Virus record (IMG/VR): IMGVR_UViG_3300037237_000386
Coordinates: 1 to 64,000 of that record
Length of the DNA stretch: 64,000 nucleotides
Origin: a virus
Reading direction: 5' to 3' (one strand)
Each line of letters opens with the position of its first letter. The first letter of the stretch is position 1. Both the position numbers and the translations under genes were made by a program. Shown piece by piece: positions 1 through 64,000 of this stretch. The notes beneath the pieces are model-generated. The model did no database searches. It was not told the DNA's origin and saw only the letters and a program-made list of their open reading frames with translations.

Positions 1-134
1 TGCCCCCTGAAGCGCCCCGACCGCGACCGCACGGCGACGCCGGAGATCGTCCCACGCCGACAGCCGTCCCCAAGCCGACGTTCACGGCGCCCGCGGCACC
101 GTTCAAGCGGCTGCCGGAAAACGCGAGCGTCGAG

Positions 135-959
135 ATGATGCTGCAGGCGTTCTACGAGGGCATGGCGGCGTATGCCGGGCTCGTCGTGGAGTGCACGACG
201 CGCATGAGCGTGCAGGACGCGCGATTCGAGAAGGTGGAGGCGGAGGTGCTCGGGCAGAAGGGGAGCATCTTCCACATCACGGGGCGCGTGACTGCGTTGG
301 AGACTGCGGCGAACGACATTGCATCGGCGTCGAAGGCGAACCCGTCGCAGTTCGGCCCCCATCCTCCGCACAACCCCATCGTGCTGCCGCTGCCGCCGAT
401 GCGGCCGGAGATGGACAGCGCTCACCAGATGGTCGAAAGCGGGACGCAGAAGCTCGAGCTCGGCCTCCGCAAGCTGGCGAGCCAGTCGCCCGGGGACCCC
501 AATTCGGTCGTGGCTTCGCCGGAGAAGCTGGCGCTGATGTTCCGCCATGTGTTCGCGGAGGAGACGGCGCAACTGGAGGCGGCGCGCGCGCAGCGGCTGC
601 GGGATGCGGAGCTCGCGAAGTACAGGGCGGACGAGGCCGAGGCGCACGCGGAGGAGGCCAGGCGGAAGAAGAAGGCGAAGGAGGACGCGGAGGAGGAGGC
701 GAAGGAGGACCGACGTCGCCGAAGGAACATGTGGGCGAGCATCGCCGCTGCTGTCATCGGGGCGGCGCTCATCGGCGGGGGAGGGCTGCTCTGGGGCATC
801 GCGCGGCACGAGGCTGGGCTGGCCGAGGGCAAGGCGAACGCGCCGGTGGTCGTGACGACGGTGCCGGTGCCCATCCCGGTGCCCATGGGAACGCTTGCAC
901 CGCCGAACGCACCCGCTACGGCTACTGGTGCGGTCGCACCTGCGCCTCCGCACCACTGA
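135..959 (+). CDS. Membrane-anchored hypothetical protein (may start before the window)
   Basis: Charged coiled-coil, then a hydrophobic helix (MWASIAAAVIGAALIGGGGLLWGI) and a Pro-rich tail. Confidence 0.6.
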   Translation: MMLQAFYEGMAAYAGLVVECTTRMSVQDARFEKVEAEVLGQKGSIFHITGRVTALETAANDIASASKANPSQFGPHPPHNPIVLPLPPMRPEMDSAHQMVESGTQKLELGLRKLASQSPGDPNSVVASPEKLALMFRHVFAEETAQLEAARAQRLRDAELAKYRADEAEAHAEEARRKKKAKEDAEEEAKEDRRRRRNMWASIAAAVIGAALIGGGGLLWGIARHEAGLAEGKANAPVVVTTVPVPIPVPMGTLAPPNAPATATGAVAPAPPHH

Positions 960-971
960 AGGGGAACCCCC

Positions 972-1198
972 ATGGACGGCGTCGTGATGCTCTTCGTGCA
1001 CATCCTCGTGATGGTGCTGGTGTTCGCGCTGCTCTACTGGCGCTCGTTTGCGGGCTGCTGCCGCAGCCGCCGCAGAGCATCGTGAGGGTGGTGCTGATCA
1101 TCCTGCTGGTGCTCATCGCCATCTCGATGCTGCTGGGCGAGGCGGGGGTGTGGGGCGAGTGGGGGTACGGCTTCCACGGCAGGCATCCGCGGCTCTGA
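972..1198 (+). CDS. Small two-TM membrane protein, frameshifted near 1039
   Basis: MDGVVMLFVHILVMVLVFALLYW continues as ALVCGLLPQPPQSIVRVVLIILLVLIAISMLLG if one G is restored (TGGCG to TGGGCG). Confidence 0.55.
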
Positions 1199-1235
1199 CG
1201 CGGGACCTGATAGCCTCGGGGGCAGGAGAAGCCCC

Positions 1236-1694
1236 ATGGACCTCAACGCCGTCGTCGCCGCGGTTCGTTCGCACAACTGGCTGCTGCTCGTGATGTTCGC
1301 GGCGATGTACGCGCGGACTCTCTTCAGCGACAAGAGCAAGTTCCCCAAGACGCTGAGCCCGAACTGGCTGCCCGTCTTCAGCGGGATCGCGGGCTCGGTC
1401 GTCATCGCGGACACGGCGCTGATGGGGGGCAAGGACTGGCAGGTGGCAGCGATGCTCGGGGTCGCCGGGTTCGTCGGCGGCGGGTTCCTCGACGGGATGG
1501 CGAGCGCGTTCTTCGGAGATCCGGCGAAGGTGCCGACGTGGGCGAAGATGGCGACGGGTCTCATCGACAGCCTGTTCGGGCACGCGGCCGGCGTGAGTGT
1601 GAAGCAGGTGACGACCGTGACGGCGACGACGGGGGACGGGACGACGCCGACGAGCGACACGCTGACCGTGAACGCGAGCGAGACGAAGAAGTAA
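1236..1694 (+). CDS. Holin-like multi-TM membrane protein
   Basis: RBS GGAG, about 3 hydrophobic segments, polar C-terminus. Confidence 0.5.
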   Translation: MDLNAVVAAVRSHNWLLLVMFAAMYARTLFSDKSKFPKTLSPNWLPVFSGIAGSVVIADTALMGGKDWQVAAMLGVAGFVGGGFLDGMASAFFGDPAKVPTWAKMATGLIDSLFGHAAGVSVKQVTTVTATTGDGTTPTSDTLTVNASETKK

Positions 1695-1914
1695 GGGTCG
1701 CGCGCGGGAGAGCTGCTCGCGAACGCGCCGTAGGCGCGTGAGGGAGCGGGGTGTGGGTCCAGGGACCTCTGCTCTGCCAGGAGCACACAAGGGATCAAGG
1801 ACTCGCTTCGCTCGCCCTCGTCCCCCTTCCTCGTTTCTAACGAACCAAGGAAAGCTCTGGTTATGCAGCGCTTCTTAGAGAGTCGCGCACGTGCACGCGC
1901 GAGGAGCAGTCGGA

Positions 1915-1930
1915 GGAAACCCGGGTTTCC
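1915..1930. repeat. 16-bp palindrome GGAAACCCGGGTTTCC, copy 1
   Basis: Exact match; intergenic; 11 nt before CATGAC-N7-GTG. Confidence 0.95.
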
Positions 1931-1954
1931 CTCGCAGGCGGCATGACCGGTGGT

Positions 1955-2071
1955 GTGAAGTTCCAAGAGACGCACGGGGGCAGCTACACGCCTGAGTACC
2001 GAGCTTGGATTGGGATGCGCGGGTGCCGTTTGCGGAGAGGGTGGCCTGTTGACCGGGCTCTTGGTGCATGA
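1955..2071 (+). pseudogene. Internally deleted phage HNH-type endonuclease relic
   Basis: THGGSYTPEYRAWIGMR (typical N-terminus) joined directly to RLRRGWPVDRAL (typical C-terminus); TGA overlaps the helicase ATG. Confidence 0.55.
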
Positions 2072-3540
2072 CGACCGTCCGTGTGGTGGTCGATTCGAGG
2101 GTGTGCGTGGAGGCGCGTGCGTTGACGGCGGAGGCGACCGAGGCGCTGAAGGCGACTGCGGAGCACCACAACGCGAAGCACGCGATGATGCGGAAGATGC
2201 GGCTGCCCACGAAGGGCGAGCCGGCCATCATCAAGACGTGGACGTTGGAGGACCACGGTGAGTGGCTGACGTTCCCGCGGGGTGCCAGGGTGCGCGTCGA
2301 GAAGGTGCTCCGGGACAAGGGCGTCGACTTCGAGTTGGAGGACCGGAGGACGCAGGGCGACGACGCGGCGGAGGGTCGCATCCCGGACCACGGCGTCGAG
2401 CTTTGGGCACATCAACGCGAGGCGCTGGAGGCGGCGTACGCGGCGGAGACGTGCGTTGTGCGCGCCCCCACGGGCTCGGGCAAGACGACGCTGGGCATGG
2501 CGCTGGCGAGCCGCGTGAACCTGCCGACGATGGTCATCGTCCCCACCCGGGGGATCTTCGACCAGTGGGTGGAGCGCGCCGGCAAGGAGCTCGGGCTCGA
2601 GGGCGCGGACCTCGGCATCGTGCATCAGGGGACGAGGCGACTGCGGCCGCTCACCGTCGCGATGCAGGGGACGCTCGCGGCGCACGGCGTGGACGAGGAG
2701 ATGGCGGACTACTTCGGGTTCGTGCTCTGCGACGAGGCGCAGCTGTTCGCGGCCAAGACGTTCTTCGCGGCGGTCGACCCGTTCCACGCGAAGTATCGAA
2801 TTGCCGTCTCGGCTGACGAGCGGCGCAAAGACAAGAAGGAGTTCCTGACTCACGACTTGTTCGGGCCGTGCGCGGCGGACATCAAACTAGCGGACGTCGA
2901 GAAGGCCGGGCACGTGATGGACGTCGAGATAGCCGTCGTGCCGACGCGCTTCGAGGCGGACTGGTACGGGGTGCCCGAGGCCGGGAAGGAGCTCGACTTC
3001 GACCGGCTGCTGAAGGAGATGGCGGCCGACGAGGACAGGAACGCGCTCGTGCTCCGGCACGTGAAGGTGGAGATCGCGTTCGGGCATCAGGTGCTCGTCA
3101 TGGCTCACCAGCGCGAGCACTGTCAGACGCTGGCGACGGCGCTGACGGCGGACGGGCTGCGCGCTGGGTTCCTCATCGGGGGACCGGACTACCGAGCGGA
3201 GTTTGTGCAGACGAAGTCGAGGCTCACGAGCGGCGAGGTGCAGGTGGGGGTGGGAACCTTCAAGGCCATCGGCACCGGCATCGACATGCCGGCGGTGGAG
3301 CGCGTGGCAGCGGCGACTCCCGTGGCCGCGAACCGACAGTTTTTCAATCAGGTGCGCGGTCGTGCGTGCCGGAGCTCGAAGGGCAAGAAGCCGCCGCGGA
3401 TGACGTACTTCTGGGACGAGCGGGTGTTCGGGTTGAAGCACCTGCAGAACATCGTGCAGTGGAACCGGACGGTGAGCGTGCGGCACGCGGGTGGATGGGT
3501 GGAGGGGCGCGAATACCTGCGAGCGCGGCGCAAGGGTGAG
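2068..3540 (+). CDS. Superfamily 2 DExx-box helicase (as assembled, the ORF continues in frame to 4647)
   Basis: APTGSGKT Walker A, DEAQ motif II, TGIDMP and QVRGRACR motifs V/VI; end position approximate. Confidence 0.85.
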
Positions 3541-3618
3541 GAGCCGCGGCATGATTCGCCGGCACCGAAGCAGGAGAGTAAGTTGGCAGTTCACGACTCC
3601 GAAGGAGAGAAGCGCCCG

Positions 3619-4647
3619 ATGAAGAAGCGAAGCGAAGTGAGGAAGCCTGCGCAGCAGACGACGCTCGACAACGCACCCGAGACGGTGACGCCCGCGGCGA
3701 CGGGGAAGAAGGGCGGGATCGCCATCTTCCAGTGCGAGTGCGGGTTGAAGCAGGGCAAGGACGTCATCGAGGGCAACGACGGCAAGTGCCTGCGGTGCGA
3801 CAAGTCGGTGGACACGAGCGGCGAGCCGCAGAGCACCGTCGCGACGAAGGCGAACGGCGCCGCTGCACCCGTGCAACCCGCGGAGACGGCGAAGCCTGCG
3901 GAGAAGGACCCGTGGGAGCTGACGCCTGAGGGGCAGAAGGCGGCGGACGCGGCGCGCGCGGAGAAGGCGAAGGGTCGCGTGGAGACGGGCGGAGAGGTGC
4001 CGCTGGCGGCGCTGTCCACCGTCGTGAACGAGCTCGGCGTCATCCTCAGTGTGTTCCACCTGGCGAGCATGACGCCGGAGCAGCGTCGGGGAGTTGCCGT
4101 GTGGGCGCAGGCGAAGCCGGGAACGATCCCGCTACCCGAGTGCCTGGCGGAGTTCGCGACGACGACGGCTTACGTCGAGCACGTGGTCCCCGAGGAGACG
4201 AAGAAGCGGGTGAAGAAGCCGGAGCCCGAGCTGGTGCCGAGTCACGTCGCCGGGACGGGGGAGGCCACGCCGACGCAGGAGACGACGTTGGCGGAGACGA
4301 GGACCAGGGCGCGCGCGGCTGTCGCTGCTCCCCCCAACGAGGTTCCCGCGACTGCGGAGGCCAGGGTCGTCGTGCGGGACGTCCACAATCACGCAAGCGC
4401 GGAGACGGTGCGCGTCGTGTGGGGCGAGGAGAAGTACGGTCTCAAGGGGAGCTTCTCCATGTGCACGGTCGGGCCCTTCGAGGCGACGACGAGCATCCGC
4501 CCGGGTGAGACGCGCAGCGACGCGATGGCGAGGCTCGAGGCGGAGCTGAACGAGCACGCGGAGGAGGCGCGTGAACGGAAGGTCGCGAGCTTTGCCGCGA
4601 AGTTCAAGGCGATGAAGGCGGAGATCACTGGCGCGGAGGCCAACTGA
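3619..4647 (+). CDS. Zn-ribbon hypothetical protein (own RBS, in frame with the helicase)
   Basis: GAAGGAG before ATG; CECG and CLRC; N-terminus MKKRSEV shared with the gene at 20104. Confidence 0.6.
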   Translation: MKKRSEVRKPAQQTTLDNAPETVTPAATGKKGGIAIFQCECGLKQGKDVIEGNDGKCLRCDKSVDTSGEPQSTVATKANGAAAPVQPAETAKPAEKDPWELTPEGQKAADAARAEKAKGRVETGGEVPLAALSTVVNELGVILSVFHLASMTPEQRRGVAVWAQAKPGTIPLPECLAEFATTTAYVEHVVPEETKKRVKKPEPELVPSHVAGTGEATPTQETTLAETRTRARAAVAAPPNEVPATAEARVVVRDVHNHASAETVRVVWGEEKYGLKGSFSMCTVGPFEATTSIRPGETRSDAMARLEAELNEHAEEARERKVASFAAKFKAMKAEITGAEAN

Positions 4648-5144
4648 TGGCCGCGGCGGCGGTCACGTCGTTCGTGGACGCGGAGACGAGGGAGAGCGCG
4701 CGGAACCTGGAGGCCTGGGTGGGCAGCAAGGACCGCAGGGAGAAGCCCAAGACCATCGCGGATGCGCAGTGGCGCAAGGCGCGCGAGTGGGCGGAGGGGG
4801 CGATGCGCGACGGGGACTGGAGCGAGGCGCTGCCCCGGCACTTCGTCGCGGCGTACGAGTTGCTCCACGAGCGGACGTACGGCGTGGCCCCGGCGGAGCT
4901 GACACCCGCGGTGCGCTTGCAGGCGGCGGGGCTCGCCGCGGCGATGCTCCGGAAGGAGTTTGACGACGACCCGGAGGAGATGGCGGAGTTCCTTCGGTGG
5001 ACTTGGAATCAGGAGGCCAAGACGGAGAAGTGGCGCCGGGCGAACAACCGGGACGGAAGGCGTATCGGCTTCCGTTTGCAGTTCACGGGCGCGCTGCTGA
5101 CCGACTACCGCATCTCGAAGAAGCGAAGGGCCGGGGCGCGATGA
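4647..5144 (+). CDS. Hypothetical protein in the replication module
   Basis: Translationally coupled ORF (TGATG). Confidence 0.6.
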   Translation: MAAAAVTSFVDAETRESARNLEAWVGSKDRREKPKTIADAQWRKAREWAEGAMRDGDWSEALPRHFVAAYELLHERTYGVAPAELTPAVRLQAAGLAAAMLRKEFDDDPEEMAEFLRWTWNQEAKTEKWRRANNRDGRRIGFRLQFTGALLTDYRISKKRRAGAR

Positions 5145-5563
5145 GCTTCTGGTACGACGCGAAGTGGCGCATGCGCATGCTCGCGGCCAAGGGCATGAGT
5201 CTGGACGGCGTGCGCATGGGCGATCTGGGGACGGGGCAGGTGTACGAGGTGGTGCAGCCGCGGTGGTGGCAGCTGCGGCGGTGGTGGAAGTGGCTGCGGG
5301 CACCGGGGGAGGTGACGGCGACGCTGCACGGGCCGGACGGCAAGCCCAGGCTCGTGCGCCTGCGTGCGGTGTTCGTCGTGCCGCCCAAGCCCCACGACAT
5401 TCCCGTGGGCGACGGCGACGAGCTCCTCGGCGCGAGGACGGTGCGGGCGACGGCGGTGGACCCTCTGAAGCTCGCGCGGCGGGGACACGATCCGCACCAT
5501 CGGGCGACGCCGGACCGCGTGCTTGAGCGGAACGGCGTGACGACGCGCGACCGGCTGAACTGA
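5141..5563 (+). CDS. Hypothetical protein
   Basis: ATGA overlap with the previous gene. Confidence 0.55.
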   Translation: MSFWYDAKWRMRMLAAKGMSLDGVRMGDLGTGQVYEVVQPRWWQLRRWWKWLRAPGEVTATLHGPDGKPRLVRLRAVFVVPPKPHDIPVGDGDELLGARTVRATAVDPLKLARRGHDPHHRATPDRVLERNGVTTRDRLN

Positions 5564-5576
5564 GGGAGCCCGAGAC

Positions 5577-7100
5577 ATGGCCCGAAGGGAACGCGAGGAG
5601 CAGGAGGCGGCGGAGCGCCCGCGGGGGCGCAAGCGCGGCGCGCGCGAGTCGATGCAGGAAGTCATCGACGTGCCGCACGACGTCGGAAACGAGCAGGTGG
5701 TCATCGCGGCGGCGTGCGTCGACCCCGCTTCGCGCGCGTGGCTGGCCAAGAAGCTGCCGAGGCCGGACTACTTCCTCCACGTCGCGCATCGCCCGATCTG
5801 GACGGCGCTGCTGGAGCTCGAACGCCGGCACCTGGAGTACGACCCGGCGACCCTCAAGCAGCTGGCCGGGGCGGAGGTGGACGTCGCGTACGTGGGGCAG
5901 CTCACTGAGGCCCGCCCCGAGGCGCCTGGCGAGGTGAACCTGGCCCACCACGTGGAGGCGGTCTATTGGGACCGCCAGCGCGCCCAGGCGGTCCAGGGGC
6001 CCGTCAGTGCGCTTGTGGACGCGCTCCGGCACCCGGAGAGCCCCCCGGAGCGGGTACGCGCCCTGGCGGGCCACGTGCGCGACGCGTTCGGGGGAGTCGC
6101 GACGACGCACCTGCGCGACGGGGCGCAGCTCGTGGCCGAGCAGATGGCGGTCGTGCGAGGACGCAAGGACACCCCTACTTGGAGCTACGGTATTCCGGGC
6201 TTGGACCTCTGGCCCGAGGGCGAGCGGGACCCGAAGGGCGAGGACGTCGGCGGGACGGCGAGGATGATCCCGGGTAGCGCGCCGGCCCAGGTGACCGTGG
6301 TGACGGCGCTGAGCGGTTCGGGCAAGACGACGCTGACGGCGAGGATGGTGCTCGGCATCGCGCGGCAGAAGCGGCGGGTGCTCTACGGGGCGTGGGAGCC
6401 GGGCGCGGGCAACAGCCTGGATCTCCTCGCGGCGATGGCGCTCGGGTGGAACCTGAAGGACCTGCAGACGGGCAACCTGTCTGCCGAGGACGAGGTGGAG
6501 TTGGAAGAGACGATGCACGAGATCGTGAAGGTGGTGACCTTCATGGAGAACCCGTTTTGGCGGGCGATGAACGACAAGCACCAGAGCAACGCGCGGAACC
6601 TCGACGTCGTGCAGCAGCACATCGTCGACAGCGGGTGCGACGTGTTCGTGGCGGACCTCTGGGAGCGGTGCCTCGTCACGGACGAACCGAGCGAGGAGAA
6701 GCGCGCCCTCTTCCGACAGCAGGCGATGGCCGTCGAGACCAAGACGCATCACTTCCTGCTCGCGCAGCAGCTCCTCAAGCAGGTGGAGAACCGGACGAAC
6801 AAGAAGCCGACGCGCGCGGACATCAAGGGCTCGAGCGCGTGGGTGGACGTCGGCGACACGATCCTGGCACCGCACCGCCCGGCGCTGCACCGGAACGTGG
6901 ACGACGACAAGCTGGAGGTGGTCATCCTGAAGCAGCGACGTGGGCGCTGGCCGCTCTGCGTCGAGTTCGATTGGGACGCGGAGTACGGGAGCATCGAGGG
7001 GGGCAGGAGCATCCCTTACGAGCACCCGGGCGAGGACGGCAGCGACATGGACGCGTTCCGCCCGCCGCAGCGGAGCGGCAAGAAGGGCAAGAGACGATGA
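5577..7100 (+). CDS. dnaB: Replicative DnaB-like helicase
   Basis: N-terminal EQVVIAA...FLHVAHRPIW domain; ALSGSGKTT Walker A; KPTRADIKGS; ILKQRRG. Confidence 0.88.
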   Translation: MARREREEQEAAERPRGRKRGARESMQEVIDVPHDVGNEQVVIAAACVDPASRAWLAKKLPRPDYFLHVAHRPIWTALLELERRHLEYDPATLKQLAGAEVDVAYVGQLTEARPEAPGEVNLAHHVEAVYWDRQRAQAVQGPVSALVDALRHPESPPERVRALAGHVRDAFGGVATTHLRDGAQLVAEQMAVVRGRKDTPTWSYGIPGLDLWPEGERDPKGEDVGGTARMIPGSAPAQVTVVTALSGSGKTTLTARMVLGIARQKRRVLYGAWEPGAGNSLDLLAAMALGWNLKDLQTGNLSAEDEVELEETMHEIVKVVTFMENPFWRAMNDKHQSNARNLDVVQQHIVDSGCDVFVADLWERCLVTDEPSEEKRALFRQQAMAVETKTHHFLLAQQLLKQVENRTNKKPTRADIKGSSAWVDVGDTILAPHRPALHRNVDDDKLEVVILKQRRGRWPLCVEFDWDAEYGSIEGGRSIPYEHPGEDGSDMDAFRPPQRSGKKGKRR

Positions 7101-7297
7101 TCAACCGAGACGCGTTGCTGGGGGAGTTGGAAGAGTGGATCGAAGGCACGCCACTGCCAGATGACGCCACGATGAGCCATGCGCGTGCCCTGGGTGGGGC
7201 GAAGGGCAGGGCGCTTTTGCACCTCGGGCAGCTGCGTGCGGCGCTGCTGAATCTGGACCACGTGGTCGCCGGGAGACGAGACGGAGAACGCGGATGA
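7097..7297 (+). CDS. Hypothetical protein
   Basis: Coupled small ORF. Confidence 0.45.
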   Translation: MINRDALLGELEEWIEGTPLPDDATMSHARALGGAKGRALLHLGQLRAALLNLDHVVAGRRDGERG

Positions 7298-7548
7298 GCG
7301 AGTCGAAGAACCGGAGGCGGAAGAACAAGGCGAGGCGTGAGCGCATCAACGCGAACCGGAGAGCGCTCGCAAAGGCGACGTTCAGCGGCGAGATCGGACG
7401 CTACGAGGGGGTGTCCTTCTTCACGGGAGGTAAACCGTTCGACGAGATGCTCGACGAGATGGTGGAGGCGAGGATGCGGCGTGCGCAGTACGGCGGGCGC
7501 AAGGGCTGTTCGGCGCAGCGCTGGCTGGAGAAGTGGGACTTCGAGTGA
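7294..7548 (+). CDS. Hypothetical protein
   Basis: RBS GGAG, coupled ORF. Confidence 0.5.
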   Translation: MSESKNRRRKNKARRERINANRRALAKATFSGEIGRYEGVSFFTGGKPFDEMLDEMVEARMRRAQYGGRKGCSAQRWLEKWDFE

Positions 7549-8480
7549 AGCTCGACGTCGAGGACGTGCTGCGGCGCCTCGGCATCGAGGGCAAGCAGGC
7601 GGGGGACCACATCGTCGCGCTCTGCCCGTTCCATGACGACAGCAGCCCGAGCTGGCGCATCCGCCGGCGCGGGGCGAAGAAGGGCCTGCACCACTGCCAG
7701 GCGTGCAAGGAGGGCGGCGACGTCGTCAGCCTCGTGATGCACCTGAAGGGGTACGGCACGCGCGAGGGTGCGACGGCGTGGCTGACGCGCGAGGGCCAGG
7801 AGGTGACGGAGGCGGACCTGCAGATCGAGCCGGTGCGCCTGGTCGTTGGGGACCACGTGCGCCGGGAGTTCCGTATGCCGCCGGGCTTCGAGGGGGCGGG
7901 CAAGATGGTCGACTGGCCGGACGCGGTCGCGGAGTACGCGGCGAGCCGGGGCATGAGCGCCGCCCAGGTGGCGCGGTGGAGCGTCGGCTACGCGCTCGAG
8001 GGTCGCCTCAAGGGACGCCTGGTCGTGCCTATCCGCGACGCGCGGGGAGCACCGAGGAGCTACGTGGGGCGGACCTTCGTCGGGGCGGAGCGGCGGTACC
8101 TCTACCCGCGCGAGGAGGAGAAGCCGGACATGGGCGCGATGTTCGGGGAGGAGCACTGGCCTCCGCCGGAGAAGCGGCTGCTCGTGGTCGTGACGGAGGG
8201 GGCGCTGAAGGGGCTCGCCGTCGAGCGGGCGTTCCCGATCCCGCACGCGGCGGTCGGCGGGTCGGGGCTGCGCCTGCAGCACCTGGCGAAGCTCGCGACG
8301 TTCAGGATCGTGGTCGTGATGACGGACGAGGACGAGGCCGGCAGGAACCTACGCGACGAGCTCGCCGGGTCACTCGCCCGGCGCGTGGGAGTGCAGCATG
8401 TTAGGTTGCCGGAAGGACAGGACGCGGACTCGATGAGCAGGGAGGCGCTGCGTGGAAAGCTCGGACCCGCCCTCGGATGA
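7545..8480 (+). CDS. dnaG: DNA primase (CHC2 zinc finger plus Toprim)
   Basis: CPFHDDSSPS...CQAC; VTEG and DEDEAG Toprim motifs. Confidence 0.88.
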   Translation: MKLDVEDVLRRLGIEGKQAGDHIVALCPFHDDSSPSWRIRRRGAKKGLHHCQACKEGGDVVSLVMHLKGYGTREGATAWLTREGQEVTEADLQIEPVRLVVGDHVRREFRMPPGFEGAGKMVDWPDAVAEYAASRGMSAAQVARWSVGYALEGRLKGRLVVPIRDARGAPRSYVGRTFVGAERRYLYPREEEKPDMGAMFGEEHWPPPEKRLLVVVTEGALKGLAVERAFPIPHAAVGGSGLRLQHLAKLATFRIVVVMTDEDEAGRNLRDELAGSLARRVGVQHVRLPEGQDADSMSREALRGKLGPALG

Positions 8481-8661
8481 CGACGCGAAGGCGCGCATGC
8501 GGCGCCTGATGGTCAAGCACGCGGGTCATTCGGCGGAGGCGGCGCGCGAGCTCGGCATCAGTCGCATGGAGCTCTCGCGCCGGCTGCGCAAGCTCGGCAT
8601 GGGCAAGCTGCCTGCCGAGGAGAGGGCTCGGGCCGCGAAGCGGTTCAGGCTCACGGGTTGA
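8452..8661 (+). CDS. Fis-type HTH protein
   Basis: GHSAEAARELGISRMELSRRLRKLG. Confidence 0.7.
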   Translation: MESSDPPSDDDAKARMRRLMVKHAGHSAEAARELGISRMELSRRLRKLGMGKLPAEERARAAKRFRLTG

Positions 8662-8714
8662 CGACGTGCGAGCGCGGCAAGAGAAAGCGCGCCATCATCA
8701 AGGCAAGGAGACAC

Positions 8715-9023
8715 GTGGCCTACCAGCGACATGCGATGACGGCGAGGATCGAAGTGGAGCCCGCGAAGGTGGCCCTCGAGATCCTGAAGGCGTACCGGGA
8801 CGCGGCGTGCTCGCAGAAGGCGGCGGCCGAGGCCCTGGGCACGCGCGAGGAGACGCTCATCCGGTGGATTCGTCGCGTGGACGCGAAGCTGGGCGAGGAC
8901 GCGAGCTTCAAGGGCAGGACGCTGCGCGAGCGGCTGGCGAGCGTGAAGGTGGAGGCGAAGAAGGACGGGTGGCACCACGACCTCAACACGCGCGGCGGAC
9001 GCCCGAAGGCGGCGGTGGCGTGA
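8715..9023 (+). CDS. HTH DNA-binding protein
   Basis: RBS AAGGAG; SQKAAAEALGTREETLIRWIRR. Confidence 0.7.
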   Translation: MAYQRHAMTARIEVEPAKVALEILKAYRDAACSQKAAAEALGTREETLIRWIRRVDAKLGEDASFKGRTLRERLASVKVEAKKDGWHHDLNTRGGRPKAAVA

Positions 9024-9538
9024 GCAACGCAGCTCGGCACCTCGACGGGCACTTCGAGCGCGCGGCCATGGCGGGCAGCGCGGCGGCGAAGCTGCGCGAC
9101 CTGGCGCGGGGCAAGGCGGTGCGCGTCGTGCGCGAGCTGGAGAGGCGGCTCGTCGAGGCTCTCGACGGAGGGACGTTGCGGGGCCTGCGGACGCTCGCGC
9201 CCGAGGAGGCGGGACCCTACTACGCGGCGAACGTGCGCGTCGGCGGGAGGCACGGCATTGACACGTGGCTGCGCGGCGAGGACGTGCTCTGCATCGACAA
9301 GGACGGGCGGCTCGTCATGGCGGGGTTGTGGGACGACGGTCCGGTCCCCGTGTCGTACGTGCGGGCGCACCCGGCGAGGGACGAGGAGCTGCGCGCGGAG
9401 GACGCGGAGGCGATGGCGAGCGCCGTGCGCCAGGTGCTGGAGCGGCACGCCGCGGCGAGCGCGAGGACCGGGGAGAGGCACGCCCGGGCGGGGGCGGCGG
9501 CCGAGGAGCTGGCCCGAGCCCTCGGGATGACCCTCTGA
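9020..9538 (+). CDS. Hypothetical protein
   Basis: GTGA overlap; typical codon usage. Confidence 0.55.
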   Translation: MSNAARHLDGHFERAAMAGSAAAKLRDLARGKAVRVVRELERRLVEALDGGTLRGLRTLAPEEAGPYYAANVRVGGRHGIDTWLRGEDVLCIDKDGRLVMAGLWDDGPVPVSYVRAHPARDEELRAEDAEAMASAVRQVLERHAAASARTGERHARAGAAAEELARALGMTL

Positions 9539-9559
9539 AACCGCGGGGTTCGGGCTGAG

Positions 9560-9575
9560 GGAAACCCGGGTTTCC
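9560..9575. repeat. 16-bp palindrome, copy 2
   Basis: Exact; 20 nt upstream of TTGACA. Confidence 0.95.
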
Positions 9576-9595
9576 CCCGACCCAAAGAAACAAGG

Positions 9596-9631
9596 TTGAC
9601 AACCTTGCGGGTCGGATTCATACTGCTTCCC
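9596..9631 (+). promoter_or_regulatory. Sigma70-type promoter, probably leaderless
   Basis: TTGACA-17nt-CATACT-7nt-ATG(9632). Confidence 0.8.
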
Positions 9632-9901
9632 ATGGACAGCACGACGAACCCGACGGCAGGCCTGACGGTGACGCGCGAGGACGGTTACTTCTGCGCCCGC
9701 CAGGAGGCCGAGATGAAGACGATCGCGGTGGTTGCAGCACCTACGCCCGCCGGTTATGCGCAGCGGGCCGTTTTTGCCACCACGGAGCTTGGTGCCATCC
9801 GGCGTGCCCGCCAATTGGAGGGTCAGGTCATCGTCGTCGCTTGGCCTGCCGCTGGCTCCAGGGCGCCGTACTGGACCGTGGCCGTTCGGGTGGCGTCGTG
9901 A
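9632..9901 (+). CDS. Hypothetical protein (leaderless)
   Basis: ATG 7 nt after the -10 box. Confidence 0.55.
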   Translation: MDSTTNPTAGLTVTREDGYFCARQEAEMKTIAVVAAPTPAGYAQRAVFATTELGAIRRARQLEGQVIVVAWPAAGSRAPYWTVAVRVAS

Positions 9902-9953
9902 GGCGAATCGAGCAACGGACCGCGTACCCGATGAGCGACGGGGAGACACGACC

Positions 9954-12938
9954 ATGACGATTCCTATCTGGCTGAAGAACATGAACCCGGAGCAGGTGCA
10001 GGCAATCGAGCATCAGGACGGGCCGTGCGCCCTCCTCGCGCAGGCGGGCTGCCATCGCGCGGGAACCGAGATCCTGATGGCGGACGGGAGCATCGAGTCG
10101 GTGGAGGACGTGCAGGTTGGTGACTTCCTCATGGGACCGAACGGGGTGGAGCGGAAGGTGCTCGGTCTCTGTCGTGGTGAAGGGCAGATGTACAGGGTCG
10201 TCCCGGTGAAGGGCGAACCGTTCGTCGTGAACGAGGACCACGTGCTGACGCTCGTCGAGACGAGCACGGACGCGGTGACAGATGTGAAGGTGAGCGACTG
10301 GCTGGAGTGGTCGGAGTACAGCCGGAAGAATCACAAGCTCTTCCGAGTCGGGGTGACGCGGTTCAGCGGCACTTGGGACCGGAGGTGGCCGGTGGACCCG
10401 TACTTACTCGGTGTTCTCCTCGGGGACGGGAGCATCGTGCGTTCGGTGGGAGTGACCACGGTCGACCCGGAGTTGCAGCGGTACGTGCGCCACATAGCGG
10501 AGGTGTACGGGCTCGCCGTGAGGCAGGACGGCGATGGAGGTTCCACGACGACGTGGACGCTGACCGCGCGCAACGGAGAGGGACAGGGACCGGGTCGCAA
10601 CCCCATCGTGAACGGGCTGAAGGAGTTGGGTCTCTACGGGTGCAAGAGTGGGACGAAGTTCGTTCCGGATTGCTACCTGAGAGCGCCGGTGGAGACGCGA
10701 CTGGAGGTGCTCGCCGGGCTGATGGACACGGACGGGAGCCTCAGCGGAGGAGGGTTCGACTACATCACGAAGTCACCCAGGCTTGCCGCGGGTGTGTTCT
10801 TCCTCGCGAGGAGTTGCGGGTTTGCTGCGTACGTGACCGAGTGCTGGAAGCAGGACCAGCATGGGACGGGAGGCATGTACCAGCGCATCTCGATCTCGGG
10901 CGACATGTCGACACTGCCGACCATCGTGGCTCGGAAGAAGGCAGCCCCGAGGCAGCAGAAGAAGGACGTGCTTCGGACAGGCGTAACGCTGGAGCGGCTC
11001 GGGGTGGAGAAGTTCTACGGCTTCACACTCGACTTCGACGGGCGGTACGTGATGGGTGACTTCACCGTCACACACAACAGCGGCAAGACGCGCGCGCTCG
11101 TGCACCGCATCGCCCGCATGGTGGAGCAGGGCACGCCGGCACGCCGCATCCTCGCCGTGACCTTCAGCAAGAAGGCAGCCGACGAGATGAACGAGCGCCT
11201 GGACAAGCTCGGCATCGACGACGCGCGCGTGGGCACGTGGCACTCGCTCTGCCTGCAGATCCTGCGCGAGGACGAGACGGCGTGGGCGGAGTGGGACCGG
11301 AGCGACGAGGCCCAGGCGAAGGTGGGCGGGCTCCTGAAGGAGGCTCTCGGCTTCAAGCACCTGAACTGGCGCGAGGCGGACGCGGGAGCCGTGGAGCGGT
11401 ACATCGGCTGGTGCAAGGCGCACCTGGCGGACCCCATGAGCGAGGTGGCACAGGAGCTGGCGGAGGAGAAGTTCGAGACGGCGCGGGAGGCGGAGCTGGC
11501 GATGCGCGCCTACGACGTCTACCAGCGGCTCGTGGAGGAGAAGAACATCCTCACCTACGACGACTTCCTCGTGTTCGCGCACCGGCACCTCGTGAAGGAC
11601 GAGGAGGCCCGGCTGAAGTGGGCGAGCAGATGGACGCAGATGCTGGTCGACGAGGCCCAGGACAACAATCCGGCGCAGAAGGCGATGCAGCACCTGCTCG
11701 CGAAGGAGCACCGGAACCTGATGCTGGTGGGCGACGTGGCGCAGTCGATCTACGGCTTCCGCGGCAGCAACCCGGCGTTCCTCGCGGGCTTCGCGGCGGA
11801 GTGGGGCGGGACGACGGTCATCATGAACCGGAACTACCGGAGCGGCCGGGCCATCGTGAACGTGGCGAACAAGATCATCGCCTCGGCGGCGGTGCGCCTG
11901 CCCACGGACATGCTCGCGGAGCGGGACCACGAGGGCACGGCGCGCGCGCTCGGGCACACGGACCAAGACGCGGAGGGGGAAGCCTTCGCGCAGTGGGTGC
12001 TGGAGATGAGCACGGACCATCAGCCGCTGAGCAGCATGTGCGCCCTCTTCCGCACGAACGCGCAGAGCCGGGCGCTGGAGGAGGCGTGCCTGAAGCACCG
12101 CATCCCGTACGTGGTGGTCGGCGGGACGAGCTTCTACGAGCGGCGCGAGGTGAAGAACCTGCTCGCGTACCTGCGGGTCGCCACGGGCCGGGACAAGGAT
12201 GGGGACGCGGTGAAGCGGTGCATCAACACGCCGTTCCGCTTCCTCGGCACGGCCTTCGTCGAGCGGATGATGGACGCGGCGGCGGGCAAGAAGGTCAGCA
12301 ACTGGCCGGCGCTCGCGCGCAAGGTGGCGGAGCAGGCGGGCATCCAGACGCGGCAGCGCGCGAGCGTGCAGGAGTGGGCGAACCTCCTCGAGCGCGTGGG
12401 CGCGAACATCGCGGCGGGGGAGGCAGCGTTCCAGGCGGAGACGGCGCCCGTGCCCGAGGCCCGCCCCGCGGCAATCCTGAACGAGTTGGTGGAGCGCACG
12501 GGCTACCTGAAGTACTTGGAGCGCGAGCAGGGCGTGGAGAGCGTCGAGAACAGCCACGCGGCGAACGTGCGCGAGATGGTGCGCATCGCGGAGCGGTTCG
12601 ACACCGTGAAGGATCTGCTCGACTACATCGAGGCGATGGCGAAGGCGGCGAAGAAGCAGCGCGCGGACGGGCAGGCGGGCGGCGAGCGCGTCCTTCTGAT
12701 GAGCGTGCACCGGAGCAAGGGCCTGGAGTGGGCGAACGTGTGGGTCAACGGCTGCAACGAGATGGTGCTGCCGCACGTGCGCGGCGACATCGAGGAGGAG
12801 CGCCGGCTGATGTACGTGGCCGCCACACGAGCCCGGGACAACCTGGTGCTCAGCTACGTGCGGCAGTTCGCGCGCCCCGAAGGGATCAAGGAAGCGCAGC
12901 CGAGCAGGTTCCTCCGCGACGCCGGGCTGGTGGCGTGA
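9954..12938 (+). CDS. uvrD: UvrD/PcrA SF1 helicase containing an intein
   Basis: AQAG|SGKT, VDEAQD, VGDVAQSIYGFRG, NYRS, HRSKGLEW, EERRLMYVAATRA. Confidence 0.93.
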   Translation: MTIPIWLKNMNPEQVQAIEHQDGPCALLAQAGCHRAGTEILMADGSIESVEDVQVGDFLMGPNGVERKVLGLCRGEGQMYRVVPVKGEPFVVNEDHVLTLVETSTDAVTDVKVSDWLEWSEYSRKNHKLFRVGVTRFSGTWDRRWPVDPYLLGVLLGDGSIVRSVGVTTVDPELQRYVRHIAEVYGLAVRQDGDGGSTTTWTLTARNGEGQGPGRNPIVNGLKELGLYGCKSGTKFVPDCYLRAPVETRLEVLAGLMDTDGSLSGGGFDYITKSPRLAAGVFFLARSCGFAAYVTECWKQDQHGTGGMYQRISISGDMSTLPTIVARKKAAPRQQKKDVLRTGVTLERLGVEKFYGFTLDFDGRYVMGDFTVTHNSGKTRALVHRIARMVEQGTPARRILAVTFSKKAADEMNERLDKLGIDDARVGTWHSLCLQILREDETAWAEWDRSDEAQAKVGGLLKEALGFKHLNWREADAGAVERYIGWCKAHLADPMSEVAQELAEEKFETAREAELAMRAYDVYQRLVEEKNILTYDDFLVFAHRHLVKDEEARLKWASRWTQMLVDEAQDNNPAQKAMQHLLAKEHRNLMLVGDVAQSIYGFRGSNPAFLAGFAAEWGGTTVIMNRNYRSGRAIVNVANKIIASAAVRLPTDMLAERDHEGTARALGHTDQDAEGEAFAQWVLEMSTDHQPLSSMCALFRTNAQSRALEEACLKHRIPYVVVGGTSFYERREVKNLLAYLRVATGRDKDGDAVKRCINTPFRFLGTAFVERMMDAAAGKKVSNWPALARKVAEQAGIQTRQRASVQEWANLLERVGANIAAGEAAFQAETAPVPEARPAAILNELVERTGYLKYLEREQGVESVENSHAANVREMVRIAERFDTVKDLLDYIEAMAKAAKKQRADGQAGGERVLLMSVHRSKGLEWANVWVNGCNEMVLPHVRGDIEEERRLMYVAATRARDNLVLSYVRQFARPEGIKEAQPSRFLRDAGLVA
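10050..11078 (+). mobile_element. Intein (343 aa) with LAGLIDADG endonuclease, inserted in the UvrD Walker A
   Basis: Starts CHRAGTEILMADG, ends VTHN before Ser; LLGVLLGDGS and LAGLMDTDGS. Confidence 0.93.
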
Positions 12939-13177
12939 TGAACAACGAGTCCGGCGCGGACGAGCTCCGCAAGATCGTGAACGTCCTGAACAACACGCGG
13001 GAGAGCGCCCTCGACGGGCACACCGCGGAGCGACTCATCCAGCTGGTGCGGGCGTGCCGGGCGAGCCCCTGGGACCTGACGCCCGACATGCTGACGCTGA
13101 ACGAGGCGACCTACGCGAGCAGGACGGGGAAGCTGTCGGCCGCGTGCGTAGCGCGGCTGACGAAGGAGTTGGGGTGA
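12938..13177 (+). CDS. Hypothetical protein
   Basis: TGATG coupling. Confidence 0.5.
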   Translation: MNNESGADELRKIVNVLNNTRESALDGHTAERLIQLVRACRASPWDLTPDMLTLNEATYASRTGKLSAACVARLTKELG

Positions 13178-13578
13178 TGGTGAAGCCCAGGCGCGCGGAG
13201 AACCTGCAGGAATCGACCGAGCGGCTCAACCGGCTGCTCGCGAAGGCGGAGGAGATATTCAGCGCCGCGAACGCAGAGGACGGGGCGACGGCGCAGGTGG
13301 AGCTCGCCCCTTTCCTCAGCTCGGGCAAGGGCGGGGCGCGGCTCCACTGGAAGCGACACGACAGCACGTGGGGCTTGTGGGTGGAACGACAGGGGACCGA
13401 TGTGCTGGTGCGCCTCGCCAAGGTAGCGCGCCACGTGCGCGTCCTCGCGGCGAGCAAGCTGGAGGCCCTCTTCGACGCGCTCGCGGACGAGCAGCTCGCC
13501 CAGGGCGATGACGTCGCCAGGGCGGTGCAGGACGCGGAGGCGTTCGTCGAGGAACACGAGGGACCCACGAGCGCCTGA
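13177..13578 (+). CDS. Hypothetical protein
   Basis: TGATG coupling; stop abuts a palindrome. Confidence 0.55.
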   Translation: MVKPRRAENLQESTERLNRLLAKAEEIFSAANAEDGATAQVELAPFLSSGKGGARLHWKRHDSTWGLWVERQGTDVLVRLAKVARHVRVLAASKLEALFDALADEQLAQGDDVARAVQDAEAFVEEHEGPTSA

Positions 13579-13579
13579 G

Positions 13580-13595
13580 GGAAACCCGGGTTTCC
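13580..13595. repeat. 16-bp palindrome, copy 3
   Basis: Exact; 21 nt upstream of TTTACA. Confidence 0.95.
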
Positions 13596-13616
13596 CCCGG
13601 GGCGAGTAGAAAGCGG

Positions 13617-13645
13617 TTTACAAGTATCGCGGTAGGGAGCAGATT
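13617..13645 (+). promoter_or_regulatory. Putative promoter of the sigma-like gene
   Basis: TTTACA-17nt-CAGATT; spacer AGTATCGCGGT is shared with the promoter at 35958. Confidence 0.55.
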
Positions 13646-13686
13646 GCAGGACCCGGGCGCAACCGGGATCACGGAGGCCGAAGGCC

Positions 13687-14343
13687 ATGGGACACCCGGT
13701 GTTGGAGCGTGGATTGTTGGCGGTGCGTGACGGACGCGAGACGTTCGACAGCTTCGCGAGAAGGACGATGCCGCATTGGGAGCGGCTGGCGCAGTACATC
13801 CTCCGGCGCTGGAGGCAGCCGGCTTGGGTGAGCGACGCGGACGTGGTGCAGGACCTGCTCGTGGCCGCCTACGACGCCGTCTGGACGTACGATCCGAGCA
13901 AGGGTCCGACCATCGAGGGGTACGCCGTGTACTCGGCCGTCGATCACGCGAAGAAGCGGGCGCACAAGGCGCGCGGTGCCAAGCTCCACCGGACCGCGGA
14001 CCGGAACCCGAGCCGGATGGAGCTGGGGACGGTCACTCTTTGGGGCGAGGACGCTCCCAGGCGCGTCGAGGAGGCGCTGCAGCAGGAACCCACGCAGGAG
14101 GACGCCCTGACGCAGCGGGAGGCCCTCCAGAGGGCGCTGGCGGTGTGCAGGAGCGAGGGGGAGCGGTGCGTCATCCGGACGCTCGCCCAGGCGGCGGACC
14201 TCGTCGAGGGAGCCATGATGCTGTACGCGGACCCGGAGGCGAGGCTAGCGTGCCGGCTGCTCAACGAGACGCACGCGGCACGCGTGACGACGGAGGTTGT
14301 GCTGGAGGTGGCTGAGCGGCTGCAAGATGGGGCCGCGGCTTGA
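13687..14343 (+). CDS. Phage sigma70-like factor (region 2)
   Basis: DADVVQDLLVAAYDAVWTYDPSKGPTIEGYA resembles sigma region 2. Confidence 0.65.
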   Translation: MGHPVLERGLLAVRDGRETFDSFARRTMPHWERLAQYILRRWRQPAWVSDADVVQDLLVAAYDAVWTYDPSKGPTIEGYAVYSAVDHAKKRAHKARGAKLHRTADRNPSRMELGTVTLWGEDAPRRVEEALQQEPTQEDALTQREALQRALAVCRSEGERCVIRTLAQAADLVEGAMMLYADPEARLACRLLNETHAARVTTEVVLEVAERLQDGAAA

Positions 14344-14413
14344 GGGCAGGACGCCCGGGAGCCGAGGTGGCGACCGGGTGAGGACGAGGACGAAAGACGG
14401 AGGCGCGAATCAC

Positions 14414-15583
14414 ATGGGAACAGCGGCGGCGAAGAAGCAGGAAAAGGGAACGGTCATCAACGGGGTGCTCCTCGACAAGGCGAAGGAGGCCATCATCCTC
14501 AAGTCGCTGAAGGCGCAGAAGCTGGAGGGCAAGAAGGGCGAGCCGCTGGATACGCTCGTCATGCGCCTGGCGATGCACTTCAAGGAGAAGGGCAATGGCA
14601 CGGACGACGATCCGAAGGAGCTGATGGAGTGCGATGCGGAGGCGGGTGGTTGTGGAGGCGGGAGCTTCCGCGAGCTGGCGGCGTGCCCCTTCTGCGGGAT
14701 GGTGAACGACGACGCGGGTAGCGGCAGCGGCAGCGACAGCAAGGACGACCGTCCGAGCACGCCCAGCGCGCTCGCGGGCACGAACCCGAAGGCGCAGGAG
14801 CCCGAGGCGGCGCGGAAGACGAGCGCCATCGCGAGTGCGAAGAAGCTCGACGAGGCGGTGGCCGAGGTGCAGCGCCTGAAGGGCGCGTACGCCGGGAGCA
14901 ATTGGGACCTCGGCAAGAAGGTGCTCGAGATTTTCACGGAGGGCACGTGGAAGCTGCGCCTCGACGACAACGGCAAGGCGCGGTGGAAGGGGTTCGACAG
15001 CTTCTGCCACGCGGAGCTCGGTCTCTTGCCGAATCAGGCGTTCGACGTGATGGACCTCGCCAAGAACTTCACGCGTGAGCAGATGCTGACGCTCGGCAAG
15101 GCGAAGCTGAAGCTCATCGCGCAGGCGCCCGAGGAGGACAAGCAGAAGCTCCTGGAGCAGGCAGCCAAGGGCGGCAAGGACGGCAAGGGCGCTACGAAGC
15201 GCGAGATCGAAGCCGAGGTGCGGCGCATCAAGAAGGAGAAGGGACACCGTCGCGCGAGCCGCGGCGGCCAGGCGAAGGGCAGCACTACGGCGGGCGCGGG
15301 TGGTGGCAGGAAGCCCAAGCCGGCGGAGGACAAGGTCACGGTCAGCCAGATGGTGGGCAAGGTCACCGTCAAGCTGTTCCAGAAGCCGGCGAACGTGAAG
15401 AAGTTCGACCCGAAGGAGCTGAAGCGGGCCAAGACGGTCGGCAAGGTGCCGTGGGGTCGGAACGTGCTGCTGAACGGCGTCGTGCAGTCGTTCACGGTGC
15501 GGGAGAACGGGGCCGGGGAGCTGGAGCTCGTCGTCGAGACGGCGCGCGAGGAGGCACCCGAGCCGACGAAGGCGGCGAAGTAG
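14414..15583 (+). CDS. Basic putative DNA-binding protein with Zn ribbon and HTH-like segment
   Basis: RBS GGAGG; CPFC; WDLGKKVLEI...FDSFCHAELGL; Lys-rich. Confidence 0.55.
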   Translation: MGTAAAKKQEKGTVINGVLLDKAKEAIILKSLKAQKLEGKKGEPLDTLVMRLAMHFKEKGNGTDDDPKELMECDAEAGGCGGGSFRELAACPFCGMVNDDAGSGSGSDSKDDRPSTPSALAGTNPKAQEPEAARKTSAIASAKKLDEAVAEVQRLKGAYAGSNWDLGKKVLEIFTEGTWKLRLDDNGKARWKGFDSFCHAELGLLPNQAFDVMDLAKNFTREQMLTLGKAKLKLIAQAPEEDKQKLLEQAAKGGKDGKGATKREIEAEVRRIKKEKGHRRASRGGQAKGSTTAGAGGGRKPKPAEDKVTVSQMVGKVTVKLFQKPANVKKFDPKELKRAKTVGKVPWGRNVLLNGVVQSFTVRENGAGELELVVETAREEAPEPTKAAK

Positions 15584-15585
15584 TC

Positions 15586-15759
15586 GTGGGAGCGAGGCTC
15601 AAGGTCGTCAAGGGGAGGGAGACGAAGCAAGAGCGCGAGGACAGGGAGGCAGACGAAGCGGTGGAGGAGGTTGTTCGCGTCTGCCTCCGGATGAGTGGGC
15701 GAGGACGGCTGGAGTACCTCGCGTCGCTCATTGATTCCGTCGCAAGGCGGGCGCGATGA
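15586..15759 (+). CDS. Small hypothetical protein
   Basis: Fills the gap; coupled to the next gene. Confidence 0.4.
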   Translation: MGARLKVVKGRETKQEREDREADEAVEEVVRVCLRMSGRGRLEYLASLIDSVARRAR

Positions 15760-16040
15760 GCGACGACATGCCGTGCACGGCGTGCGACGGACACGGGCGC
15801 GTGCCCCTGAGCCAGGAGTTGCAGGACAGCCTCGACAAGGTGCGCGAGGGCGGTGTGGAGACGGCGGAGGACCTCTGGAAGACGATGGCGAAGGGGTTGT
15901 GGAAGACGGCGGCCGTCAATCGTCTGGAGAGGCTCCGCACGCTCGGGTACTTGGAGCGGACGAAGCGAGGCCGCACGTGGCATTACTCCGCGAGGACCGC
16001 GGCGCAGGTGGTCGAGGTGAAGAAGCGACAGCGGCGCTGA
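15756..16040 (+). CDS. Small winged-HTH-like protein with CxxC
   Basis: CTACDGHG; AVNRLERLRTLGYLERTKRGR. Confidence 0.55.
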   Translation: MSDDMPCTACDGHGRVPLSQELQDSLDKVREGGVETAEDLWKTMAKGLWKTAAVNRLERLRTLGYLERTKRGRTWHYSARTAAQVVEVKKRQRR

Positions 16041-16063
16041 CGCGCGCCAAGACGGGCGTCATC

Positions 16064-19000
16064 ATGGGAGACGTGTACGGCGCCGGGTACGTGAACGGGT
16101 ACGTGGATGGGAGCAGGGTGACCCTGCTCTCGCGCGGGGCAGGCGGCAGGCTGCAGCGCAGCCAGGTGCCCGCGGAGCACGTCGCCTACTTCCGCAAGGA
16201 CGAGCTGCCGCCGGAGCTGGAGAAGCTCCTCCTGCGGAACTGCGCCGGCGCGAAGCTCGAGGACGGCGGGTGGATGCGGTTCGCGCTGCCCGAGCACGTG
16301 CGCCGCAACGTGTGCATCGAGGACGTGTGGAAGAACGCCAGCGGCGAGAAGCGGGACAACCCGTTCGCGGCGGTGCCTAGCTACGAGGGAGACGTCGACC
16401 CGGTGCGGCGGTTCCTGACGGACAGCAAGGCGACCGTCGCTCGGCCGAGGCGCGCGTACACGGACATCGAGACCGACTCCAGGGTCCCCTTCAACCGGAA
16501 GCACGAGATGCGCGTGCTCAGTTGGGGGCTGCAGGCGCACGACACGGGCGAGATGCGCGTGGGCGTCCTCCAAGCCGACACGGACGGTGCGGAGGCGGAG
16601 CTGCTCGGGCAGTGGTGGGAGGCGATGGAGGAGTTCGACCAGGTGGCCGCCTGGAACGGGGGCGAGGCGGACCCCGACGGCGACGGGTTCGACTTCCCGG
16701 TCATCATGGCCCGCTCGGAGCACGTGAAGCTCCGTGGCGTGGACCCGAGGAGGTTCCTCTACGTCGACCAGCTGGAGGCGTTCCGGCGGATGAATCAGCA
16801 CGCGTCGGAGAGCGGCGAGGAGAAGCAGAGCATGAAGCTCGACTCCATCGCGCACATCCTCCTCGGCGCGGGCAAGGACGACTTCGACGCGAGCCACACG
16901 TGGGAGGCTTGGGCGGCGGGAGGACCCGAGCGCAGGCGCCTCGTGAAGTACATGATGCGGGACGTCGACTTGCTGCGGCAGATCGAGCTGAAGACGCAGT
17001 TCCTCGATCTCTTCTCGACGCTCTGCGGCGTCTTCCACATGTTCGCGGACACGCGAGGGCTGAACCCGACGCAGCAGGTGGACGCGTACATGCTCGGGTT
17101 CCTCCGCGAGCGCGGACTGCACCGCCCGACGAAGAAGCGCATCGAGAAGGGCGAGAAGTTCAAGGGCGGGTACGTGATGAACCCGCCGCGCTTCGTCGGC
17201 GTGGAGAAGGACATTCACGTGGCGGACTTCGCGGGGATGTACCCGAGCATCATCCGCTCGTGGAACATGAGCCACGAGACGAAGGCGGCGAACGCACCGG
17301 TGAACGGGCCCGTGCCTGAGGGGTTCTGCCGGTGCCCCAAGACGGGCACGAGCTTCACGACGGCGGAGGAGGGGCTGCTCAGCATCGCGGTCGGCAACCT
17401 CATCGAGAACCGGAAGAAGTACCGGAAGCTGAAGGCGAGCCTGGCGCCGGGGTCGCCGGAGTTCGCGGACGCGGACCGCCTGAGCGACTCGTACAAGGTG
17501 GCCACGAACATCTTCTTCGGGGTCGTGGGCAGCCCGTTCAGTCCCTACTTCGACAAGCAGATTGCGGAAGGCATCACGCAGAACGGCGTGTGGCTCATCG
17601 AGCACACCATCGCCGCGGCGGAGAAGCGCGGGTGGTTCGTCGGCTACGGCGACAGCGTCACGGGGGATCGAACTGTCGTCTTACGCTCGCCTGCAGGAAG
17701 GACCGTCATCAAGCCGGTGGAGGAGGTGTTCGAGGACGGGTGTGACGTGGTGCGCGCACGCGACAAGGAGTTCGTCTTCATGCAGGGGTGGGAGGCACTC
17801 GCCCGAGACGCGAAGGGTCGCGAGGGCTGGTATCCGCTGACGCAGGTTGTCCGTCATCGCACGTGCAAGGAGCTCGTGCGCATCTCGACGAAGCGCGGCG
17901 AAACGGAGGTGACGAGTGACCATTCGATCATGTCCGGCGGACGCGAGGTGAAGCCCGACGAGTTCCTGGCGGCAGGAGCGCGGTTCGAGAAGGTCGACGC
18001 CCAGGAAGGCAGGAAGCTAGAGCGTGTTGACCTGTTCGAGTACCTGACTGACTTCAAGGTTTCGTACGCGTCCCGAGGACGTGTGAGGGTGAAGGAGTTC
18101 TTCGTTACGGCGGACGGCGAGTGGGTCGGGTTGAGAATGCGAGGTTCGACGAAGCAGTACATCCGGCGGTTTTATGACGCGGGATCGGAGCGGTTCAGGG
18201 CGCTGCTGCGCGTGATGGGGGCGTATCTGGCCGAGGGGAGCGCGAGTATCCGCAAGCTGACGGCGACTCGTGACATGTTCTCTATCGGGCAGTCCGACCC
18301 GGACTGGCTCGCCCCGTTGCAGAAGGACTTGGCTTCGTTCACGCAGGGGGTTGAGACGGACCTGATGCCGACTGGGGGAGGGATGTGGGCAATTCGTTCG
18401 GGAGCCGCGCTGCTGCCGTACGCGTTCGCTGCACTCTGCGGATTCAGGTCGAGTGGCAAGCGGTTTCCGGACTTCGTGTACGACCTGGCGGATGACGACT
18501 TTGCGGAGATGAAACGTCCCATGGTGGAGGGGGATGGACACGTCGTGGAGCCGGACGTGTGGAGGAGCAGGGCGCTGCGGCGAAGCCCCGGGCACGAGTT
18601 CTCGTACACAACGAAGTCGCAGGTGCTGATGGCGGGGTTCTCGTATGCGCTGGACCAGCGTGGGTTCGAGCACGCGATCCACTACAGACCGGAGAAGCGG
18701 TGTTGGACGTTGAGGACAAGGCCGACGGGGACAGAGCGACCGAACAGGCAGCGGGTGCTCGTCTCGCGGCGGAAGGCTGAGGACGAGTGGGTGTACGACT
18801 TGACGGTGGAGGGGGCACACACGTTTGTCGATGGCATCGGTAGGGTGCTTCTGCACAACACCGACAGCATCTACGTGAAGGGACCGACGAAGGCGGAGTT
18901 CGAGGCGTTCACGAAGTGGTGCAACGAGGAGCTCTACCCGCCGCTGATGAAGCAGGTGGGGTGTCCGCGCAACGTCGTGAACTTGGAGTACGAGAAGGAG

Positions 19001-19945
19001 TTCGAGCGCATCGTCTTCGTCACGGCGAAGCGCTATGCCGGCTGGTACAAGCACTTCAAGGGCAACGCGCCGAAGGCGGACGCGAAGCCCGAGGTGAAGG
19101 GCCTGGAGTACAAGCGGGGCGACAGCACGAAGCTCGCGCGCGACCTGCAGGTGCGCGTCGTGGAGATGCTGATGAAGGGCGAGGAGGGGATGGAGGCGTT
19201 CCATGAGCTGCTCTCGCACGCGCGACAGCACGTGCTCGAGGACGCGCTGCCCCTGGCCGAGGTGGTGATGCGCAAGGAGCTCAGCAAGGCGCTGCGCGAG
19301 TACGCGGTGAAGAAGAAGAAGGACGGCGAGGACGCGGCGCAGTCGCCGCACGTGGTCGTGGCCAAGATGCTGAAGGCCCGCGGCCAGGACGTCAGTGCCG
19401 GCACACGCGTCGGCTACGTGGTGCTCGACGACGAGGCGGAGGACCCGGCGAAGCGGTTCATGCCGGAGGAGGACTACAAGGGCGAGTGCGACCGGCACTA
19501 CGTGTGGCAGTCGCTCGTCTACCCGCCGACGATGCGCCTCCTCGAAGCAGCGTTCCCCGATGCGGACGCGGTGAAGCATTGGGAGGCTTGGGCCAAGAGC
19601 CGCCCGAGCAAGAAGGCCCTGAAGGCGCTGGAGCAGGGGCAGGGAGCTCTCTTCAAGTCGGAGGAAACCCGGGTTTCCCCCACGGGTCTGCGGACGACAG
19701 CGCCTCCCACGCTGGCGAGCACTCAGCCTTACGAGGCGGTCGTCGACCAGGACAAGTTGGAGGCGGCCGGGGGCCTGGAGGTGCTGCTCGCGGTCGCGCA
19801 GCGGCATCCGGGCAAGCGGATGCTCAAGCTGCGGCTGCGTCTCGACACGGGGGCGGAGGCGGCGATGGACACGGCGGTGCGCGTGGATGGTGGCGGGGCG
19901 CTGGCGCGGAAGCTCGCCCTCTTCCGGCACGTTGCTGCGTCGTGA
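16064..19945 (+). CDS. polB: Family B DNA polymerase containing an intein
   Basis: Exonuclease DIETD and FDFP; DFAGMYPSII; KVATNIFFG; YGD|TDS; KRYAG; KGLE. Confidence 0.93.
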   Translation: MGDVYGAGYVNGYVDGSRVTLLSRGAGGRLQRSQVPAEHVAYFRKDELPPELEKLLLRNCAGAKLEDGGWMRFALPEHVRRNVCIEDVWKNASGEKRDNPFAAVPSYEGDVDPVRRFLTDSKATVARPRRAYTDIETDSRVPFNRKHEMRVLSWGLQAHDTGEMRVGVLQADTDGAEAELLGQWWEAMEEFDQVAAWNGGEADPDGDGFDFPVIMARSEHVKLRGVDPRRFLYVDQLEAFRRMNQHASESGEEKQSMKLDSIAHILLGAGKDDFDASHTWEAWAAGGPERRRLVKYMMRDVDLLRQIELKTQFLDLFSTLCGVFHMFADTRGLNPTQQVDAYMLGFLRERGLHRPTKKRIEKGEKFKGGYVMNPPRFVGVEKDIHVADFAGMYPSIIRSWNMSHETKAANAPVNGPVPEGFCRCPKTGTSFTTAEEGLLSIAVGNLIENRKKYRKLKASLAPGSPEFADADRLSDSYKVATNIFFGVVGSPFSPYFDKQIAEGITQNGVWLIEHTIAAAEKRGWFVGYGDSVTGDRTVVLRSPAGRTVIKPVEEVFEDGCDVVRARDKEFVFMQGWEALARDAKGREGWYPLTQVVRHRTCKELVRISTKRGETEVTSDHSIMSGGREVKPDEFLAAGARFEKVDAQEGRKLERVDLFEYLTDFKVSYASRGRVRVKEFFVTADGEWVGLRMRGSTKQYIRRFYDAGSERFRALLRVMGAYLAEGSASIRKLTATRDMFSIGQSDPDWLAPLQKDLASFTQGVETDLMPTGGGMWAIRSGAALLPYAFAALCGFRSSGKRFPDFVYDLADDDFAEMKRPMVEGDGHVVEPDVWRSRALRRSPGHEFSYTTKSQVLMAGFSYALDQRGFEHAIHYRPEKRCWTLRTRPTGTERPNRQRVLVSRRKAEDEWVYDLTVEGAHTFVDGIGRVLLHNTDSIYVKGPTKAEFEAFTKWCNEELYPPLMKQVGCPRNVVNLEYEKEFERIVFVTAKRYAGWYKHFKGNAPKADAKPEVKGLEYKRGDSTKLARDLQVRVVEMLMKGEEGMEAFHELLSHARQHVLEDALPLAEVVMRKELSKALREYAVKKKKDGEDAAQSPHVVVAKMLKARGQDVSAGTRVGYVVLDDEAEDPAKRFMPEEDYKGECDRHYVWQSLVYPPTMRLLEAAFPDADAVKHWEAWAKSRPSKKALKALEQGQGALFKSEETRVSPTGLRTTAPPTLASTQPYEAVVDQDKLEAAGGLEVLLAVAQRHPGKRMLKLRLRLDTGAEAAMDTAVRVDGGGALARKLALFRHVAAS
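17654..18859 (+). mobile_element. Intein (402 aa) in the PolB YGDTDS motif
   Basis: Starts SVTGD, ends LLHN before Thr; WVYDLTV block F; MGAYLAEGS endonuclease motif. Confidence 0.92.
19663..19678. repeat. 16-bp palindrome, copy 4 (in the PolB linker, read as ETRVS)
   Basis: Exact. Confidence 0.95.
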
Positions 19946-20103
19946 AGGGACCGGCGTGCCTGCGGTGTGGCAGGGGCCTCGACAAGGGCTACTGCTACCC
20001 GAGCGCCGCGTGGCTCGCGCGGAACCCGGCGGATCTCGGGGTGGGAGGGCACACGACGGACCCGGAGCTCACGAGCCACACGGCGCGGCATGACGCTTCG
20101 ACG

Positions 20104-20916
20104 ATGAAGAAGCGAAGCGAAGTGAAGAAGCCGAAGATGGTCCTGCACTGCGCCGACTGCGGAGCCGAGCAGTTCGACACCCCCTCGGGGATGGTGTGCA
20201 AGAACGAACACGGGGGAGCCGCGAGCATCAGCGCGGCGGAGGCGTTCGCCATCTTCCCGTCGAGGGAGACGGTCGTACCGGAGAACGCGCAGCCCCCGGC
20301 GAAGAAGCGCAGGACGGCGCGCGACGTCGTCGACAACGCGACGCGCGAGCTCGCCCAGGCCATCGACGAGGAGGGCGCGAAGGCGGCGGGCACCGTCCCC
20401 GATCCGCTGAAGTGGAGCAGCGCGAACGAAGCCAAGGAGGCGAACCTCGATCCGGCGTTCGTGAAGATCATGGAGACGCTGGTCGTGGACGATCCCGCGG
20501 GCTGCTACGAGCAGCTGGAGCGCATCCTCGTCATCGGCGACAAGCGGACCGACTACGGGACGGTGACCAAGCACCTCGACGAGGCGGAGCACAACGCGCG
20601 CCTGGCGCACCGGCTCTGGCAGGCGGCCATCATCGAGCGGAAGCGCTGGGAGCTGGAGAACGAGGTGGTGTTCGGCGCGATGCGGCGCGAGGCGACGCGC
20701 TCCTTGCAGCACGAGAAGGACAGCGGCAGCCGGAGCAAGCAGATCACGGACGCGGACGTGGAGAGCCGAGTCTCGACGATGTACCCGGACGAGTACTCCG
20801 CCCAGGAGCGCAAGCGGGTGCGGGTGAAGTCGATGGTCGACTCGATGCAGAACCTCTCGGATATGTGGGCGAGCCGGTGCAAGAGTCTGCAGACGATCCT
20901 GAGCAAGCAGCGGTAG
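20104..20916 (+). CDS. UvsY-like recombination mediator candidate (may start at 19942)
   Basis: Helical C-terminus KQITDADVESRV...YPDEY; adjacent to SSB-like and RecA genes. Confidence 0.45.
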   Translation: MKKRSEVKKPKMVLHCADCGAEQFDTPSGMVCKNEHGGAASISAAEAFAIFPSRETVVPENAQPPAKKRRTARDVVDNATRELAQAIDEEGAKAAGTVPDPLKWSSANEAKEANLDPAFVKIMETLVVDDPAGCYEQLERILVIGDKRTDYGTVTKHLDEAEHNARLAHRLWQAAIIERKRWELENEVVFGAMRREATRSLQHEKDSGSRSKQITDADVESRVSTMYPDEYSAQERKRVRVKSMVDSMQNLSDMWASRCKSLQTILSKQR

Positions 20917-20983
20917 GGACGCGGCATCACCAAGGGAACCCACAACCCATCCGGGTAAAGGCCCGGACCCACGGAGAAGACAC

Positions 20984-22225
20984 ATGGCAGGCGCGCACGA
21001 GATGGACTCGATGGACGAGTTCCTGAATCACAAGAGCACGGACCGGGGCGGGAGCTTCCTCGGCAACTGGAAGAAGGACGGCAAGATCGTCGTCTGGATG
21101 CACCGCAAGCAGATGCCCGTGGCGGTGTGGCAGCACAAGCTGCCGAAGATCGTCGTGCGCGAAGAGGGCGACGACGACGAGAGCGTGACGCACGTGTGGA
21201 CGGGCGAGTACGTCTGCCACGAGGACGAGGCTGTCCTGAAGAAGCAGTACAAGCGCGACCGGGAGAGCGGCGAGCGCGAGGTGCCCCCGCGGCGGTGCCC
21301 GGTGTGCAAGCTCGTCGAGCACGTGCGCGCGCTGGTCGACGAGGGGAAGATCGACGAGACGGCGGAGTTGTTCCGGTTCGAGGCGGACGACGACGACGAG
21401 ACGCGGGTCGTCCACGCGGCCGGCATGTACGGCGGGTTCCCCAAGAACCTGAAGGAGGCGACCGACGAGCAGAAGGAAGCGTTCAAGAAGGCGCACATTC
21501 GGCTCAGCGACGTGTGGGCGGAGAACGGGATGGCGAAGCTCTCCTACGTGTTCGCGGTCGTCAGCGACGAGGACGTGGGTGAGGGAGTGCAGATCGCCAA
21601 GGAGACGGGCCTGCTGGGCGACAAGGTCAAGGACGTCATCGCGGACGCGATGGAGAGCCTCGGGCGCGAGGCGGGCAACCCGCAGCTCAACCCCTTCGCC
21701 ATCCAGTGGGTGTACCTGGAGAACGAGAAGGAGTTCGGCAAGAAGTACAAGGCGCGGCGCATGGAGAACATCAAGCTGACGCCCGAGATCGACAAGGCCA
21801 TCAGCGGGCCGAAGCCGGACCTCTCCGGGGTCACGGCAGCGTTCGAGATCGACACGCTGAAGGCGCTGCTGCAGCGGGCGTACGTCGGACCGAAGCAGGC
21901 CATCCCCTGGGACGAGCTGTTCGTGAAGCCGGTGAAGGGTGCGGCGGACGAGGAGCCCGACGAGGACGAGGTGAGCGACAAGGACGCGACGCCCGACGAC
22001 GACGAGGACGACGGGATGGTGAAGTGCGACGTCTGCGAGAAGCCGATGCCGGACGACGTCGAGGAGTGCCCGACGTGCCATTCGAGGTACGACCTCGACA
22101 CGGGCGCGCTCGTGAAGAAGGGTGCGGTGCCCCCGCCGGCACCGGCGCAGCAGCCGAAGAAGCGGGGAGCGCGGAAGAAGGCGAAGGACGGCGGCGGCGA
22201 AGGGGCGGACGAAGGACCCTTCTGA
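20984..22225 (+). CDS. Single-stranded DNA-binding protein candidate (gp32-like)
   Basis: CPVC; acidic tail ending DEGPF; lies just before RecA. Confidence 0.55.
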   Translation: MAGAHEMDSMDEFLNHKSTDRGGSFLGNWKKDGKIVVWMHRKQMPVAVWQHKLPKIVVREEGDDDESVTHVWTGEYVCHEDEAVLKKQYKRDRESGEREVPPRRCPVCKLVEHVRALVDEGKIDETAELFRFEADDDDETRVVHAAGMYGGFPKNLKEATDEQKEAFKKAHIRLSDVWAENGMAKLSYVFAVVSDEDVGEGVQIAKETGLLGDKVKDVIADAMESLGREAGNPQLNPFAIQWVYLENEKEFGKKYKARRMENIKLTPEIDKAISGPKPDLSGVTAAFEIDTLKALLQRAYVGPKQAIPWDELFVKPVKGAADEEPDEDEVSDKDATPDDDEDDGMVKCDVCEKPMPDDVEECPTCHSRYDLDTGALVKKGAVPPPAPAQQPKKRGARKKAKDGGGEGADEGPF

Positions 22226-22376
22226 GGACCACGCTCGCGTTCCCTTTGGACCGCGCGAGCAGGCGGCGGTGCCGGTCACGCCTGGCTTCACCTGAGTAGG
22301 GCAGGTTGAGGCGAAGGGGCATCCCCCAAAGGGGTCCCGACCGGCTGCATCTTCCACGACACGAGCAGAGGCGCGC

Positions 22377-23591
22377 ATGGCCAGGCACAAGATGAGGACG
22401 GCGGACGCGAGCTCACCCCTGAGGGAGAGCCCGCTCGCGGCGGTGGCGGCGCGCTTCAAGGACTTCCGTCCGGCGCGCGAGGTGATGAAGGTGGTGCGCG
22501 CGGTGCCGACGCGCTTCATCCAGTTCGACCACGCGACGCGGGTGGGTGGACTGCCCGTCGACCGCATCTCGGTCGCGCACGGTCCGAGCAACGAGGGCAA
22601 GACGCTGCTCGCGCTCGGGCTCATCGACAGCTTCCTCGCGCTCGACCACTTCGGGCTGTTCGTGGACGCGGAGCGGACGACGCCGATCACGTGGGCGCGG
22701 GAGCTGATGGGCGAGCGGGCGGACTACCCGGGGTTCTTCGCCACCCGCCCCGACACGTACGAGGAGACGATCAAGCAGGTGCGGGCGTTCCTGAACCTGC
22801 TCATCGACATGAAGGCGAAGGGCAAGGTGCCCAAGGAGACGAGCGCGGTCGTCGTCGTGGACAGCCTGCGTAAGCTCGTGCCGGCGGACCTGATGGCGGA
22901 GATCCTGAAGGCGGCGAAGGAGGAGGCCGAGGAGCGGAAGAAGGGCAAGAAGGGCAAAGGCATCACGACGGGCCGGGACCGGCGCGCGCAGCTGCAGGCG
23001 AAGATGAACGCGGGGTGGATGGACGAGCTCGTGCCGCACCTGGAGCACGCGGGAGCGGCGATGCTGCTCATCGCGCGCGAGATGCAGGACCCGGACGCGG
23101 ACCCGATGGCTCGGAAGTTCGGCACGGACTACAAGGTCGGCGGCGGCGGAGCCATCATCTACGACAGCAGCCTGCGCCTGCGTGTTGAGCGCGCCGCGTG
23201 GGTCGTCGACAAGAAGGAAGAGGGCCGCAAGCCGGTCATCTTCGGGGAGCGGCACCGCGTCACCATCAAGAAGACGAAAGTGGGCGGAAAGGACGACAAG
23301 GCGAGCGTGGCCTACTTCCACTCGAGCAACGGCGTGCTGGTGCCGGCGGGGTTCGACCGCGCCAGGGACGTGCTGGAGCTCGCGGTGCGCTTCGGCGTGG
23401 TGCAGGCGGGCGGGGGGAGCTACCGCGTGGGGAGCACGCGCAGCGGCGTCCTCGGGCGCGGGGAGCACAACGTCGTGAAGCGGCTGACGGCGGAGCCGGC
23501 GACGCTGGCGAAGTTGGAGGCGGAGGTGCGCGAGCGGTTCAAGGACCAGACGCCGACGGAGTTCGACGAGATCACCGGAGAAGTCGAATGA
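22377..23591 (+). CDS. recA: RecA/UvsX-like recombinase
   Basis: GGLPVDRI, GPSNEGKT, VDAE, VVVDSL, GGGAIIYDSSLRL. Confidence 0.88.
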   Translation: MARHKMRTADASSPLRESPLAAVAARFKDFRPAREVMKVVRAVPTRFIQFDHATRVGGLPVDRISVAHGPSNEGKTLLALGLIDSFLALDHFGLFVDAERTTPITWARELMGERADYPGFFATRPDTYEETIKQVRAFLNLLIDMKAKGKVPKETSAVVVVDSLRKLVPADLMAEILKAAKEEAEERKKGKKGKGITTGRDRRAQLQAKMNAGWMDELVPHLEHAGAAMLLIAREMQDPDADPMARKFGTDYKVGGGGAIIYDSSLRLRVERAAWVVDKKEEGRKPVIFGERHRVTIKKTKVGGKDDKASVAYFHSSNGVLVPAGFDRARDVLELAVRFGVVQAGGGSYRVGSTRSGVLGRGEHNVVKRLTAEPATLAKLEAEVRERFKDQTPTEFDEITGEVE

Positions 23592-24151
23592 GCGGGAGCA
23601 TCCTCACGGACGTGGCAATCAGCAGAGCGGTGGCGAATCAGGACATTGTCATCGACCCGTACAGAGCGTCGCATGTGAACCCGGCGAGCTACGATCTGAC
23701 GTTGGGCGACCAGGTGCTCGTGTACGCGGCCGACTCATTGTCGGTGTACGACGTGAAGCAGGAGCCGACGAAGTTTCGGCACGCACTCATCGGCGATGAG
23801 GGGTTCGTCATCCACCCGGGCGTCGGCTACCTGATGCACACACATGAGAGGGTGCTCACGGAGTCGTACGTGCCGGTGCTCGACGGCAAGAGCAGCATCG
23901 GACGGCTGTTCATCAGCGTGCATTCGACGGCTGGTTATGGCGATCCGGGGTTCGATGGACAGTACACGCTGGAGGTGACGGCTCACCACTTCAGCGTGCG
24001 GCTCTACGCGGGCATGCGCATCGCGCAGATGCGGTTCCACACGATGGAGGGCAAGCTGGCCAAGACATACGAAGGGAACTACCGAGGAGCGACGGCGAAG
24101 GGTCCGGTGCCGAGCGCTGCGTGGCGACAGTTCGCGGAGAAGAAGCCGTGA
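23588..24151 (+). CDS. dcd: dCTP deaminase
   Basis: NPASYDLTL, DGKSSIGR, AGYGDPGFDGQYTLE, GMRIAQ. Confidence 0.92.
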   Translation: MSGSILTDVAISRAVANQDIVIDPYRASHVNPASYDLTLGDQVLVYAADSLSVYDVKQEPTKFRHALIGDEGFVIHPGVGYLMHTHERVLTESYVPVLDGKSSIGRLFISVHSTAGYGDPGFDGQYTLEVTAHHFSVRLYAGMRIAQMRFHTMEGKLAKTYEGNYRGATAKGPVPSAAWRQFAEKKP

Positions 24152-24909
24152 GAGCCCTGTTCACGGGGGACTGGCATAGCGACGCTTCCACCTACGGCGT
24201 GAGCCGGCACGACGACGTGGTGAAGGCGGTGAAGCAGACCGTCGAGGCGGCTGTCAGCCAGAAGGTGGATCTCTACTGTTTCGGGGGCGACCTCTGCGAC
24301 CCGGACGATGCCATCGCGTGCCTGAGGGCGTTGAAGCTCGCGATGTGGGCGGCAGGAACGCTCGCGCGGGCGGGCATCCCACAGGTGTGGCAGGCGGGCA
24401 ATCACGACGTCTTCGAGGACGGGAGCGGAGACACGACGTTGACGCCGCTCTACTCGATGGCGAGCACGCTCGCGCAATGGATGTGGGTTGTGGAGATCCC
24501 GACGACGGTGCGCGTGAGGAACTGCTCGCCCGTCTACACACTTCCCTTCACGGCGAGCAGTCATCCCTACGATCCGGCGAAGGAGCTGCGGACGATGTGC
24601 ACGGAGCAGGAGACGAACAACGGTGCGCACGGCGAGGGCTTCGTCATGAGTCACCTGGCGTTCCCGGGCATCCAGCCGGGCGAGGAGACGACGGAGATGC
24701 CGAGGGGGCGGGAGGTGGTGTTCCCGGTCGACGAGCTCGCACGCCTCCGCCCGGACAGGCGGGACGACTGGCTCGTGGCGCAGTTCCACTACCATCGGCG
24801 GCAGACGCTCCGCCTCCCCTTCGCGACGGTGCTGGTGCCCGGGAGTGCGGCCCGGCTGGCGTTCGGGGAGGAAGACAACACGCCGGGCTTCCTGCTGGTG
24901 GACCTCTGA
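24148..24909 (+). CDS. SbcD/Mre11-like metallophosphoesterase nuclease
   Basis: GDWH, GGDLCD, AGNHD, HYH, PGS. Confidence 0.85.
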   Translation: MRALFTGDWHSDASTYGVSRHDDVVKAVKQTVEAAVSQKVDLYCFGGDLCDPDDAIACLRALKLAMWAAGTLARAGIPQVWQAGNHDVFEDGSGDTTLTPLYSMASTLAQWMWVVEIPTTVRVRNCSPVYTLPFTASSHPYDPAKELRTMCTEQETNNGAHGEGFVMSHLAFPGIQPGEETTEMPRGREVVFPVDELARLRPDRRDDWLVAQFHYHRRQTLRLPFATVLVPGSAARLAFGEEDNTPGFLLVDL

Positions 24910-25385
24910 TGGCCCGCCGCAAGCTCAGGAGCCCCGCCCAGGCGTCGCCCGGCGAGGGGGGCCCGGAGGTAGCCCCCCAGGGAAGCAACGCTCAGGAGGG
25001 GCGCGTATGCGTTTCCTTCGTGCCGTTCGAGGGGAGCCGGAAGCTCCGGACGGTGGACGAGACGGCGCTGGTCTGGGCGGAGGACCCGAAGTTTTGGCGA
25101 CCGGGTCACGTGCAGGACGAGATCCTGCGCCTGCAGCCGCCGGGGGACGTGGCGGAGGGGCGCGTGGAGCACGTGCGCCGGAAGATGGTGGAGATGGGAG
25201 CGGCGGCGGTGCGGGTGCAGCCCGGGCGCAAGGCGCAGGTGCTCCCGAGGGAGAAGACGCGGCACGTGGCCCCGAGGGCGAGGGCGCGCGAGGCGGCGAT
25301 GGGGCTCGTCGAGAAGGCGACGACGAAGGACCGGGCAGCGTTGAAGACAGCCGTCGAGCGGTCGCTGGCGGAGGCGGGGTTGTGA
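24909..25385 (+). CDS. Hypothetical protein, possibly a split SbcD C-terminal domain
   Basis: Coupled; lies between the SbcD-like and SbcC-like genes. Confidence 0.45.
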   Translation: MARRKLRSPAQASPGEGGPEVAPQGSNAQEGRVCVSFVPFEGSRKLRTVDETALVWAEDPKFWRPGHVQDEILRLQPPGDVAEGRVEHVRRKMVEMGAAAVRVQPGRKAQVLPREKTRHVAPRARAREAAMGLVEKATTKDRAALKTAVERSLAEAGL

Positions 25386-25801
25386 CGACGGAGGAGGACT
25401 TCCTGACGTTGTCGCCTGAGTCGTTCGTTTCGATTGCGCGGGACATGGAGTGGCTGAGGACGAAGTCAGACGCGATGTGGAGGAAGGCGATGGAACCGGA
25501 AGTCGAGAAGTGGGACGCGATTCTCAAGAAGCTGATGGCCGTCGACACACTCGACTCTTCGCAGACGGTGCGTGTGGAGCCGCATTCGCTGGCGTTGCTC
25601 ATCGCGGAGAACACGCGCCTGAGTGCCCAGGTGGACGAGCTGCAGACGCGGGGCACGGAGATGGCGGCGGAACGCCAGCGTTGGCGCGACCCGATGCGCA
25701 TCGCGAAGATCGCGGCCAAGCTCACGACCAGTGCGGCACTCGGAGAGGACCCCGAGGACATCGCGGTCCGGGCGATGCGCGAGCTCGTCGAGGCGCCGTG
25801 A
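25382..25801 (+). CDS. Hypothetical coiled-coil protein
   Basis: Coupled ORF. Confidence 0.5.
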   Translation: MTTEEDFLTLSPESFVSIARDMEWLRTKSDAMWRKAMEPEVEKWDAILKKLMAVDTLDSSQTVRVEPHSLALLIAENTRLSAQVDELQTRGTEMAAERQRWRDPMRIAKIAAKLTTSAALGEDPEDIAVRAMRELVEAP

Positions 25802-27705
25802 GAATCGCGCGCCTGCAGCTGGAGAATTGGGAGCCGTTCAAGGGTACGCACGTCCTCGAGCTGCGGCCGCAGGCGTACGCCGTCTTTGCGAGGTACGAGG
25901 ACGACCCGGACCGCTCGAATTGGGCGGGCAAGAGCAGCCTGCTCGGAGCCGTTCGGTTTGCGCTCACCGGGGACCACGACCATCGGCTGGAGGACGAGTG
26001 GATCTCGAACGGTGAGGAGCGCGGCGCGGTGACGCTGGTGCTCGACGATGGGACGGTCATCGACCGGAGCCGGAAGCGCGGCAAGGCGACGCAGTTCGTC
26101 GTGGGCAAGGCGAAGGGCGACGACGCCCAGGCGCTGCTCTGGAAGGCGATGGGTCTCGCCAAGGAGGACTGGCTCGCCACGTGCTGGTGGGAGCAGGGGG
26201 CGACGTCGCGCCTCGTCACGGCAGATCCCGCGGAGCGCACACGCATCGTCACCGGCTGGCTGGAGCTCGGACCGCTGCAGGCGGCCGAGGGGCACAACGC
26301 GCGGCGCCTGGGCGAGGTGGTGGCGAAGGTGGAGCGGCTCGAGATCGACGCGCGTGGCTGGGAGGCCGTCGAGGCGGAGCAGCTCGGCGGGCAGTCGGTG
26401 GACGTGCTGGCGAACGCGCTGACGACGGCGGAGGGGCAGCTGGAGAAGGCGCGGGCGGAGCGGCAGGTGGCACGCGCCCGGGTGGACGAGCAGGGCGCGG
26501 CGGCGGCCAGGCGGGAGAAGGCGGCGGAGTACGCGCGGCTCGTCGAGGACGGGGTGCGGCTCAAGGCGGAGCTGGCCGAGGAGGACAAGCCGGCGCTGGT
26601 GGCGGAGAGGGACAACGCGCGCGCGACGCATGACGCGGCGGTGGGTAAGCTGACGACGACGAGCCGCGAGGCGGAGCAGCGTCGGAAGGTGGCGCTCGGG
26701 GAGTTCGACGGCAAGTGCCCGGTGGCCGGCATCGCGTGCCCCGCGAAGGACGCGATCAACGCGGACGTGAAGACGAACCGGAAGCGGAGCCAGGCGGCCG
26801 ACGCGGCGCGCGACCAGGCACGCGAAGAGGCGCTCGCGGCGACGAACACCTTGGACGCGGCGGAGGGGGAGCTGCAGGCACACGACCGCAAGGCGGAACG
26901 GCTGAAGCTACTGCGCGACCAGGCGCTCAAGCTGCAGCCGGCGGCCGAGGCGAGTGCGTCGGACCCGGAGCCCGATCCGAAGGCGGGCGAGAAGCTCGCT
27001 GCGGCGGAGCGCAAGGAACACGAGTGGGTGGAGCGCGTGGGCGCGCTGGGCGAGCGAGTCCGGCGGATCATGGACGCACGGCGCATGCGGGCCGAGGCGC
27101 TTGCGAAGATCGTGGTGCTCGACGGCGAGCTCGCGGCGCTGCGGGAGGCGGCGCTCGTCCTCGGCAAGAACGGGGCGCAGCGGGACGTCGCCCGGGGAGC
27201 GCTGGAGGACATCGAGCAGGGGGCGAACGAGCGCGTGCGTGCGGCGGGTGTGGATCTCGAGGTGAGGGTGCGCTGGGAGCACGAGAGCAAGATGCTGGCG
27301 AAGGCGTGCGGCGCGTGCGGCTGGCCGTTCCCGGAGAGCACGAAGGTCAAGGAGTGCCCGCGGTGCAAGGCGGAGCGGGGACCGCACTACGTCAACCGGC
27401 TGGAGTTCGAGAGGAGCCGTAAGAGCGGCGGTGCCGACGACATGATGGGAGTGGCCCTGCAGCTCGCCGGGAGCGCGTGGCTGCGGGACGCCCGAGGCAG
27501 CGCGTGGGCGACGGGGCTGCTCGACGAGCCGACGAGCCAGATGGACGCAGCGAACCGGCGGGCGCTCGCGCAGATGCTCCGGGCGGAGAAGGGCTTCGAG
27601 CAGCTGCTGGTGGTCAGCCACCATCACGGGACACTCGACGCGCTGCCCGGGCGAATCCTCATCACGAGTGACGGCACGTGGGCACGCGCCGAAGTGGCGG
27701 CATGA
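25798..27705 (+). CDS. SbcC/Rad50-like SMC ATPase
   Basis: LENWEPF, NWAGKSS, coiled coil with CPV hook, KSGG signature, LLDEP, VVSH. Confidence 0.88.
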   Translation: MRIARLQLENWEPFKGTHVLELRPQAYAVFARYEDDPDRSNWAGKSSLLGAVRFALTGDHDHRLEDEWISNGEERGAVTLVLDDGTVIDRSRKRGKATQFVVGKAKGDDAQALLWKAMGLAKEDWLATCWWEQGATSRLVTADPAERTRIVTGWLELGPLQAAEGHNARRLGEVVAKVERLEIDARGWEAVEAEQLGGQSVDVLANALTTAEGQLEKARAERQVARARVDEQGAAAARREKAAEYARLVEDGVRLKAELAEEDKPALVAERDNARATHDAAVGKLTTTSREAEQRRKVALGEFDGKCPVAGIACPAKDAINADVKTNRKRSQAADAARDQAREEALAATNTLDAAEGELQAHDRKAERLKLLRDQALKLQPAAEASASDPEPDPKAGEKLAAAERKEHEWVERVGALGERVRRIMDARRMRAEALAKIVVLDGELAALREAALVLGKNGAQRDVARGALEDIEQGANERVRAAGVDLEVRVRWEHESKMLAKACGACGWPFPESTKVKECPRCKAERGPHYVNRLEFERSRKSGGADDMMGVALQLAGSAWLRDARGSAWATGLLDEPTSQMDAANRRALAQMLRAEKGFEQLLVVSHHHGTLDALPGRILITSDGTWARAEVAA

Positions 27706-28055
27706 TGGGGACCATGAGCGGCAAGACGAACGGCACGACGGGACCGGCGACTCACAAGCCCGTGGAGGAAACCCGGGTTTCCCTCAAGACGGTGCGCTAC
27801 CGGGTGGAGGGCAAGCGTGTCTTCGTCATCTACGCGGCGGACGCGAGCGAGGCCCTCGACAAGATCAACGAGGCCTGCGCCTCGGGGACGAAGGTCGTGC
27901 ATGGGTTCGACGAGGTGGCCCTGGCGACGTTCGCGCCGTTCCACGTCCTCGGGTCGGAGGGAGGGATCACGGACGAGGGTGAGCTCAGCTTCGGGCTCGG
28001 GGGCGAGGCGATGCTCTGCGCGGACAATGCGCCCGCGCGCGAGACGCGAAAGTGA
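27702..28055 (+). CDS. Hypothetical protein
   Basis: Coupled ORF containing a palindrome. Confidence 0.55.
   Translation: MMGTMSGKTNGTTGPATHKPVEETRVSLKTVRYRVEGKRVFVIYAADASEALDKINEACASGTKVVHGFDEVALATFAPFHVLGSEGGITDEGELSFGLGGEAMLCADNAPARETRK
27767..27782. repeat. 16-bp palindrome, copy 5 (ETRVS)
   Basis: Exact. Confidence 0.95.
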
Positions 28056-28576
28056 ACGGCCGGCGCAAGGGCTCGCGCGCGGAGCTGGAAGTCGCGGGCA
28101 TCATCAGCGAGTGGTGGAAGCGGCTGGAGATGACGGCGCGCTTCGTCCGCATGCCGCTCTCTGGTGGGTGGGGTGAGCGCGGGGCGCGCGAGGGCTTCAA
28201 GGCGAGCGGGGACCTCGGCACGACGGCGGAGAGGTTTCCCTTCACCGTCGAGGTGAAGAGGCGCGAGGGTTGGAACCGGGAGCGCTTTTTCGCAGGCAAG
28301 GCGAGCCCCGTGTGGGCGTGGTGGAGGCAGGCGCAGTCGCAAGCCGTCGAGGCGAATGCAGAGCCGATGCTCTGGCTGCGGCACAACGGCGACAAGGAGT
28401 GGGTCGTGGTCGTGCGCGAGGAGTACGCCAACAAGATCCGCCTCAAGCCCGAGTGGCACAACAAGTGGGACGCGTGGCCCGCCAGAAGCGGGTGGAAGCC
28501 GTTCGCGTTCGGGCACCTGCTCCTCGTCGGCTTGGACCCGGCGCAGTTCGCGCTGGAAGCTGCTACGAAGGGGTGA
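28052..28576 (+). CDS. Holliday junction resolvase-like PD-(D/E)xK nuclease
   Basis: KGSRAELEV...RMPLSGG...GDL...VEVKR. Confidence 0.75.
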   Translation: MNGRRKGSRAELEVAGIISEWWKRLEMTARFVRMPLSGGWGERGAREGFKASGDLGTTAERFPFTVEVKRREGWNRERFFAGKASPVWAWWRQAQSQAVEANAEPMLWLRHNGDKEWVVVVREEYANKIRLKPEWHNKWDAWPARSGWKPFAFGHLLLVGLDPAQFALEAATKG

Positions 28577-28591
28577 GCGGAGGCGCGCAAC

Positions 28592-29287
28592 GTGAGGAAG
28601 AAGGCGAAGAGGGCCCCGGCGCAGAAGCCGGCGGGCAAGGCGGCGCCGAGTGTTGTCGGCAAGGTGGAGATGGCGGCGCTCGACCTCGTGCGCCCGAACA
28701 CCTGGAACCCGAACCGGCTGACGCCCTTCGAGAAGCGAGCGCTCAAGCACGGGCTCGAGCACGACACGTGGCTGCCGAGCCACGCGCTCACGATCTGGAG
28801 GACCGACGAGAAGGGCAAGAAGAAGATGCTCGTCATCGACGGCGAGCACCGCTGGACCGCCGCCCGGGAGCTCGGCCTGAAGGAGGGACCGATGGTGTTC
28901 CTCGACGGGCTGACCGAGGCCGAGGCGAAGGCCTGGACCGTGAAGCTCGACGCGAAGCGGGGCAAGTTCGACGAGGACAAGATGGGCCCCCTCCTCCGGA
29001 GCCTGGAGCCGACGATGGACGTGGAGACGCGAGCGCTCGACCTCGGCATCGACGAGGACCGCCTCGTGCGGTACCTCGACGACGAGCCGGACAAGGCCGT
29101 GGTCGGCGAGCTGCCGAGCGGGCAGCGGGCGAGCGTGCGGCAGGTGCAGCTCTTCTTCCCGCAGGCGCGCTACGACGAGTTCCAGAAGATGGTGCGGGAG
29201 ATGGCGGGGAGCCTGAAGACGAAGAACGTGACCGACACGGTGCTGGAGGTGGTCCGCCGTGCGGGCGCAGCTGCAGCTCCGAAGTAG
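28592..29287 (+). CDS. ParB/Srx-domain protein, paralogue 1
   Basis: PNTWNPN, VIDGEHR; HTH-like RALDLGIDEDRL; RHH-like C-terminus. Confidence 0.85.
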   Translation: MRKKAKRAPAQKPAGKAAPSVVGKVEMAALDLVRPNTWNPNRLTPFEKRALKHGLEHDTWLPSHALTIWRTDEKGKKKMLVIDGEHRWTAARELGLKEGPMVFLDGLTEAEAKAWTVKLDAKRGKFDEDKMGPLLRSLEPTMDVETRALDLGIDEDRLVRYLDDEPDKAVVGELPSGQRASVRQVQLFFPQARYDEFQKMVREMAGSLKTKNVTDTVLEVVRRAGAAAAPK

Positions 29288-30178
29288 CCACCCGGACGCC
29301 CACGTGAGGATGCTCGTGGGCAAGAGGGGTGTGGCCGAGGACGCGCCGGTGCTGCTTGCGGGCGACGCCAGCGCGTTCAAGCCGAACGGCGAGCGCCTCC
29401 TGACGCTCGTGCGCGGGGCCATCGATCGGAGGGTGATCGACGCGGCGTGGCCCTTCATGTGGGGGCTGCGAAAGCACGTCAGCACGAACCGGGGAGCCTA
29501 CGGCGGGGACGACGCGCTCGACGACGGGCGCGCGAAGGTGAAGTCGGGCGGGGTGCGGTACAGGGCCGTCAAGCAGGATGGGACCGTGAGCAAGACGAAC
29601 CACGCGAACCCGGTGCGGAGCGTGGTCGCGGGGGCGTTCGACCGCAGCCCGCGCATCCCCTTTTGCCGGCAGACGGCGTACAGCACGGACGAGCCGGAGA
29701 AGTGGGGCGCGGCGCTGCCCTTCGTGCAGGCGGTGGGGGAGCTGTTCCGCGACGTCGTACCGGACCGGGCTGCGGCGCAGCGCGAGCAGGCGGAGAAGAC
29801 GCACCCGGCGTACGTGATCCCGGGCACACCCTTCACGACCATCACCGTGAACAACACGGTCGCCGGCACGTACACACGGACAAGGGGGACTTTCACCAGG
29901 GGTTCGGTGTGATGGCGGTCATGCGCCGGGGTCACTACCGCGGGGCAGAGCTCGTGTTCCCGAAGTACGGCGTGGGTGCGGACCTGCAGCACGGCGACGT
30001 CATCTTCTTCGATCCGCACGAGGTGCACGGCAACCTGGCGTTCCGTGAGGGCATCGGCGTGGAGGCGGAAGATTGGGCTCGGATCTCGATGGTCATGTAC
30101 TTCAGGACGCGCATGGTCGATTGCCTGGAGCCGAGGGCGGAGTTGGAGCGCGCCAAGGGCGTGCGAGGAGAGGTGTGA
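29259..30178 (+). CDS. TET/JBP-family 2OG-Fe(II) dioxygenase, with a -1 frameshift at about 29873
   Basis: PFCRQTAY, GTPFTTITVN, HTDKGD (HxD), DPHEVHGN, RISMVMY. Confidence 0.85.
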
Positions 30179-30825
30179 TGGGCAAGCGGAAGAAGCCGAC
30201 GGTGAGTGCGGTGGTCAACTCGCCGCTGACGGGCGTGAAGCCGAATCCGTGGAATCCGAACCGACTGACGGCGTTCGAGAAGGAGAGCCTGAAGTTCGGC
30301 ATCCGTGAGGACGGGTGGCTCGCCAGCCACGCGCTCACCATCTGGCGCACGGACGAGAAGGGCAGAGAGAGGAACCTGGTCATCGACGGCGAGCACCGGC
30401 TGGTGGCGGCGCTGGAGCTCGGGATGACGGTCGGCCCGATGTGCTTCATCGACGGGATGAAGGAGAGCGACGCGAAGAAGCTCACCATCAAGCTCGACGC
30501 GAAGCGCGGCAAGTTCGACCAGGAGCTCCTGCAGACGCTCGTCAGGAGCATCGCGGATGGCCTCGACCTGGAGACGAGGAGCCTGGCCCTCGGCATCGGT
30601 GAGGACGTGCTCGGGGAGATGCTCGACACGACGCCGGATACACCCGTCGTCGGGGAGCTCGGCAGTGGCAGGACGAGCGACACGAAGGTGGTCACGTTGT
30701 TCTTCACGCCCGAGGGACATGACGAGTTCCTGAAGGTGGCCAAGGAGCTGGCGGTGCGCTTCAAGCAGCAGACGACGAGCGACACGGTGTTCGAGGCGGT
30801 GCGAAGGGCGAACGCCGCAAGATAG
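30178..30825 (+). CDS. ParB/Srx-domain protein, paralogue 2
   Basis: PNPWNPN, VIDGEHR; shares HALTIWRTDEKG and KLDAKRGKFD with paralogue 1. Confidence 0.85.
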   Translation: MGKRKKPTVSAVVNSPLTGVKPNPWNPNRLTAFEKESLKFGIREDGWLASHALTIWRTDEKGRERNLVIDGEHRLVAALELGMTVGPMCFIDGMKESDAKKLTIKLDAKRGKFDQELLQTLVRSIADGLDLETRSLALGIGEDVLGEMLDTTPDTPVVGELGSGRTSDTKVVTLFFTPEGHDEFLKVAKELAVRFKQQTTSDTVFEAVRRANAAR

Positions 30826-30830
30826 TCGCC

Positions 30831-31781
30831 ATGCGCGTGACGTACCGGAGGATGAGCGGGGCCGTCGGGCTGACGGACATGGAGCGCGGCAGCCGCGGGA
30901 TGTGGCTGGAGAAGAGGCGCGCGCTCCTCGCCGAGCTCGCGCGCCGGGGGCACGGGGTGAGCATCGTCAACCGGATGACGAAGTTCAGCATGCCCCCCGA
31001 GATCCCGCCGTGGGACCCGAAGCGGTGCGACCTCTTGATGATCGAGTTCGGCAGCTCGAACGCGAAGTTCTATGGCGAGGATCTCGACGGCACGAGCAGG
31101 ATGATCGACTCGCACGAGGGGAACATCGTGTTCCTCTGCGACGACCCGGACCTCCCCTACACGTGGAAGACGGTGACGAAGAAGATCGGGCGCTGGGTCG
31201 TGTGGATGAACGCGACGCGGGGCGAGGCGTTCGGCGGGCAGCCGGCGGGGATGGTCGTCCGGGATGCGCCGTTCGCGGCGCTGCTGCCCAAGCCGCTGAC
31301 GCCCATCCCGCTCGACCGCATGGAGCCTGCCGTCTACATCGGCAGGCCCAAGGGGCGCGAGAAGGCGCTGCGGGGCATCTTCGAGGCGGGTGTGGAGCTC
31401 GAGGTGTGCGGGCGCGCGAAGGAGTGGGAGGGGTTCGACGTGCGGGTCATCGACGCGCCGGACCAGGGCGCGCGCGGGGCCTTCTATCGGAGGCGGCTGG
31501 CGAGCGTCGTCGTCGCGGACCGGAAGCACAAGCGCATGGGCTGGAGGACGGGGCGCGCGTACCACGCGCTTTACGCGGGGACGCCGGCCGTCGTCGAGGC
31601 GGACCACGAGGCGCTGGCGGAGACGTTCACTGTGTTCCACGAGCCGGGGGATCTGCGAGACACGCTCACCGCGTGGAAGACGGACCCGCGGTTGCGCGCG
31701 AAGGCGTGGGACGCGCAGATGAATGCCCAGGTGCGGGACAGAGTGACCATGGACGAGACGCTGCGGGCGTCGGGCTTGTGA
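30831..31781 (+). CDS. GT-B glycosyltransferase, DNA beta-glucosyltransferase-like
   Basis: LARRGHGV, LCDDPD, YIGRPKGR, TGRAYHALYAG; lies next to TET. Confidence 0.65.
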   Translation: MRVTYRRMSGAVGLTDMERGSRGMWLEKRRALLAELARRGHGVSIVNRMTKFSMPPEIPPWDPKRCDLLMIEFGSSNAKFYGEDLDGTSRMIDSHEGNIVFLCDDPDLPYTWKTVTKKIGRWVVWMNATRGEAFGGQPAGMVVRDAPFAALLPKPLTPIPLDRMEPAVYIGRPKGREKALRGIFEAGVELEVCGRAKEWEGFDVRVIDAPDQGARGAFYRRRLASVVVADRKHKRMGWRTGRAYHALYAGTPAVVEADHEALAETFTVFHEPGDLRDTLTAWKTDPRLRAKAWDAQMNAQVRDRVTMDETLRASGL

Positions 31782-32227
31782 CGGTCGCGTACGACCTCGA
31801 CGGCGTGCTGGCGGAAGCGCCGCCCGAGGGCAGCAAGGCGTGGCGCAGGATGAAGGGACCGGAGCGCGCGGAGAGGCGCGCCTTCCTCGGGCGCTGGTAC
31901 CTGACGGCGAAGGGCCTCCACAAGCCGACGGAGCACGGGTTCCACGTCGTCACGGCGCGCTCGACGTGGGCCAGGGAGACGACGCTCGACTGGCTGGCGG
32001 CGCGCTACGGCGACCGGATGCTGGGCCTGCACATGCTCAAGGGAGGCAGGACCATCGAGCGCGTCGTCGCGTTCAAGGCGGGCGTGCTGCGGGAGCTCGG
32101 GGCGACGGACTACTCGGAGGACAACAGGACCGTCGTCGTGGCGCTGCGTAAGGCGGTACCCGAGTGCCGCATCTGGCACTACAAGGGCGGTCGCATGAAC
32201 CTCGACTACCCGGAGGCACCGCTTTGA
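31778..32227 (+). CDS. HAD-superfamily phosphatase/nucleotidase
   Basis: YDLDGVLA, VVTAR, K, YSEDN. Confidence 0.8.
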   Translation: MTVAYDLDGVLAEAPPEGSKAWRRMKGPERAERRAFLGRWYLTAKGLHKPTEHGFHVVTARSTWARETTLDWLAARYGDRMLGLHMLKGGRTIERVVAFKAGVLRELGATDYSEDNRTVVVALRKAVPECRIWHYKGGRMNLDYPEAPL

Positions 32228-32583
32228 CGCCGGTGCTGCGGTTCCTCAAGCGTCAGGTGGAGCACTACTTGGGATCGTTCTACGAGGGCCCGGAGCCTCC
32301 GCGCCGGTTGCGGAGGATGGTGCTCCTCTTCGCGAACGCGCATCCCAAGGCGACGCGGAGGGAGTGGGCAGAGTTCGCCGCGGCGCACGCTGCCGAGGCG
32401 TACCAGAGCGGGTACACGCGGGGGTGGGAGCGGAGCGAGCGAGACGCGGACGCGATGCCGTGGCTCGTGCAGGAGCCGGAGATCGTCGCGGACGCGCTTG
32501 ACCCTGGGTGGAGGGACGGGCCGAACGCGCTGCTGGTGAACGCGGAGGACGTGGTGGTGAGCGCTGCATCACGGGAGGCATGA
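32224..32583 (+). CDS. Hypothetical protein
   Basis: TTGA coupling; RBS GGAGG. Confidence 0.5.
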   Translation: MTPVLRFLKRQVEHYLGSFYEGPEPPRRLRRMVLLFANAHPKATRREWAEFAAAHAAEAYQSGYTRGWERSERDADAMPWLVQEPEIVADALDPGWRDGPNALLVNAEDVVVSAASREA

Positions 32584-33398
32584 GCGACCAGACGGCAGGA
32601 GCAACGGACGCGCCCATCTATCTCCTCGACCACGGCTACCTGCGGCTCGTGGAAACTTGGGGCAACGACGAGCGCATCGTCGAGGCGGCGCGCATGAGCA
32701 CGGGCAAGGGCTTCCTCGGGTGGGGCGTCGAGGAGACGTGCGACAAGTGCCGGGGGAGCGGTACGAATGAGCCGGAGAACGGACCGGGCTCGCTCTGCAA
32801 GCAGTGCTCGGGGAGGACGCGCTGGGTGAACAAGCCCGGCGACGAGAAGCTGCTGAAGTACCTCTACGACAACCGGCACATGACGCCGTTCGAGATGGCG
32901 GGTGCGACCTTCGAGGTGCAGGCGCCGATCTTCGTGTTCCGCGAGTGGCACCGGCATCGGACGCAGAGCTACAACGAGGCGAGCGCGCGCTACATGCCGC
33001 TGCCGGACGTGAACTACGTGCCGACGGTGGAGCGGTTGATGATCGGGGGCGGGCACCTGACGGCGCAGGCGGGCGCGGTGAAGGGAGCGGCCGAGTTCAC
33101 GAGGGAGAGCGCGGAGACGTTCCAAACGCTCCTTCGCACGCAGTACAACGAGGCGCAGGGGCTCTATCAACTGGCGCTCGACAACGGTGTACCCAAGGAG
33201 CTCGCGCGGCTCTGCCTGCCGGTGGGGCGGTACAGCCGGATGCGCGCGAGCGCGAACCTGCGCAACTGGATGCAGTTCCTGACGCTGCGGGACGACCCGC
33301 ACGCACAGTACGAGATCCGGGTGTACGCCGCGGCGGTGCGCGACGTGTTGGCGACGAGCTTCCCGAGGACGATGCGCATCTTCAAGGGAGGCACGTGA
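32580..33398 (+). CDS. thyX: Flavin-dependent thymidylate synthase with a Zn-finger insertion
   Basis: HMTPFEM, REWHRHRTQSYNEASARY, ELARLCLP, NLRNW, HAQYEIR. Confidence 0.93.
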   Translation: MSDQTAGATDAPIYLLDHGYLRLVETWGNDERIVEAARMSTGKGFLGWGVEETCDKCRGSGTNEPENGPGSLCKQCSGRTRWVNKPGDEKLLKYLYDNRHMTPFEMAGATFEVQAPIFVFREWHRHRTQSYNEASARYMPLPDVNYVPTVERLMIGGGHLTAQAGAVKGAAEFTRESAETFQTLLRTQYNEAQGLYQLALDNGVPKELARLCLPVGRYSRMRASANLRNWMQFLTLRDDPHAQYEIRVYAAAVRDVLATSFPRTMRIFKGGT

Positions 33399-33625
33399 TG
33401 CCGAATCCCGACCAGGTGCAGCTCAAGGTCAACGAGGCGCGCGGCGGCGTGAAGCGGCTGAAGGAAGCAGTCGCCACGCGGGCGCAGGTGCAGCGTGTGC
33501 AGGACGGGGACGACGAGCTCACGCTGCTCGGGCAGATTGCGTTGCACCTGGCGGAAGCCATCGAGGCGCTCGCCGGGGAGCTGCAGGGACACCGGGACAG
33601 GCACGCGGCTGGAAGGGGACGATGA
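33398..33625 (+). CDS. Hypothetical protein
   Basis: Coupled ORF. Confidence 0.5.
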   Translation: MPNPDQVQLKVNEARGGVKRLKEAVATRAQVQRVQDGDDELTLLGQIALHLAEAIEALAGELQGHRDRHAAGRGR

Positions 33626-34140
33626 TGAACGACCGAGCGGCGTGGAGCGTGAGCGAGCTGGCGGAGAGAGGTGGCTACGTCATCCACGAGGAGACGGGGA
33701 CCGTCGGCCGGGCGAAGCGGATGTGGTCGGGGGACGACGGCGACGCGTGGGTGAGCCCCGTCAACGGGCAGTCCGTGAAGGCGCCGGTGCTCGAGCTGCA
33801 GACGGGCGACGCCTTCGTGCTGAAGGACGCGGACACCTTCACACCGCTGACGGCGAAGGAGGTGGAGGTGTTCGAGGGGTTGCAGCAGATGGTGACGCAC
33901 GCCACGACTATCGCGGGGAGCCTCGCCGCGGCCTCTGGCGTGCCCCTGGAGCAGTTTGCGCGCCTGGGGGCGGCAGTGCTCCGGGCGCAGCAGCTGGCGC
34001 TGGAGAGGGCCGTCCTCGGGGTGGTAATGGCCCAACTGGACGTGCCACTGTCCCCCGAGGCCGAGGCGGCGCTGCAGGCGGGCATGGAGAGCGCGAGGCG
34101 GGGCGAGGTGGCACCGCTCGTGCTGCCGGAGGCGAAATGA
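33622..34140 (+). CDS. Hypothetical protein
   Basis: Coupled ORF. Confidence 0.55.
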   Translation: MMNDRAAWSVSELAERGGYVIHEETGTVGRAKRMWSGDDGDAWVSPVNGQSVKAPVLELQTGDAFVLKDADTFTPLTAKEVEVFEGLQQMVTHATTIAGSLAAASGVPLEQFARLGAAVLRAQQLALERAVLGVVMAQLDVPLSPEAEAALQAGMESARRGEVAPLVLPEAK

Positions 34141-34553
34141 GCCAGGACCAGGGACCGAGCCTCACGCGTAGCGCGGCGCACAACGCGGCGGCTGCGCTGG
34201 TGACGATGTACGCGGGAGCAATCGCGGACGCGGAGCGGGAGATCGCGCAACTGCGGGCGATGGTGGAGCGGACCTCGACGCTGCTCGGGCAGACGGTGAA
34301 GCAGCGGGACGAGGCGCAGGAACGGGCCTCCGACGCAGCCGCGACGACGCAGCGTTGGAAGGACGACTACGCACGCGAGGCGCAGGCGTACGCCGCCGTC
34401 TACTCGGTCGTCGAGGAGGTGAGGGAGGCGATGCCGCGGCTGCGTGAAGCGGGGTTCACGAGGCTCGTCGAGATGTGGGACGCGGCGAGCAAGCCGTATC
34501 CGAAGCCTGGGGAAACCCGGGTTTCCCCCGAACCCGAGCACGTGGCAGGCTGA
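34137..34553 (+). CDS. Hypothetical coiled-coil protein
   Basis: Coupled ORF. Confidence 0.55.
   Translation: MSQDQGPSLTRSAAHNAAAALVTMYAGAIADAEREIAQLRAMVERTSTLLGQTVKQRDEAQERASDAAATTQRWKDDYAREAQAYAAVYSVVEEVREAMPRLREAGFTRLVEMWDAASKPYPKPGETRVSPEPEHVAG
34511..34526. repeat. 16-bp palindrome, copy 6 (ETRVS)
   Basis: Exact; 19 nt before CAGGCT-N7-ATG(34559). Confidence 0.95.
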
Positions 34554-34558
34554 CGTCC

Positions 34559-34972
34559 ATGGCGACGATGAGACACGGACGGGCAACGGGGCTGGCGGCG
34601 CTGCTGTCGGTGGTGAGCACGCAGCCGGTCGTGCGCAACGACAACGAGCCCGGGCCCTCGAAGCCGGACCCCGACGGTGGACCCACGATCCTGAAGCAGG
34701 TGGACGTGACGCGGGGCACGGCGGAGTTCATGAACCGCTATCGGAAGCACCTGCACCGGTACGGGTGCGTCGAGTTCGAGGTGCCGCGAGGCATCACGTT
34801 GCCGCCTTGGATGCACGTCGTCCTCGACACGCTGCGCATGCGCGAGCGGAACTGGCGCGTGGTCACACTCGTTGGCAAGAAGGGCGCGACGCTCCACCGG
34901 GTCGTGTGGAAGCACTGGTGCAAGCAGCTGCGCACCCGGGGCTTGCCCTTACGGGTCGTGCACGGTGCCTGA
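34559..34972 (+). CDS. Hypothetical protein (leaderless)
   Basis: CAGGCT-N7-ATG. Confidence 0.5.
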   Translation: MATMRHGRATGLAALLSVVSTQPVVRNDNEPGPSKPDPDGGPTILKQVDVTRGTAEFMNRYRKHLHRYGCVEFEVPRGITLPPWMHVVLDTLRMRERNWRVVTLVGKKGATLHRVVWKHWCKQLRTRGLPLRVVHGA

Positions 34973-35237
34973 GGAGCCCAAGCTCGGGCAGCGGCACGAG
35001 TGGAGCCCCCCTTGGGCGCTCCACGTCGAGGGCTGGTACCACGACAGGCTGCCGCCCGAGGAGCCGGGACTGCCGCCCGAGGCAGCGCCGTGGGGGGCGA
35101 CCTGTACGACGTGCGGCGAGACGATTCAGCGCACGTGCGCGAGCGGCATGATGCGGGGGTGGATTCAGTCGTTTGCGCGGGCGCACCTGCACCGTAGCCC
35201 GCTCGACGAGGCACCGAGGAAGGACCCGAACACGTGA
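34965..35237 (+). CDS. Small Zn-finger-like protein
   Basis: CTTCG...HLH. Confidence 0.45.
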   Translation: MPEEPKLGQRHEWSPPWALHVEGWYHDRLPPEEPGLPPEAAPWGATCTTCGETIQRTCASGMMRGWIQSFARAHLHRSPLDEAPRKDPNT

Positions 35238-35581
35238 TGCGACTGATGGAGTTGGGATTCTTGGGGATGTGCGCGACGATGGCGCTGACGCTCGTCTTCG
35301 AGGGGGGCGTCGCGAGTGGCAAGCACGCGCAGCAGGACCCGGTGGACGACGCGCTGCTTGGGGACCTGAAGGCGTGCACGGCGAGCCTGAACGAGACGGT
35401 GGCGACGCTGCGGCGGCGCAACGACGAGGACCCGCAGATCACGTACTCGCTGCAGCACATGGCCGGCGAGATCGACCGATGCAACTCGAGGTTGCAGTGC
35501 TGCACGGCGTTCAACGTCACGTGTGTGGAGCGGGGGTTCACGTACCAGTCGCTGCAGCAGCTGCAGGCGGGGCAACCGTGA
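35237..35581 (+). CDS. Exported Cys-containing protein
   Basis: N-terminal hydrophobic signal. Confidence 0.5.
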   Translation: MRLMELGFLGMCATMALTLVFEGGVASGKHAQQDPVDDALLGDLKACTASLNETVATLRRRNDEDPQITYSLQHMAGEIDRCNSRLQCCTAFNVTCVERGFTYQSLQQLQAGQP

Positions 35582-35961
35582 AGACGAAGCGCACGACGGA
35601 GCACGCGACGGGCGACGCGGTGAATCACCCGGACCACTACAACGCGCACCCGAGTGGGGTGGAGTGCATCCGGGTCGTCGAACATATGAGCTTCAACGTC
35701 GGCAACGCGGTGAAGTACGCGTGGCGCGCGGACCACAAGGGCACGAGCCCGGTGGAGGACCTGAAGAAGGCGGCTTGGTACATCGCGCGCGAGATCGAGC
35801 GGCTGACGAGTCCGAGCACGATCCCGGGAGGACCGCACGCACTGGCGACGCAGGTGGTGGAGTCGTTCGTGCGGCGCTACGGGAGGCTCCCGCCGCAGGT
35901 TCGCGTGGGGGAAACCCGGGTTTCCCCCGTCCGCCGGCGGAAGGCCAAGAAACATAGTTGA
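35578..35961 (+). CDS. DUF3310-family phage protein
   Basis: VNHPDHY, ECI, GNAVKYAWRA, EDLKKAAWY. Confidence 0.85.
   Translation: MKTKRTTEHATGDAVNHPDHYNAHPSGVECIRVVEHMSFNVGNAVKYAWRADHKGTSPVEDLKKAAWYIAREIERLTSPSTIPGGPHALATQVVESFVRRYGRLPPQVRVGETRVSPVRRRKAKKHS
35910..35925. repeat. 16-bp palindrome, copy 7 (extends to 22 bp, 35907-35928; ETRVS)
   Basis: Exact; 32 nt before TTGACA. Confidence 0.95.
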
Positions 35962-35993
35962 CAAGTATCGCGGTTGGATTCATACTGCTCGGT
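35958..35993 (+). promoter_or_regulatory. Sigma70-type promoter, probably leaderless
   Basis: TTGACA-17nt-CATACT-7nt-ATG(35994). Confidence 0.82.
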
Positions 35994-36218
35994 ATGGACG
36001 AGACGACGCGCAAGGCTCGGGCGAAGGCGGCGGGGTACAAGTTCTGGCTCGCGTTCACCCGGGAGTTCCTCTTCGGGCAGACGCTCGCGGGCACGCGGCA
36101 CGAGGACGGGCTGCCGTTCTGCCGCCTGGGCGACGGCAAGGCCTGGGTCAACGCGATCAACGCGCGCCCCGCCCGCGTCGGGTACAAGGTCATCAGCTAC
36201 CGCGTGGTGGCGCTTTGA
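35994..36218 (+). CDS. Hypothetical protein (leaderless)
   Basis: ATG 7 nt after the -10 box. Confidence 0.55.
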   Translation: MDETTRKARAKAAGYKFWLAFTREFLFGQTLAGTRHEDGLPFCRLGDGKAWVNAINARPARVGYKVISYRVVAL

Positions 36219-36796
36219 ACCCCCTCGACAGAGCGACCGCGCTCGCGCCCAACGCGAAGGAGCTGGCGGTCCTCCGCATCTTCGTCTCGACCGACGAGAC
36301 ACGTCCCAACCTGGCCACGCTGTACGCCTACGAGAGCGACGGCGGCACCACCTACGTCGCGACCGACGGGCACACCATCGTCGTGCGCCGGGCAGGCACG
36401 CACCGCACGATGGCACTGCACGACGTGTTCAAGCTCGCCACGCTGGCGGTCGGCGACGATGGCACGGCGAAGCCCACGGACAGGTTTCCGCCCAAGTGGG
36501 AGCAGGTGCTGCGCGCGGGCGCGACGGGCGGAGCGCTCGCGAAGGCGTACAGCATCTCGCCGCTCTACATGATGCGGTTGGCGGACGTGGAGAAGGCAGC
36601 AGGGCAACGCGCCGCGGATGACTACGTTCCGCCCGCCGGGCTGTCGAAGAAGGACGCGGCGGCGATGCGAGCGAACCTGAAGGGCAGCGCGCTGACGTTG
36701 CTGACCATCCCGAGCGACCCGCTCGACGGATGGTTCTGGAAGGCGGAGACCACGGCGGCGCTTTGGGAAGGTGTCGTCATGCCGAGGAGGATCTGA
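36215..36796 (+). CDS. Beta-clamp (DnaN) central-domain-like protein
   Basis: STDETRPNL...VATDGH...RFPPKWEQVL. Confidence 0.55.
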   Translation: MNPLDRATALAPNAKELAVLRIFVSTDETRPNLATLYAYESDGGTTYVATDGHTIVVRRAGTHRTMALHDVFKLATLAVGDDGTAKPTDRFPPKWEQVLRAGATGGALAKAYSISPLYMMRLADVEKAAGQRAADDYVPPAGLSKKDAAAMRANLKGSALTLLTIPSDPLDGWFWKAETTAALWEGVVMPRRI

Positions 36797-37377
36797 TGAA
36801 CCGCATCAAGATCGCGCAGGCGGTGAACGACGCAGGAGCTTCGGTTGGCCGGGGCTTCCCGAAGTTGGTGGAGGGTTCCTCGCGCGAGACGCTCATCGCG
36901 TGGCTCGCGCACAACGACCCGTCCGGCATCTACACGGACGAGGACCTGCGGGCGGAGGGCGAGGAGCCCATGACGCTCGACGAGGCGTGGAAGCAGGTGG
37001 CCGAGGGTTGCGACTACAGCGAGGCGCCTCCCGAGCCGAAGAGGGCGCTGGCCTGGGCGCGGTTCACGAAGGGCGATTGGGCGGGGTTCTCGGGCGCGGA
37101 GAAGTTCCCGAACGGCGACGAGCCGCTCAGCGCGGAGCTGAGCGTGGACGGACGCCCGGCTGTTGCCGTGTGCGACCTGACGGGGCTCGGGCTCTACGTC
37201 GAGGGTGAGGACAGCCGCGAGGGCCAGGACGGCGACGCGTACTGGTCGTTCTTCGCGGAGTACCGCACGGGCGAGCAGAAGCTGCAGTACGCGCTGAACG
37301 CGATGTTCGCGCTCGCGTCGGTGATGACGAGCGACGAGCTGCGCAAGCTCGGGTTCACGAAGGACGGAGAGAGGTGA
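36796..37377 (+). CDS. Hypothetical protein
   Basis: RBS GAGGAGG. Confidence 0.55.
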   Translation: MNRIKIAQAVNDAGASVGRGFPKLVEGSSRETLIAWLAHNDPSGIYTDEDLRAEGEEPMTLDEAWKQVAEGCDYSEAPPEPKRALAWARFTKGDWAGFSGAEKFPNGDEPLSAELSVDGRPAVAVCDLTGLGLYVEGEDSREGQDGDAYWSFFAEYRTGEQKLQYALNAMFALASVMTSDELRKLGFTKDGER

Positions 37378-37712
37378 GCGCCATGACGACGGGCATCTCG
37401 GAAGCACGGTTGCGGGAGCTACTCATCAGGAGGCCGAAGGCCATGGACGACGACGGGAAGATCACGCTGGAGCCGGAGGAACGCGCGCTCCTCGCGGACG
37501 TGCACAACGCAGGCGCGCGCGAGTTCGAGGTGGTGAAGGAGAAGGGCAAGAGCACCGCACGCTTCGACGCTGCGCACACTCTGGAGAAGCGGGGCCTCAT
37601 CACGTGGGTTCGCTGCGCCGGGTCCGCGGGCCGGGACGTGGCGATGCTGCGGGTCAGCTACCGGCTCACGCCGCAGGGCGCGGAAGTCGCCCGGACGGTC
37701 GGTGCGTCGTGA
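37374..37712 (+). CDS. Hypothetical protein, wHTH-like C-terminus
   Basis: LEKRGLI...YRLTPQG. Confidence 0.5.
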   Translation: MSAMTTGISEARLRELLIRRPKAMDDDGKITLEPEERALLADVHNAGAREFEVVKEKGKSTARFDAAHTLEKRGLITWVRCAGSAGRDVAMLRVSYRLTPQGAEVARTVGAS

Positions 37713-38042
37713 GCTGCCCGGGCTGCGGGAAGGACTTCCGCAAGGGGACGACGGTGACGCTGCAGGACCCCGCGGTGGGCCCAGGAGGGCGCAGGGCACG
37801 CGTTTGCGGCGAGTGCCTCGCCCGGGCCCTCGTCGTCGTGGCGCCGCGCCTGGCGCCCGTCCTGAAGCAGGTGACGGGCAAGGAGGACAACGAGGTAGTC
37901 ATCCGACAGCTGCGGGTGCTCGCGAAGGCGGCGGAAGGCGGCGGAGAAGGACGCGAGGCCGGACGTGCACAACGCGCTCTACCATCAGGGCAGGGCGGAG
38001 GGCTTCGAGGGAGCCATCGAGCTGCTGAAGGGGCGCAAGTGA
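37709..38042 (+). CDS. Zn-finger protein, frameshifted near 37934
   Basis: CPGC...CGEC; the frame ending ALYHQGRAEGFEGAIELLKGRK resumes after GCGGCGGAAGGCGGCGG. Confidence 0.4.
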
Positions 38043-38338
38043 TTCACGAGCAGGTGGAGTACTCCGTGGAGGACCCCCACGGGCAGGAGCGCATCTTCAA
38101 GGACCCGAAGGAGGCGCAGTTGTTCGTGCCGAAGGGCACCACCGGGACCGTCAGCGACAGCTGCAAGGACGGGGTGCTCGTGAAGGTCGATGGCAGGGTG
38201 CCGGGCCTGACCGACTCAGACGAGTGGGAGGGCGAGTTTCAGTGGCTCGATGCCCACGTCGAGGCTGGCGAGCCCGAGTGCCGCGAGGACCGCCAGCCAG
38301 CGATTCTCGCCCGCGCTCTGGCCGCGAGGGCGACGTGA
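38039..38338 (+). CDS. Hypothetical protein
   Basis: GTGA coupling. Confidence 0.4.
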   Translation: MIHEQVEYSVEDPHGQERIFKDPKEAQLFVPKGTTGTVSDSCKDGVLVKVDGRVPGLTDSDEWEGEFQWLDAHVEAGEPECREDRQPAILARALAARAT

Positions 38339-38745
38339 CCGAGGCGCACTGGACGAAGATGGCGATCAAGGTGCTCTGCAACCAGCTCGACTCGTGGTGG
38401 ATCACGAACCGGCCGCTCGACTTCCGGAAGCTCGCCGAGCTGACCGAGAAGGCGCACGAGATGCTCGCGAATCCGAGCCACCGCAAGGAGATCGTGCTCG
38501 CAGGCATCCGCTCGTCACGCGCCAGACACGCGAAGCGCTACAGCGAGTGCTGCGAGACCATCGGCAACCAGCTGGTCCGGTTCACCGAGTACGGGCAGCC
38601 CGACGAGCTCATCGAGCGCTTCACGAGGCTGGCGCGCGAAGAGGACAAGGCGGACAAGACGCTCGAGAAGCTGCTTCACCGCGTGCTCGACGAGGGTCTG
38701 CCGCCAGAAGTCGAGGCGTACGACCCGACCACACCGAAGGGATGA
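38335..38745 (+). CDS. Hypothetical protein
   Basis: Coupled ORF. Confidence 0.5.
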   Translation: MTEAHWTKMAIKVLCNQLDSWWITNRPLDFRKLAELTEKAHEMLANPSHRKEIVLAGIRSSRARHAKRYSECCETIGNQLVRFTEYGQPDELIERFTRLAREEDKADKTLEKLLHRVLDEGLPPEVEAYDPTTPKG

Positions 38746-39005
38746 CGAGGATGCCGACGCTGGTGCTTGGACGAGACGGGATGGGACCGAACAGCGAGGA
38801 GGCCGACTTCAAGGCCTTCGTCAGCTACGCGCTCGACCAGGCGATGAGCCGCGGCGAGGCGACGCTGGACGTTCTCATCTGGGACGAGGCCGGGGCGCTC
38901 ACGTACGGGGGAGACGACGCGGTGGAGCGCTACAGCGAGGACCCGGAGGCGAGCGTGTTCGAGCGGTTCGAGATCAAGGTCAACTGCGCAGGGAGGGTGC
39001 CGTGA
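38742..39005 (+). CDS. Hypothetical protein
   Basis: Coupled ORF. Confidence 0.45.
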   Translation: MTRMPTLVLGRDGMGPNSEEADFKAFVSYALDQAMSRGEATLDVLIWDEAGALTYGGDDAVERYSEDPEASVFERFEIKVNCAGRVP

Positions 39006-39562
39006 AGGTCAGCCTGCACCTGACGGACGGGGGAGCGCACGTGGCGAAGGTGCCATTCAACGGGGCGGCGCACGTAGTCGTGCTCATCGCTTGCCCGGCT
39101 TGCAGCGCGGCGGCGCCCATCCTCGTCGCGATCTCGAGCCACGACCACGACACCTATTACGCGGACGCGCGTGCTCAACGGTCGCGCCCGGGTCTACTGA
39201 TGAAGACGTACGGGACCGTGAACGTGATGCGGCTGACGCAGAGGGCGCGGAGCAGGAAGCCTGACGTGTACGAGATGGTGCCGGCGCTCGCGCTCACCCC
39301 GACGGACAAGCCGTTGGTGGTGACGGAGCTGGAGCCCTTCACGGGCGAGGACCCGACGCCCGAGTACACGGTGACGCACGTGCCCACGGGGCAGGCCATC
39401 GGGCACTACAAGAACGCGAAGAAGGCGAAGGCAGCGCTCGAGGACTTGGTGCCGTTGACCGACTGGACGCGGTCGAAGGCGGAGATCAGCGCGGACGTCG
39501 CGCTCGGGGCGATGGTGCGGGCGGTGAAGAAGAAGCACGGAGACACGAAGGACGAGCGATGA
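39002..39562 (+). CDS. Hypothetical protein (possibly fused remnants)
   Basis: CPAC at the N-terminus; YTVTHVPTG at the C-terminus. Confidence 0.45.
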   Translation: MKVSLHLTDGGAHVAKVPFNGAAHVVVLIACPACSAAAPILVAISSHDHDTYYADARAQRSRPGLLMKTYGTVNVMRLTQRARSRKPDVYEMVPALALTPTDKPLVVTELEPFTGEDPTPEYTVTHVPTGQAIGHYKNAKKAKAALEDLVPLTDWTRSKAEISADVALGAMVRAVKKKHGDTKDER

Positions 39563-39627
39563 AGGCAGTCATCAGCAAGAGCATGGGCCGGCGCATCACG
39601 ATGGCGGCGGTGTGCAAGGAGTGAGTG

Positions 39628-39813
39628 ATGAAGTTTTACGTGTACGAGCTGCGTGATGACGCCGGGAAGCCGTTCTACGTCGGTAAGGGTTCCGGCAAGA
39701 GAATCGCCGCTCATCAGCGCCGAGCCCGAAAGGGTGACACGACACACCGGGCGAACAAGATTCGGAGCATTTGGCGCAAGATATCTGAGACGAAGCGGGG
39801 GGTGCGGTCGTGA
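39628..39813 (+). pseudogene. Truncated GIY-YIG endonuclease
   Basis: FYVYELRD...FYVGKGSGKR...H; ends before the catalytic Glu region. Confidence 0.65.
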
Positions 39814-41756
39814 TCGTCACTGCTGCATATTCTCCCGAGGACGACAAGATCCGCATGCGCGCGAGCGCCCGTCTCGACAAGGAGCTCTACGAGCGCGTGA
39901 AGGCGGCAGGCTTCCGCTGGGCACCGAAGCAGGACCTGTTCTTCACGGTGTGGGGGCCGGCGGCGGAGGATCTGGCCCTCGAGCTCGCGGGCGAGATCAC
40001 GGACGAGGACACGAGCCTCGTCGAACGGGCCGAGGAGCGCGCGGAGCGGTTCGAGGAGTACCAGGGCAAGAGGACGCACGAAGCGGAGCGCGCGCACGCC
40101 GCGGTCGCTGCCATCGCGGACAACATCCCCCTCGGGCAACCCATCCTCCGCGGACATCACTCGGAGCGGCACGCACGCCGGGACAAGGAGCGCATCGAGA
40201 CGGGGATGCGCAAGGCCATCAAGCTCTGGGACACGGCGAGCTACTGGCAGGACCGCGCGAAGGGCGCGCTCCGGCACGCGAAGTACAAGGAGCTGCCCGC
40301 GGTCCGGTACCGGCGCATCAAGACGTTGGAGGCCACCCGCCGCAAGTGCATGCGCAGCCGCGACGAGGCGATGACGCTCATCAAGTTGTGGGCGCCCGGG
40401 CTCGTCGACGACGGGATGACGCGCGAGCAGGCGCTCCGAATCGCCGGTGCAGGTCGGGGCTACGGCGTGTGGTCGGACCTCGACAAGGCGACCATCACGG
40501 TGCGCGAGGCGGCCGAGCGGCTGACGGCGAGCGGGACGCGCGCGTGCGAGCACTCGGAGCGGTGGATCGCGCACCTCGACAACCGGCTGGCCTACGAGAA
40601 GGCGATGCTGGGCGAGCAGGGGGATATCGTCGCGAGCAAGTTCGACATCGAGGTGGGCGGCCAGGTGCTGGGGCGATGGGGCTGGGCGGTCGTCCTGCGC
40701 GTGAACAAGAAGGACGGCAAGGTGCTGAGCTTCACGACGGCGGCGCGCTTCGCGGGCGTCATCGGCGTGGAGGAGGTGAAGGACTACAAGGCCCCGGAGC
40801 CCGGCGACGCGGAGAAGGTCAAGGCAGCCACGAAGCTCGGGCCGCTGGTGAACTACCCGGGCGAGGGGTTCCGGCACATCACGGCGGCCGAGTGGGCGCG
40901 GTTCTCGAAGTGGACCGACCAGGGGCGCGCGCATCGCGTGAAGGCGACGGAGAAGCACGGGGCGCACCGCCTGCGCATGGTCCCGAAGGAGGGCAGGCCC
41001 TACTACGACCAGGTGGGCGCCTACATCACGGACCAGAAGCGGGTGGACCCCCCTCCGCCCGAGGGAGGCGAGAAGGCATCGCTGCCGGCCCTGACAGCCC
41101 CGCCAGAGCGTCCGTTCGCCGGGACCAGGGAAAGGGCCCCGGACCCCGCCAAGGCGCTCAGGGAGGCGCTGAAGGCCGGCGTGCAGGTGGTCGTGGCGGA
41201 CCAGCTGTTCCCGACCCCGGAGCCACTGGCCCGGAGGATGGCGGAGGAGCTGGACGCGAGGAGTGGCGAGCGGGTGCTGGAGCCGAGCGCCGGCACGGGG
41301 AACCTCATCAGGGCGGTGTTCGCGCACTGGCAGGAGGCGCGCAAGGACGCGACCGAGCTCACGAAGCCCAGGGTGGACGCCGTCGAGGTGAACGCGCGAC
41401 TGGCGGACCAGTTGCGGCGGAGCTGGGGGAATAACGAAGTGTTCGTGAGCGAGGGCGACTTCCTCGAGATGGCGTTCCGCGAGGACTACGACTGCGTGAT
41501 CATGAACCCACCGTTCAAGAACGGGCAGGACATCGAGCACGTGAAGTGGGCGCTGAAGTTCCTGCGCCCTGGTGGAGTGCTCGTCGCGCTCGTGGCCAAC
41601 GGTCCGAAGCAGAACGCGAAGCTGCGTCCGCTCGCGGAGGCGAACGGGAGTTGGGAGGAGCTGCCGGAGGGGAGCTTCGCGGAGCAGGGGACGAACGTGC
41701 GGGTGGCGATGCTGGTCATCCGACTGGAAGCAGCGCGCGCCATGACGGGGGCATGA
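39810..41756 (+). CDS. DUF3560 domain fused to an N6-adenine-type methyltransferase
   Basis: IPLGQPILRGHHSERHARRD; FPTP, VLEPSAGTG, MNPPF. Confidence 0.85.
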   Translation: MIVTAAYSPEDDKIRMRASARLDKELYERVKAAGFRWAPKQDLFFTVWGPAAEDLALELAGEITDEDTSLVERAEERAERFEEYQGKRTHEAERAHAAVAAIADNIPLGQPILRGHHSERHARRDKERIETGMRKAIKLWDTASYWQDRAKGALRHAKYKELPAVRYRRIKTLEATRRKCMRSRDEAMTLIKLWAPGLVDDGMTREQALRIAGAGRGYGVWSDLDKATITVREAAERLTASGTRACEHSERWIAHLDNRLAYEKAMLGEQGDIVASKFDIEVGGQVLGRWGWAVVLRVNKKDGKVLSFTTAARFAGVIGVEEVKDYKAPEPGDAEKVKAATKLGPLVNYPGEGFRHITAAEWARFSKWTDQGRAHRVKATEKHGAHRLRMVPKEGRPYYDQVGAYITDQKRVDPPPPEGGEKASLPALTAPPERPFAGTRERAPDPAKALREALKAGVQVVVADQLFPTPEPLARRMAEELDARSGERVLEPSAGTGNLIRAVFAHWQEARKDATELTKPRVDAVEVNARLADQLRRSWGNNEVFVSEGDFLEMAFREDYDCVIMNPPFKNGQDIEHVKWALKFLRPGGVLVALVANGPKQNAKLRPLAEANGSWEELPEGSFAEQGTNVRVAMLVIRLEAARAMTGA

Positions 41757-42268
41757 CGCGAGGCGACTTCTTCCTGATGTGCGTGCAGACGGCGGTGCTG
41801 AGGACGAGCATCACCATGCACCAGGCGCTTTCGGTCCTCGGGGACGCGTCGCGCGTGCCGGAGGAGGCGCTCGGCACGATGGCCCCGGCGGAGGCGGCGA
41901 TGCACTTCGTGTACTGGACGCTCGCCAAGCAGCAGGGCAAGGAGGGCGAGCGAGGGCAGTGGAAGAAGCCCGAGTGGCTCGAGGCGTGGGAGGAGGGCAG
42001 GAAGAACCGCCGCCTCATTCGCGCGAACCCCGCCGCGGCCGGCGGCATGTGGTGGGCGAACGCGGAGGAGGTGCTGCTGAAGGTGACCGAGCAGGACGTC
42101 GAGGACGACGTCATCCCGTTCCCGAAGGAGTGCGTGCCGCTGATGACGAGCCGGCGCGAGCTCGTGGTCTCGACGGAGGGAGCGCGCCTCTTCGAGGCGT
42201 GGACGCAGACGATCCCGGGGCACGAGGAGGAGCCGTTCTTCTACGGCGACCCGCCGGGGGACGCGTGA
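41753..42268 (+). CDS. Hypothetical protein
   Basis: Coupled ORF. Confidence 0.5.
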   Translation: MTRGDFFLMCVQTAVLRTSITMHQALSVLGDASRVPEEALGTMAPAEAAMHFVYWTLAKQQGKEGERGQWKKPEWLEAWEEGRKNRRLIRANPAAAGGMWWANAEEVLLKVTEQDVEDDVIPFPKECVPLMTSRRELVVSTEGARLFEAWTQTIPGHEEEPFFYGDPPGDA

Positions 42269-42410
42269 GGCCGACACGTAAGCCGGGGACGGTGACGCTG
42301 GAGACGCGATGGAACTGCGACTGCTTCCACGCGCCCGAGGAGCACGGACCGGAGGGCTGCAACATCATGGGCGCAATGAGCGGCCCTTGTCCGTGCAAGA
42401 AGGCGAACCC

Positions 42411-42674
42411 GTGACGCTCCGCCTCGTCAAAGGCAACCGTCCGCCGCCGGAGTTGCCCACGGCGATGCGCCTGCACCGCGACGCGCTCAAGGCCCTGCTC
42501 GACGAGCGCGACTACCGGAAGGCGGAGGCCCTCGCGCGCGAGCTCAGGCAAGCCCCGGGCTTCCGCGAGGAGGGTGCGGCCATCATCGAGTGGGCCCGCC
42601 TGGCGAGCACGCGCGTGGTGGGCATCCCGAGCTACAGGCAGCCTTGGTGGGCGGGGCCTGCTATCGGTCCGTGA
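42411..42674 (+). CDS. Hypothetical protein
   Basis: Coupled ORF. Confidence 0.45.
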   Translation: MTLRLVKGNRPPPELPTAMRLHRDALKALLDERDYRKAEALARELRQAPGFREEGAAIIEWARLASTRVVGIPSYRQPWWAGPAIGP

Positions 42675-42982
42675 CCATACCCGCCGTCCCTTGCAACGAC
42701 TGCGCGCAGGACCGCGACTGCTACGCGAAGCACCTCGTCACCTGGGACGTCGCCTCGTGCCACGACGTGCCGGCGGACCACACGTGGCTGCCCATCGCAC
42801 GGAGCGAGGCGCAGGTGCATCGGTGGTGGGCGCACGGCGTCGCCTGGGCGCTCTACGCACGAACCCCGAGGGCGTCGTGAAGACGGGACACATGGCGTGC
42901 CTCTCGGCGTTGCGCGGGGAGCTCAAGAAGTAAGGGGCTGGCTTCACCCGAGGGTCCGGCGTTACGTTGATCGGGATCGGGC

Positions 42983-43642
42983 ATGAGGCGCAAGAAGACC
43001 AGCACGAAGGACGTGGCCCCGGAGCCGCGGGAGCGAGGGCGCGCGAAGGGGCACGACCCGACGCGACCCATCGGCCCGGGCAATCCACCGAACCCCGCCA
43101 CGGCGGTTGTGTGGACGGCTGAGGAGGACGCGCGCCAGCTCGAGATCGTGCAGGAGCTTTGGCTGCAGTACGGCACACGCCAGCAGATCAGGAACGCGTT
43201 GCGGGGCGAGTTCCCGACCATCCACGACAACCGGGTGGGGGAACTGTTCAAGCGGGTGCGCGAGCTCGCCGTCACCCAGGGCGAGGACGACCGCAAGCAC
43301 GCGCGGGAGCTCGCCATCAACGCGGCGAAGCGGACCATCACGAGCATCGACGTGCAGATCGCGGAGGCGAAGAAGAAGGGCAAGCCGTTTCGCGGTTGGA
43401 TACAGACGAAGCTCGCGTGGTGCCGGCACCTCGCGGACATCGAGGGGACCAGAGCACCGCTCGACGTGAACGTGCACGTGAACGTGGACCTGAGCGTCAC
43501 GGTGCAAGCCATCATGGCGACGATGACGGCGGACCAGGTGGCGGAGATCGTCGAGGAGGAGCGGCGCCGGGACGAGATCGTGATGAACGCGGAGCCCAGG
43601 TTGCTGAGCGAGCACTCGCGCCCGGACGGGAGCGCGGAGTGA
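42983..43642 (+). CDS. Terminase small subunit candidate
   Basis: Basic N-terminus, helical core, LDVNVHVNVD tail; upstream of TerL. Confidence 0.45.
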   Translation: MRRKKTSTKDVAPEPRERGRAKGHDPTRPIGPGNPPNPATAVVWTAEEDARQLEIVQELWLQYGTRQQIRNALRGEFPTIHDNRVGELFKRVRELAVTQGEDDRKHARELAINAAKRTITSIDVQIAEAKKKGKPFRGWIQTKLAWCRHLADIEGTRAPLDVNVHVNVDLSVTVQAIMATMTADQVAEIVEEERRRDEIVMNAEPRLLSEHSRPDGSAE

Positions 43643-44016
43643 AGCGGCGTAAGCTCTGCGTGGGCACGAGGGAGCGCGACCTCGAAGGCCTGGTCAGCAA
43701 CCAGGTGGTCACGGACGTAGAGCGCCGGCTGAAGCTGGGCGAGGAGTTCTGGAGAGCGCTCAAGGGAGCCCTGGTCACGGCGATGGGCGCGACGCGCGAG
43801 GGGGGTGTCAGCGTGGAGCGCCGGGGTCCTCAGGGTGCGGTGGGCGTCGAGGAGGGCATCCCGCGGGTGCTCTGCCTGCTGAGTGTCCAGGGTGGCAACG
43901 TGACGGTGCGAGCGGGGCTCGAGCTCGTGCCGGGCAAGGAGCGCACGAGGCCGGGGACGGTGACGAGCATGGTGGGTCGGAGTCGGGGGAAACCCGGGTT
44001 TCCCCCAAAGCAGTGA
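43639..44016 (+). CDS. Hypothetical protein
   Basis: Coupled ORF. Confidence 0.45.
   Translation: MKRRKLCVGTRERDLEGLVSNQVVTDVERRLKLGEEFWRALKGALVTAMGATREGGVSVERRGPQGAVGVEEGIPRVLCLLSVQGGNVTVRAGLELVPGKERTRPGTVTSMVGRSRGKPGFPPKQ
43988..44003. repeat. 16-bp palindrome, copy 8
   Basis: Exact; flanked by G5/C5. Confidence 0.95.
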
Positions 44017-44032
44017 ACCGAAGGAGGCAGTG

Positions 44033-44299
44033 ATGGACGACGACAAGATCGTGTTGGGTGGTGTGGAGCACAACTTGGTGGACGTGATGCGGGCGGTGGG
44101 CGCGCAGCTTGCGGCGAGGAGGAAGCAGAACGCGGGCAGCATCGGGATGTCCAAGGTGAAGGTGGAGCAGTCGGTGACGGTGCGGCTGTCGGAGTGTGAC
44201 GACGCCGTGCTGGCGGTGAAGGTGCAGCTCGTCGACGACTACCCGCCGAACGTCGGTCCGATCTGCTTCGCGACGAGGCCCGTCGAAGCGCGAGCCTGA
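44033..44299 (+). CDS. Hypothetical protein
   Basis: RBS AAGGAGG. Confidence 0.55.
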   Translation: MDDDKIVLGGVEHNLVDVMRAVGAQLAARRKQNAGSIGMSKVKVEQSVTVRLSECDDAVLAVKVQLVDDYPPNVGPICFATRPVEARA

Positions 44300-44303
44300 G
44301 ACG

Positions 44304-45956
44304 ATGCCCACGGGCGAGGAGCTGCTGAAGGGGGACGACGCAGCCGCGGTCAAAGCGGTGACGAAGCGCCTCCTCGCCCGGGCTGCGGCCGCACGTCACG
44401 ACTTCAAAGCCTTCTTCGAGTTCGTGATGGAGGAGGAGAAGACGAAGGAGCGCGTGACCATGGCGGCGCATCAGCGCGTCGCCTCGGACTTCATGCTCGA
44501 CCATCGACGCGCGGTGCTGATGATGCCCCGCGAGCATTCCAAGAGCTTCCTCATCGTCGCCCTCTTGCTCTGGCTCATCGGCCAGGACCAGAACTTCCGC
44601 GGCGCCATCGTCAGCGCGACCGAGGGCCAGGCGGCCAAGATGGTGCGGGCGGTCGCGGACTACATCATGTACTCGGCACGGCTCCGTCTCGTGTTCCCGC
44701 ACCTGCGCCCGAGCCAGCGCAGCAACGAGAAGTGGACGCAGACAGCCATCACCATCGACCGCCCGCACGGCACGCGCGATCCCACGCTCGTCGCCTTGGG
44801 CCTCCTCGGCGCCGTCCTCGGAGCTCGCCTCAAGGTCGTGGTCGTCGACGACATCCTCACGCAGGAGAACACCGCGACCGAGGAGCAGCGGCGGAAGACA
44901 ATCGAGTGGATCGATGGCAGCGTGCTCGGCACCCTCGACAAGAAGGGCGACTCACGGGCCTACCTCGTGGGTACGGCGTGGCACCCGGCGGACCTCCTGC
45001 ACGAGGCGACGCGCAAGGGCTGGGCGACACTCAAGATGAACATCGTGGGCGACGTCTTCGTGCAGGACGACGAGGACGAGACGAACCGCATCGGCAACGA
45101 CAACGCGGACTGCTGGGACCACGAGGAGCTGCGCCTCGGCAAGCATCCGTACCTGCGGCTCAAGAGCCACGATCCAGATCCGAAGGACGAGGTGCTGCTC
45201 TGGCCCGAGGTGTTCGGCAATCAGAAGGATCTGGCGAAGCTCCGGCGCTCCAAGCTGCCGACCGTCTTCCAGCAGATGTACATGATGATCGCTCGCGACC
45301 AGGCGAGCGCGCTGTTCCAGGACGAGTGGTTCCGCACGTGCATGAAGAAGGCGCGCGAGGCGGGCGTCTATCGGCTCGTCGACAAGTACGAGGGGCCGGA
45401 GCTCGTGTTCGTGGGCGTCGACCTCGGCATCGAGGTGGGCGAGCACAACGACGACACGAGCTACTTCACGTTCATGGTGCTGCAGAGCGGGCACCGGGTC
45501 ATCCTCGACATCGAGTTCGGCAAGTTCGACGGGGCGCAGAAGGTGCAGAAGGTCATCGAGAAGTGCCAGCGCTACAACGCCGCCTGCTGCATCGTGGAGA
45601 GCAACGGCGGGCAGAAGCTCCTCGCAGAGTGGGCCCTCGACAAGAACATCAGCTTGCCGGTGAAGGCGGTGCAGACGACAGCCGCCAAGGCGCACCCGGA
45701 GCGAGGCATCCCGGGCCTGGCGCTCGAGTTCTACAACGGCGCGTGGATGGTCCCGAACGACGAGCATGGCCAGGAGGACGAGCGCGTGGCGCGGTTCCAT
45801 TCGGAGTGCATCAACTACGTTCCCGACAAGCACACGGGCGACGTGCTCATGTCCGCTTGGCTCGCGTTCGAGGGAGCGAGGCAGTGGGGCATCGGCACGG
45901 GGGCCCAGGCGGTCAACGACGGGAGCGCGGGACTCGCGAGCTTCATGGACCGCTGA
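44304..45956 (+). CDS. terL: Terminase large subunit
   Basis: PREHSKS, VVVDDI, GTAWHPADL, FVGVDLG nuclease, HTGDVLMS. Confidence 0.88.
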   Translation: MPTGEELLKGDDAAAVKAVTKRLLARAAAARHDFKAFFEFVMEEEKTKERVTMAAHQRVASDFMLDHRRAVLMMPREHSKSFLIVALLLWLIGQDQNFRGAIVSATEGQAAKMVRAVADYIMYSARLRLVFPHLRPSQRSNEKWTQTAITIDRPHGTRDPTLVALGLLGAVLGARLKVVVVDDILTQENTATEEQRRKTIEWIDGSVLGTLDKKGDSRAYLVGTAWHPADLLHEATRKGWATLKMNIVGDVFVQDDEDETNRIGNDNADCWDHEELRLGKHPYLRLKSHDPDPKDEVLLWPEVFGNQKDLAKLRRSKLPTVFQQMYMMIARDQASALFQDEWFRTCMKKAREAGVYRLVDKYEGPELVFVGVDLGIEVGEHNDDTSYFTFMVLQSGHRVILDIEFGKFDGAQKVQKVIEKCQRYNAACCIVESNGGQKLLAEWALDKNISLPVKAVQTTAAKAHPERGIPGLALEFYNGAWMVPNDEHGQEDERVARFHSECINYVPDKHTGDVLMSAWLAFEGARQWGIGTGAQAVNDGSAGLASFMDR

Positions 45957-46086
45957 AGCGCGGCATGACGCGGAGCATGGCTGTCATCTCGGAGAAGCTG
46001 AAGGAGCGGTACGGGTGGGTCACGCAGGAGATGTTCACGGAGAAGCTGGGGAGCATCCACACGCGCATGAAGAAGGCGAGGGGCTG

Positions 46087-46272
46087 ATGGTGGCGACACC
46101 GGAGCAGATGCTGCAGAACATCGAGAAGCTGGAGCGCATGAAGGACACGATGACGCGGGAGGCGAAGAAGTGGGTCGCCTACCTCGCGTCGCTGCCGAAC
46201 GACGAGGAGCGCGCGAAGGAGCTCACCCGGAAGTTCCTCGAGGTGGCGCTGGAGGCGCGCATCGACCGATGA
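46087..46272 (+). CDS. Small hypothetical protein
   Basis: Coupled ORF. Confidence 0.45.
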   Translation: MVATPEQMLQNIEKLERMKDTMTREAKKWVAYLASLPNDEERAKELTRKFLEVALEARIDR

Positions 46273-46754
46273 AGCCCGAGGACGAGTACGTGGCGATGGC
46301 CATCGCGCAGGCGCTGGACCGAGATGCAGAGGAGCGGTTCACCAGGTTCCTCAGCCGGCGTTCCGTGGCCGAGCAGAACGCCGCGAAGCTCGCGCAGAAG
46401 CACCACGAGGAGCTCATCGCGAACATCACGAGCCTGTTCCAGGAGACGGCACCCGGACAGATCGCACGAAGGACGCGGTAGCGAGGAAGGCCACGGAGGC
46501 GTTCGACGCCGCAGCCAAGACGTACGAGGGCAAGGAGGAGGCGAAGGACGTCATGCGCGCGAAGGAGAGCGCGATGGCAGCCATCTCGGAGGGGGCCGCG
46601 TACGGCAACGGCTTGAGCGTCGAGGCGAACGGCTCGCGCTCGCAGGGGTACGTGAGCCTGAACCTCACCGTGAAGGGCGTGCAGCTCGCCCTCGACGAGG
46701 CCCCGCCCGCGCCCCCGGCGACGTGAGGCCCCGCGTCGCGCTAAGCTGGTCCCC

Positions 46755-47213
46755 ATGAACGGCAACCCGGTGGACCAGCTCAGCGACGACGCGATGGCGG
46801 CCAGCAAGGCGGCGCAGGCCAGCCACACCCCGGCGCTCCATCAGGACGCCAGCAAGAAGCACCAGGCGGCGCACATCGGCGCGCTCTCGGGCAACCGACC
46901 GAGCCTCGCTCAGCACCACCTGCAGCAAGCCGCCCTGCACGACCGGCACGGCGACCCCACGACGCCCGAGGGCAAGACGACGGTGGCTCACCAGGCGAGC
47001 GCCATCGCGAACGCGAGCGGCAAGGCCCCGGACCACGAGGCGGCGGCCAACGCGCACGGGGAGGCGGCCGATGCGCGTTGGCAGGACGGTAACGGCAAGC
47101 TCGGGTTCGGCCATCAGGAGAAGCAGCACGAGCACCGGATGAAGGCCGAGCGCATCAAGAATCCGCCCCCGGGCAGCCGGCAGATGGACGGTCCCGGCCC
47201 GATGCCGGGCTGA
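46755..47213 (+). CDS. His/Ala-rich helical protein (leaderless)
   Basis: TAAGCT-N7-ATG; repeated HxxAAxxH. Confidence 0.6.
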   Translation: MNGNPVDQLSDDAMAASKAAQASHTPALHQDASKKHQAAHIGALSGNRPSLAQHHLQQAALHDRHGDPTTPEGKTTVAHQASAIANASGKAPDHEAAANAHGEAADARWQDGNGKLGFGHQEKQHEHRMKAERIKNPPPGSRQMDGPGPMPG

Positions 47214-47215
47214 GC

Positions 47216-47611
47216 GTGCAGTTCGATCCCGCATCCGTCGCGGCGCTGCAGGCGACGCTCCTCGCGCGGGCGGTGGCGCAGCAGTTCGCGTTCACGACGA
47301 CGGCCACGGCGCAGCTGTACATCCAGCACTACGCCGTGAGCGCGCCGAGGCCGGTCTCGAGCTCGCGCGTGATCATCACGTGGAGTGCGGTCTATCGGAG
47401 CCCGACGAGCACCGTCTATCAGCCGGACGGCAAGAGCGTGGCCTACGTCACGGGAGGCGTGGAGCGGGGCTTCGGTCCGGAGAGCATCGTGGTGGACGCG
47501 GCGCAGCAGCTCGTCGGCCAGGGCCTCCTCCTGCAGCACGCCAAGGCGTGCTTCGACCAGCATGACCAGCGCATGAAGAACGTGGGCCTGGTGCCGCAGC
47601 GACTGCCCTGA
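47216..47611 (+). CDS. Hypothetical protein
   Basis: Stop abuts a palindrome. Confidence 0.5.
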   Translation: MQFDPASVAALQATLLARAVAQQFAFTTTATAQLYIQHYAVSAPRPVSSSRVIITWSAVYRSPTSTVYQPDGKSVAYVTGGVERGFGPESIVVDAAQQLVGQGLLLQHAKACFDQHDQRMKNVGLVPQRLP

Positions 47612-47613
47612 GG

Positions 47614-47629
47614 GGAAACCCGGGTTTCC
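47614..47629. repeat. 16-bp palindrome, copy 9
   Basis: Exact; 8 nt before CATGAC-N7-ATG(47651). Confidence 0.95.
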
Positions 47630-47650
47630 TCCGGCGGCATGACGCCCGGC

Positions 47651-47911
47651 ATGGCTGAGGACTGTCAGCACGGGGACGTGCAGCGGGAGGTGGTCAACGC
47701 GGGAGGCGAGCGCACGTGCGTGTGGTGCGAGGTGGCGCGCCTTCGAAGGGAGCTCGCGCTCGTCCACGGGGACAGAGCCATCTTCGAGCAGCGAGCCGGT
47801 GACGCGGAGCGGGAGCTCACAGCCACGAAGCGAATGCTTGGCCAGGAGATCGCGGCGCGCGCGAGGGCGGAGCAGCGCGCCAATGATGCGGAGAGGAGGA
47901 CGACGCGATGA
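47651..47911 (+). CDS. Hypothetical protein
   Basis: Leaderless geometry; CQH...CVWC plus coiled coil. Confidence 0.5.
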   Translation: MAEDCQHGDVQREVVNAGGERTCVWCEVARLRRELALVHGDRAIFEQRAGDAERELTATKRMLGQEIAARARAEQRANDAERRTTR

Positions 47912-48071
47912 GCCGGTCGAACAAGGCGAGGCACGGGACTGAGTGCAAGACGCGGAAGGACACGATGTACGCGGCGAGGTGCCAGGCCCGTGCGAGGGCG
48001 AAGCGTAAGCAGCGGGAGCATCAGCAGGACAGGGCGAAGGCCAAGCGACAGGAAGCGCGAGAGGTTGGTCG

Positions 48072-48335
48072 ATGAGCTGGTGGGAGTGGTGCTCGAGGGT
48101 GGTCGCGGGGGTGGCGCTGATTCTGTTCATCGCGGAGCTGCGCCGCCGCGCGAAGGCCAAGGGGTACGCCGAGGGCTACGCGAAGGGCATGGCGGACGAG
48201 CAGGTGCTGCGCGCCCAGGGGGTGCCCATCGGGGTCACGATGCGTGTGCTCCCGGGCAAGGAGACGGTCGCGGACAAGGAGGCGGAGCTCCGCATGCACG
48301 CGGGTTTGCCGCCGAAGAAGGAGAGGACCAATTGA
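48072..48335 (+). CDS. Small membrane protein
   Basis: N-terminal TM helix. Confidence 0.5.
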   Translation: MSWWEWCSRVVAGVALILFIAELRRRAKAKGYAEGYAKGMADEQVLRAQGVPIGVTMRVLPGKETVADKEAELRMHAGLPPKKERTN

Positions 48336-48667
48336 AGTCGCTGCTGGAGTTCAAGTGCGAGGACAGGATCGGGACGAACCCGGACGTGGCGGCAAGCATC
48401 GTGTGGCACGTCGTGAAGAAGGCGGGCGACCAGAAGCTGCACGTGACGGAGGTGCGCATCGCGATCAGGAGCGTGTTCGTGGAGATCGAAGTGCCCGACG
48501 AGCTCTCGCGGTTCGACGCGGACGCGTACTCGAGGGTCGTCGGCGAGCAGTTGAAGGACGCGGTAGTGGAGGGGGCGAGGGTGGCGACGACACTCTCAAG
48601 GCGGACCGATGAAGGCCGGGGTGAGGCGATTTTGGTGGGTCATGCAACATCGTCGCCCATCCGCTGA
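48332..48667 (+). CDS. Hypothetical protein
   Basis: TTGA coupling; RBS GAGG. Confidence 0.45.
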   Translation: MKSLLEFKCEDRIGTNPDVAASIVWHVVKKAGDQKLHVTEVRIAIRSVFVEIEVPDELSRFDADAYSRVVGEQLKDAVVEGARVATTLSRRTDEGRGEAILVGHATSSPIR

Positions 48668-48725
48668 TGGTGGTGTGGCCTCGGGTGGGCGAGAGGCTTC
48701 ACGAGTGGACCGGACGGAGGATGTG

Positions 48726-48917
48726 ATGGCTGAAGAAAAGTACCCGTGTCCGTGTGGCCGTGCACCGTTCGGGCAACCCATCATGGTGCCGTGTCGGTGT
48801 GGCGCGAACTGGTGTGAGGCTTGTGCTCACACGAAGTGCCACGTCGATCCACCCGTCGCCGGTACGACGATCCCGAACGGCGGTGACTGGCGAGGGGCAG
48901 CCGGAGGCCCGTTTTGA
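48726..48917 (+). CDS. Small Cys-rich Zn-finger protein
   Basis: CPCG, CRCG, CEAC; RBS GGAGG. Confidence 0.5.
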   Translation: MAEEKYPCPCGRAPFGQPIMVPCRCGANWCEACAHTKCHVDPPVAGTTIPNGGDWRGAAGGPF

Positions 48918-48953
48918 CACTCGGCATTGTGCGCGCGGCGTGAGGGAGAGACC

Positions 48954-49832
48954 ATGAGCAAGCGGACGACCGAGTTTCTACCACCCGTCACCTACCAAGG
49001 CGGCAAGGGCCGCCTAGCAGCGCAGATCGTCGAGACGATGGGGCTCCCCATCGCCGGTCGATTCTATGACCTCTGTTGCGGCTCGGGCGCCATCTCAGTT
49101 GCCGCAGTCGAGCGGGGCCAAGACCCGAGCCGCATCACAATGGTCGACCTCTCGCCATGGGGTCTCTTCTGGAAGTCGATTGGCGACGGGTCCTTTGACG
49201 TTTCTCAATTCGAGTTGCATGCAGCGCGAGTGCCACGCGACCCCTGGAAGATAAAAGAATACGTAGAAGCCCTTTCGCGAGAGCGCGTGGGCGACGATCG
49301 CGTCTATGTGTTCCTGATCTTGCAGGCTGCACGGTTTGGCGGCGCGGCGATCTGGATTGACGGAGAGAAGTGGTGTGGCGGCGGCTTCCGTCAATACTGG
49401 ACATCGGCGTCGTCGAAAAAGGAACCGACACGCGGTCGAGAGAACCCCAATTCAACACCGCCCATGTGCCCCATGCCCGACGTCATCGTAGCGCGGTGCC
49501 GATCGCTCGCTCAGAGGATGCGAGGGGTACGAGCCATCTGCGACGACCTTGGCAGACCGGGATTCGACCTGCGTCTAGTCGTTGGGGACGGAGATGTTGC
49601 TTACATCGATCCCCCCTACGCAGGGACGTCGAAATATGGCTACGAAGTTGACGCCTCAAAACTGGCCTCGTCGCTCGGCGTGCCGTGTTGGGTTTCTGAG
49701 GGACGCGGACTTACACCTGGCGCCATCTGTCTCTCGCGTGGACGCATGAAGGGCGGCATGTCCGGCACCCGAACACGCGCTCCGAACGAAGAATGGATCA
49801 GTCCGTTCGGAACCGAAAAAGTGCGGACATGA
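48954..49832 (+). CDS. DNA adenine methyltransferase (Dam/D12-like)
   Basis: YQGGK, DLCCGSGAIS, YIDPPY; lower GC than the flanks. Confidence 0.85.
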   Translation: MSKRTTEFLPPVTYQGGKGRLAAQIVETMGLPIAGRFYDLCCGSGAISVAAVERGQDPSRITMVDLSPWGLFWKSIGDGSFDVSQFELHAARVPRDPWKIKEYVEALSRERVGDDRVYVFLILQAARFGGAAIWIDGEKWCGGGFRQYWTSASSKKEPTRGRENPNSTPPMCPMPDVIVARCRSLAQRMRGVRAICDDLGRPGFDLRLVVGDGDVAYIDPPYAGTSKYGYEVDASKLASSLGVPCWVSEGRGLTPGAICLSRGRMKGGMSGTRTRAPNEEWISPFGTEKVRT

Positions 49833-49851
49833 CACTCGCGCTTTTGCGCGC
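49821..49851 (+). repeat. 31-bp direct repeat, copy A
   Basis: GTGCGGACATGACACTCGCGCTTTTGCGCGC; 30/31 identical to 51757-51787. Confidence 0.9.
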
Positions 49852-49883
49852 GTGTAGCGACGAACAGCAGGAGAGGTGAGACC

Positions 49884-50096
49884 ATGTACCGAATCGAGAG
49901 GCAGCACGAGGGACCGACGCGGGGGCACTGGCTCCCGGTCAAGGGGGCAACGTACGGGACGCGCGAGGAGGCCGCCACGGCGCTCAGGGAGACCATGGCG
50001 AACGAGCTGCGGCGGGCGAAGGCAGAGGGCCGGAGCAAGACGGAGCGGTTCAGGATTGCGCTGGCGGTCACGGCGGCGTGCATGGTGCTCCAGTGA
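49884..50096 (+). CDS. Hypothetical protein
   Basis: RBS GAGGTG. Confidence 0.5.
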   Translation: MYRIERQHEGPTRGHWLPVKGATYGTREEAATALRETMANELRRAKAEGRSKTERFRIALAVTAACMVLQ

Positions 50097-50602
50097 GCAG
50101 GGGGTCGACGCCCATCTCGGGCTCTCCCGAAGAAGTGGCCGAGCTGCGCGTGGTGGCCAAGGCGCCACCTCAGATGCTGGAGCAGAAGGCCGAGCTGGAG
50201 GCCGCGTATGCCCGCATCAAGGAGCTGATGGCTGAGGCCGAGAAGGAAGAGGTGCGCTGGCAGGAGCGCATCGCGGCGGTAATCACGTCCGCCGGCCTGA
50301 CGCCAATCGATGCGAGCGGAAACGAGTCGGGCGACCCGCTCGATTGGACCGCGGATCAAGTAGCGGCAGCACTAGGGGAGTTGAATGCAGCAGCCGACGA
50401 ATCGCGCGCCCACGACGGGGCGCTTTCCGCGTTCTCCCCCGAACAGCGCGCCGAACTGGAGAAGCCGATTGCTCCCGCCCCCGCACTGGATCGGTGGGAC
50501 GGTACGTTCCTGAACTGCTGTGGCCTTCGGCAGCTCGCGGCGACATGGTGTCGACTCTGCCGCCTCGACAGGGACGGAAAGCCACACGGGAGGGGGGCGT
50601 AA
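50093..50602 (+). CDS. Hypothetical protein
   Basis: Coupled ORF. Confidence 0.5.
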   Translation: MSRGSTPISGSPEEVAELRVVAKAPPQMLEQKAELEAAYARIKELMAEAEKEEVRWQERIAAVITSAGLTPIDASGNESGDPLDWTADQVAAALGELNAAADESRAHDGALSAFSPEQRAELEKPIAPAPALDRWDGTFLNCCGLRQLAATWCRLCRLDRDGKPHGRGA

Positions 50603-50958
50603 TGGGGCAGTACAGGGAGCGACACGGACGAGATGGTGAGAAGATTCAGCTCGTCCTCACGTCGGATGAGCAGAAGCGCATCTGGGCGAATGCGGAGCGA
50701 ACGGCTGAGCGCGTGCGGCAGTGGCCTGAGTGGAAACGCGGCGGGCATCAAGGGCGATTTGTGCTCGCCCTCACGTGCTGCGGCCGAGACGACGGCGAAG
50801 CCTCATTCGATACGTGGGATGATGCGGACGAGTTCCGTGAGCACTACCTGTCCGGTCCCGGCGTCGGTCTCCCGACAGAGACACGCTTCGGCCGTGGAGG
50901 TCATTCGAGGAGCGCGATCATCGTCGTTTGCGCTGTACGTACTGAACGCCCGTCTTAG
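50602..50958 (+). CDS. Hypothetical protein
   Basis: TAATG coupling. Confidence 0.5.
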   Translation: MGQYRERHGRDGEKIQLVLTSDEQKRIWANAERTAERVRQWPEWKRGGHQGRFVLALTCCGRDDGEASFDTWDDADEFREHYLSGPGVGLPTETRFGRGGHSRSAIIVVCAVRTERPS

Positions 50959-50974
50959 AATCGACACCAGGCCC

Positions 50975-51003
50975 TTGCGCTGTACGTACGGAGCACGTAT
51001 AGT
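50975..51003 (+). promoter_or_regulatory. Sigma70-type promoter overlapped by a 15-bp direct repeat
   Basis: TTGCGC-17nt-TATAGT; TTGCGCTGTACGTAC also at 50928-50942. Confidence 0.7.
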
Positions 51004-51054
51004 CTAGTCATCAGACAGCGACGACGCCCGCTGCGGGGATGGGCTCCCGGTAAG

Positions 51055-51306
51055 AAGGGCTGAGAAGAAGGTGCGTACCTACAAGGAACGCGCGGGACTG
51101 CGGTGGCTAAGAGCCGAGCGAGCGCGGGAAGGTGAAAGTAGGGCTTGCACCGAAAGCCCCCTAATGGCCGCGAGGCAGGACGAAGGGGTGAGTAGGCGGC
51201 CGTCCGAAATGCCCTAACCTGTACGTCTCCGTAACCGCTCGGCGCTTCAAGCCGCCTCGACGTTCGGCTCAGGAGAGATGACGCACGCACCTTCTTCTCA
51301 GCCCTT
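51055..51306 (+). ncRNA. Candidate structured RNA or leader closed by a perfect 22-bp inverted repeat
   Basis: AAGGGCTGAGAAGAAGGTGCGT (51055-51076) pairs with 51285-51306; nested stems; a GCGA tetraloop. Confidence 0.55.
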
Positions 51307-51319
51307 GAGAGGACGAGAG

Positions 51320-51598
51320 ATGGACTTCACGGCAATCGACCTGTTCGACGGAGAGTTTTCGTTCCTGCCGTTCGAGGCGGGCGTTCGCTACGGCGAGGTC
51401 CCGCTCTACCCGACCAGCGAGGACTTCCACAACTTCGTCAGCACGAAGTGTCACGAGCAGCGTCCTGCGGCACACTGGCACCTGGAGGCCGTCCGCTGGC
51501 GCCGTCAACACCCTGGCAAGCCGCTGAACGATGGCCTCAAGGAAATCGCCATCGCGACCGCAGCGGCCATCCACAAGACGCTCGACGAGGACCGATGA
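51320..51598 (+). CDS. Hypothetical protein (alternative start at 51278)
   Basis: RBS GAGG just after the inverted repeat. Confidence 0.55.
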   Translation: MDFTAIDLFDGEFSFLPFEAGVRYGEVPLYPTSEDFHNFVSTKCHEQRPAAHWHLEAVRWRRQHPGKPLNDGLKEIAIATAAAIHKTLDEDR

Positions 51599-51768
51599 CG
51601 CGCTCCGGCACCCCGACGACGCCCAACGGCCGGCGCAAGCGTCCGATGGTGACGCTGACGCTCTCGCCGGAGGCACTTGCCCGGCTGGACGACCTCGCAG
51701 CCGAGCGCGGGCAGACGCGCAGCGGTGCCGTCGAGGCCCTCATCCGCAACGCGCGCGTGCGGACGTGA
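51595..51768 (+). CDS. Ribbon-helix-helix (CopG-like) regulator
   Basis: MVTLTLSPEALARLDDLAAERGQTRSGAVEALI. Confidence 0.8.
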   Translation: MTRSGTPTTPNGRRKRPMVTLTLSPEALARLDDLAAERGQTRSGAVEALIRNARVRT

Positions 51769-51787
51769 CACTCGCGCTTTTGCGCGC
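51757..51787 (+). repeat. 31-bp direct repeat, copy B
   Basis: GTGCGGACGTGACACTCGCGCTTTTGCGCGC. Confidence 0.9.
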
Positions 51788-51809
51788 AAACCGAGAGGAG
51801 ACGACCGAG

Positions 51810-52046
51810 ATGAGTGAAGGTGGAATCCGAAGTGCCGTCACCGTGCACCTGTCATTCTGGGACCGCGTCCGTGTGCTCTTCGGGGCGCGCATGGTCGTGT
51901 ACCTGGACACGAATGTGGAGAAGGACCCGGGTCGCCTCGTGAGCGAAGAGTCGCACGTGTGCATCGGTGAGCCGAAGGGTGGGCAGTTGATAGCGGAGTG
52001 CCGCGCTAGCCTGCGCGCGAAGAGGAACGGAACGAGGAGGACGTGA
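51810..52046 (+). CDS. Hypothetical protein
   Basis: RBS GAGGAG; LSFWDRVRVLFG. Confidence 0.5.
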   Translation: MSEGGIRSAVTVHLSFWDRVRVLFGARMVVYLDTNVEKDPGRLVSEESHVCIGEPKGGQLIAECRASLRAKRNGTRRT

Positions 52047-52270
52047 TGGATCAAGCCGAGCTGGATGAGCAGGAACGATTCGACCGCCGTAAGGCGCGCG
52101 AGAAGGTGGAGACACGTCGCCAGGAGTTGAGGTCGGCCGTCGTGCGGCGGGCACGTGACCTGCGCGACAAGTCATCGGGCGACCCGGATCTGGCGCCGGA
52201 GTGGGAGGCGCTGGACGACGCCCTCCACGCACTCGACGACTTCGCCGCGAGTCAGGAGCCGATGCCGTGA
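52046..52270 (+). CDS. Hypothetical protein
   Basis: RBS GAGGAGG. Confidence 0.5.
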   Translation: MDQAELDEQERFDRRKAREKVETRRQELRSAVVRRARDLRDKSSGDPDLAPEWEALDDALHALDDFAASQEPMP

Positions 52271-52430
52271 AGCGTTCGGGACGTGTGGCGTCTGTCGGCT
52301 CACGGTGAGGGCGTGCGAGCGCGACGGCGCCGAGGGGCGCGATCTGGTGTGCGGCGGGTACGCGCTGCGCAGGGGTGCGCGGTTGGACGATCTGAAACGC
52401 GCCGAGTGATGCGCGCTGCACCCTACGGAT

Positions 52431-53018
52431 GTGCACGACGAGCGCGGGTGCTGCATCATGGGAGGCATGCCATGCAAGCACGGACTGAACCCGCAAGCGT
52501 GCCTCCCCTGCTTCCACGAGAAGCGAAACGCGGCCCCCACGTCGAAGCCGGCGGAGCGTGCGCCGGTGCCCAAGAACAACGTCATCGACGCGGTGAAGCA
52601 GGCTCGCCTCGACGCGCAGCAGGCGGAGGGAGCCGTCAACATTCGTCTGAGGGCCGCTGGGCTACCCAATCTGCCGCCGGGCACGGACGTGCTCGAGCCG
52701 ACGGTGCACGTGGGTCCGACGCGTGTGGGCTACGAGAACGACGGCACGCCCATCGCGCAGCCCAAGCAGGAGGACCCGGAGCTCGGCAGGCCCAAGGTGA
52801 GGGGCAAGATGCCGGTGCCGGTGCTGCACGGGGGAGCGGTCGCGGGTCAGGCGCAGAAGACGCTGGAGCCATTTAGCTACGCGAGCGCGAAGCCTTGGCA
52901 CACGAAGACTGTCACTGTCGCGGGCGTGCAGCAGACCATCGCGGTGCCCCCGCGACACGGGAGCATCATCGACAGTCTGCCGAGGCACCCGAACCCGGAG
53001 CCAGCGCTCCGGCGCTGA
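52431..53018 (+). CDS. Pro-rich hypothetical protein
   Basis: CKHG...CLPC; stop abuts a palindrome. Confidence 0.5.
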   Translation: MHDERGCCIMGGMPCKHGLNPQACLPCFHEKRNAAPTSKPAERAPVPKNNVIDAVKQARLDAQQAEGAVNIRLRAAGLPNLPPGTDVLEPTVHVGPTRVGYENDGTPIAQPKQEDPELGRPKVRGKMPVPVLHGGAVAGQAQKTLEPFSYASAKPWHTKTVTVAGVQQTIAVPPRHGSIIDSLPRHPNPEPALRR

Positions 53019-53019
53019 C

Positions 53020-53035
53020 GGAAACCCGGGTTTCC
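53020..53035. repeat. 16-bp palindrome, copy 10
   Basis: Exact; 7 nt before CATGAC-N7-ATG(53056). Confidence 0.95.
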
Positions 53036-53055
53036 CCCGCGGCATGACCCTTCGC

Positions 53056-53298
53056 ATGGAAGACGGGGACCGGAAGCGGCTGAAGCTCCTGATGACGGCG
53101 ATGAACGAGGCGCTGGAGCACAACAAGCTGCTCGACGCGCTGGCGGAGCTGGCACCGCTACTGACAGAGGACGACGAGCTGCAGGCGGCCGGGGCGTTCG
53201 TCGGTGCGGCGAGCGCGTTCGCGGCGGCGAGGAAGGCGCTGCTCGACGTGGTGGCGCAGCCGCACGTGACCAAGCTGCGGCAGAAGCTGCAGTCGTGA
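53056..53298 (+). CDS. Hypothetical protein
   Basis: Leaderless geometry. Confidence 0.5.
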   Translation: MEDGDRKRLKLLMTAMNEALEHNKLLDALAELAPLLTEDDELQAAGAFVGAASAFAAARKALLDVVAQPHVTKLRQKLQS

Positions 53299-53534
53299 GC
53301 AACATCGTACCGATCAGGAAGTGCAGGACCTGCGGGAAGCCAGCGACCCGGAGGACGCTTGCCCTGAACGATGTGCCGGTGGTCGACTTCAACTCGTGCG
53401 ATGAGTGCGTGGGGGAGACGGATGCCGAGCTCGCGCGAGCGAGGCCGGTGTTCGATGCGATGATCGGGGCGGGTGTACCGAGGGATGTGGCCAACGACGC
53501 GATGACGTTCTTGCTCGATCGGTGGAAGCCGTGA
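53295..53534 (+). CDS. Zn-finger hypothetical protein
   Basis: CRTC...CDEC. Confidence 0.5.
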   Translation: MSNIVPIRKCRTCGKPATRRTLALNDVPVVDFNSCDECVGETDAELARARPVFDAMIGAGVPRDVANDAMTFLLDRWKP

Positions 53535-53893
53535 GGCGAGCCTGGAAGACGGGCGACTGGGCGGACCGCGGGGGCATGGCGAGCTACCTGCACATGGTAC
53601 GTGCGCCGGATGACCCGGAGAGGACACCGCCGAACGGCAAGGACAGGACGGCGCTCTGGCGCAGGCAGCTGAAGAAGGCGAGCGTCGAGGTGTGGATGGA
53701 GCGGCTGCTCATGCACCTGGCCGAGCACGGCGCGATGACGTTCAACAGGGCGTGCGTGGAGCTCGTCGACAAGACGGCGGACGTCGTGCACGGGACGGCA
53801 CTCGACGAAGCTCTTTGGACGCTGGTGAGCCGGGGACACGTGGAACACACGACCAAGACACCCATCAAGTTCAGGGCAAGGAGGACAGTCTGA
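53531..53893 (+). CDS. Hypothetical protein
   Basis: Coupled ORF. Confidence 0.5.
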   Translation: MRRAWKTGDWADRGGMASYLHMVRAPDDPERTPPNGKDRTALWRRQLKKASVEVWMERLLMHLAEHGAMTFNRACVELVDKTADVVHGTALDEALWTLVSRGHVEHTTKTPIKFRARRTV

Positions 53894-54020
53894 TGCCGAC
53901 CTTGGAACAGATGGAGCGGTGGACGCTGATGATGGAACGGTTTGCCGCGCACACGGGGGCGGAGATGCGCCAGGAGACGCTGCGCATGCAGAGGGAGTCG
54001 GTGCGGGAGCGAGAGGTCAA

Positions 54021-54036
54021 GGAAACCCGGGTTTCC
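54021..54036. repeat. 16-bp palindrome, copy 11 (ETRVS in ORF 53893-54057)
   Basis: Exact; 18 nt before TAGTCT-N7-GTG(54068). Confidence 0.95.
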
Positions 54037-54067
54037 CTGGAGACCACGGACGGCTAGTCTCCACCCC

Positions 54068-54715
54068 GTGGGCGAGTTCAACGAGGACGACCACCCGCGA
54101 GGGGATGGTGGCAAGTTTGCGACTGGGGGAGGAGCCGTCCACGCCAGCAAGGCGCGCCACGAGGCCAGGCAGGCGAGCAAGGGAGCCGCCAAGGCCTCCC
54201 ACGGCGCCACCACGAAGGCCGAGCACGAGGGGGCGGCCCAGGCCCACGGGGCAGCCGCCAAAGCGCATCAGGAGGCATCCTCGGCGCACGGCAAGGCAGC
54301 CGAGCACGCGCCCCCGGGCGAGCGCGGCGACCATCAGGCAGCCGCCAACGCCCACGCAGCCCAGGCCAAGGAGCACGAGGGCAAGGCGGAGCACCACGCG
54401 GGCGAGGCCAAGGCAGCACCCGAGCACAAGGGAGCAGCCGCCTGGGTGGCCGGGCGCATCAAGGGCCTGGGCGAGAAGCTGGAGAAGGCGAAGGAGGGGC
54501 TCGAGGAGCGTGGGGAGAAGGCCCAGGAGCTGGAGGAGCAGGCTCTCGAGGGCGACCCCCTCAAGGTCGTGGAGGAGGCGGGTGGCGCGGTCGCTCAGCG
54601 GATGGTGCCCGGCGCGGGCCTGGTCCGGGGAGCCGGCATGGCGGCGGGCGTCGCGGGGCGGGTCACGGGCAAGCACGAGAAGGGCGAGAAGCAGCACGAG
54701 GGCCACGAGGAATGA
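54068..54715 (+). CDS. His/Ala-rich protein with an FxExxHPR...GKF N-terminal motif
   Basis: GEFNEDDHPRGDGGKFATGG; HxxAAxAH repeats. Confidence 0.6.
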   Translation: MGEFNEDDHPRGDGGKFATGGGAVHASKARHEARQASKGAAKASHGATTKAEHEGAAQAHGAAAKAHQEASSAHGKAAEHAPPGERGDHQAAANAHAAQAKEHEGKAEHHAGEAKAAPEHKGAAAWVAGRIKGLGEKLEKAKEGLEERGEKAQELEEQALEGDPLKVVEEAGGAVAQRMVPGAGLVRGAGMAAGVAGRVTGKHEKGEKQHEGHEE

Positions 54716-55152
54716 GCGCGCTCGTCTTCGCCCGGAGCCGGGGCAGTCGGCAGAAGGCAGAGCAGGCGCTCGCCAGGATGCCGCAGAGCACGACGGGACA
54801 CGGGACGGCTGTGCCCTTCCCCTACGTGGACCGGGAGGCGTTCAAGAAGGCGCACGACAACGCGACCATCAACGCGGCCATCGAGAAGGCGCACGTGACC
54901 ACGGTGCCGCTGGAGGGCTTGCACGCCATCCAGCACTCGGTGAAGCCGAAGAGGGTGCTGCAGTACCTCGACGAGCCGCACCTGCGGCCGCCCGCGGACC
55001 TGCACCCGGCGGCCAAGACGCCCGTCGACTTCCCGGTGGTCATGGACTGGAAGGGGCGGCGGCTCATCTGGGACGGTCATCATCGGCTGACGGCGGCGAA
55101 GCTCAGCGGGGCGAAGGAGGCGAACGTGCGCCTGGTCCGCTTCGATGACTGA
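54712..55152 (+). CDS. Stand-alone ParB/Srx-like protein
   Basis: PVV...LIWDGHHRLTAAKLSG. Confidence 0.65.
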   Translation: MSALVFARSRGSRQKAEQALARMPQSTTGHGTAVPFPYVDREAFKKAHDNATINAAIEKAHVTTVPLEGLHAIQHSVKPKRVLQYLDEPHLRPPADLHPAAKTPVDFPVVMDWKGRRLIWDGHHRLTAAKLSGAKEANVRLVRFDD

Positions 55153-55441
55153 ACGCGACATGATGGGGGACGTGAAGGCAGACGACACGATCCCGCCGGA
55201 CACGCTGACGAGCACAATCCCGAGCCCGCCGGAGTTCGTTGTGGGTGTGGACCTCGGGTACGGCGACGACTGCATGACGGCGACGATCCTACGCCGGGAG
55301 GGCGAGCGGTACGTGGTGGAGGGCGTCGAGTTGGAACCCCCGCAGACGACCTTGGAGCGATTCGCGCTGAGGGAAACCCGGGTTTCCCTCGAGGGCTTCG
55401 AGGACATCGACCTGGCGGCGGAGCACCTCGACGACGAGTGA
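55145..55441 (+). CDS. Hypothetical protein
   Basis: VVGVDLGYGDD, resembling an RNase H-type first strand. Confidence 0.45.
   Translation: MTERDMMGDVKADDTIPPDTLTSTIPSPPEFVVGVDLGYGDDCMTATILRREGERYVVEGVELEPPQTTLERFALRETRVSLEGFEDIDLAAEHLDDE
55372..55387. repeat. 16-bp palindrome, copy 12 (ETRVS)
   Basis: Exact. Confidence 0.95.
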
Positions 55442-55454
55442 TACGCTCTGCTCC

Positions 55455-55946
55455 ATGCCGCACTGGTGGGAACACGAGAAGTACGACGAGCACTTCGGCC
55501 GGGAGCGCAGCTGCCTCGTGAGGCGCAAGGCGACGCGCGGCGACACGGTGCAGTTTCAGGTGCAGGTGTTCCAGCCAGCGCCGCCCGTCGGATTCCAGCC
55601 GCAGAGCACGCAGCCGGCGAAGGTGCCGCAGAACATCGCGGGTTGGTACGCGTGGGCGACGCTGAAGTACCAGTGGCCGGACGTGGACGCCCAGGCCATC
55701 GCGCAGGTGACCAGCCTGCCGAGGGGCACGCCGCCCGGCGGCAGCATCGTGTTCACGGAGGCGGGCAGCGGGATCATGCTCGTGACCTTCCCGCCGTTCG
55801 CGACGCAGAGCTTCCCGGACGGGGAGTTCGACGTCGTGTACGACGTGCAGACGCAGGACACCTCGAGTCCGGTCGTGACGACGACGCAGGAGCGAGGCGT
55901 CTTCACCTTCAGCCCGGACGCGACCCGGAGCATCACGCAGCCCTGA
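55455..55946 (+). CDS. Virion-associated beta-sandwich protein (BppU N-terminal-like)
   Basis: TRGDT...YDVQ...ERGVFTFSPDAT; TACGCT-N7-ATG. Confidence 0.5.
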   Translation: MPHWWEHEKYDEHFGRERSCLVRRKATRGDTVQFQVQVFQPAPPVGFQPQSTQPAKVPQNIAGWYAWATLKYQWPDVDAQAIAQVTSLPRGTPPGGSIVFTEAGSGIMLVTFPPFATQSFPDGEFDVVYDVQTQDTSSPVVTTTQERGVFTFSPDATRSITQP

Positions 55947-55968
55947 GCCTCGTGGTACCTTCCGGGGC

Positions 55969-56472
55969 ATGAGTCGCAAGACGCTCGCGCTCCTCTCGTT
56001 CCTCACCCTCGCGTGCCTGGCGGCGTGCGCGGGTCACGCCCCGGCTCAGGTGGAGCCGAACACGCCCAAGCACCATGTGCTCGGGGCCTCGACAGCGACG
56101 CCCATCGGCCCGAGTCCGGTGCTGGGAGCGGCCAGGCAGTACGACAGCCAGGGCTACATCAACAGCGACGTCGTCAAGGCGAGCTCGGGGTCCTTCCTCG
56201 GGGCGATGGGATCGAACAAGGGTGCGTCGCAGCTCTACTTCATGTGGTTCAACGCCACGAGCTTGCCGGCGAACGGGGCGACGCCGTCGATGATGCCGAT
56301 CCCGATTCCGGCGGGAGGGACGTTCTCGCTGGTGAACACCATCGCCACGGCGAACGCGGTGGCCTTCGGCCCGGTCATGTCGACGGGTCTCGTGTGGGCG
56401 GCGTCCACGACGGCGACGACGCTGACGGTGGACTCGACGAATAGCGTGTGGGTGACGGTCCAGTACTACTGA
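55969..56472 (+). CDS. Predicted lipoprotein with a beta-rich domain
   Basis: Signal peptide ending LAAC; TACCTT-N7-ATG. Confidence 0.6.
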   Translation: MSRKTLALLSFLTLACLAACAGHAPAQVEPNTPKHHVLGASTATPIGPSPVLGAARQYDSQGYINSDVVKASSGSFLGAMGSNKGASQLYFMWFNATSLPANGATPSMMPIPIPAGGTFSLVNTIATANAVAFGPVMSTGLVWAASTTATTLTVDSTNSVWVTVQYY

Positions 56473-56485
56473 GGGAGCGACGACG

Positions 56486-57925
56486 ATGAAGACGAGTTGC
56501 CTGGTCCTCTTCGCGGCGCTGCTCGCGCTCGCGGGGTGTGCGCGACCGACGAGCGTGCAGGCGCCCCCGCGAGCGACGCCCGCGGCGACGGCGGACGTGC
56601 TGCACTGCGCGGAGCCGCTGCCCGAGTCGAGCTCGAAGCCGCCGCACTGCGCGAGGTTCGAGTGGGTGTCGATGAAGCCGGGCGGTGAGCCGGCGCACAA
56701 GCTCGGGCAGCAGCTCGTCATCACGGGTGGGAGTGCCTCGCCCTCGACACCGCTCGCGGGCGACGTCGGCGGGACGCTGGGCGCGAACGTGGTCAACAAG
56801 ATCAGCGGGTCGACCCCCATCCTCATCACTCCCAACGTGCTTGAGTGGATCGCCGCTGCCTCTGCTCCGACCCACATGCAAGCCACGCCGACCTCCGACG
56901 TCGCGACGGTGCCGCTGCTGATTCAGAGTCAGGCGCCGTGGGCGAGCGCGGTGACGAACGTCAAGGGCGGCAATGTCGTCCTTAGTGTCCCGCTGTCCCT
57001 GAGTGGCACACCGCAAGCCTTCGTCCAGTTCAACTCGGGCGCCAACATCATCGGCGGCATCGGGCCGTTCTGGGGCGCTCCGGCGAGCAACACCAATCTC
57101 TGGCTACTCCCGGCTGGGACCGCGGCAACGGCAGGGAACTACTCGCTCACGGCCAGCGCGTCGGCGCTCGTGTTGAACGGCACGTCATCGGTCAACGTGA
57201 ACGTGAACGGCTCGGCCGTGAACACCACCAGTGCCTCCGTTTACTCGTGGGGCAGCGCAGTAGCCGCGCCTCTCTTCACACAGACCGCCCTCGCCTCCAC
57301 CTCCGCCGGCTCCGGCGCCGCGGGTCAGCCGCTCGCAGTGACCGCGCAGGCGGGGCAGGCGGCGACGGGGGGCGGCAACAACGGCGGGGCGGGCGGGGTC
57401 CTGACGCTGGCCGCGGGCGCTGGCGGCACAAGCGGCAGCGCGACAGCCGGCGCGCGCGGTACCATCGGGCTACTTGGGCTCATCGGCGGCAGCGGCACGA
57501 CGCCGCTTGGATTCGTCGGCCAGACCTCCCCCAACACCGTCGCCTGCGGCACGGGCGGCACTCAGACGATCTCGGCCGCGCAGGCGGTCATTCCGTTTTT
57601 CCTCCTGACATCGGGCACGCTCACGTCGAACTGCATCGTCGACTTCGGGACGAACGCCGTCACCGGAGCATTCATCATCGACGTGTCGGGCCTCGGGGCA
57701 CTTGGCGCGTTCACGGTGGGATTCAAAAACGGCACGACCACGAAGACGATCTCTGCCACGCAACTCACGAACCTGATCGCCACGGGGGCCAGCGCCGCTC
57801 AGGTGTACACATTCGGCACGAATAACATCACGATCGTGGACTTCGCCATCGTCATCGACGACGAGATGCTCGAGGCAGCCGATGCCGCGAACGACAACAC
57901 GTGGAAGCACGCAGCAGGGGAGTGA
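56486..57925 (+). CDS. Lipobox protein with a Gly/Thr-rich fibre-like body
   Basis: LLALAGC; AGDVGGT; GGAGG repeats. Confidence 0.6.
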   Translation: MKTSCLVLFAALLALAGCARPTSVQAPPRATPAATADVLHCAEPLPESSSKPPHCARFEWVSMKPGGEPAHKLGQQLVITGGSASPSTPLAGDVGGTLGANVVNKISGSTPILITPNVLEWIAAASAPTHMQATPTSDVATVPLLIQSQAPWASAVTNVKGGNVVLSVPLSLSGTPQAFVQFNSGANIIGGIGPFWGAPASNTNLWLLPAGTAATAGNYSLTASASALVLNGTSSVNVNVNGSAVNTTSASVYSWGSAVAAPLFTQTALASTSAGSGAAGQPLAVTAQAGQAATGGGNNGGAGGVLTLAAGAGGTSGSATAGARGTIGLLGLIGGSGTTPLGFVGQTSPNTVACGTGGTQTISAAQAVIPFFLLTSGTLTSNCIVDFGTNAVTGAFIIDVSGLGALGAFTVGFKNGTTTKTISATQLTNLIATGASAAQVYTFGTNNITIVDFAIVIDDEMLEAADAANDNTWKHAAGE

Positions 57926-57948
57926 GCGACTGCGCCATCATCGGTTCC

Positions 57949-58440
57949 ATGAAGACGCGCTACTTCGCAGTCCACCTGTCGTTCCTCGCGGTGTTCTCCC
58001 TGTTCGGAGCATGCGTCACGCGGGAGGTGTCCACGTACCTGCCCCCGCGCGAGGACGCCTCCGCGCCGCTTCCACCGATGCCTGATGCAGGAGCCCGCGA
58101 GGCGCAGCCTTCGGCGCCGCCCGCGACGTCCATCACCGATCCTCGCGCTCAGGTGCCGGCGTCGAGCTACCGCCCCGGCGACTTCCGCCAGAGCCTCCCG
58201 AGCGGGACGCTCACGCTCCCATCGCTCATCGACGGAGGAGCGCCGCTGCGCATCCACGACGGCAACGACAGCCCGTGCATGTACGGGTGCGTGGCTTTCT
58301 ACAGCAAGGTGCTCGACGGCGAGCGCCAGCAGACGGGGGCTTTGGTCGACGCGCAGGAGATCCTGAAGGACGCGACCGCGTGCGTGCACATGTGCCAGGA
58401 GCGCGCGAAGGCCGCGAGCTGGCCGGGGAGCGAGCGATGA
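57949..58440 (+). CDS. Predicted lipoprotein
   Basis: FSLFGAC; DAG/DGG motifs; paired Cys; CATCAT-N7-ATG. Confidence 0.55.
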   Translation: MKTRYFAVHLSFLAVFSLFGACVTREVSTYLPPREDASAPLPPMPDAGAREAQPSAPPATSITDPRAQVPASSYRPGDFRQSLPSGTLTLPSLIDGGAPLRIHDGNDSPCMYGCVAFYSKVLDGERQQTGALVDAQEILKDATACVHMCQERAKAASWPGSER

Positions 58441-58706
58441 AGGCGTTCGTCTTCGTTACCCTGGCGCTCGTCACTGCCTGCTCGGCGCATTGGAACGATC
58501 CGTTGCCCGTGACGCCGGTGCCGGGCAACCCGTGCGGCGAGACGGGCGTCTCCTGCAGGCCCGTGCGCGCGTGCTGCGAGGAGGGGGAGGTGTGCGGTGG
58601 GCCGCGGCCGGCGTCGTGCCCCGAGGGTCAGTGCTGCTACGTGGGCAGCGACGACGGGCGGGTGGGCGCGCGGAGGACGCACTCGCAGAGGCCCGAGGCG
58701 CCATGA
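58437..58706 (+). CDS. Cys-rich lipoprotein
   Basis: LALVTAC; CG..C..CC..C..C..CC. Confidence 0.6.
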   Translation: MKAFVFVTLALVTACSAHWNDPLPVTPVPGNPCGETGVSCRPVRACCEEGEVCGGPRPASCPEGQCCYVGSDDGRVGARRTHSQRPEAP

Positions 58707-58823
58707 AGGACAGCATGTGTCGATGCTTGTTCCGAGAAGCAGCCTCGTACGCGCTGCTCCCGTTCGTCCTGCTTTTCCTCGTGCTCATCCCGCCGCAGTA
58801 CGAGGAGTGGGACGAGTACTGAG

Positions 58824-58839
58824 GGAAACCCGGGTTTCC
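58824..58839. repeat. 16-bp palindrome, copy 13
   Basis: Exact; 18 nt before TAGGCT-N7-ATG(58871). Confidence 0.95.
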
Positions 58840-58870
58840 CCCGACCCGGGGAGCGCGTAGGCTGCTCTCC

Positions 58871-59464
58871 ATGGCGGACATGAAGGGCACGAGGGAGCTG
58901 CTGGGCGCGGGCCGGACGATTCCGGCGAGCCACACGATGGCGCATCACGTGGACCGCGCGCTGCTCGACACGGGCACGTCGGCGCAGGTGCTCGACCTGG
59001 CGCTGTCGACGCGCGCGAGGGCGACCAAGCAGCCGGAGCCCGAGCGATGGGCAGCTCATCTCGTCGGAGAGAAGCTGGAGGACGTCGCCCACGAGCTCCA
59101 CGAGCTTCACCACGAGGACGACGCACTCGCGCCGATGAAGGGCGTCTACCGTGTCGTCGGGGGCGCGCAGGAGATGCTGGCGGACGTGCGCCAGGCGCTG
59201 ATGCACGACCACCCGGTGGCGGTCGGGCTGCTCGTCGGCAAGGACTTCCTCGCGGCGGACGGCAAGAAGACGCTCGAGCCGACGGACCAGCCCGAGGAGG
59301 AGCGGAGCTACCTCGTCGTGGGCTACGACGACCAAGGGCGGTTTGAGCTCGTGGGTCCCAAGGGGTGGGGCAACGGCGGGAGCGCGTGGGCGAGCGGCGA
59401 GTGCCTGATGCGGGCGACCTACGCGTGTGTGCCGGTCGCGGCGATGCCTGCTCCGAAACAGTGA
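58871..59464 (+). CDS. Degenerate papain (C1)-fold protein
   Basis: VRQAL...PVAVG, LVVGYDD, GWGNGG; catalytic His and Asn positions substituted. Confidence 0.55.
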   Translation: MADMKGTRELLGAGRTIPASHTMAHHVDRALLDTGTSAQVLDLALSTRARATKQPEPERWAAHLVGEKLEDVAHELHELHHEDDALAPMKGVYRVVGGAQEMLADVRQALMHDHPVAVGLLVGKDFLAADGKKTLEPTDQPEEERSYLVVGYDDQGRFELVGPKGWGNGGSAWASGECLMRATYACVPVAAMPAPKQ

Positions 59465-59518
59465 TGGTCGGCGGGGGACTCCCCGGGTAGTCTCCGCAGC
59501 AAGGGAGCACGAAAACGC

Positions 59519-60589
59519 ATGGCCTCGCTGATCCTCATCAACGACACGAAGGCGCAGTCTCCGCAGGGCGGACCGCAGATGTTCCGGGCTGGCTCGACCA
59601 TCGCGGACGCTGCCACGCAGGCGGCCATCGCGCAGGAGGGTGGGCTGCTCTGGCCGGCGACGGACCCCGTGGTCCTGGCGCAGTCGGTGCTGGTGCAGAA
59701 GCTGCGGTCGCAGGGGATGGACGAGGGCTTCTGCTCGAGGGCGATGCTCGCGGGGGCTGTCAGCTCGCTGAATCAGGGAGCCGAGGGCGCGAGTCAGGTG
59801 GGCGTGACCCGGACGGTGCGCCTGGCGACGACGGCTGCGCTGGCGACGGGCACTTTCACGGCGGGGACGGGCGGGGCGCCGGATACGTTCGCCATCACGG
59901 CGACGGGGACGCTTACGGTCGACGGTGCGGTGACGGCACTGAACGACCGGGTTCTCGTGAAGAACCAGGTGACCGGCTCGCAGAACGGCATCTACTACGT
60001 GTCGACGGCGGGTGCGGTGGGAGTGGCAGCGGTCCTGACGCGCGCCCCGGACGCGGCGGCGAGCGCGGACTTCGTGTCGGGCATGAACGTGATGACGAGC
60101 CCGGACGGGACGACGAACCCGACGGCGACTTCCATGCTGACGACGGCGGCGCCCCTCACGCTGAACACGACGTCGCTGACGTTCTCGAAGATCGAGAGCC
60201 TGCAGGAGTTCACGAACGGGCAGATCCTCCAGTCGCCGCAGGCGGTGAGCACGATCTCTCTCGTGGAGATCGCCATCGGGGGGATGATCGGTTCGGGGAC
60301 GATCATCGGTGTCTACTATCTGCCGAACGCGACGAGCACCCCGGCGGCTGGGTCGAACAGCCAGGCCATCGTCATCAACATCTACAACGCGTCGGGTGTG
60401 CTGGTGGGCCAGTTGGCCGCGGCGAGCATCGCGAACGCGACAGCGATGACGAAGTGGGTGAGGTTCAACCTCGGGACCATCACGAACGGCGTGTACGCTG
60501 ACGGCTACACGCTCACCGCGTCGTCGACACTTACGGGCACGGCGACTCTGCCGGCTGGTACGTGGATCATTGTTTCGACTCCGAACTGA
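59519..60589 (+). CDS. Tail fibre or virion structural protein
   Basis: VRLATTA...VDG...DRVLVKNQ...NGIY motif; Thr-rich. Confidence 0.7.
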   Translation: MASLILINDTKAQSPQGGPQMFRAGSTIADAATQAAIAQEGGLLWPATDPVVLAQSVLVQKLRSQGMDEGFCSRAMLAGAVSSLNQGAEGASQVGVTRTVRLATTAALATGTFTAGTGGAPDTFAITATGTLTVDGAVTALNDRVLVKNQVTGSQNGIYYVSTAGAVGVAAVLTRAPDAAASADFVSGMNVMTSPDGTTNPTATSMLTTAAPLTLNTTSLTFSKIESLQEFTNGQILQSPQAVSTISLVEIAIGGMIGSGTIIGVYYLPNATSTPAAGSNSQAIVINIYNASGVLVGQLAAASIANATAMTKWVRFNLGTITNGVYADGYTLTASSTLTGTATLPAGTWIIVSTPN

Positions 60590-60590
60590 C

Positions 60591-61157
60591 GTGGGCGCGG
60601 CGACCTGGGCGAAGAAGCGGACGGGGGCGAGCAGCGCCTCCGCTCCGCCGCCCAAGCAGGTGAAGCCGAGCGCTACGGCGATGAGCAGCGTCTCGGACCC
60701 GGGCTCGGAGAGCTTCCCCGACGACAAGCACCACCTGCCCAGCGACCATCGTCCGCTCATCCTGCTGCAGGGCTGGGACAAGCCCCCTCTGCCGCCTCCG
60801 ATGCCCGAGGAGCCCGGAGGGAGCGGGTCGGGGTCCGGAAGCGAGGACGGGGCATCCTCGGCGAAGGAATCGGGGTCCGGGGGGAGCGGCTCGGGAGACA
60901 GCAGCAGCCAGCCACCTGCACCTCCCCCGCGGGAGCCTGGGTTCGCCTGTTGCGACTGCGCGTTCTTCCGGGCGACCGGGAACGGCACGTTCGAGTGCAG
61001 CTCGAAGGACTACCAGCGGTGGGCAGGCACGAACGTGCTCGTGGAGACCAAGGGTGGCAGACCCGTGGTCAACCCGGAGAAGGCGAGCTCCGACTGGTTC
61101 CAGCCAGCGACGGGTCCGAGCAGGACGCCGGTGCCGACGCGCCACAATGCCGGCTGA
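60591..61157 (+). CDS. Low-complexity protein with C-terminal Cys motif
   Basis: Gly/Ser/Pro linker; CCDCAFF. Confidence 0.45.
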   Translation: MGAATWAKKRTGASSASAPPPKQVKPSATAMSSVSDPGSESFPDDKHHLPSDHRPLILLQGWDKPPLPPPMPEEPGGSGSGSGSEDGASSAKESGSGGSGSGDSSSQPPAPPPREPGFACCDCAFFRATGNGTFECSSKDYQRWAGTNVLVETKGGRPVVNPEKASSDWFQPATGPSRTPVPTRHNAG

Positions 61158-61177
61158 CCCGTAGGAGGGGTCAGCCG

Positions 61178-61636
61178 ATGGAGAAGCTGAACGACGAGCG
61201 CATCGTGGACGCGTGCGCAGTGCACGCGTGGGAGACGAACAGGTTGTTCGTGTGGGCGCTGACGCCCCCCGAGGGGAATCAGGCAATCCCCACGTGGGGG
61301 AACGACGGGCCGGACGACGAAGATCGAATGCGTCGCATGGCGCGCGCGGATCGAATGCGTCGCATGGCGCGCGCGGTGCTCGAGGAGGACCTGACGGCTG
61401 AGGACAAGCATCAGCAGTGGGTGACGCACATGCTGGCCTGCGGTTGGACGAGGGGCCCGGGGCCCGACGCGGAGAACAAGAAGCACCCGATGCTGGTGCC
61501 GTTCGCGGAGCTGCCGCACACGCAGGCGATGAAGGAGTCGCTCGTGGTCGCGAGCATCAACGCGATGGCGACGGCGCTGGGCCATTCGCGTAGGCCGATG
61601 GCGACGGCTACGGTGGAGACCAAGAAGGAAGGGTGA
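61178..61636 (+). CDS. Phage RyR-domain-like protein
   Basis: HQQW...GWTRG..D..KKHPMLVPFAELP. Confidence 0.7.
   Translation: MEKLNDERIVDACAVHAWETNRLFVWALTPPEGNQAIPTWGNDGPDDEDRMRRMARADRMRRMARAVLEEDLTAEDKHQQWVTHMLACGWTRGPGPDAENKKHPMLVPFAELPHTQAMKESLVVASINAMATALGHSRRPMATATVETKKEG
61322..61375 (+). repeat. Perfect 27-bp in-frame tandem duplication (DRMRRMARA x2)
   Basis: GATCGAATGCGTCGCATGGCGCGCGCG twice. Confidence 0.9.
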
Positions 61637-62355
61637 GCGCAATGACGACGTACGGCGGCGTGGACATCGTGGGGGACTGCTGCGGCATCGACACGGCCAT
61701 CGCGGGGGCGCTGACGGACGAGCAACTGCAGAAGATGTTCACGACGCCGTTCGGCGCTGCAGCGGGTCCGTTGGCGGGCAAGTACCCTGAGTTCATCTGG
61801 GGGTACGTGCGGTACTCGGGAGGGGCAGCCAGCAAGTGGGACATGACGGGGGCGCGACTGCGCGCCATCGCGGACATGACGAACGGCGCGGGCGTGCCGG
61901 TGAAGGCGGGTCTCGTGCAGCACTGCCGCGGTGGCGCGTGGGCAGCGAGTGCGCAGCTCGGCGCGGACGACGGCAAGGTGGCGGCGGATCTCGCCTCGGA
62001 CATGGGCTACACGAGCGACTGCAACCTCGCGGTCGACGACGAGTCGCTCAAGAACCCGGGACCCGATGCCATCGCGCACTTCGTGGCGTGGTGCCAGCAG
62101 TGGCAGTCGGCGTGCCTGTACGAGGGGTTCGATCCGGGCATGACCCCGGAGCAGGAGTACGAGAACCCTGGCGTGAAGCGGTATTGGGGCGCGGTCGGGC
62201 CATGGGACGTGGCGGTGCGTGGGGTGTGCTGTCGGCAGGGGATGCAGTTCACGCACGCGGGCGTCGTCATCGACCCGGACCGCGCGTTCCCCGACAAGCT
62301 GGGCGGGACACTGCGGCTCTACGGCCGGGTGCCCGACGTGAACGTGTCGACCTGA
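61633..62355 (+). CDS. DUF1906/GH25-like glycoside hydrolase, endolysin candidate
   Basis: GIDT, GYVRY, LGADDGKVAA, LAVDDE, IDPD. Confidence 0.6.
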   Translation: MSAMTTYGGVDIVGDCCGIDTAIAGALTDEQLQKMFTTPFGAAAGPLAGKYPEFIWGYVRYSGGAASKWDMTGARLRAIADMTNGAGVPVKAGLVQHCRGGAWAASAQLGADDGKVAADLASDMGYTSDCNLAVDDESLKNPGPDAIAHFVAWCQQWQSACLYEGFDPGMTPEQEYENPGVKRYWGAVGPWDVAVRGVCCRQGMQFTHAGVVIDPDRAFPDKLGGTLRLYGRVPDVNVST

Positions 62356-62394
62356 TATCGTCGGAGACGGGCACTCCCTCGGGCCCCGCTTAGA

Positions 62395-62456
62395 TCGAAG
62401 CCCCCGCGCAAAGCACCCTGTCTCCTGGGCAGGGAAAGAGGCGCGGGGGCTTTCGA
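62395..62456. terminator. Long branched hairpin between convergent genes
   Basis: TCGAAGCCCCCGCGC pairs with GCGCGGGGGCTTTCGA (one bulge); inner CCCTG/CAGGG stem. Confidence 0.6.
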
Positions 62457-62464
62457 CTGTTCGC

Positions 62465-63208
62465 TCACTCCTGCGGCAGCTCGCGCGGGATGAAGCGGCG
62501 AGCGAAGTCGAGGCGCTCGTCAGCCTTGGGGTGGAAGGAGGCGCTCTCGCCGGTGTAGTCGACGAGGGAGCCTGTGCGCGCGAGCGAGCGGCAGACCATC
62601 GACAGACCGATGCTGGCGGCGTAGGCGGTGTACTTCATCTTCTCGGGCGTGACCCCCTCGGGATCGAAGGCGAGCAGCCCACCGTCGAGGTGCACCTGCC
62701 AGAAGGAGAAGGCGAGCCCGCCGTCGCAGTGGCCGCCGACGTGGATGGTGCGACGACCCTCGGGCGACGCGCGCCACGCGCGGTCGTTGCAGCGACCGTC
62801 GTCCACGTAGGAGGCGAAGCGTGCGCCCTCCCACCACCCGAGCGCGAGCGCGAGGACACCGCGGGACTCGGGCGTGTCGGTCATGCGGTGGGGTCCATCG
62901 TTCATCGGGACGGGGCACGTCGGCTCGCGGCTCCACGAGACGGCGAGGGCGACGTCGTACGCGACCGCGGCGAGATCGGCGTGGGGCAGGGAGGCCTCGG
63001 GCCAGGTGTGCGCGGCGTCGACCAGGCGCATGGCGAGGGAGACGACGTTCATGTCCGGCGGAGCGTCGGTCACGGGCTCGTCCACGGGAGCTCTCTGCGC
63101 GCGAGGCGGGGAGGACGGTGCGAGGGGCTGCGCGTCGGCGGAGATGCCAGCGAAGGCGCAGACGCCCGCGAACGTGAGCAGGGCGAGGAGGGGCAGGTAG
63201 TTCTTCAT
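62465..63208 (-). CDS. Secreted lysozyme/SLT-like protein
   Basis: Signal peptide MKNYLPLLALL; LALGWWEG..F; DGGLAFSFWQVH. Confidence 0.5.
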   Translation of the reverse strand: MKNYLPLLALLTFAGVCAFAGISADAQPLAPSSPPRAQRAPVDEPVTDAPPDMNVVSLAMRLVDAAHTWPEASLPHADLAAVAYDVALAVSWSREPTCPVPMNDGPHRMTDTPESRGVLALALGWWEGARFASYVDDGRCNDRAWRASPEGRRTIHVGGHCDGGLAFSFWQVHLDGGLLAFDPEGVTPEKMKYTAYAASIGLSMVCRSLARTGSLVDYTGESASFHPKADERLDFARRFIPRELPQE

Positions 63209-63241
63209 GGGACGGGAGCCTGCCCCGGAACGGCTCCTGAG

Positions 63242-63257
63242 GGAAACCCAGGTTTCC
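63242..63257. repeat. 16-bp palindrome variant GGAAACCCAGGTTTCC, copy 14
   Basis: 15/16 match; between divergent genes; 19 nt before a minus-strand CAGGCT. Confidence 0.9.
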
Positions 63258-63301
63258 CCCACCCGGGATGCCTGCTACGCGTGGAGGCGGAGGCGCAACC
63301 C

Positions 63302-63874
63302 ATGAACGTTGTGAGCAGCTTGCCGCATTGGGTGGTGGTGGACGATCCGCGGGGGGAGTTCTGGGAGGGGGCTGTCGTGGACGCGACGCGAGCTCGCGTG
63401 CTCGAGGCGCGCGGCGCGTGCGTGATGCCGTGCATGCCGGACCTCTTCCGCATGAGCGGGTGCGCGGGCTTCAGCAAGCGAGCTTGGGGCGCGGGCCTCG
63501 CGCTGCCGGCTGGCGCTCCCGTCCTGCTCGCCCCGCTGACGATGTATCTGTCGACGGAGGCGCGCGGCGTCGTGTGGCGGTGTCGCCTGGTGCCGGACGG
63601 GCAGAGGCGCGAGCGGTACGAGGGGTTCGTGCGGTTTGCGGCGGACAGCGGGCAGCGCTCGCCGCTGAAGGGTGCGTACACGGAGGCGCAGGAGGACAAG
63701 CCGGTCATGACCCGGGACCTGCCCGCCCCTGACGAGGACGGCGGCTGGACGGTCGGGGGCAAGGGCCTGGCGGGCTTCAGCGTCGAGGGGCACTACGGGT
63801 TCGGGATCTACGGGACCGCCCCGGGGCTTCGTGTAGTCTGGGTTGCGGCGACGACGGTTCCCGTCAAGGCCTGA
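63302..63874 (+). CDS. Hypothetical protein
   Basis: RBS GGAGG. Confidence 0.5.
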   Translation: MNVVSSLPHWVVVDDPRGEFWEGAVVDATRARVLEARGACVMPCMPDLFRMSGCAGFSKRAWGAGLALPAGAPVLLAPLTMYLSTEARGVVWRCRLVPDGQRRERYEGFVRFAADSGQRSPLKGAYTEAQEDKPVMTRDLPAPDEDGGWTVGGKGLAGFSVEGHYGFGIYGTAPGLRVVWVAATTVPVKA

Positions 63875-63894
63875 GACCCCGGAGGACGACGGCG

Positions 63895-64000
63895 ATGACG
63901 GTGGCGGCGCTCATCCAGTTCTCGCAGGGGGGAGGGCCGCTCGATTCGGCCGGGCGCGCGTGCTTCGGAGCAGCGGGTAGCCTGGTGACCGTGAGCAACG
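63895..64000 (+). CDS. Partial CDS running off the window
   Basis: RBS GGAGG; open to the end. Confidence 0.45.
   Translation, partial: MTVAALIQFSQGGGPLDSAGRACFGAAGSLVTVSN

What the first reader, a model, noticed from the sequence alone, without database searches (positions are those of the whole stretch)
28592..33398. ParB-TET/JBP-ParB-glycosyltransferase-HAD-ThyX operon: candidate thymine-directed (base J-like) DNA hypermodification
Seen: a tightly coupled run of ParB, a 2OG-Fe dioxygenase (HxD...H...R), a second ParB, a GT-B enzyme, a HAD phosphatase, an unknown ORF and ThyX, with dCTP deaminase upstream. Established: TET/JBP enzymes hydroxylate 5mC or T in DNA; characterised phage TETs work with a C5-cytosine MTase; kinetoplastid JBP plus a glucosyltransferase make base J. 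No C5-MTase (PC/ENV motifs) is visible in this 64 kb, only N6-type MTases. Inference: the linkage to dUMP/dTMP enzymes points to T to 5hmU to glycosyl-hmU as an anti-restriction mark.
Basis: partly seen in the sequence, partly recalled or inferred. Interest (0 to 1): 0.85.

Follow-up and report, generated by a model that had tools for sequence, protein, structure and literature searches.

The report
Phage thymine-hypermodification operon, dioxygenase frameshifted
An uncultured peat phage carries a recently described kind of DNA-decorating gene set (ParB helper, thymine dioxygenase, sugar transferase, phosphatase) that should turn thymine into a sugar-bearing base, but its key dioxygenase gene is broken by a one-base deletion in every sample examined.

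Summary

The thymine-directed reading is supported. No C5-methyltransferase is in the 76.9-kb record. The nearest dioxygenase relatives sit beside ParB plus the 5hmU kinase and amino-acid:DNA transferase of thymidine hypermodification. The kind is already published: O'Toole et al., PNAS 2026, showed ParB-dependent phage T-dioxygenases.

The dioxygenase is split by a 1-nt deletion at the His codon of HxD. Contigs from four separate peat metagenome runs carry the same deletion, so it is not a single-assembly error. I found no recoding signal, so the pathway is probably dead in this population.

Less ordinary points: ParB genes flank the dioxygenase, ParB duplication recurs, and a GT-HAD cassette is adjacent in 75 of 80 viral loci. 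The ThyX and dCTP-deaminase linkage is weak evidence.

Other first readers noted this same stretch of this genome; the scan showed nothing on other DNA. Verdict: new member of a known kind.

The parts
28592..29287 (+). ParB-like protein 1 (231 aa): ParB/Srx N-terminal nucleotide-binding domain with a DGEHR box, a linker and a small C-terminal domain. Predicted activator of the dioxygenase.
   Evidence: PHROG ParB families down to 3e-15. Pfam ParB_N 0.0033, below cut-off. Atlas 0.97 to ParB_N clusters. Weak matches to SerK and ParB in PDB sequences. The activator role is inferred from O'Toole 2026.
29259..29873 (+). 5mYOX (TET/JBP) dioxygenase, N-terminal 205 codons in frame 0. As written, this frame runs on to a stop at 29910-29912 and gives a 217-aa product without HxD.
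   Evidence: Pfam PF12851 positions 10-85. phrog_24024 3e-26. Alignment to intact homologs L001:5995-6870 and L004:5977-6882.
29871..29875 (+). Frameshift site. Homologs read ...TVPAAY-H-R-D-x-G-D. The window reads TAC|ACA CGG, so one C of the expected TAC-CAC is missing. The His codon of HxD appears only if base 29873 is read twice.
   Evidence: Contigs from runs X1-X4 bridge the site with 0 gaps. There is no slippery heptamer, and the downstream RNA fold has z 0.01.
29873..30178 (+). 5mYOX dioxygenase, C-terminal 101 codons in the -1 frame: HTD (HxD), distal His in HEVHGN, Arg in ARISMVMYFR, then Cys plus a 17-aa tail.
   Evidence: Pfam PF12851 positions 87-163, 3e-11 and 7.7e-13. GC3 switches frame at about 29870.
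30178..30825 (+). ParB-like protein 2 (215 aa), a full-length paralog of ParB-like 1.
   Evidence: 54% identity over 213 aa with no gaps. PHROG ParB 1.2e-14. No other locus examined has a ParB downstream of the dioxygenase.
30831..31781 (+). GT-B glycosyltransferase resembling T4 beta-glucosyltransferase (316 aa), with an invariant DDPD motif. Predicted to glycosylate 5hmU in DNA.
31778..32227 (+). Small HAD-superfamily phosphatase (149 aa) with a single-helix insert in place of a cap. Obligate partner of the GT; substrate unknown.
32224..32583 (+). Unknown 119-aa ORF. A 45%-identical homolog lies in L001, also upstream of ThyX.
   Evidence: no family or fold match.
32580..33398 (+). ThyX flavin-dependent thymidylate synthase (272 aa) with a CxxC...CxxC zinc-ribbon-like insert.
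   Evidence: Pfam Thy1 2e-42 and weak Anti-TRAP/DnaJ_CXXCXGXG hits on the insert. phrog_85 3e-52.

Best explanation
This is a phage post-replicative thymine-hypermodification operon of the ParB-associated 5mYOX (TET/JBP) type.

Intended mechanism:
1. The Fe(II)/2-oxoglutarate dioxygenase, helped on double-stranded DNA by its ParB-like partner(s), hydroxylates thymine in phage DNA to 5-hydroxymethyluracil.
2. The T4-BGT-like GT-B enzyme then transfers a sugar from a nucleotide-sugar to the new hydroxyl, giving a base-J-like glycosyl-5hmU.
3. The small HAD phosphatase, which nearly always travels with this GT, removes a phosphate either from a sugar-phosphate precursor or from the DNA-linked adduct.
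4. ThyX and the distant dCTP deaminase only feed the dTTP pool.

In this phage population the dioxygenase gene carries a 1-nt deletion exactly at the His codon of its HxD iron-binding motif. As encoded, the first step is most probably lost and the rest of the cassette is idle: a recent pseudogenisation.

Shown here: gene identities, folds, synteny, absence of a C5-MTase, and the frameshift in four assemblies. Inferred: substrate (T), product (glycosyl-5hmU), the HAD role, and loss of function.
For: - Gene identities.
- Thymine as substrate. No PF00145 in the record or in 5 relatives' records, and hits in only 2 of 24 further TET-bearing records. No ThyA-type hydroxymethylase, so there is no pre-replicative 5hmU route.
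- The window enzyme is sister to L001 (99% local support) inside a 5-member, all ParB-linked clade. In L001, L004 and L052 the downstream genes are Ploopntkinase3 plus ADDT/aGPT-Pplase; L002 has TAGT-like, APH and a PNKP-like HAD instead.
- PMC13229309 shows in vivo and in vitro that ParB-linked phage 5mYOXs make 5hmU, and that only 6% of 5mYOX contigs carry a C5-MT.
- Cassette nature: GT-HAD adjacent in 75 of 80 loci; 21 loci with an upstream ParB, TET and GT, 20 of them with HAD, in phages from 28% to 68% GC.
- Broken dioxygenase. The same deletion is bridged with 0 gaps by contigs from four peat runs of different samples and studies, 2020-2025.
- The record holds only one Tet_JBP locus.
- There is no slippery site and no downstream RNA structure.
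Against: - No modified base has been measured.
- Substrate choice cannot be read from the sequence. The record is 83% complete, so a C5-MTase could lie in the missing part.
- No experiment I found shows a phage GT acting on 5hmU. T4 BGT glucosylates 5hmU in duplex DNA only when it is mispaired with G (PMC4111573 abstract).
- Every gene of the operon other than the dioxygenase is an uninterrupted ORF, and GC3 stays high in both halves of the dioxygenase. That fits a very recent loss, but it also fits an unrecognised way of reading through.
- Logan contigs hide minority alleles, so an intact allele could coexist.
- The four runs come from similar peat habitats and differ at only 3 positions in 5 kb. 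They sample one near-clonal population, not independent lineages.
Confidence: 0.6

Rival explanations
1. The frameshift is bypassed, by a -1 ribosomal shift at TAC-A or by transcript slippage. A full-length active dioxygenase is then made at a low, regulated level, and the pathway is live in this phage.
For: Re-reading the single base 29873 restores ...TVAGTY-HTDKGD... with no residue lost. The allele persists in four runs from 2020 to 2025. All six neighbouring genes are uninterrupted ORFs and both halves of the dioxygenase keep high GC3.
Against: There is no X XXY YYZ heptamer at the site. A slip at the downstream G5 run would lose both H and D of HxD (sequence). The 100 nt downstream fold no better than shuffles, z 0.01. 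There is no homopolymer for transcriptional slippage. In 117 of 118 distinct homologs used for the tree the dioxygenase lies in one open frame, so the shift is not a family trait. The population is near-clonal, so persistence needs no selection.
Confidence: 0.12
2. The enzyme works on 5-methylcytosine, like the clade A/B phage TETs. The 5mC would come from a host methyltransferase or from a phage one in the unsequenced 17% of the genome, and the GT would make glycosyl-5hmC.
For: Characterised phage TETs of Burke et al. 2021 (PMC8256090) act on 5mC. 5mYOX97 and 176 also oxidise 5mC in vitro (PMC13229309 abstract). T4 BGT, the GT's nearest structure, acts on 5hmC. Two of 24 related records do hold a C5-MTase.
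Against: There is no C5-MTase in 76.9 kb. None was found in 7 of 9 relatives' records rated 100% complete. The nearest relatives are wired to 5hmU-specific kinase and AADT enzymes. ParB-linked clade C1 enzymes gave 5hmU in E. coli without any C5-MT (PMC13229309).
Confidence: 0.1
3. The one-base deletion is a sequencing or assembly artefact, and the phage has an intact gene.
For: Metagenome assemblies can carry indels. All evidence here comes from contigs, not raw reads.
Against: Four separately assembled runs from different samples and studies all bridge the site with 0 gaps and 0-1 mismatches: records 1, 8, 17 and 26. The site is a CC dinucleotide, not a long homopolymer.
Confidence: 0.06
4. 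One or both ParB-like proteins are enzymes rather than activators. They would be ParB/Srx-fold kinases, like archaeal SerK, that phosphorylate 5hmU, with the HAD phosphatase reversing or proofreading that step.
For: The best sequence matches in NCBIfam and PDB are to the ADP-dependent serine kinase SerK around the DGEHR box, at 2e-6 and 8e-4. There are two diverged paralogs. The HAD's nearest folds are polynucleotide phosphatases. This genome has no P-loop 5hmU kinase.
Against: The matches cover only about 40 residues of the shared ParB/Srx core. In PMC13229309, ParB plus 5mYOX gave plain 5hmU, ParB alone did nothing, and mutating nucleotide-binding residues did not abolish activation.
Confidence: 0.07

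Closest known systems
ParB-dependent phage T-dioxygenases (5mYOX clade C1, e.g. 5mYOX176/ParB176; O'Toole et al., PNAS 2026, PMC13229309)
   Same: A TET/JBP dioxygenase of about 300 aa directly preceded by a short ParB-like gene (NBD, linker, CTD). No adjacent C5-MTase. Nearest relatives sit next to a P-loop kinase and an amino-acid:DNA transferase. GT and HAD are among the co-occurring domains the paper lists.
   Different: Here a second ParB paralog follows the dioxygenase; the paper does not mention this and I saw it in no other locus. The tailoring genes are a BGT-like GT plus HAD rather than kinase plus AADT. The dioxygenase is frameshifted. No direct sequence comparison with 5mYOX176 was possible, because the paper's sequences are not held.
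Kinetoplastid base J pathway (JBP1/JBP2 thymidine hydroxylases plus the glucosyltransferase JGT)
   Same: The same predicted chemistry: T to 5hmU by a TET/JBP-family dioxygenase on DNA, then O-glycosylation of the hydroxymethyl group.
   Different: There is no J-binding or SNF2 domain on the dioxygenase, and a ParB helper is present instead. The GT here is a GT-B, T4-BGT-like fold, whereas the 2023 preprint (10.1101/2023.12.21.572611) compares JGT with the phage GT-A enzymes. A HAD partner is present. This is a functional analogue, not a member.
T4 beta-glucosyltransferase (BGT) and the 5mYOX-associated GT-B DNA glycosyltransferases of metaviromes (preprint 10.1101/2023.12.21.572611)
   Different: Only 12-15% sequence identity, and no HMM family recognises it. 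The acceptor is expected to be 5hmU made after replication, not 5hmC incorporated at replication. The sugar donor is unknown.
Thymidine hypermodification via 5-HMUDK kinase and aGPT-Pplase/AADT (phages PhiW-14, SP10, ViI, M6; described in PMC8256090 and PMC13229309)
   Same: 5hmU in DNA is the handle for further decoration. The window's closest dioxygenase relatives (L001, L004, L052) carry exactly these genes.
   Different: The window genome has neither the kinase nor the AADT. It also has no ThyA-type hydroxymethylase, so 5hmU must be made after replication.
T4 polynucleotide kinase 3'-phosphatase domain and other small-cap HAD phosphatases
   Different: It stands alone with no kinase domain. 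The margin over other HADs is small (AphA 10.9, generic HADs about 9). The substrate is unknown.

Membership tests
ParB-dependent phage T-dioxygenase system (5mYOX clade C1 + ParB) | TET/JBP double-stranded beta-helix domain with HxD...H...R | tested here: met
   PF12851 positions 10-85 and 87-163 are matched. HTD, HEVHGN and R are present in the -1 frame. Homology holds only when the gene is read across the frameshift.
ParB-dependent phage T-dioxygenase system (5mYOX clade C1 + ParB) | Dioxygenase encoded as one intact ORF of about 280-300 aa | tested here: not met
   A 1-nt deletion at 29871-29875 splits it. The deletion is present in four assemblies. Homologs are single ORFs.
ParB-dependent phage T-dioxygenase system (5mYOX clade C1 + ParB) | Adjacent cognate ParB-like gene with an N-terminal ParB/Srx nucleotide-binding domain | tested here: met
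   PHROG ParB 3e-15 and 1.2e-14. Atlas 0.97 to ParB_N. Both genes abut the dioxygenase.
ParB-dependent phage T-dioxygenase system (5mYOX clade C1 + ParB) | ParB lacks the HTH DNA-binding domain but keeps a C-terminal dimerisation domain | tested here: inconclusive
   The proteins are short (215-231 aa) and no HTH family is matched.
ParB-dependent phage T-dioxygenase system (5mYOX clade C1 + ParB) | No neighbouring C5-cytosine methyltransferase | tested here: met
   PF00145 is absent from the 76.9-kb record; the control rang in 9 of 14 genomes.
ParB-dependent phage T-dioxygenase system (5mYOX clade C1 + ParB) | Phylogenetic grouping with ParB-linked enzymes that sit beside T-hypermodification genes | tested here: met
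   FastTree places it as sister to L001 (99) in an all-ParB clade. ADDT and Ploopntkinase3 lie in L001, L004 and L052. No characterised reference sequence was in the tree.
ParB-dependent phage T-dioxygenase system (5mYOX clade C1 + ParB) | C-terminal extension after the last conserved Cys, said to be exclusive to ParB-dependent enzymes | tested here: inconclusive
   The window has Cys plus 17 aa. In my sample, tails of ParB-linked enzymes (median 21.5) were not longer than those of ParB-less enzymes (median 67). The column may not be the paper's C280.
ParB-dependent phage T-dioxygenase system (5mYOX clade C1 + ParB) | ParB-stimulated oxidation of T to 5hmU on dsDNA | not testable with these tools
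   This needs expression and nucleoside LC-MS.
T4 BGT-like GT-B DNA glycosyltransferase | Two-Rossmann GT-B fold superposable on T4 BGT over the full length | tested here: met
T4 BGT-like GT-B DNA glycosyltransferase | Catalytic Asp equivalent to BGT D100 | tested here: inconclusive
   D104, D105 and D107 (DDPD) are invariant in 56 homologs. The tools gave no residue-level superposition.
T4 BGT-like GT-B DNA glycosyltransferase | Glycosylates a 5-hydroxymethylpyrimidine in DNA | not testable with these tools
   Inferred from the dioxygenase directly upstream in 76 of 80 loci.
HAD-superfamily phosphatase | Motifs I-IV (DxD, S/T, K, E/D-D) | tested here: met
   D6, D8, S59-A60-R61, K100 and E114-D115-N116 are invariant or nearly invariant in 32 sequences.
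HAD-superfamily phosphatase | Rossmannoid HAD fold | tested here: met
Kinetoplastid base J system (JBP + JGT) | JBP-type hydroxylase with a J-DNA-binding or SNF2 domain, plus a JGT-type glucosyltransferase | tested here: not met
   The dioxygenase is about 306 aa and is matched only by the TET/JBP catalytic domain among Pfam families. The GT is GT-B and BGT-like. It works like base J synthesis but is not a member.
ThyX (flavin-dependent thymidylate synthase) | Thy1 domain | tested here: met
   PF02511 2e-42 over profile positions 1-190.

The most novel reading that the evidence does not exclude
The GT-HAD pair, found in at least 100 viral contigs and recombined with three separate dioxygenase clades, makes a glycosylated 5hmU in phage DNA: a bacterial-virus counterpart of base J. 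It would do so by a two-step route in which a sugar-phosphate or phosphorylated adduct is placed on DNA and the Pnkp-like HAD then dephosphorylates it on the polymer. In lineages with duplicated ParBs, the two paralogs would form a heterodimeric activator.
Probability: 0.15. Interest if true: 0.65.

Novelty: new member of a known kind. Interest (0 to 1): 0.36.

Why it matters
ParB-activated thymine dioxygenases of phages were described only in 2025-2026, and what happens to the 5hmU afterwards is largely untested.

This locus and the census around it add four things:
- A recurrent ParB-dioxygenase-GT-HAD cassette is a concrete candidate for a phage "base J".
- An uncharacterised BGT-like GT family, invisible to HMM libraries, always travels with a small Pnkp-like HAD phosphatase.
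- ParB duplication arose independently at least twice.
- A natural frameshift knock-out of the dioxygenase persists in peat samples over several years. That bears on whether the modification is dispensable in nature.

None of this overturns current understanding. It extends a known system and points to good test constructs.

Tried and rejected
- Megablast of the 5.5-kb block against GenBank phages found nothing. tblastn found only distant TET hits mis-annotated as 'SNF2 DNA repair protein'.
- Pfam, PHROGs and NCBIfam gave nothing for the GT, the HAD or orf119. Sequence search of the PDB gave nothing for the GT or HAD.
- ESM Atlas gave nothing usable for orf119.
The long contigs holding the closest GT homologs (P0005 and P0006, 55-59% identical) could therefore not be inspected for an intact dioxygenase.
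- A metagenome scan seeded with P0005 returned one 1.3-kb contig.
- Exact-pattern scans allowing either allele at the frameshift found nothing in metagenome or viral contigs. Near-identical records are withheld, so this says nothing.
- The genome-contig scan gave two MAG contigs (Rhodoluna, a betaproteobacterium). They are not informative about this phage's host.
- Programmed frameshifting: no slippery heptamer, and the downstream RNA has z 0.01. Kept only as a low-probability rival.
- The C-terminal-extension criterion of O'Toole et al. did not separate ParB-linked from ParB-less enzymes in my alignment. Left as inconclusive.
- The paper's supplements and sequence identifiers are not held. 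No direct comparison with 5mYOX176/ParB176 was possible.
- The three SNPs seen between runs are each from one low-depth contig: ParB1 synonymous, dioxygenase G53C next to the distal His, ThyX G156W. They are too few to test for relaxed selection.
- dUTPase, N6_N4 MTase, ThyA, ADDT and Ploopntkinase3 searches of the record were all negative. The ADDT control rang in none of the 14 control genomes, so that negative is weak.

Full report
WHAT THE WINDOW IS. The window is the first 64 kb of a 76.9-kb linear IMG/VR virus record rated 83% complete. It is 68% G+C, with nearly all genes on the + strand. The same DNA occurs in peat and permafrost metagenomes from many studies. Because of the high G+C, I called genes by third-position GC.

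OBSERVATION: GENE ORDER. The order is:
- PDDEXK_15 nuclease, 28052-28576
- ParB-like 1, 28592-29287
- TET/JBP dioxygenase, 29259-30178, in two frames
- ParB-like 2, 30178-30825
- glycosyltransferase (GT), 30831-31781
- HAD, 31778-32227
- orf119, 32224-32583
- ThyX, 32580-33398
- a 76-aa ORF, 33395-33625

The junctions are a 29-nt overlap, a 1-nt overlap, a 5-nt gap and then 4-nt overlaps. No terminator-like or sigma-70-like site lies on the + strand between 27.5 and 34.6 kb.

OBSERVATION: GENE IDENTITIES.
- Both ParB-like proteins hit PHROG ParB families (3e-15 and 1.2e-14). ParB1 scores 0.97 against ParB_N clusters in the ESM Atlas. The two are full-length paralogs, 54% identical over 213 residues without a gap.
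- ThyX matches Pfam Thy1 at 2e-42.
It is 4.5 kb upstream, behind an Mre11/SbcD-like phosphoesterase, an SbcC/Rad50-like ATPase, a 125-aa ORF and the PDDEXK nuclease.

THE GT AND THE HAD. Neither matches any model in Pfam, PHROGs or NCBIfam or any PDB sequence.
- The GT has 60 homologs of about 310 aa, all unnamed. With them AlphaFold gives pLDDT 96 and pTM 0.92.
- Foldseek's six best hits are T4 beta-glucosyltransferase, at E 2.4e-11 to 1.0e-9.
- The HAD call is also right. In 32 homologs the four HAD motifs are invariant or nearly so: D6/D8, S59-A60-R61, K100 and E114-D115-N116.

THE DIOXYGENASE IS BROKEN.
- Pfam Tet_JBP positions 10-85 lie in the frame that starts at 29259. Positions 87-163 lie in the -1 frame.
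- Intact homologs (L001, 291 aa; L004, 301 aa) read ...GTPFTTITVNNTVPAAYHRDxGDF... The window reads ...GTPFTTITVNNTVAGTY and then runs out of frame, while HTDKGDFHQGFGV... continues in the -1 frame.
- At the DNA level, ACG TAC ACA CGG should be ACG TAC CAC ACG G. One C is missing, exactly at the His of the HxD iron ligands.
- As written, the gene gives a 217-aa product without HxD, the distal His or the 2OG-binding Arg.
- The record has no second Tet_JBP locus.
- I laid Logan contigs from four peat runs on 28500-33500: X1, which may be the source, and X2-X4 from other samples and studies, 2020-2025. In each run a contig bridges the site with no gaps. Only three substitutions were seen over the 5 kb.
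- So the deletion is a real, majority allele of a near-clonal population, not a one-off assembly error.
- There is no slippery heptamer. A slip at the downstream G5 run would not restore HxD. The next 100 nt fold no better than shuffled sequence (z 0.01).
- Both halves keep high GC3, so the loss is recent.

WHAT THE MODULE IS: THE FAMILY CONTEXT. I fetched two sets of viral loci, 80 seeded with the dioxygenase and 80 seeded with the GT family.
- In the GT set, the HAD follows the GT in 75 of 80 loci. By HMM, a dioxygenase lies upstream in 76 of 80.
- 21 loci have an upstream ParB, the dioxygenase and the GT, 20 of them with the HAD as well. Their genomes range from 28% to 68% G+C.
- In 117 of the 118 distinct homologs used for the tree, the dioxygenase lies in one open frame.
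- On a FastTree of these 118 distinct dioxygenases, the window's enzyme is sister to L001 with 99% local support. Both sit in a five-member clade with L002, L003 and L052, all ParB-linked.
- Downstream of the dioxygenase, L001 has ADDT and Ploopntkinase3. L004 has a P-loop kinase, an amidinotransferase-like gene and ADDT/aGPT-Pplase3. L052 has a P-loop kinase, ADDT (1e-34) and dUTPase. L002 has a weak TAGT-like GT, an APH kinase and a PNKP-like HAD.
- The P-loop kinase and the amino-acid:DNA transferase act on 5hmU in thymidine hypermodification, as described in PMC8256090 and PMC13229309. This is strong contextual evidence that this clade makes 5hmU.
- The GT-HAD cassette occurs with three separate dioxygenase clades. 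It behaves as a mobile tailoring module.

WHAT THE MODULE IS: METHYLTRANSFERASES AND OTHER ROUTES.
- C5-methyltransferases are rare near these enzymes. I found none in this record and none in five relatives' records. Two of 24 further TET-bearing records had one. Seven of the nine records rated 100% complete had none.
- This genome has no ThyA-type hydroxymethylase, no ADDT and no Ploopntkinase3.

COMPARISON WITH WHAT IS KNOWN.
- O'Toole et al. (PNAS 2026, PMC13229309; preprint 10.1101/2025.08.14.668559) define phage thymine dioxygenases (5mYOX) in two subclasses.
- Clade C1 enzymes co-localise with a ParB homolog that has the nucleotide-binding and C-terminal domains but no obvious DNA-binding domain. 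In E. coli they need that ParB to convert up to 25-35% of T to 5hmU. In vitro the ParB is needed only on dsDNA.
- They report GTs in 31%, ParBs in 27% and C5-MTs in 6% of 5mYOX contigs, and they list HAD among the neighbouring domains.
- Burke et al. 2021 showed that TET89 oxidises T.
- The 2023 preprint on phage DNA glycosyltransferases describes BGT-like GT-B enzymes next to 5mYOX. It infers that many such pathways make 5hmU.
- Aravind's group predicted the ParB association in 2013, as cited.
This locus is a new member.
- Three things I did not find in those papers: a ParB paralog on each side of the dioxygenase; ParB duplication as a recurrent event; and any demonstration of a glycosylated 5hmU in phage DNA or of the HAD's role.
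- On duplication: L111 and L114 have two tandem ParBs 43% identical to each other, closer to each other than to any other ParB compared. That is an event independent of the window's.

MECHANISM AND CONFIDENCE.
- Most likely (0.6 overall): a ParB-assisted T-dioxygenase, then glycosylation of 5hmU by the BGT-like GT, then a phosphatase step by the HAD.
- In this population the pathway is blocked at step one by the frameshift.
- My confidence in the separate parts:
  - module identity: about 0.9
  - thymine as substrate: about 0.75
  - glycosyl-5hmU as product: about 0.55
  - loss of function here: about 0.7
- The HAD's nearest folds act on nucleic-acid ends. GT-B plus HAD pairs elsewhere (trehalose-6-phosphate and sucrose-phosphate synthesis; my own knowledge) act through a phosphorylated intermediate. 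This suggests, and no more than that, dephosphorylation of a sugar-phosphate precursor or of a DNA-linked adduct.
- ThyX, orf119 and dCTP deaminase are best read as dTTP-supply genes. ThyX lies near the module only here and in L001, and in none of the 80 GT loci.

VERDICT. This is a new member of a known kind, of moderate interest.

Noticed in passing
window 27767-27782 and 34511-34526 (14 copies window-wide): The perfect 16-bp palindrome GGAAACCCGGGTTTCC occurs 13 times exactly and once with 1 mismatch in 64 kb, against 0 expected. Two copies bracket the 6.7-kb block that holds the modification operon, and none lies inside it. It is probably a phage regulator or operator site. Whether the ParB-like proteins use it is untested, and the published 5mYOX-associated ParBs lack a DNA-binding domain.
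   Followed up: partly
window 32580-33398 (insert at about 32727-32861): ThyX carries a CxxCxGxG...CxxC zinc-ribbon-like insert (weak Anti-TRAP and DnaJ_CXXCXGXG hits). The ThyX of the relative L001 (10735-12336) is instead interrupted by an intein with an HNH endonuclease.
   Followed up: no
window 22377-28576: A recombination and repair block lies upstream of the operon: RecA-like (22377-23591), dCTP deaminase (23600-24046), Mre11/SbcD-like phosphoesterase (24121-24909), SbcC/Rad50-like ATPase (25450-27705), a 125-aa ORF, and a PDDEXK_15 nuclease that PHROGs names 'RusA-like'.
   Followed up: partly
L111:635-1749 and L114:117-1231: Two tandem ParB-like genes, 43% identical to each other, sit upstream of a dioxygenase-GT-HAD cassette in an unrelated 43%-GC phage. 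This is a ParB duplication independent of the window's.
   Followed up: partly
L002:6891-9543: In a close relative of the window's dioxygenase, the tailoring genes are a weak TAGT-like GT, an APH-family kinase and a 389-aa protein ending in a PNKP/'Swiss Army Knife' HAD domain. This is a second, different pairing of a GT with a polynucleotide-phosphatase-like HAD.
   Followed up: no
window 48993-49646: The only methyltransferase-like signal found in the record is a weak Dam-like (D12 class) match split over two stretches of one 304-aa frame (E about 2e-3, below cut-off).
   Followed up: no
GenBank phages: HTVC112P, S-CBWM1, Cr30, DLP_6: Distant homologs of this dioxygenase in cultured phages are annotated 'SNF2 DNA repair protein' or 'DnaJ chaperone'. 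These look like annotation errors for TET/JBP-family genes.
   Followed up: no

Follow-up and report, generated by a model that had tools for sequence, protein, structure and literature searches.

ParB-like partners of thymine dioxygenases

The neighbourhood of ParB-like and TET/JBP genes was reportedly pointed out by Iyer and co-workers in 2013, as cited by O'Toole and colleagues, and it was not until 2025-26 that thymine dioxygenases dependent on a ParB were described. In the latter work, ParB-like proteins lacking a DNA-binding domain were found to activate phage thymine dioxygenases on double-stranded DNA (O'Toole et al., PNAS 2026, PMC13229309; preprint 10.1101/2025.08.14.668559). One such pair, ParB176/5mYOX176, acts on E. 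coli genomic DNA, where 25-35% of T is modified, as well as on lambda and phiX174 DNA, so that no phage-specific site is needed in this system, and mutants of the NTP pocket still activate (PMC13229309). ParB176 consists of an NBD, a helix-helix element of about 20 aa, a linker of about 50 aa and a CTD, with no DNA-binding domain. In that report, a C-terminal extension is described only for ParB-dependent enzymes, the phage dioxygenases cluster apart from JBP, and KorB is offered as an analogy for how the dioxygenase could be held on DNA (PMC13229309).

Hydroxylation of DNA thymine followed by glycosylation is also the principle of the kinetoplastid base J pathway (JBP1/2 and a glucosyltransferase), where JBP needs no ParB partner. 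KorB of plasmid RK2, which has its own operator-binding domain and a role in transcription, is said, from work by McLean and co-workers in 2025, to form a CTP clamp that holds its partner KorA on DNA.

A twin-ParB cassette beside a thymine dioxygenase

Here we describe a related locus of a soil phage in a window of 64,000 nucleotides, i.e., positions 1 to 64,000 of the IMG/VR virus record IMGVR_UViG_3300037237_000386 (76,918 bp, 83% complete). Its features are the following:

28592..29287, + strand, ParB1 (231 aa, GTG start, GGAGG 8 nt upstream)
29310..29912, + strand, N-terminal part of a thymine dioxygenase (TET/JBP, 5mYOX), continuing past the frameshift as far as a premature TGA (29910-29912)
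29873..29874, + strand, site of a 1-nt deletion (one C missing from TAC|CAC, which encodes Tyr and His before HxD)
29873..30178, + strand, C-terminal remainder of the dioxygenase, -1 frame (HTD, distal His, 2OG Arg, conserved Cys, C-terminal extension)
30178..30825, + strand, ParB2 (215-aa paralogue of ParB1)
30831..31781, + strand, GT-B-type glycosyltransferase, like T4 beta-glucosyltransferase and Glyco_trans_1_2
31778..32227, + strand, 149-aa protein with a DLDGV motif at its start (read directly)
32508..33398, + strand, ThyX thymidylate synthase with a Zn-ribbon insert (PF02511, E 1.5e-42)

The cassette thus runs from ParB1 through the dioxygenase, ParB2, the BGT-like glycosyltransferase, the small, putatively HAD-like gene and a gene of no assigned function to ThyX, and the dioxygenase stop overlaps the ParB2 start (ATGA). 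The glycosyltransferase gene has only weak Pfam matches (PF13524, E 0.051); in the ESM Atlas it reaches a feature score of 0.97 and a TM of 0.80 against a cluster composed entirely of PF09198, and it is 69% identical to the gene following ParB2 in a related locus (L087). The 149-aa protein, which matched neither Pfam nor PHROG, may be HAD-like to judge by its motif, and is 62% identical to a gene after ParB in another relative (L091). No C5-cytosine methyltransferase (PF00145) was found in the record. The enzymes downstream at related loci (GT, TAGT, amino acid:DNA transferase) are of the kinds known from thymidine hypermodification. The cassette would serve post-replicative thymidine hypermodification, and we infer that its intended chemistry would lead from T through 5-hmU to a glycosyl-hmU resembling base J.

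The first-pass annotation of this DNA had described two close paralogues that share four motifs and sandwich the dioxygenase, a description that is fully borne out: in a gapless BLASTP alignment, ParB1 (28592-29284) and ParB2 (30175-30822) are identical at 116 of 213 positions (54%, E 1e-80), and NPNRLT, HALTIWRTDEKG, VIDGEHR and KLDAKRGKFD are common to both. They are the only two ParB copies in the record. Both match the ParB-like PHROG 2159 (E 3.1e-15 for ParB1, 6.9e-14 for ParB2), the Pfam ParB_N model stays below its cut-off, and a profile search against the PDB recovers Noc (E 5.2e-5). The AF2 model of ParB1 (pLDDT 89.8) displays a basic N-terminal tail, a ParB/Srx N-domain (25-141), a short helix pair (147-151 and 155-162), a linker of low confidence (pLDDT 51-70 in 10-residue blocks spanning 161-180) and a strand-helix-helix C-terminal domain. 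Its best Foldseek matches are ParB-CDP 6sdk (E 1.4e-6), KorB 8qa9, second in rank, and Noc 7nfu, with E values around 1e-6; 7bm8 and 7bnr are matched as well, and M. xanthus ParB is among the top structures.

Each protein had also been credited with an HTH-like and an RHH-like segment. The former does not survive modelling: the HTH domain that reads parS is absent from the ParB1 model, where two short helices are the sole remnant and no DNA-binding domain is formed. The latter does, as a resemblance. Folded alone, the C-terminal part of ParB1 reaches a pLDDT of 86.9, and the top rows of its VIA-align search are almost all ribbon-helix-helix proteins (NikR Z 4.9, MazE9 4.6, AmrZ 4.2, Arc 3.8), all at Z below 5 and therefore weak support; Foldseek gave E values of at least 1, and profile searches against the PDB returned ParG (E 0.25) and HP0222 (E 0.43), both non-significant. 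The modelled domain hints at a ribbon-helix-helix and a possible module of DNA contact, in a kind of protein described as having none.

Aligned to Noc (7nfu), box I is changed from QPR to NPN, box II from GERR to GEHR and box III from ENLQR to KLDAKR, so the GEHR variant noticed at first sight is confirmed, and the box-I arginine is in addition replaced by asparagine and the box-III asparagine by aspartate in both proteins. The glutamate and second arginine of box II and the arginine of box III are kept; the complete QPR/GERR/ENLQR pocket of partition ParBs is found in neither copy. Given the box-I change, the nucleotide pocket of this family may differ even from that of ParB176, which reads NPR. 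Furthermore, as the first-pass annotation had remarked, there is no ParA in sight: no ParA-type Pfam match among the 67 window ORFs scanned, no PF13614 anywhere in the record (76,918 bp, 83% complete) and, by direct reading, no LG(R/K)GL ParA-contact peptide in ParB1 or ParB2.

These proteins share with the canonical ParB of ParABS systems, a CTP-gated clamp at parS, the N-domain fold, the GE.R of box II and a C-terminal domain, here a putative dimerisation domain, but they differ from it by the missing HTH, ParA and LG(R/K)GL peptide, by the two pocket replacements, and by candidate "parS" sites that lie scattered at gene ends throughout the genome. The resemblance to 5mYOX176/ParB176 (PMC13229309) comprises the following: a nucleotide-binding domain, a short helix pair, an unstructured linker and a CTD with no DNA-binding domain; a location beside a Tet_JBP enzyme that carries a C-terminal extension; no neighbouring C5-MTase and a GT or amino-acid transferase downstream; and M. 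xanthus and Caulobacter ParB as the closest structures. What is different here is that two ParB paralogues flank the enzyme, that box I is NPN instead of NPR, and that the enzyme gene is frameshifted.

We estimate at about 0.72 the probability that ParB1 and ParB2, ParBs at the level of the fold without the HTH that reads parS, would let the partner thymine dioxygenase, now frameshifted, act on double-stranded DNA, with no involvement in partition and no loading at a palindrome. This estimate extends to the chemistry given above and, below, to the present inactivity of the cassette and the palindrome as an element of its own. It also includes their assignment to the class of 5mYOX-associated ParBs, made by fold, layout and neighbourhood: the ParB/Srx N-domain, the helix pair and linker in place of an HTH, a confidently folded C-terminal domain of RHH-like topology whose dimerisation is putative, and an adjoining T-dioxygenase with the extension and no C5-MTase. 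The activator role itself is taken from the literature. The partnership of ParB and dioxygenase is already published, and a service to the dioxygenase, not to partition, is very probable for these ParB-like proteins, since the same kind of pair works in this way experimentally (PMC13229309); on this point the first-pass annotation is supported. A complex prediction of ParB1, ParB2 and, as partner, the intact dioxygenase of a relative (L094) scored 0.08 (mark 0.32) and carries no weight either way.

A one-base deletion in the dioxygenase gene

The gene between the ParBs had been identified as a Tet_JBP dioxygenase, which is correct, its split by a frameshift having been overlooked. The C half (29870-30175) matches PF12851 (Tet_JBP) with E 2.9e-11 over profile positions 89-163, and the N half (29310-29909), in another frame, matches positions 10-86 with E 2.1e-4, below the Pfam cut-off. 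When the DNA is aligned with the intact L094 orthologue, the single gap is the 1-nt deletion; the N-terminal part is 84% identical to it, and the two halves 84-86%. The frame is lost one base ahead of the codon of the catalytic histidine, the first iron ligand. H187, D189, H238, R256 and C270 are invariant in the dioxygenase alignment (A3), and the extension is present after the invariant cysteine; the HxD...H residues and the 2OG arginine are all encoded here, but not in one intact frame. In all 20 relatives checked the gene is intact and in a single frame.

The deletion is carried by more than one assembly. In three peat/permafrost metagenome runs (X2, X3 and X6), which possibly belong to one campaign, contigs span the site without gaps and show the same sequence there; a fourth run (X4) has no contig there and carries no weight. 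These contigs being assemblies from which rare variants are dropped, an intact allele could coexist in the population. The third-position GC is still high in both halves. Because the codon hit by the deletion is that of the first iron ligand, we infer that the cassette is probably inactive at present, the ParBs and the glycosyltransferase being still intact.

Recurrent ParB duplication among relatives

Related loci were recovered with an alignment as query, a single-protein query having found none. A ParB gene adjoins TET in 31 of the 58 loci, and twin ParBs lie beside TET in seven other contigs (L006/L089, L010, L017, L094, L095, L101 and L111). On a quick tree computed with no bootstrap, L017, L111 and L026 each have their two ParBs as sisters (SH-aLRT 96-99) and the window pair falls inside its own clade of seven rows (SH-aLRT 90), a placement that indicates several independent ParB duplications. 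The twin pairs are 41-56% identical and therefore old and retained. Both copies keep all residues that are invariant in the family; ParB2 has orthologues in L094 and L087 (77-82% identity), and L094 shares both the order of the flanking genes and the ATGA coupling. In a phage collection, a near-identity DNA search gave no match, and tblastn of ParB1 found distant ParB-like genes only (identity at most 40.7%). The idea of one ParB per enzyme was discarded, as the number of ParBs does not track the downstream enzymes.

A dispersed palindrome at gene boundaries

The 16-bp palindromes first noticed every 1-8 kb are real. The sequence GGAAACCCGGGTTTCC occurs in 13 exact copies plus one with a single mismatch in the window, where 0.03 are expected, and in 16 exact copies in the 76.9-kb record, at spacings of 1.0-8.1 kb. 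The ParB/dioxygenase module itself contains no copy, the nearest being:

27767..27782, strand not assigned, palindrome copy 810 bp before ParB1
34511..34526, strand not assigned, palindrome copy 3.7 kb past ParB2

A TGA lies 4-5 nt upstream in 7 of 14 copies, a TTGACA-type promoter follows in three of the 14 and a T run in none; hairpin energies range from -7.8 to -17.0 kcal/mol. The flanks vary by lineage and yet remain symmetric (GG..CC, TT..AA, ATT..AAT). The palindrome looks like an element of its own, distributed genome-wide at gene boundaries in this phage group, and would act as a hairpin or operator directly after stops and sometimes before promoters. Genome-wide operator or hairpin repeats are known from actinophages, i.e., the stoperators of cluster A mycobacteriophages and the conserved inverted repeats of phiC31. 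These likewise comprise a dozen or more identical short gene-boundary sites across a phage genome; here, in contrast, the sites are perfect palindromes, their flanks covary between lineages and no repressor was identified. No candidate for a palindrome binder emerged from the window ORFs, which are at most 76% and mostly 28-55% identical in four palindrome-sharing genomes, and a literature search on dispersed phage palindromes found nothing useful.

Alternative explanations

The first-pass annotation had proposed that a ParB1/ParB2 heterodimer acts as a CTP-gated clamp, which would load at the 16-bp palindrome and slide so as to license TET and GT only on palindrome-bearing self DNA. The strong over-representation of the palindrome, the CTP-clamp fold of the ParBs and their RHH-like C-terminal domain, which could in principle read DNA, would all suit such a clamp, and so would a record (G005) that combines 18 copies of the same palindrome with twin ParBs and TET, or the relatives in which the palindrome lies just upstream of ParB and is translated as GETRVSP in the called N-termini. 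Against it, three ParB+TET records hold no repeated 12-nt palindrome over their whole length (G006, 59 kb; G007, 50 kb; G009, 23 kb; 27-59% complete), so that the expected co-occurrence fails; conversely, G001 (93% complete) has 18 copies of the same 16-mer and no TET, and G002 (89 kb, 83% complete) nine exact copies and neither TET nor ParB_N/ParB fold. Among the five palindrome-bearing records with a completeness of 83% or more, the window's own included, four encode some ParB-like protein, and on this count a loose link between ParB and palindrome may exist. Moreover, the dispersed palindromes of relatives are different ones (GTGATCGATCAC, CAAACCGGTTTG, CAACACGTGTTG and others), but the C-terminal ParB strand VRMVQLFF is identical in several of them and does not covary with the palindrome. 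The copies are unclustered and sit at stop codons across the genome, the HTH is missing, and boxes I and III have lost the QPR arginine and the asparagine. Activation in the published system withstands mutation of the NTP pocket, and the modification of E. coli, lambda and phiX174 DNA speaks against its confinement to self DNA (PMC13229309), besides the frameshift here. Loading at the palindrome has, on balance, hardly any probability left.

A cassette that is still active would require the frameshifted dioxygenase to be expressed, either through a -1 slip of the ribosome or in two pieces, in which case the TGATG overlap (29910-29914) could couple translation of the C-fragment. The deletion is indeed the sole defect, it recurs in several samples, and both halves preserve their high third-position GC and their 84-86% identity to L094; however, programmed frameshifting was set aside since no slippery heptamer was seen by eye within the five codons where the shift must occur, and if two fragments were made, the HxD iron ligands would be missing from them, as this stretch is read out of frame. 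We regard continued expression as very improbable. It is somewhat easier to conceive, though still unlikely, that the twin state is functional and not redundant, the two ParBs forming an obligate heteromeric activator or dividing their roles between the dioxygenase and the next enzyme or DNA contact. The seven other twin contigs, the several independent duplications on the quick tree, the age and retention of the pairs with their invariant residues, and the conserved order and coupling in L094 argue for it. So does the supplement of O'Toole et al., where 5mYOX166 with ParB166_2 alone gave 0% 5hmU and ParB166_1 is also listed (PMC13229309); the main text makes no mention of ParB pairs, paralogues or heterodimers, and the contig numbers of six relatives are absent from the construct table. 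Nevertheless, a single ParB suffices in many relatives, twin ParBs show no correlation with which downstream enzymes are present or how many, the tree comes from a quick search and has no bootstrap support, and the heteromer is a candidate. In its specific form, the proposal that twins are a recurrent, independent solution, an asymmetric heteromeric activator that contacts DNA through RHH-like C-termini and basic tails and holds the dioxygenase in between, is likewise unlikely.

Concluding remarks

The self/non-self "parS licence" for hypermodification is an attractive idea that is unsupported here, and the dispersed palindrome becomes a candidate regulatory element distinct from the ParB-TET cassette. 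With ParB1 and ParB2 read as activators of the dioxygenase, the locus would document, in a wild phage population, a dioxygenase that is a fresh pseudogene while its activators and the glycosyltransferase are retained. If the twins proved to form such a heteromeric activator, some ParB-dependent thymine dioxygenases would be active only with both paralogues, which would explain inactive single-ParB reconstitutions of some contigs, e.g., 5mYOX166 with ParB166_2 (0% 5hmU; PMC13229309, supplement). The repeated duplication of the activator gene makes a comparison between one-ParB and two-ParB systems directly possible.

The module and its setting

The window covers the initial 64 kb of a viral record that is 76,918 bp long and 83% complete (CheckV); G+C of the window is 68% and the + strand carries nearly all genes. 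According to profile scans of the window ORFs, the module lies in a replication/nucleotide-metabolism block where, before ParB1, domain matches include helicases, DnaB, primase, UvrD and PolB with inteins, RecA, dCTP deaminase, Mre11/Rad50 and a PDDEXK resolvase. The intein/homing-endonuclease domains (Hom_end_hint, LAGLIDADG_3, Intein_splicing) fall in the UvrD-like helicase and family-B polymerase genes (9732-12938, 15695-19945).

Genes of the module and its downstream flank
28592-29287, ParB1, ParB-like
29310-30178, Tet_JBP (TET) dioxygenase, between ParB1 and ParB2
30178-30825, ParB2, ParB1 paralogue, start coupled to the dioxygenase stop through ATGA
30831-31781, BGT-like glycosyltransferase
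31778-32227, small gene with DLDGV at its start
32164-32583, gene without assigned product, FYEGPEPP-like motif
32580-33395, ThyX (Pfam), after the preceding gene

The small product of 32164-32583, whose motif is conserved, has no Pfam match; its homologues lie 0-3 kb 3' of a ParB gene, whether TET is present or absent (loci L005, L006, L008, L009, L015, L086, L088, L099, L111, L207 and L208). ThyX carries a CXXC-type zinc-ribbon insert with weak Anti-TRAP and DnaJ_CXXCXGXG matches at residues 50-94.

ParB1 and ParB2 are close paralogues, as the first-pass annotation had proposed: they align without gaps over 213 residues at 54% identity (E 1e-80), and the four motifs quoted there occur in both. 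They are the only ParB copies in the 76.9-kb record (83% complete), where neither ParA, already noted as not visible in the window, nor a C5-cytosine methyltransferase was found. Pfam ParB_N matches ParB1 marginally (E 0.003) and ParB2 not at all; matches to PHROG ParB-like families reach E 1e-14 to 1e-15, and a phage methyltransferase family matches through its ParB-like head with similar values. Furthermore, the family profile matched Noc and ParB chains in the PDB, and the AF2 model of ParB1 (pLDDT 89.8) has ParB-CDP, KorB, Noc and M. xanthus ParB as best structural matches. The modelled layout comprises an N-domain (25-141), helices 147-162, a low-confidence linker and C-terminal helices 191-228; both sequences begin with a Lys/Arg-rich tail.

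In the alignment to Noc, canonical box I QPR is replaced by NPN, invariant in the family, box II GERR by GEHR, with Glu and the second Arg retained, and box III ENLQR by KLDAKR in ParB1 and ParB2, whereas many relatives have N..R. Since all three boxes depart from canonical ParB, the earlier caution that CTP use is unproven, based on GEHR, is justified. The proposed ribbon-helix-helix (RHH)-like segment is reasonable but weak: folded alone, the ParB1 C-terminal domain is predicted as strand-helix-helix (pLDDT 86.9), and the top rows of an exhaustive VIA-align search are almost all RHH proteins, every Z being below 5 (NikR 4.9, MazE9 4.6, ArtA and AmrZ 4.2, Arc 3.8, pCXC100 ParB 3.7). Foldseek gave E of at least 1, and sequence-profile matches were below significance.

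A published class of ParB-dependent dioxygenases

The supposition that the ParBs serve the dioxygenase is very probably right, and the same idea is already in print. O'Toole et al. (PNAS 2026; PMC13229309) describe phage thymine dioxygenases of a "ParB-dependent" subclass. With ParB, 5hmU on E. coli DNA rises from <1% to 25-35% of T; the ParBs are required in vitro only on dsDNA and still activate after mutation of predicted NTP-binding residues, and attempts to trap a stable complex yielded none. The same study reports a C-terminal extension after the Cys only in ParB-dependent enzymes. The ParB1 model has the domain layout described there, and the window's dioxygenase family extends, in our alignment, beyond the invariant Cys. 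ParB adjoins the dioxygenase in 31 of 58 related loci (viral and metagenome contigs), with glycosyltransferases, TET-associated glycosyltransferases or amino acid:DNA transferases downstream. By layout, C-terminal extension and gene context, ParB1 and ParB2 would thus be members of this class.

ParB-like genes also stand beside other enzymes. In L208 (G001:84319-86753), from a phage without TET, one with an RHH-like tail (minus strand, 1408-2435) lies immediately 3' of a C5-cytosine methyltransferase (PF00145, E 3.4e-14); in L207 (record G004) another (ParB_N E 4.3e-10) follows a 285-aa unassigned gene and a DUF3050/haem-oxygenase-like gene. ParB-like proteins may also be partners of further kinds of DNA-modifying enzyme. 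In L027 a ParB N-domain and the C-terminal half of a dioxygenase share a single open frame (9887-10822), which could have come about by natural fusion or by deletion.

The dispersed palindrome

The first-pass annotation had further proposed that the ParBs load at a 16-bp palindrome and thereby license modification of self DNA. The palindrome GGAAACCCGGGTTTCC occurs in the window as 13 exact copies and one single-mismatch copy, against 0.03 expected, and 16 times in the whole record.

Palindrome copies
Window 1915, 9560, 13580, 19663, 27767, 34511, 35910, 43988, 47614, 53020, 54021, 55372, 58824, 63242
Record, beyond the window: 66251, 71222, 75289

Comparative evidence contradicts this loading and self/non-self mechanism. 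Three viral records encoding ParB and an intact dioxygenase, G006 (59 kb), G007 (50 kb) and G009 (23 kb), which are 27-59% complete, hold no 12-nt palindrome occurring more than once, and none is dispersed in several other ParB-TET loci, 9-13 kb in length. Such a lack in related ParB-TET phages is what the first-pass annotation had itself named as counting against its hypothesis. Conversely, the exact 16-mer is found at 59 places on nine other viral contigs, five of which have at least three copies; among these five, twin ParB and TET occur in G005 alone. A dioxygenase is missing from G001 (93% complete, 18 copies) and from G004 (3 copies), each of which has a distantly related ParB-like gene; G002, which is 83% complete and contains the exact 16-mer 9 times and its 12-nt core 21 times, shows neither ParB fold nor Tet_JBP, and the 30% fragment G003 (at least 3 copies) neither ParB nor TET. 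Relatives carry other dispersed palindromes, among them GTGATCGATCAC (6 times), CAAACCGGTTTG (10 times in 12.7 kb) and CAACACGTGTTG (7 times). Moreover, the putative DNA-facing C-terminal strand does not covary with the palindrome: it reads VRMVQLFF across phages with different palindromes and with none, and diverges among phages sharing the 16-mer. The published pair needs no special site, since its substrates included DNA of E. coli, lambda and phiX174 (PMC13229309).

The palindrome fits better a gene-boundary hairpin, or an operator for a factor that is possibly host-encoded, on account of its placement and form. A TGA stop lies 4-5 nt 5' of it in 7 of the 14 window copies, four further copies lie within the last codons of ORFs and the remainder are mostly intergenic; a conserved TTGACA-type promoter follows three copies within ~20-35 nt. 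Predicted hairpins range from -7.8 to -17.0 kcal/mol, with no T run 3' of any window copy. The extended consensus in the window is ctG(a/g)gGGAAACCCGGGTTTCCCCCG. Between lineages, flanks of the 16-nt core vary yet stay symmetric (GG..CC, TT..AA, ATT..AAT, AT..AT), while the core itself is common to phages whose replication proteins are only 28-55% identical. Comparison of the window ORFs with genomes sharing the palindrome pointed to no conserved phage protein as its candidate binding partner. The promoter-like motifs (9596-9640, 13610-13650, 35955-35995) consist of TTGACA/TTTACA, a spacer with agtatcgcggt and a CATACT-like element.

A natural frameshift in the dioxygenase

The dioxygenase gene changes frame partway: the part that begins at 29310 matches Tet_JBP profile positions 10-86, and the other, one base back, positions 89-163. 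DNA alignment with L094, the closest relative (84-86% protein identity), locates a 1-nt deletion, one C missing from TAC|CAC at 29873/29874, in the Tyr-His codons directly before the His of the iron-binding HxD motif. The shifted frame terminates at a premature TGA (29910-29912), which shares bases with an ATG in the frame of the C-terminal part (TGATG). All 20 relatives having both halves keep a single frame without stops and retain H187, D189, H238 and R256.

The deletion is not an artefact of one assembly, because contigs from three other metagenome runs, which may stem from one campaign, show the same sequence gap-free across the site (X2, 29072-30224; X3, 29581-30269; X6, 29754-30311). 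As these contigs are themselves assemblies, a minor intact allele may coexist. Expression despite the frameshift would require -1 recoding, for which no slippery sequence was seen by eye, or two fragments, a product that would be without HxD. The cassette probably has no activity in this phage population, even though neither ParB gene is damaged and both the glycosyltransferase gene and the ATGA that links ParB2 to the dioxygenase stop remain intact.

Recurrent twin ParBs

The order ParB-TET-ParB recurs in L094 (72% identity to ParB1, 82% to ParB2), and partially in L087 (TET-ParB2-GT, where GT is a glycosyltransferase). Five other contigs have tandem ParB-ParB-TET (L006/L089, L010, L017, L095, L111), and L101 a second ParB 1.4 kb upstream. 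In a quick maximum-likelihood tree with SH-aLRT support only, L017, L111 and L026 each have their two ParBs as sisters (96-99), the twins of L006 and L095 separate, and ParB1 and ParB2 fall in a 7-row clade (90) shared with single-ParB loci. This pattern suggests several independent duplications. Identity within twin pairs is 41-56%, and neither copy has lost the residues that are invariant in the family.

The main text of O'Toole et al. does not discuss two ParBs; supplementary entries list ParB166_1 and ParB166_2 from one contig and give 0% 5hmU for 5mYOX166 with ParB166_2 alone (PMC13229309). Taken with the recurrence of twins and their retained residues, this result makes a heteromeric activator a testable idea. 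The partnership of ParB and dioxygenase being already known, the features of the locus worth following are its twin-ParB variant, which recurs elsewhere, and the frameshift that its enzyme gene carries in nature.

Follow-up and report, generated by a model that had tools for sequence, protein, structure and literature searches.

Among structured RNAs of this size, a near-invariant core together with GNRA loops and a covarying clamp usually marks a ribozyme, a riboswitch or a ribonucleoprotein scaffold and, to our knowledge, few such RNAs have been found in phages. In the lambda pL-nutL-N region and at the T7 early RNase III sites, a repressor-controlled early promoter drives a long structured leader, in which a helix of RNase III size is located just upstream of the ribosome-binding site (RBS) of a small gene of the regulatory region. 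Type III toxin-antitoxin loci consist of a tandem-repeat RNA antitoxin, followed by a terminator and then by an endoribonuclease toxin. In the leader-trailer helices of rRNA, variable but covarying flanks pair over more than 17 bp around a conserved structured RNA, and the helix is cut by RNase III while other RNases trim the ends (PMC10250234).

The element described here shares the last of these arrangements, as a conserved core is enclosed by a variable, covarying, long end-to-end helix. It is a previously undescribed and uncatalogued structured RNA family which is linked to ORF92, a gene for a small protein of 92 amino acids. Covariation shows that its structure has been conserved, and its sequence is found in RNA libraries. 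Our analysis tentatively suggests that this RNA family is made as the leader of ORF92 and that cutting of its closing stem (P1) by RNase III may release a discrete RNA, a reading to which we give somewhat less than an even chance.

Genomic setting, variable slot and companion gene

The window, i.e. the whole 64-kb stretch of DNA analysed here, is the first part of a 76.9-kb IMG/VR record (CheckV completeness 83%) and belongs to a novel phage. GC content is 65–72% across the window (68% overall), and the genes, which are on the + strand, include helicases, a DNA polymerase, methyltransferases and a large terminase that is at best ~23% identical to that of any cultured phage. Metagenome DNA runs holding this stretch come from peat, permafrost, soil and freshwater. 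In a GC3 frame plot the coding signal is absent from about 50960 to 51320 and is back at the ATG at 51320, where ORF92 begins.

A promoter of the form TTGCGC-17-TATAGT, to which the earlier note had drawn attention, is present on the + strand at 50975–51003, with the -35 hexamer at 50975–50980, a 17-nt spacer carrying a TGTACGTAC(A) half-palindrome and the -10 hexamer at 50998–51003. Transcription probably starts near 51010. The site was not called by a generic sigma-70 scan because its -35 hexamer matches only 3/6 positions. An operator-like 15-nt block (TTGCGCTGTACGTAC) has an exact second copy on the + strand at 50928–50942, which lies 47 nt before the promoter copy and is followed by no -10 hexamer. 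Five related viral contigs were retrieved via the RHH protein encoded downstream, and four of them (L005–L008) carry TTGCGCTGTACGTAC...TATAGT or a close variant directly before genes. In these four contigs a different small ORF begins 8–20 nt past the -10 hexamer, the leader being very short or absent, and the RHH gene comes next. Since the block is kept while the ORFs behind it differ, the promoter is real and conserved and the slot between promoter and RHH gene is variable; in the window phage the cargo of this slot is the element plus ORF92. The block is located at about 2755–2785 in L005, 2736–2765 in L006, 2544–2575 in L007 and 2580–2670 in L008. There are two block copies in L008, where the palindrome is the full CTGTACGTACAG, and L007 contains two RHH cassettes of this type in tandem.

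The RHH/CopG-family regulator of the window (51595–51768, + strand; PF01402, 5e-7; phrog_4738, 3e-7) has a start that overlaps the stop of ORF92 and may act as the repressor at the upstream operator (TGTACGTACA). The promoter/operator-RHH arrangement looks like an autoregulated, modular early-gene slot. A contig from the soil metatranscriptome X18 is ~87% identical to the RHH gene (window 51593–51735), and thus relatives of the cassette occur in RNA libraries.

Stretches of lower GC content (0.62–0.65) and weak GC3 signal are found around the element at 48927–49832 and 50344–51007. They include a D12-class methyltransferase-like ORF, which matches at its N-terminal only, and the ORFs just upstream of the promoter, which have no clear coding signal. 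Low-GC stretches flanking the element are in keeping with a region that is mosaic and was acquired recently. A 31-bp direct repeat (GTGCGGAC[A/G]TGACACTCGCGCTTTTGCGCGC; 49821–49851 and 51757–51787, 30/31 identical) forms the end, final codons and stop included, of both the methyltransferase-like ORF and the RHH gene, which are unrelated to each other; it has a small hairpin (CGCGC-TTTT-GCGCG) inside it. In the related contigs a ATAATGCGCGCG motif follows each RHH gene, and both the repeat and these motifs may be cassette boundary or recombination sequences. A palindrome (GGGAAACCCGGG/CCCGGGTTTCCC) recurs in the replication module (9549–9586 and 13574–13601), where it could serve as a terminator or be bound by a protein.

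ORF92 (51320–51598, + strand) is recognised as a gene by its GC3 of 0.83, its third-position excess and its homologues, with 19/19/40 changes at codon positions 1/2/3. Its protein is predicted to be all-helical and net acidic (AF2 model, pLDDT 80). A fold search against PDB and BFVD returned nothing below E = 1, the ESM Atlas gave no usable match, and Pfam and PHROG gave none. Close homologues number 8 in a collection of 5.8 billion proteins, and a search of 1.84 billion representatives at E <= 0.001 extends the family to 62 clusters, nearly all of which are stand-alone proteins of 80–150 aa. No relatives were found in GTDB genomes, and IMG/VR holds only one distant relative (L012/L018); the element is absent upstream of L012.

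A metagenome scan with the ORF92 protein alignment yielded three loci, L013, L014 and L015, the first of which is the same phage as the window. The ORF92 homologues of L014 and L015 are 68% and 66% identical in amino acid sequence, and the BLAST alignment of these loci to the window begins 230–290 nt upstream of the ORF. In the window, L014 and L015 the element is located directly 5' of ORF92 and in the same orientation, while the contexts of the L014 and L015 pairs are unrelated and their flanking genes differ. In L014 the element lies ~30 nt past the stop codon of another gene; L015 has a promoter-like site of its own (TTGACT-16-TACATT). In L015 the RNA-ORF92 pair is followed after ~170 nt by a tyrosine integrase (PF00589; L015 976–2019), and that carrier is therefore a temperate phage or an integrative element. 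The best reading of these loci is that the RNA and ORF92 travel together as a two-part cargo cassette.

The element is rare, with DNA in hand from carriers of three lineages only. It was absent from five related phage records searched by BLAST and covariance model, and blastn found 0 matches in 50,697 phage genomes and 72,556 plasmids. Two core motif patterns had no match in IMG/VR and one had none in GTDB representative genomes; the exact P1 arm sequence was likewise not matched in IMG/VR. The 76.9-kb record contained no second copy, and a search of it with covariance model R1 recovered the window copy alone. A 36-nt, 19-bit R1 match among the related phage records was judged to be a spurious hairpin.

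The retention of the RNA-ORF92 pair as a unit in three unrelated contexts, its location in the variable cargo slot of the window phage lineage and, in L015, the separate promoter-like site and adjacent tyrosine integrase would suit a trans-acting accessory system, either toxin-antitoxin-like or an anti-defence ribonucleoprotein, carried as a phage moron. However, this seems quite improbable to us because the net acidic ORF92 has no recognisable RNA-binding or nuclease fold, the distant relative L012 lacks the RNA, and the locus is unlike type III toxin-antitoxin loci, having neither tandem repeats in the RNA nor a terminator between RNA and ORF, nor any ToxN/AbiQ-like match of ORF92.

The closing stem and the conserved core

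The arms of P1 are located on the + strand at 51055–51076 (5' arm) and 51285–51306 (3' arm). As the earlier note had reported, they are exact reverse complements of each other over 22 nt, with 208 nt between them, and they form the sole perfect inverted repeat of at least 15 nt within 500 nt in the 64-kb window, in which all other inverted repeats are 81–93% complementary. In the window P1 consists of 22 Watson-Crick pairs, 20 counted from the GGGCUG/CAGCCC anchor and 22 with the outer A-U pairs. In L015 a run of 19 pairs, one of them U·G, is separated by a mismatch from 3 further pairs, and both arms carry a matching 1-nt insertion; L014 has 12 pairs, followed by one C·U mismatch and then by 7 pairs. 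The anchor is common to all three sequences. Covariation among homologues, one of the checks proposed earlier, is strong in P1: the arms covary with each other in both L014 and L015 and, of the 14 pairs outside the anchor, 10 have different bases in both arms when the window is compared with L014, with pairing maintained. The sequence of P1 thus drifts between relatives, but its pairing and its length of about two helical turns are kept. Tested for the stem length of an RNase III site, P1 offers continuous dsRNA of about two turns (~20 bp or more) in three lineages, and a near-perfect helix of ~20–22 bp with conserved length can reasonably be read as a candidate RNase III substrate.

Upstream of P1, small hairpins at 51027–51054 (+ strand) are conserved with L015 but not with L014 in alignment A2. 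Downstream, the purine-rich GAGAGGA (51308–51314, + strand) is the putative RBS of ORF92; it begins 2 nt past P1 in the window and is outside any conserved helix. The distance from P1 to the start codon is 13, 21 and 32 nt across the three lineages and, because it varies, an effect of P1 on translation is not obviously conserved. A candidate start at 51278 with AGGAG, listed earlier beside that at 51320, is unconserved, and the homologues align from the 51320 position.

Perfect 22-bp terminal inverted repeats ~250 bp apart, together with the insertion-like absence of the element from close relatives at the same promoter, could also point to a DNA-level element, either a MITE or transposon relic, as the earlier note had considered, or a cruciform that serves as a replication, packaging or recombination site. 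We consider this highly improbable. The element is single-copy in the record and was not found in the five related records or in the phage genomes, plasmids, IMG/VR and GTDB representatives searched, and no target-site duplication is present beside the arms (flanks ...GGTAAG and GAGAGG...). Moreover, the arms covary, a U·G pair included, instead of being conserved in sequence, the interior is more conserved than the arms with its GNRA loops preserved, and orientation and position relative to ORF92 are constant.

The interior begins with a short helix, P2, in which the 5' strand UAC-A-AGG (51080–51086, + strand) pairs through 51080–82 and 51084–86 with the 3' strand CCU-GUA (51218–51223, + strand). 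P2 also covaries, a U-A pair of the window being C-G in L015. The conserved core of 135 nt (51085–51219, + strand) is 87–91% identical in nucleotide sequence (L014 91.1%, L015 89.6%), whereas ORF92 itself is only 67–73% identical (L014 70.6%, L015 66.7%). The core comprises hairpin Ha (51089–51126), the helix GGGC/GUCC (51141–51144 with 51202–51205) and purine-rich junction strands. A GNRA-tetraloop hairpin, GCC-GCGA-GGC, is located at 51167–51176 (+ strand); its counterparts are CC-GAAA-GG in L015 and CCC-GAGA-GGG in L014, and a variant found in three runs (G51172A) gives a GCAA loop, keeping the GNRA pattern. The core is followed by a variable 3' region (51224–51284, + strand), which is 22–46% identical to the homologues and whose sequence and hairpins are lineage-specific.

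The 252-nt segment 51055–51306 folds with z = -5.0 against dinucleotide shuffles (0/200 as good), and the two homologues give z = -4.4 and -4.2 (0/200 as good, each). Two folds of the core fit the data, since only three independent DNA sequences are available. Fold A consists of hairpins at 51089–126, 51131–51 and 51156–200 with 3 double changes. It also emerges when L014 and L015 are folded to minimum energy without constraints and, being the only fold that was energy-tested, it exceeds the computed minimum by 12–24 kcal/mol. In fold B a single long, irregular arm includes GGGC/GUCC (51141–44 with 51202–05), and one pair of this helix reads G·U, U-A or G-C depending on the sequence; 4 pairs of fold B have double changes, a number reached in 5/500 shuffles. 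In the test for an aptamer-like domain, the result is a conserved core with 3–4 double changes among three sequences and two fitting folds. The covariation set comprised the window, L014 and L015, and left out P0001–P0004, P0006 and P0008 as well as ~60 wider ORF92-family members. Two other pairings were set aside in favour of GGGC/GUCC: GGAC/GUCC (51178–81 with 51202–05), which the earlier note had put forward and which is broken in L015 and weakened in L014, and UAGGGC/GCCCUA, which is broken in L015.

The inner pairings described in the earlier note, GCCGAGCG/CGCTCGGC (I6) and GAGCCGAGCG/CGTTCGGCTC (I10), do exist in the window, as do the GGACG/CGTCC and GCC-GCGA-GGC stems. The window 3' region holds two complements of the Ha strand (51236–51243 and 51261–51270), and the best duplex between this strand and the 3' region reaches -33.5 kcal/mol. 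Their proposed role as a conserved switch did not hold, as pairing of the GAGCCGAGCG strand with the 3' region is significant in the window only (2/200 shuffles) and not in L015 (50/200) or L014 (182/200).

These observations bear on the main rival to the processing-clamp reading, namely that the element is a purely cis-acting leader, the core of which is an aptamer or a binding site for a protein (ORF92 or RHH) and sets ORF92 translation or mRNA stability. We regard this as possible but rather unlikely. In its favour, the element invariably precedes ORF92 immediately on the same strand, no terminator separates the two, a conserved core with a variable 3' segment behind it is reminiscent of an aptamer with its expression platform, P1 of the window ends 2 nt before the RBS, and the alternative pairing of a core strand is strong in the window. 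However, neither this pairing nor the P1-to-start distance is conserved, the RBS is in no conserved helix, and a stem of 20–22 bp is too stable for ligand toggling.

Strand, identity and presence in RNA libraries

That the element is an unrecognised structured RNA, as the earlier note had proposed, is borne out by the strong covariation of its closing stem, by its + strand polarity, by its presence in RNA libraries and by the lack of an Rfam match. At E <= 10, Rfam 15 gave no match at the element in 51005–51325, in a 2.5-kb span, in L014 or in L015, and ARAGORN detected neither a tRNA nor a tmRNA. The lack of a match to any known riboswitch or leader model is a further point against the cis-acting leader. 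A likeness of the core to helix 27 of 16S rRNA, noticed by eye from a shared GGCCGCAAGGC-type hairpin, was dropped as no rRNA model matched.

The retron likeness raised in the earlier note, with the 22-bp arms as the a1/a2 repeats of an msr-msd RNA, draws on inverted repeats placed on either side of a non-coding, structured stretch that follows a promoter, a trait which the element has in common with retrons but which is not specific to them. No reverse transcriptase (PF00078) was found in the 76.9-kb record, 83% complete, at E <= 1, while control genomes did match, and the neighbours in L014 and L015 are small ORFs and an integrase with no reverse transcriptase among them. Besides, no Rfam retron RNA family matches, the repeats are longer than is typical for retrons, and the element is tied to a 92-aa gene that does not encode a reverse transcriptase. 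We therefore give this origin almost no credence.

The G·U pairs of the element fall on the + strand; read from the opposite strand, or as DNA, the same positions would be A·C mismatches. The RNA corresponds to the + strand, and the element is non-coding. A 48-aa GTG ORF (51071–51217) that could encode a small Arg-rich protein is open in the same frame across the core in the window and L014, and yet a coding origin of the core conservation is very improbable. Between the window and L014 the differences in this frame number 8/2/3 at codon positions 1/2/3 and amount to 9 non-synonymous as against 2 synonymous codon changes; in L015 a 2-nt indel inside the core hairpin shifts the frame. The GC3 of the core is 0.65 as against 0.83–0.93 in genes, and the variable sites are in loops or are compensated in helices.

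Contigs from three RNA libraries, each of a different metatranscriptome study, cover the core, at 51115–51265 (100% identical), 51081–51222 and 51082–51282; the second of these runs on into a different 3' variable sequence. This evidence consists of assembled contigs with a depth of 2–5, in which DNA carry-over is possible. A fourth run, probably of DNA, continues upstream into a variant 5' arm. The three RNA-library contigs span the P1 interior and none covers ORF92, which fits a purely cis-acting leader less well, but the lack of an RNA contig over ORF92 and the promoter is an absence of assembled contigs only and does not mean silence. The contig ends at 51081/51082 and 51282 are located just inside the P1 arms. 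Those at 51081/51082 lie beside the strain-variable base 51080 and may be assembly breaks; given the low depth, possible DNA carry-over and this variable base, ends inside P1 are a weak hint only.

Proposed processing and likeness to known systems

The reading of P1 as an RNase III clamp is preferred because the core outconserves the gene, P1 drifts at a kept length and no terminator was found between the element and ORF92. Transcription of the + strand would yield the element as a ~310-nt leader of the ORF92 mRNA. Its core would be closed first by the short P2 and then by the near-perfect ~20–22 bp P1, which would act as a clamp of leader-trailer type holding the core ends together. As this arrangement is that of rRNA leader-trailer helices, it is proposed that P1 is cut by RNase III of the host; no RNase III gene was found in the record. 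Cleavage and trimming could then free a discrete, stable RNA of ~200 nt, and the ORF92 message would keep a short leader beside its RBS. In the window phage the cassette occupies a variable slot between a putatively repressor-controlled early promoter and the RHH regulator, and the released RNA might act jointly with ORF92. Taken a step further, the core may be a ligand-sensing or catalytic RNA, or else the RNA half of an RNA-protein accessory system with ORF92, in a mobile soil-phage cassette from which the RNase III clamp excises it. We find this extension plausible but unlikely.

An RNA core that is more conserved than its companion gene, is absent from Rfam and occurs in soil and rhizosphere RNA libraries is thus found to accompany a small unannotated protein family of ~60 clusters in 1.84 billion representatives. 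Should P1 prove to be an RNase III site, the cassette would represent a compact, portable, rRNA-style way of excising a non-coding RNA from a phage mRNA, and would offer a tractable way into a new RNA function in uncultured soil phages.

RNase III cutting of the helix has been described for rRNA leader-trailer helices, whereas for the element it is a proposal. Unlike in pre-16S and pre-23S rRNA, the enclosed RNA is ~200 nt long, phage-encoded and unrelated to rRNA, and a protein gene is present on the same transcript. Bacterial and phage Y RNAs (YrlA) likewise have ends that pair into a long stem closing off a structured module, but the element has no Rfam YrlA or Y_RNA match and the record has no Ro/TROVE gene (PF05731). 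With riboswitches and protein-binding leaders it has in common the 5' leader position, a folded core and a variable segment before the RBS; in contrast to riboswitches, it has no conserved terminator or RBS-sequestering alternative, and a 22-bp clamp is atypical for them. The lambda and T7 leaders resemble it in being structured leaders with an RNase III-sized helix before the RBS, here that of ORF92. The element differs from lambda pL-nutL-N in having no boxA/boxB and in the acidic, not N-like, nature of ORF92, and it differs from both the lambda and the T7 leaders in that its helix encloses a conserved multi-helix domain instead of a simple hairpin.
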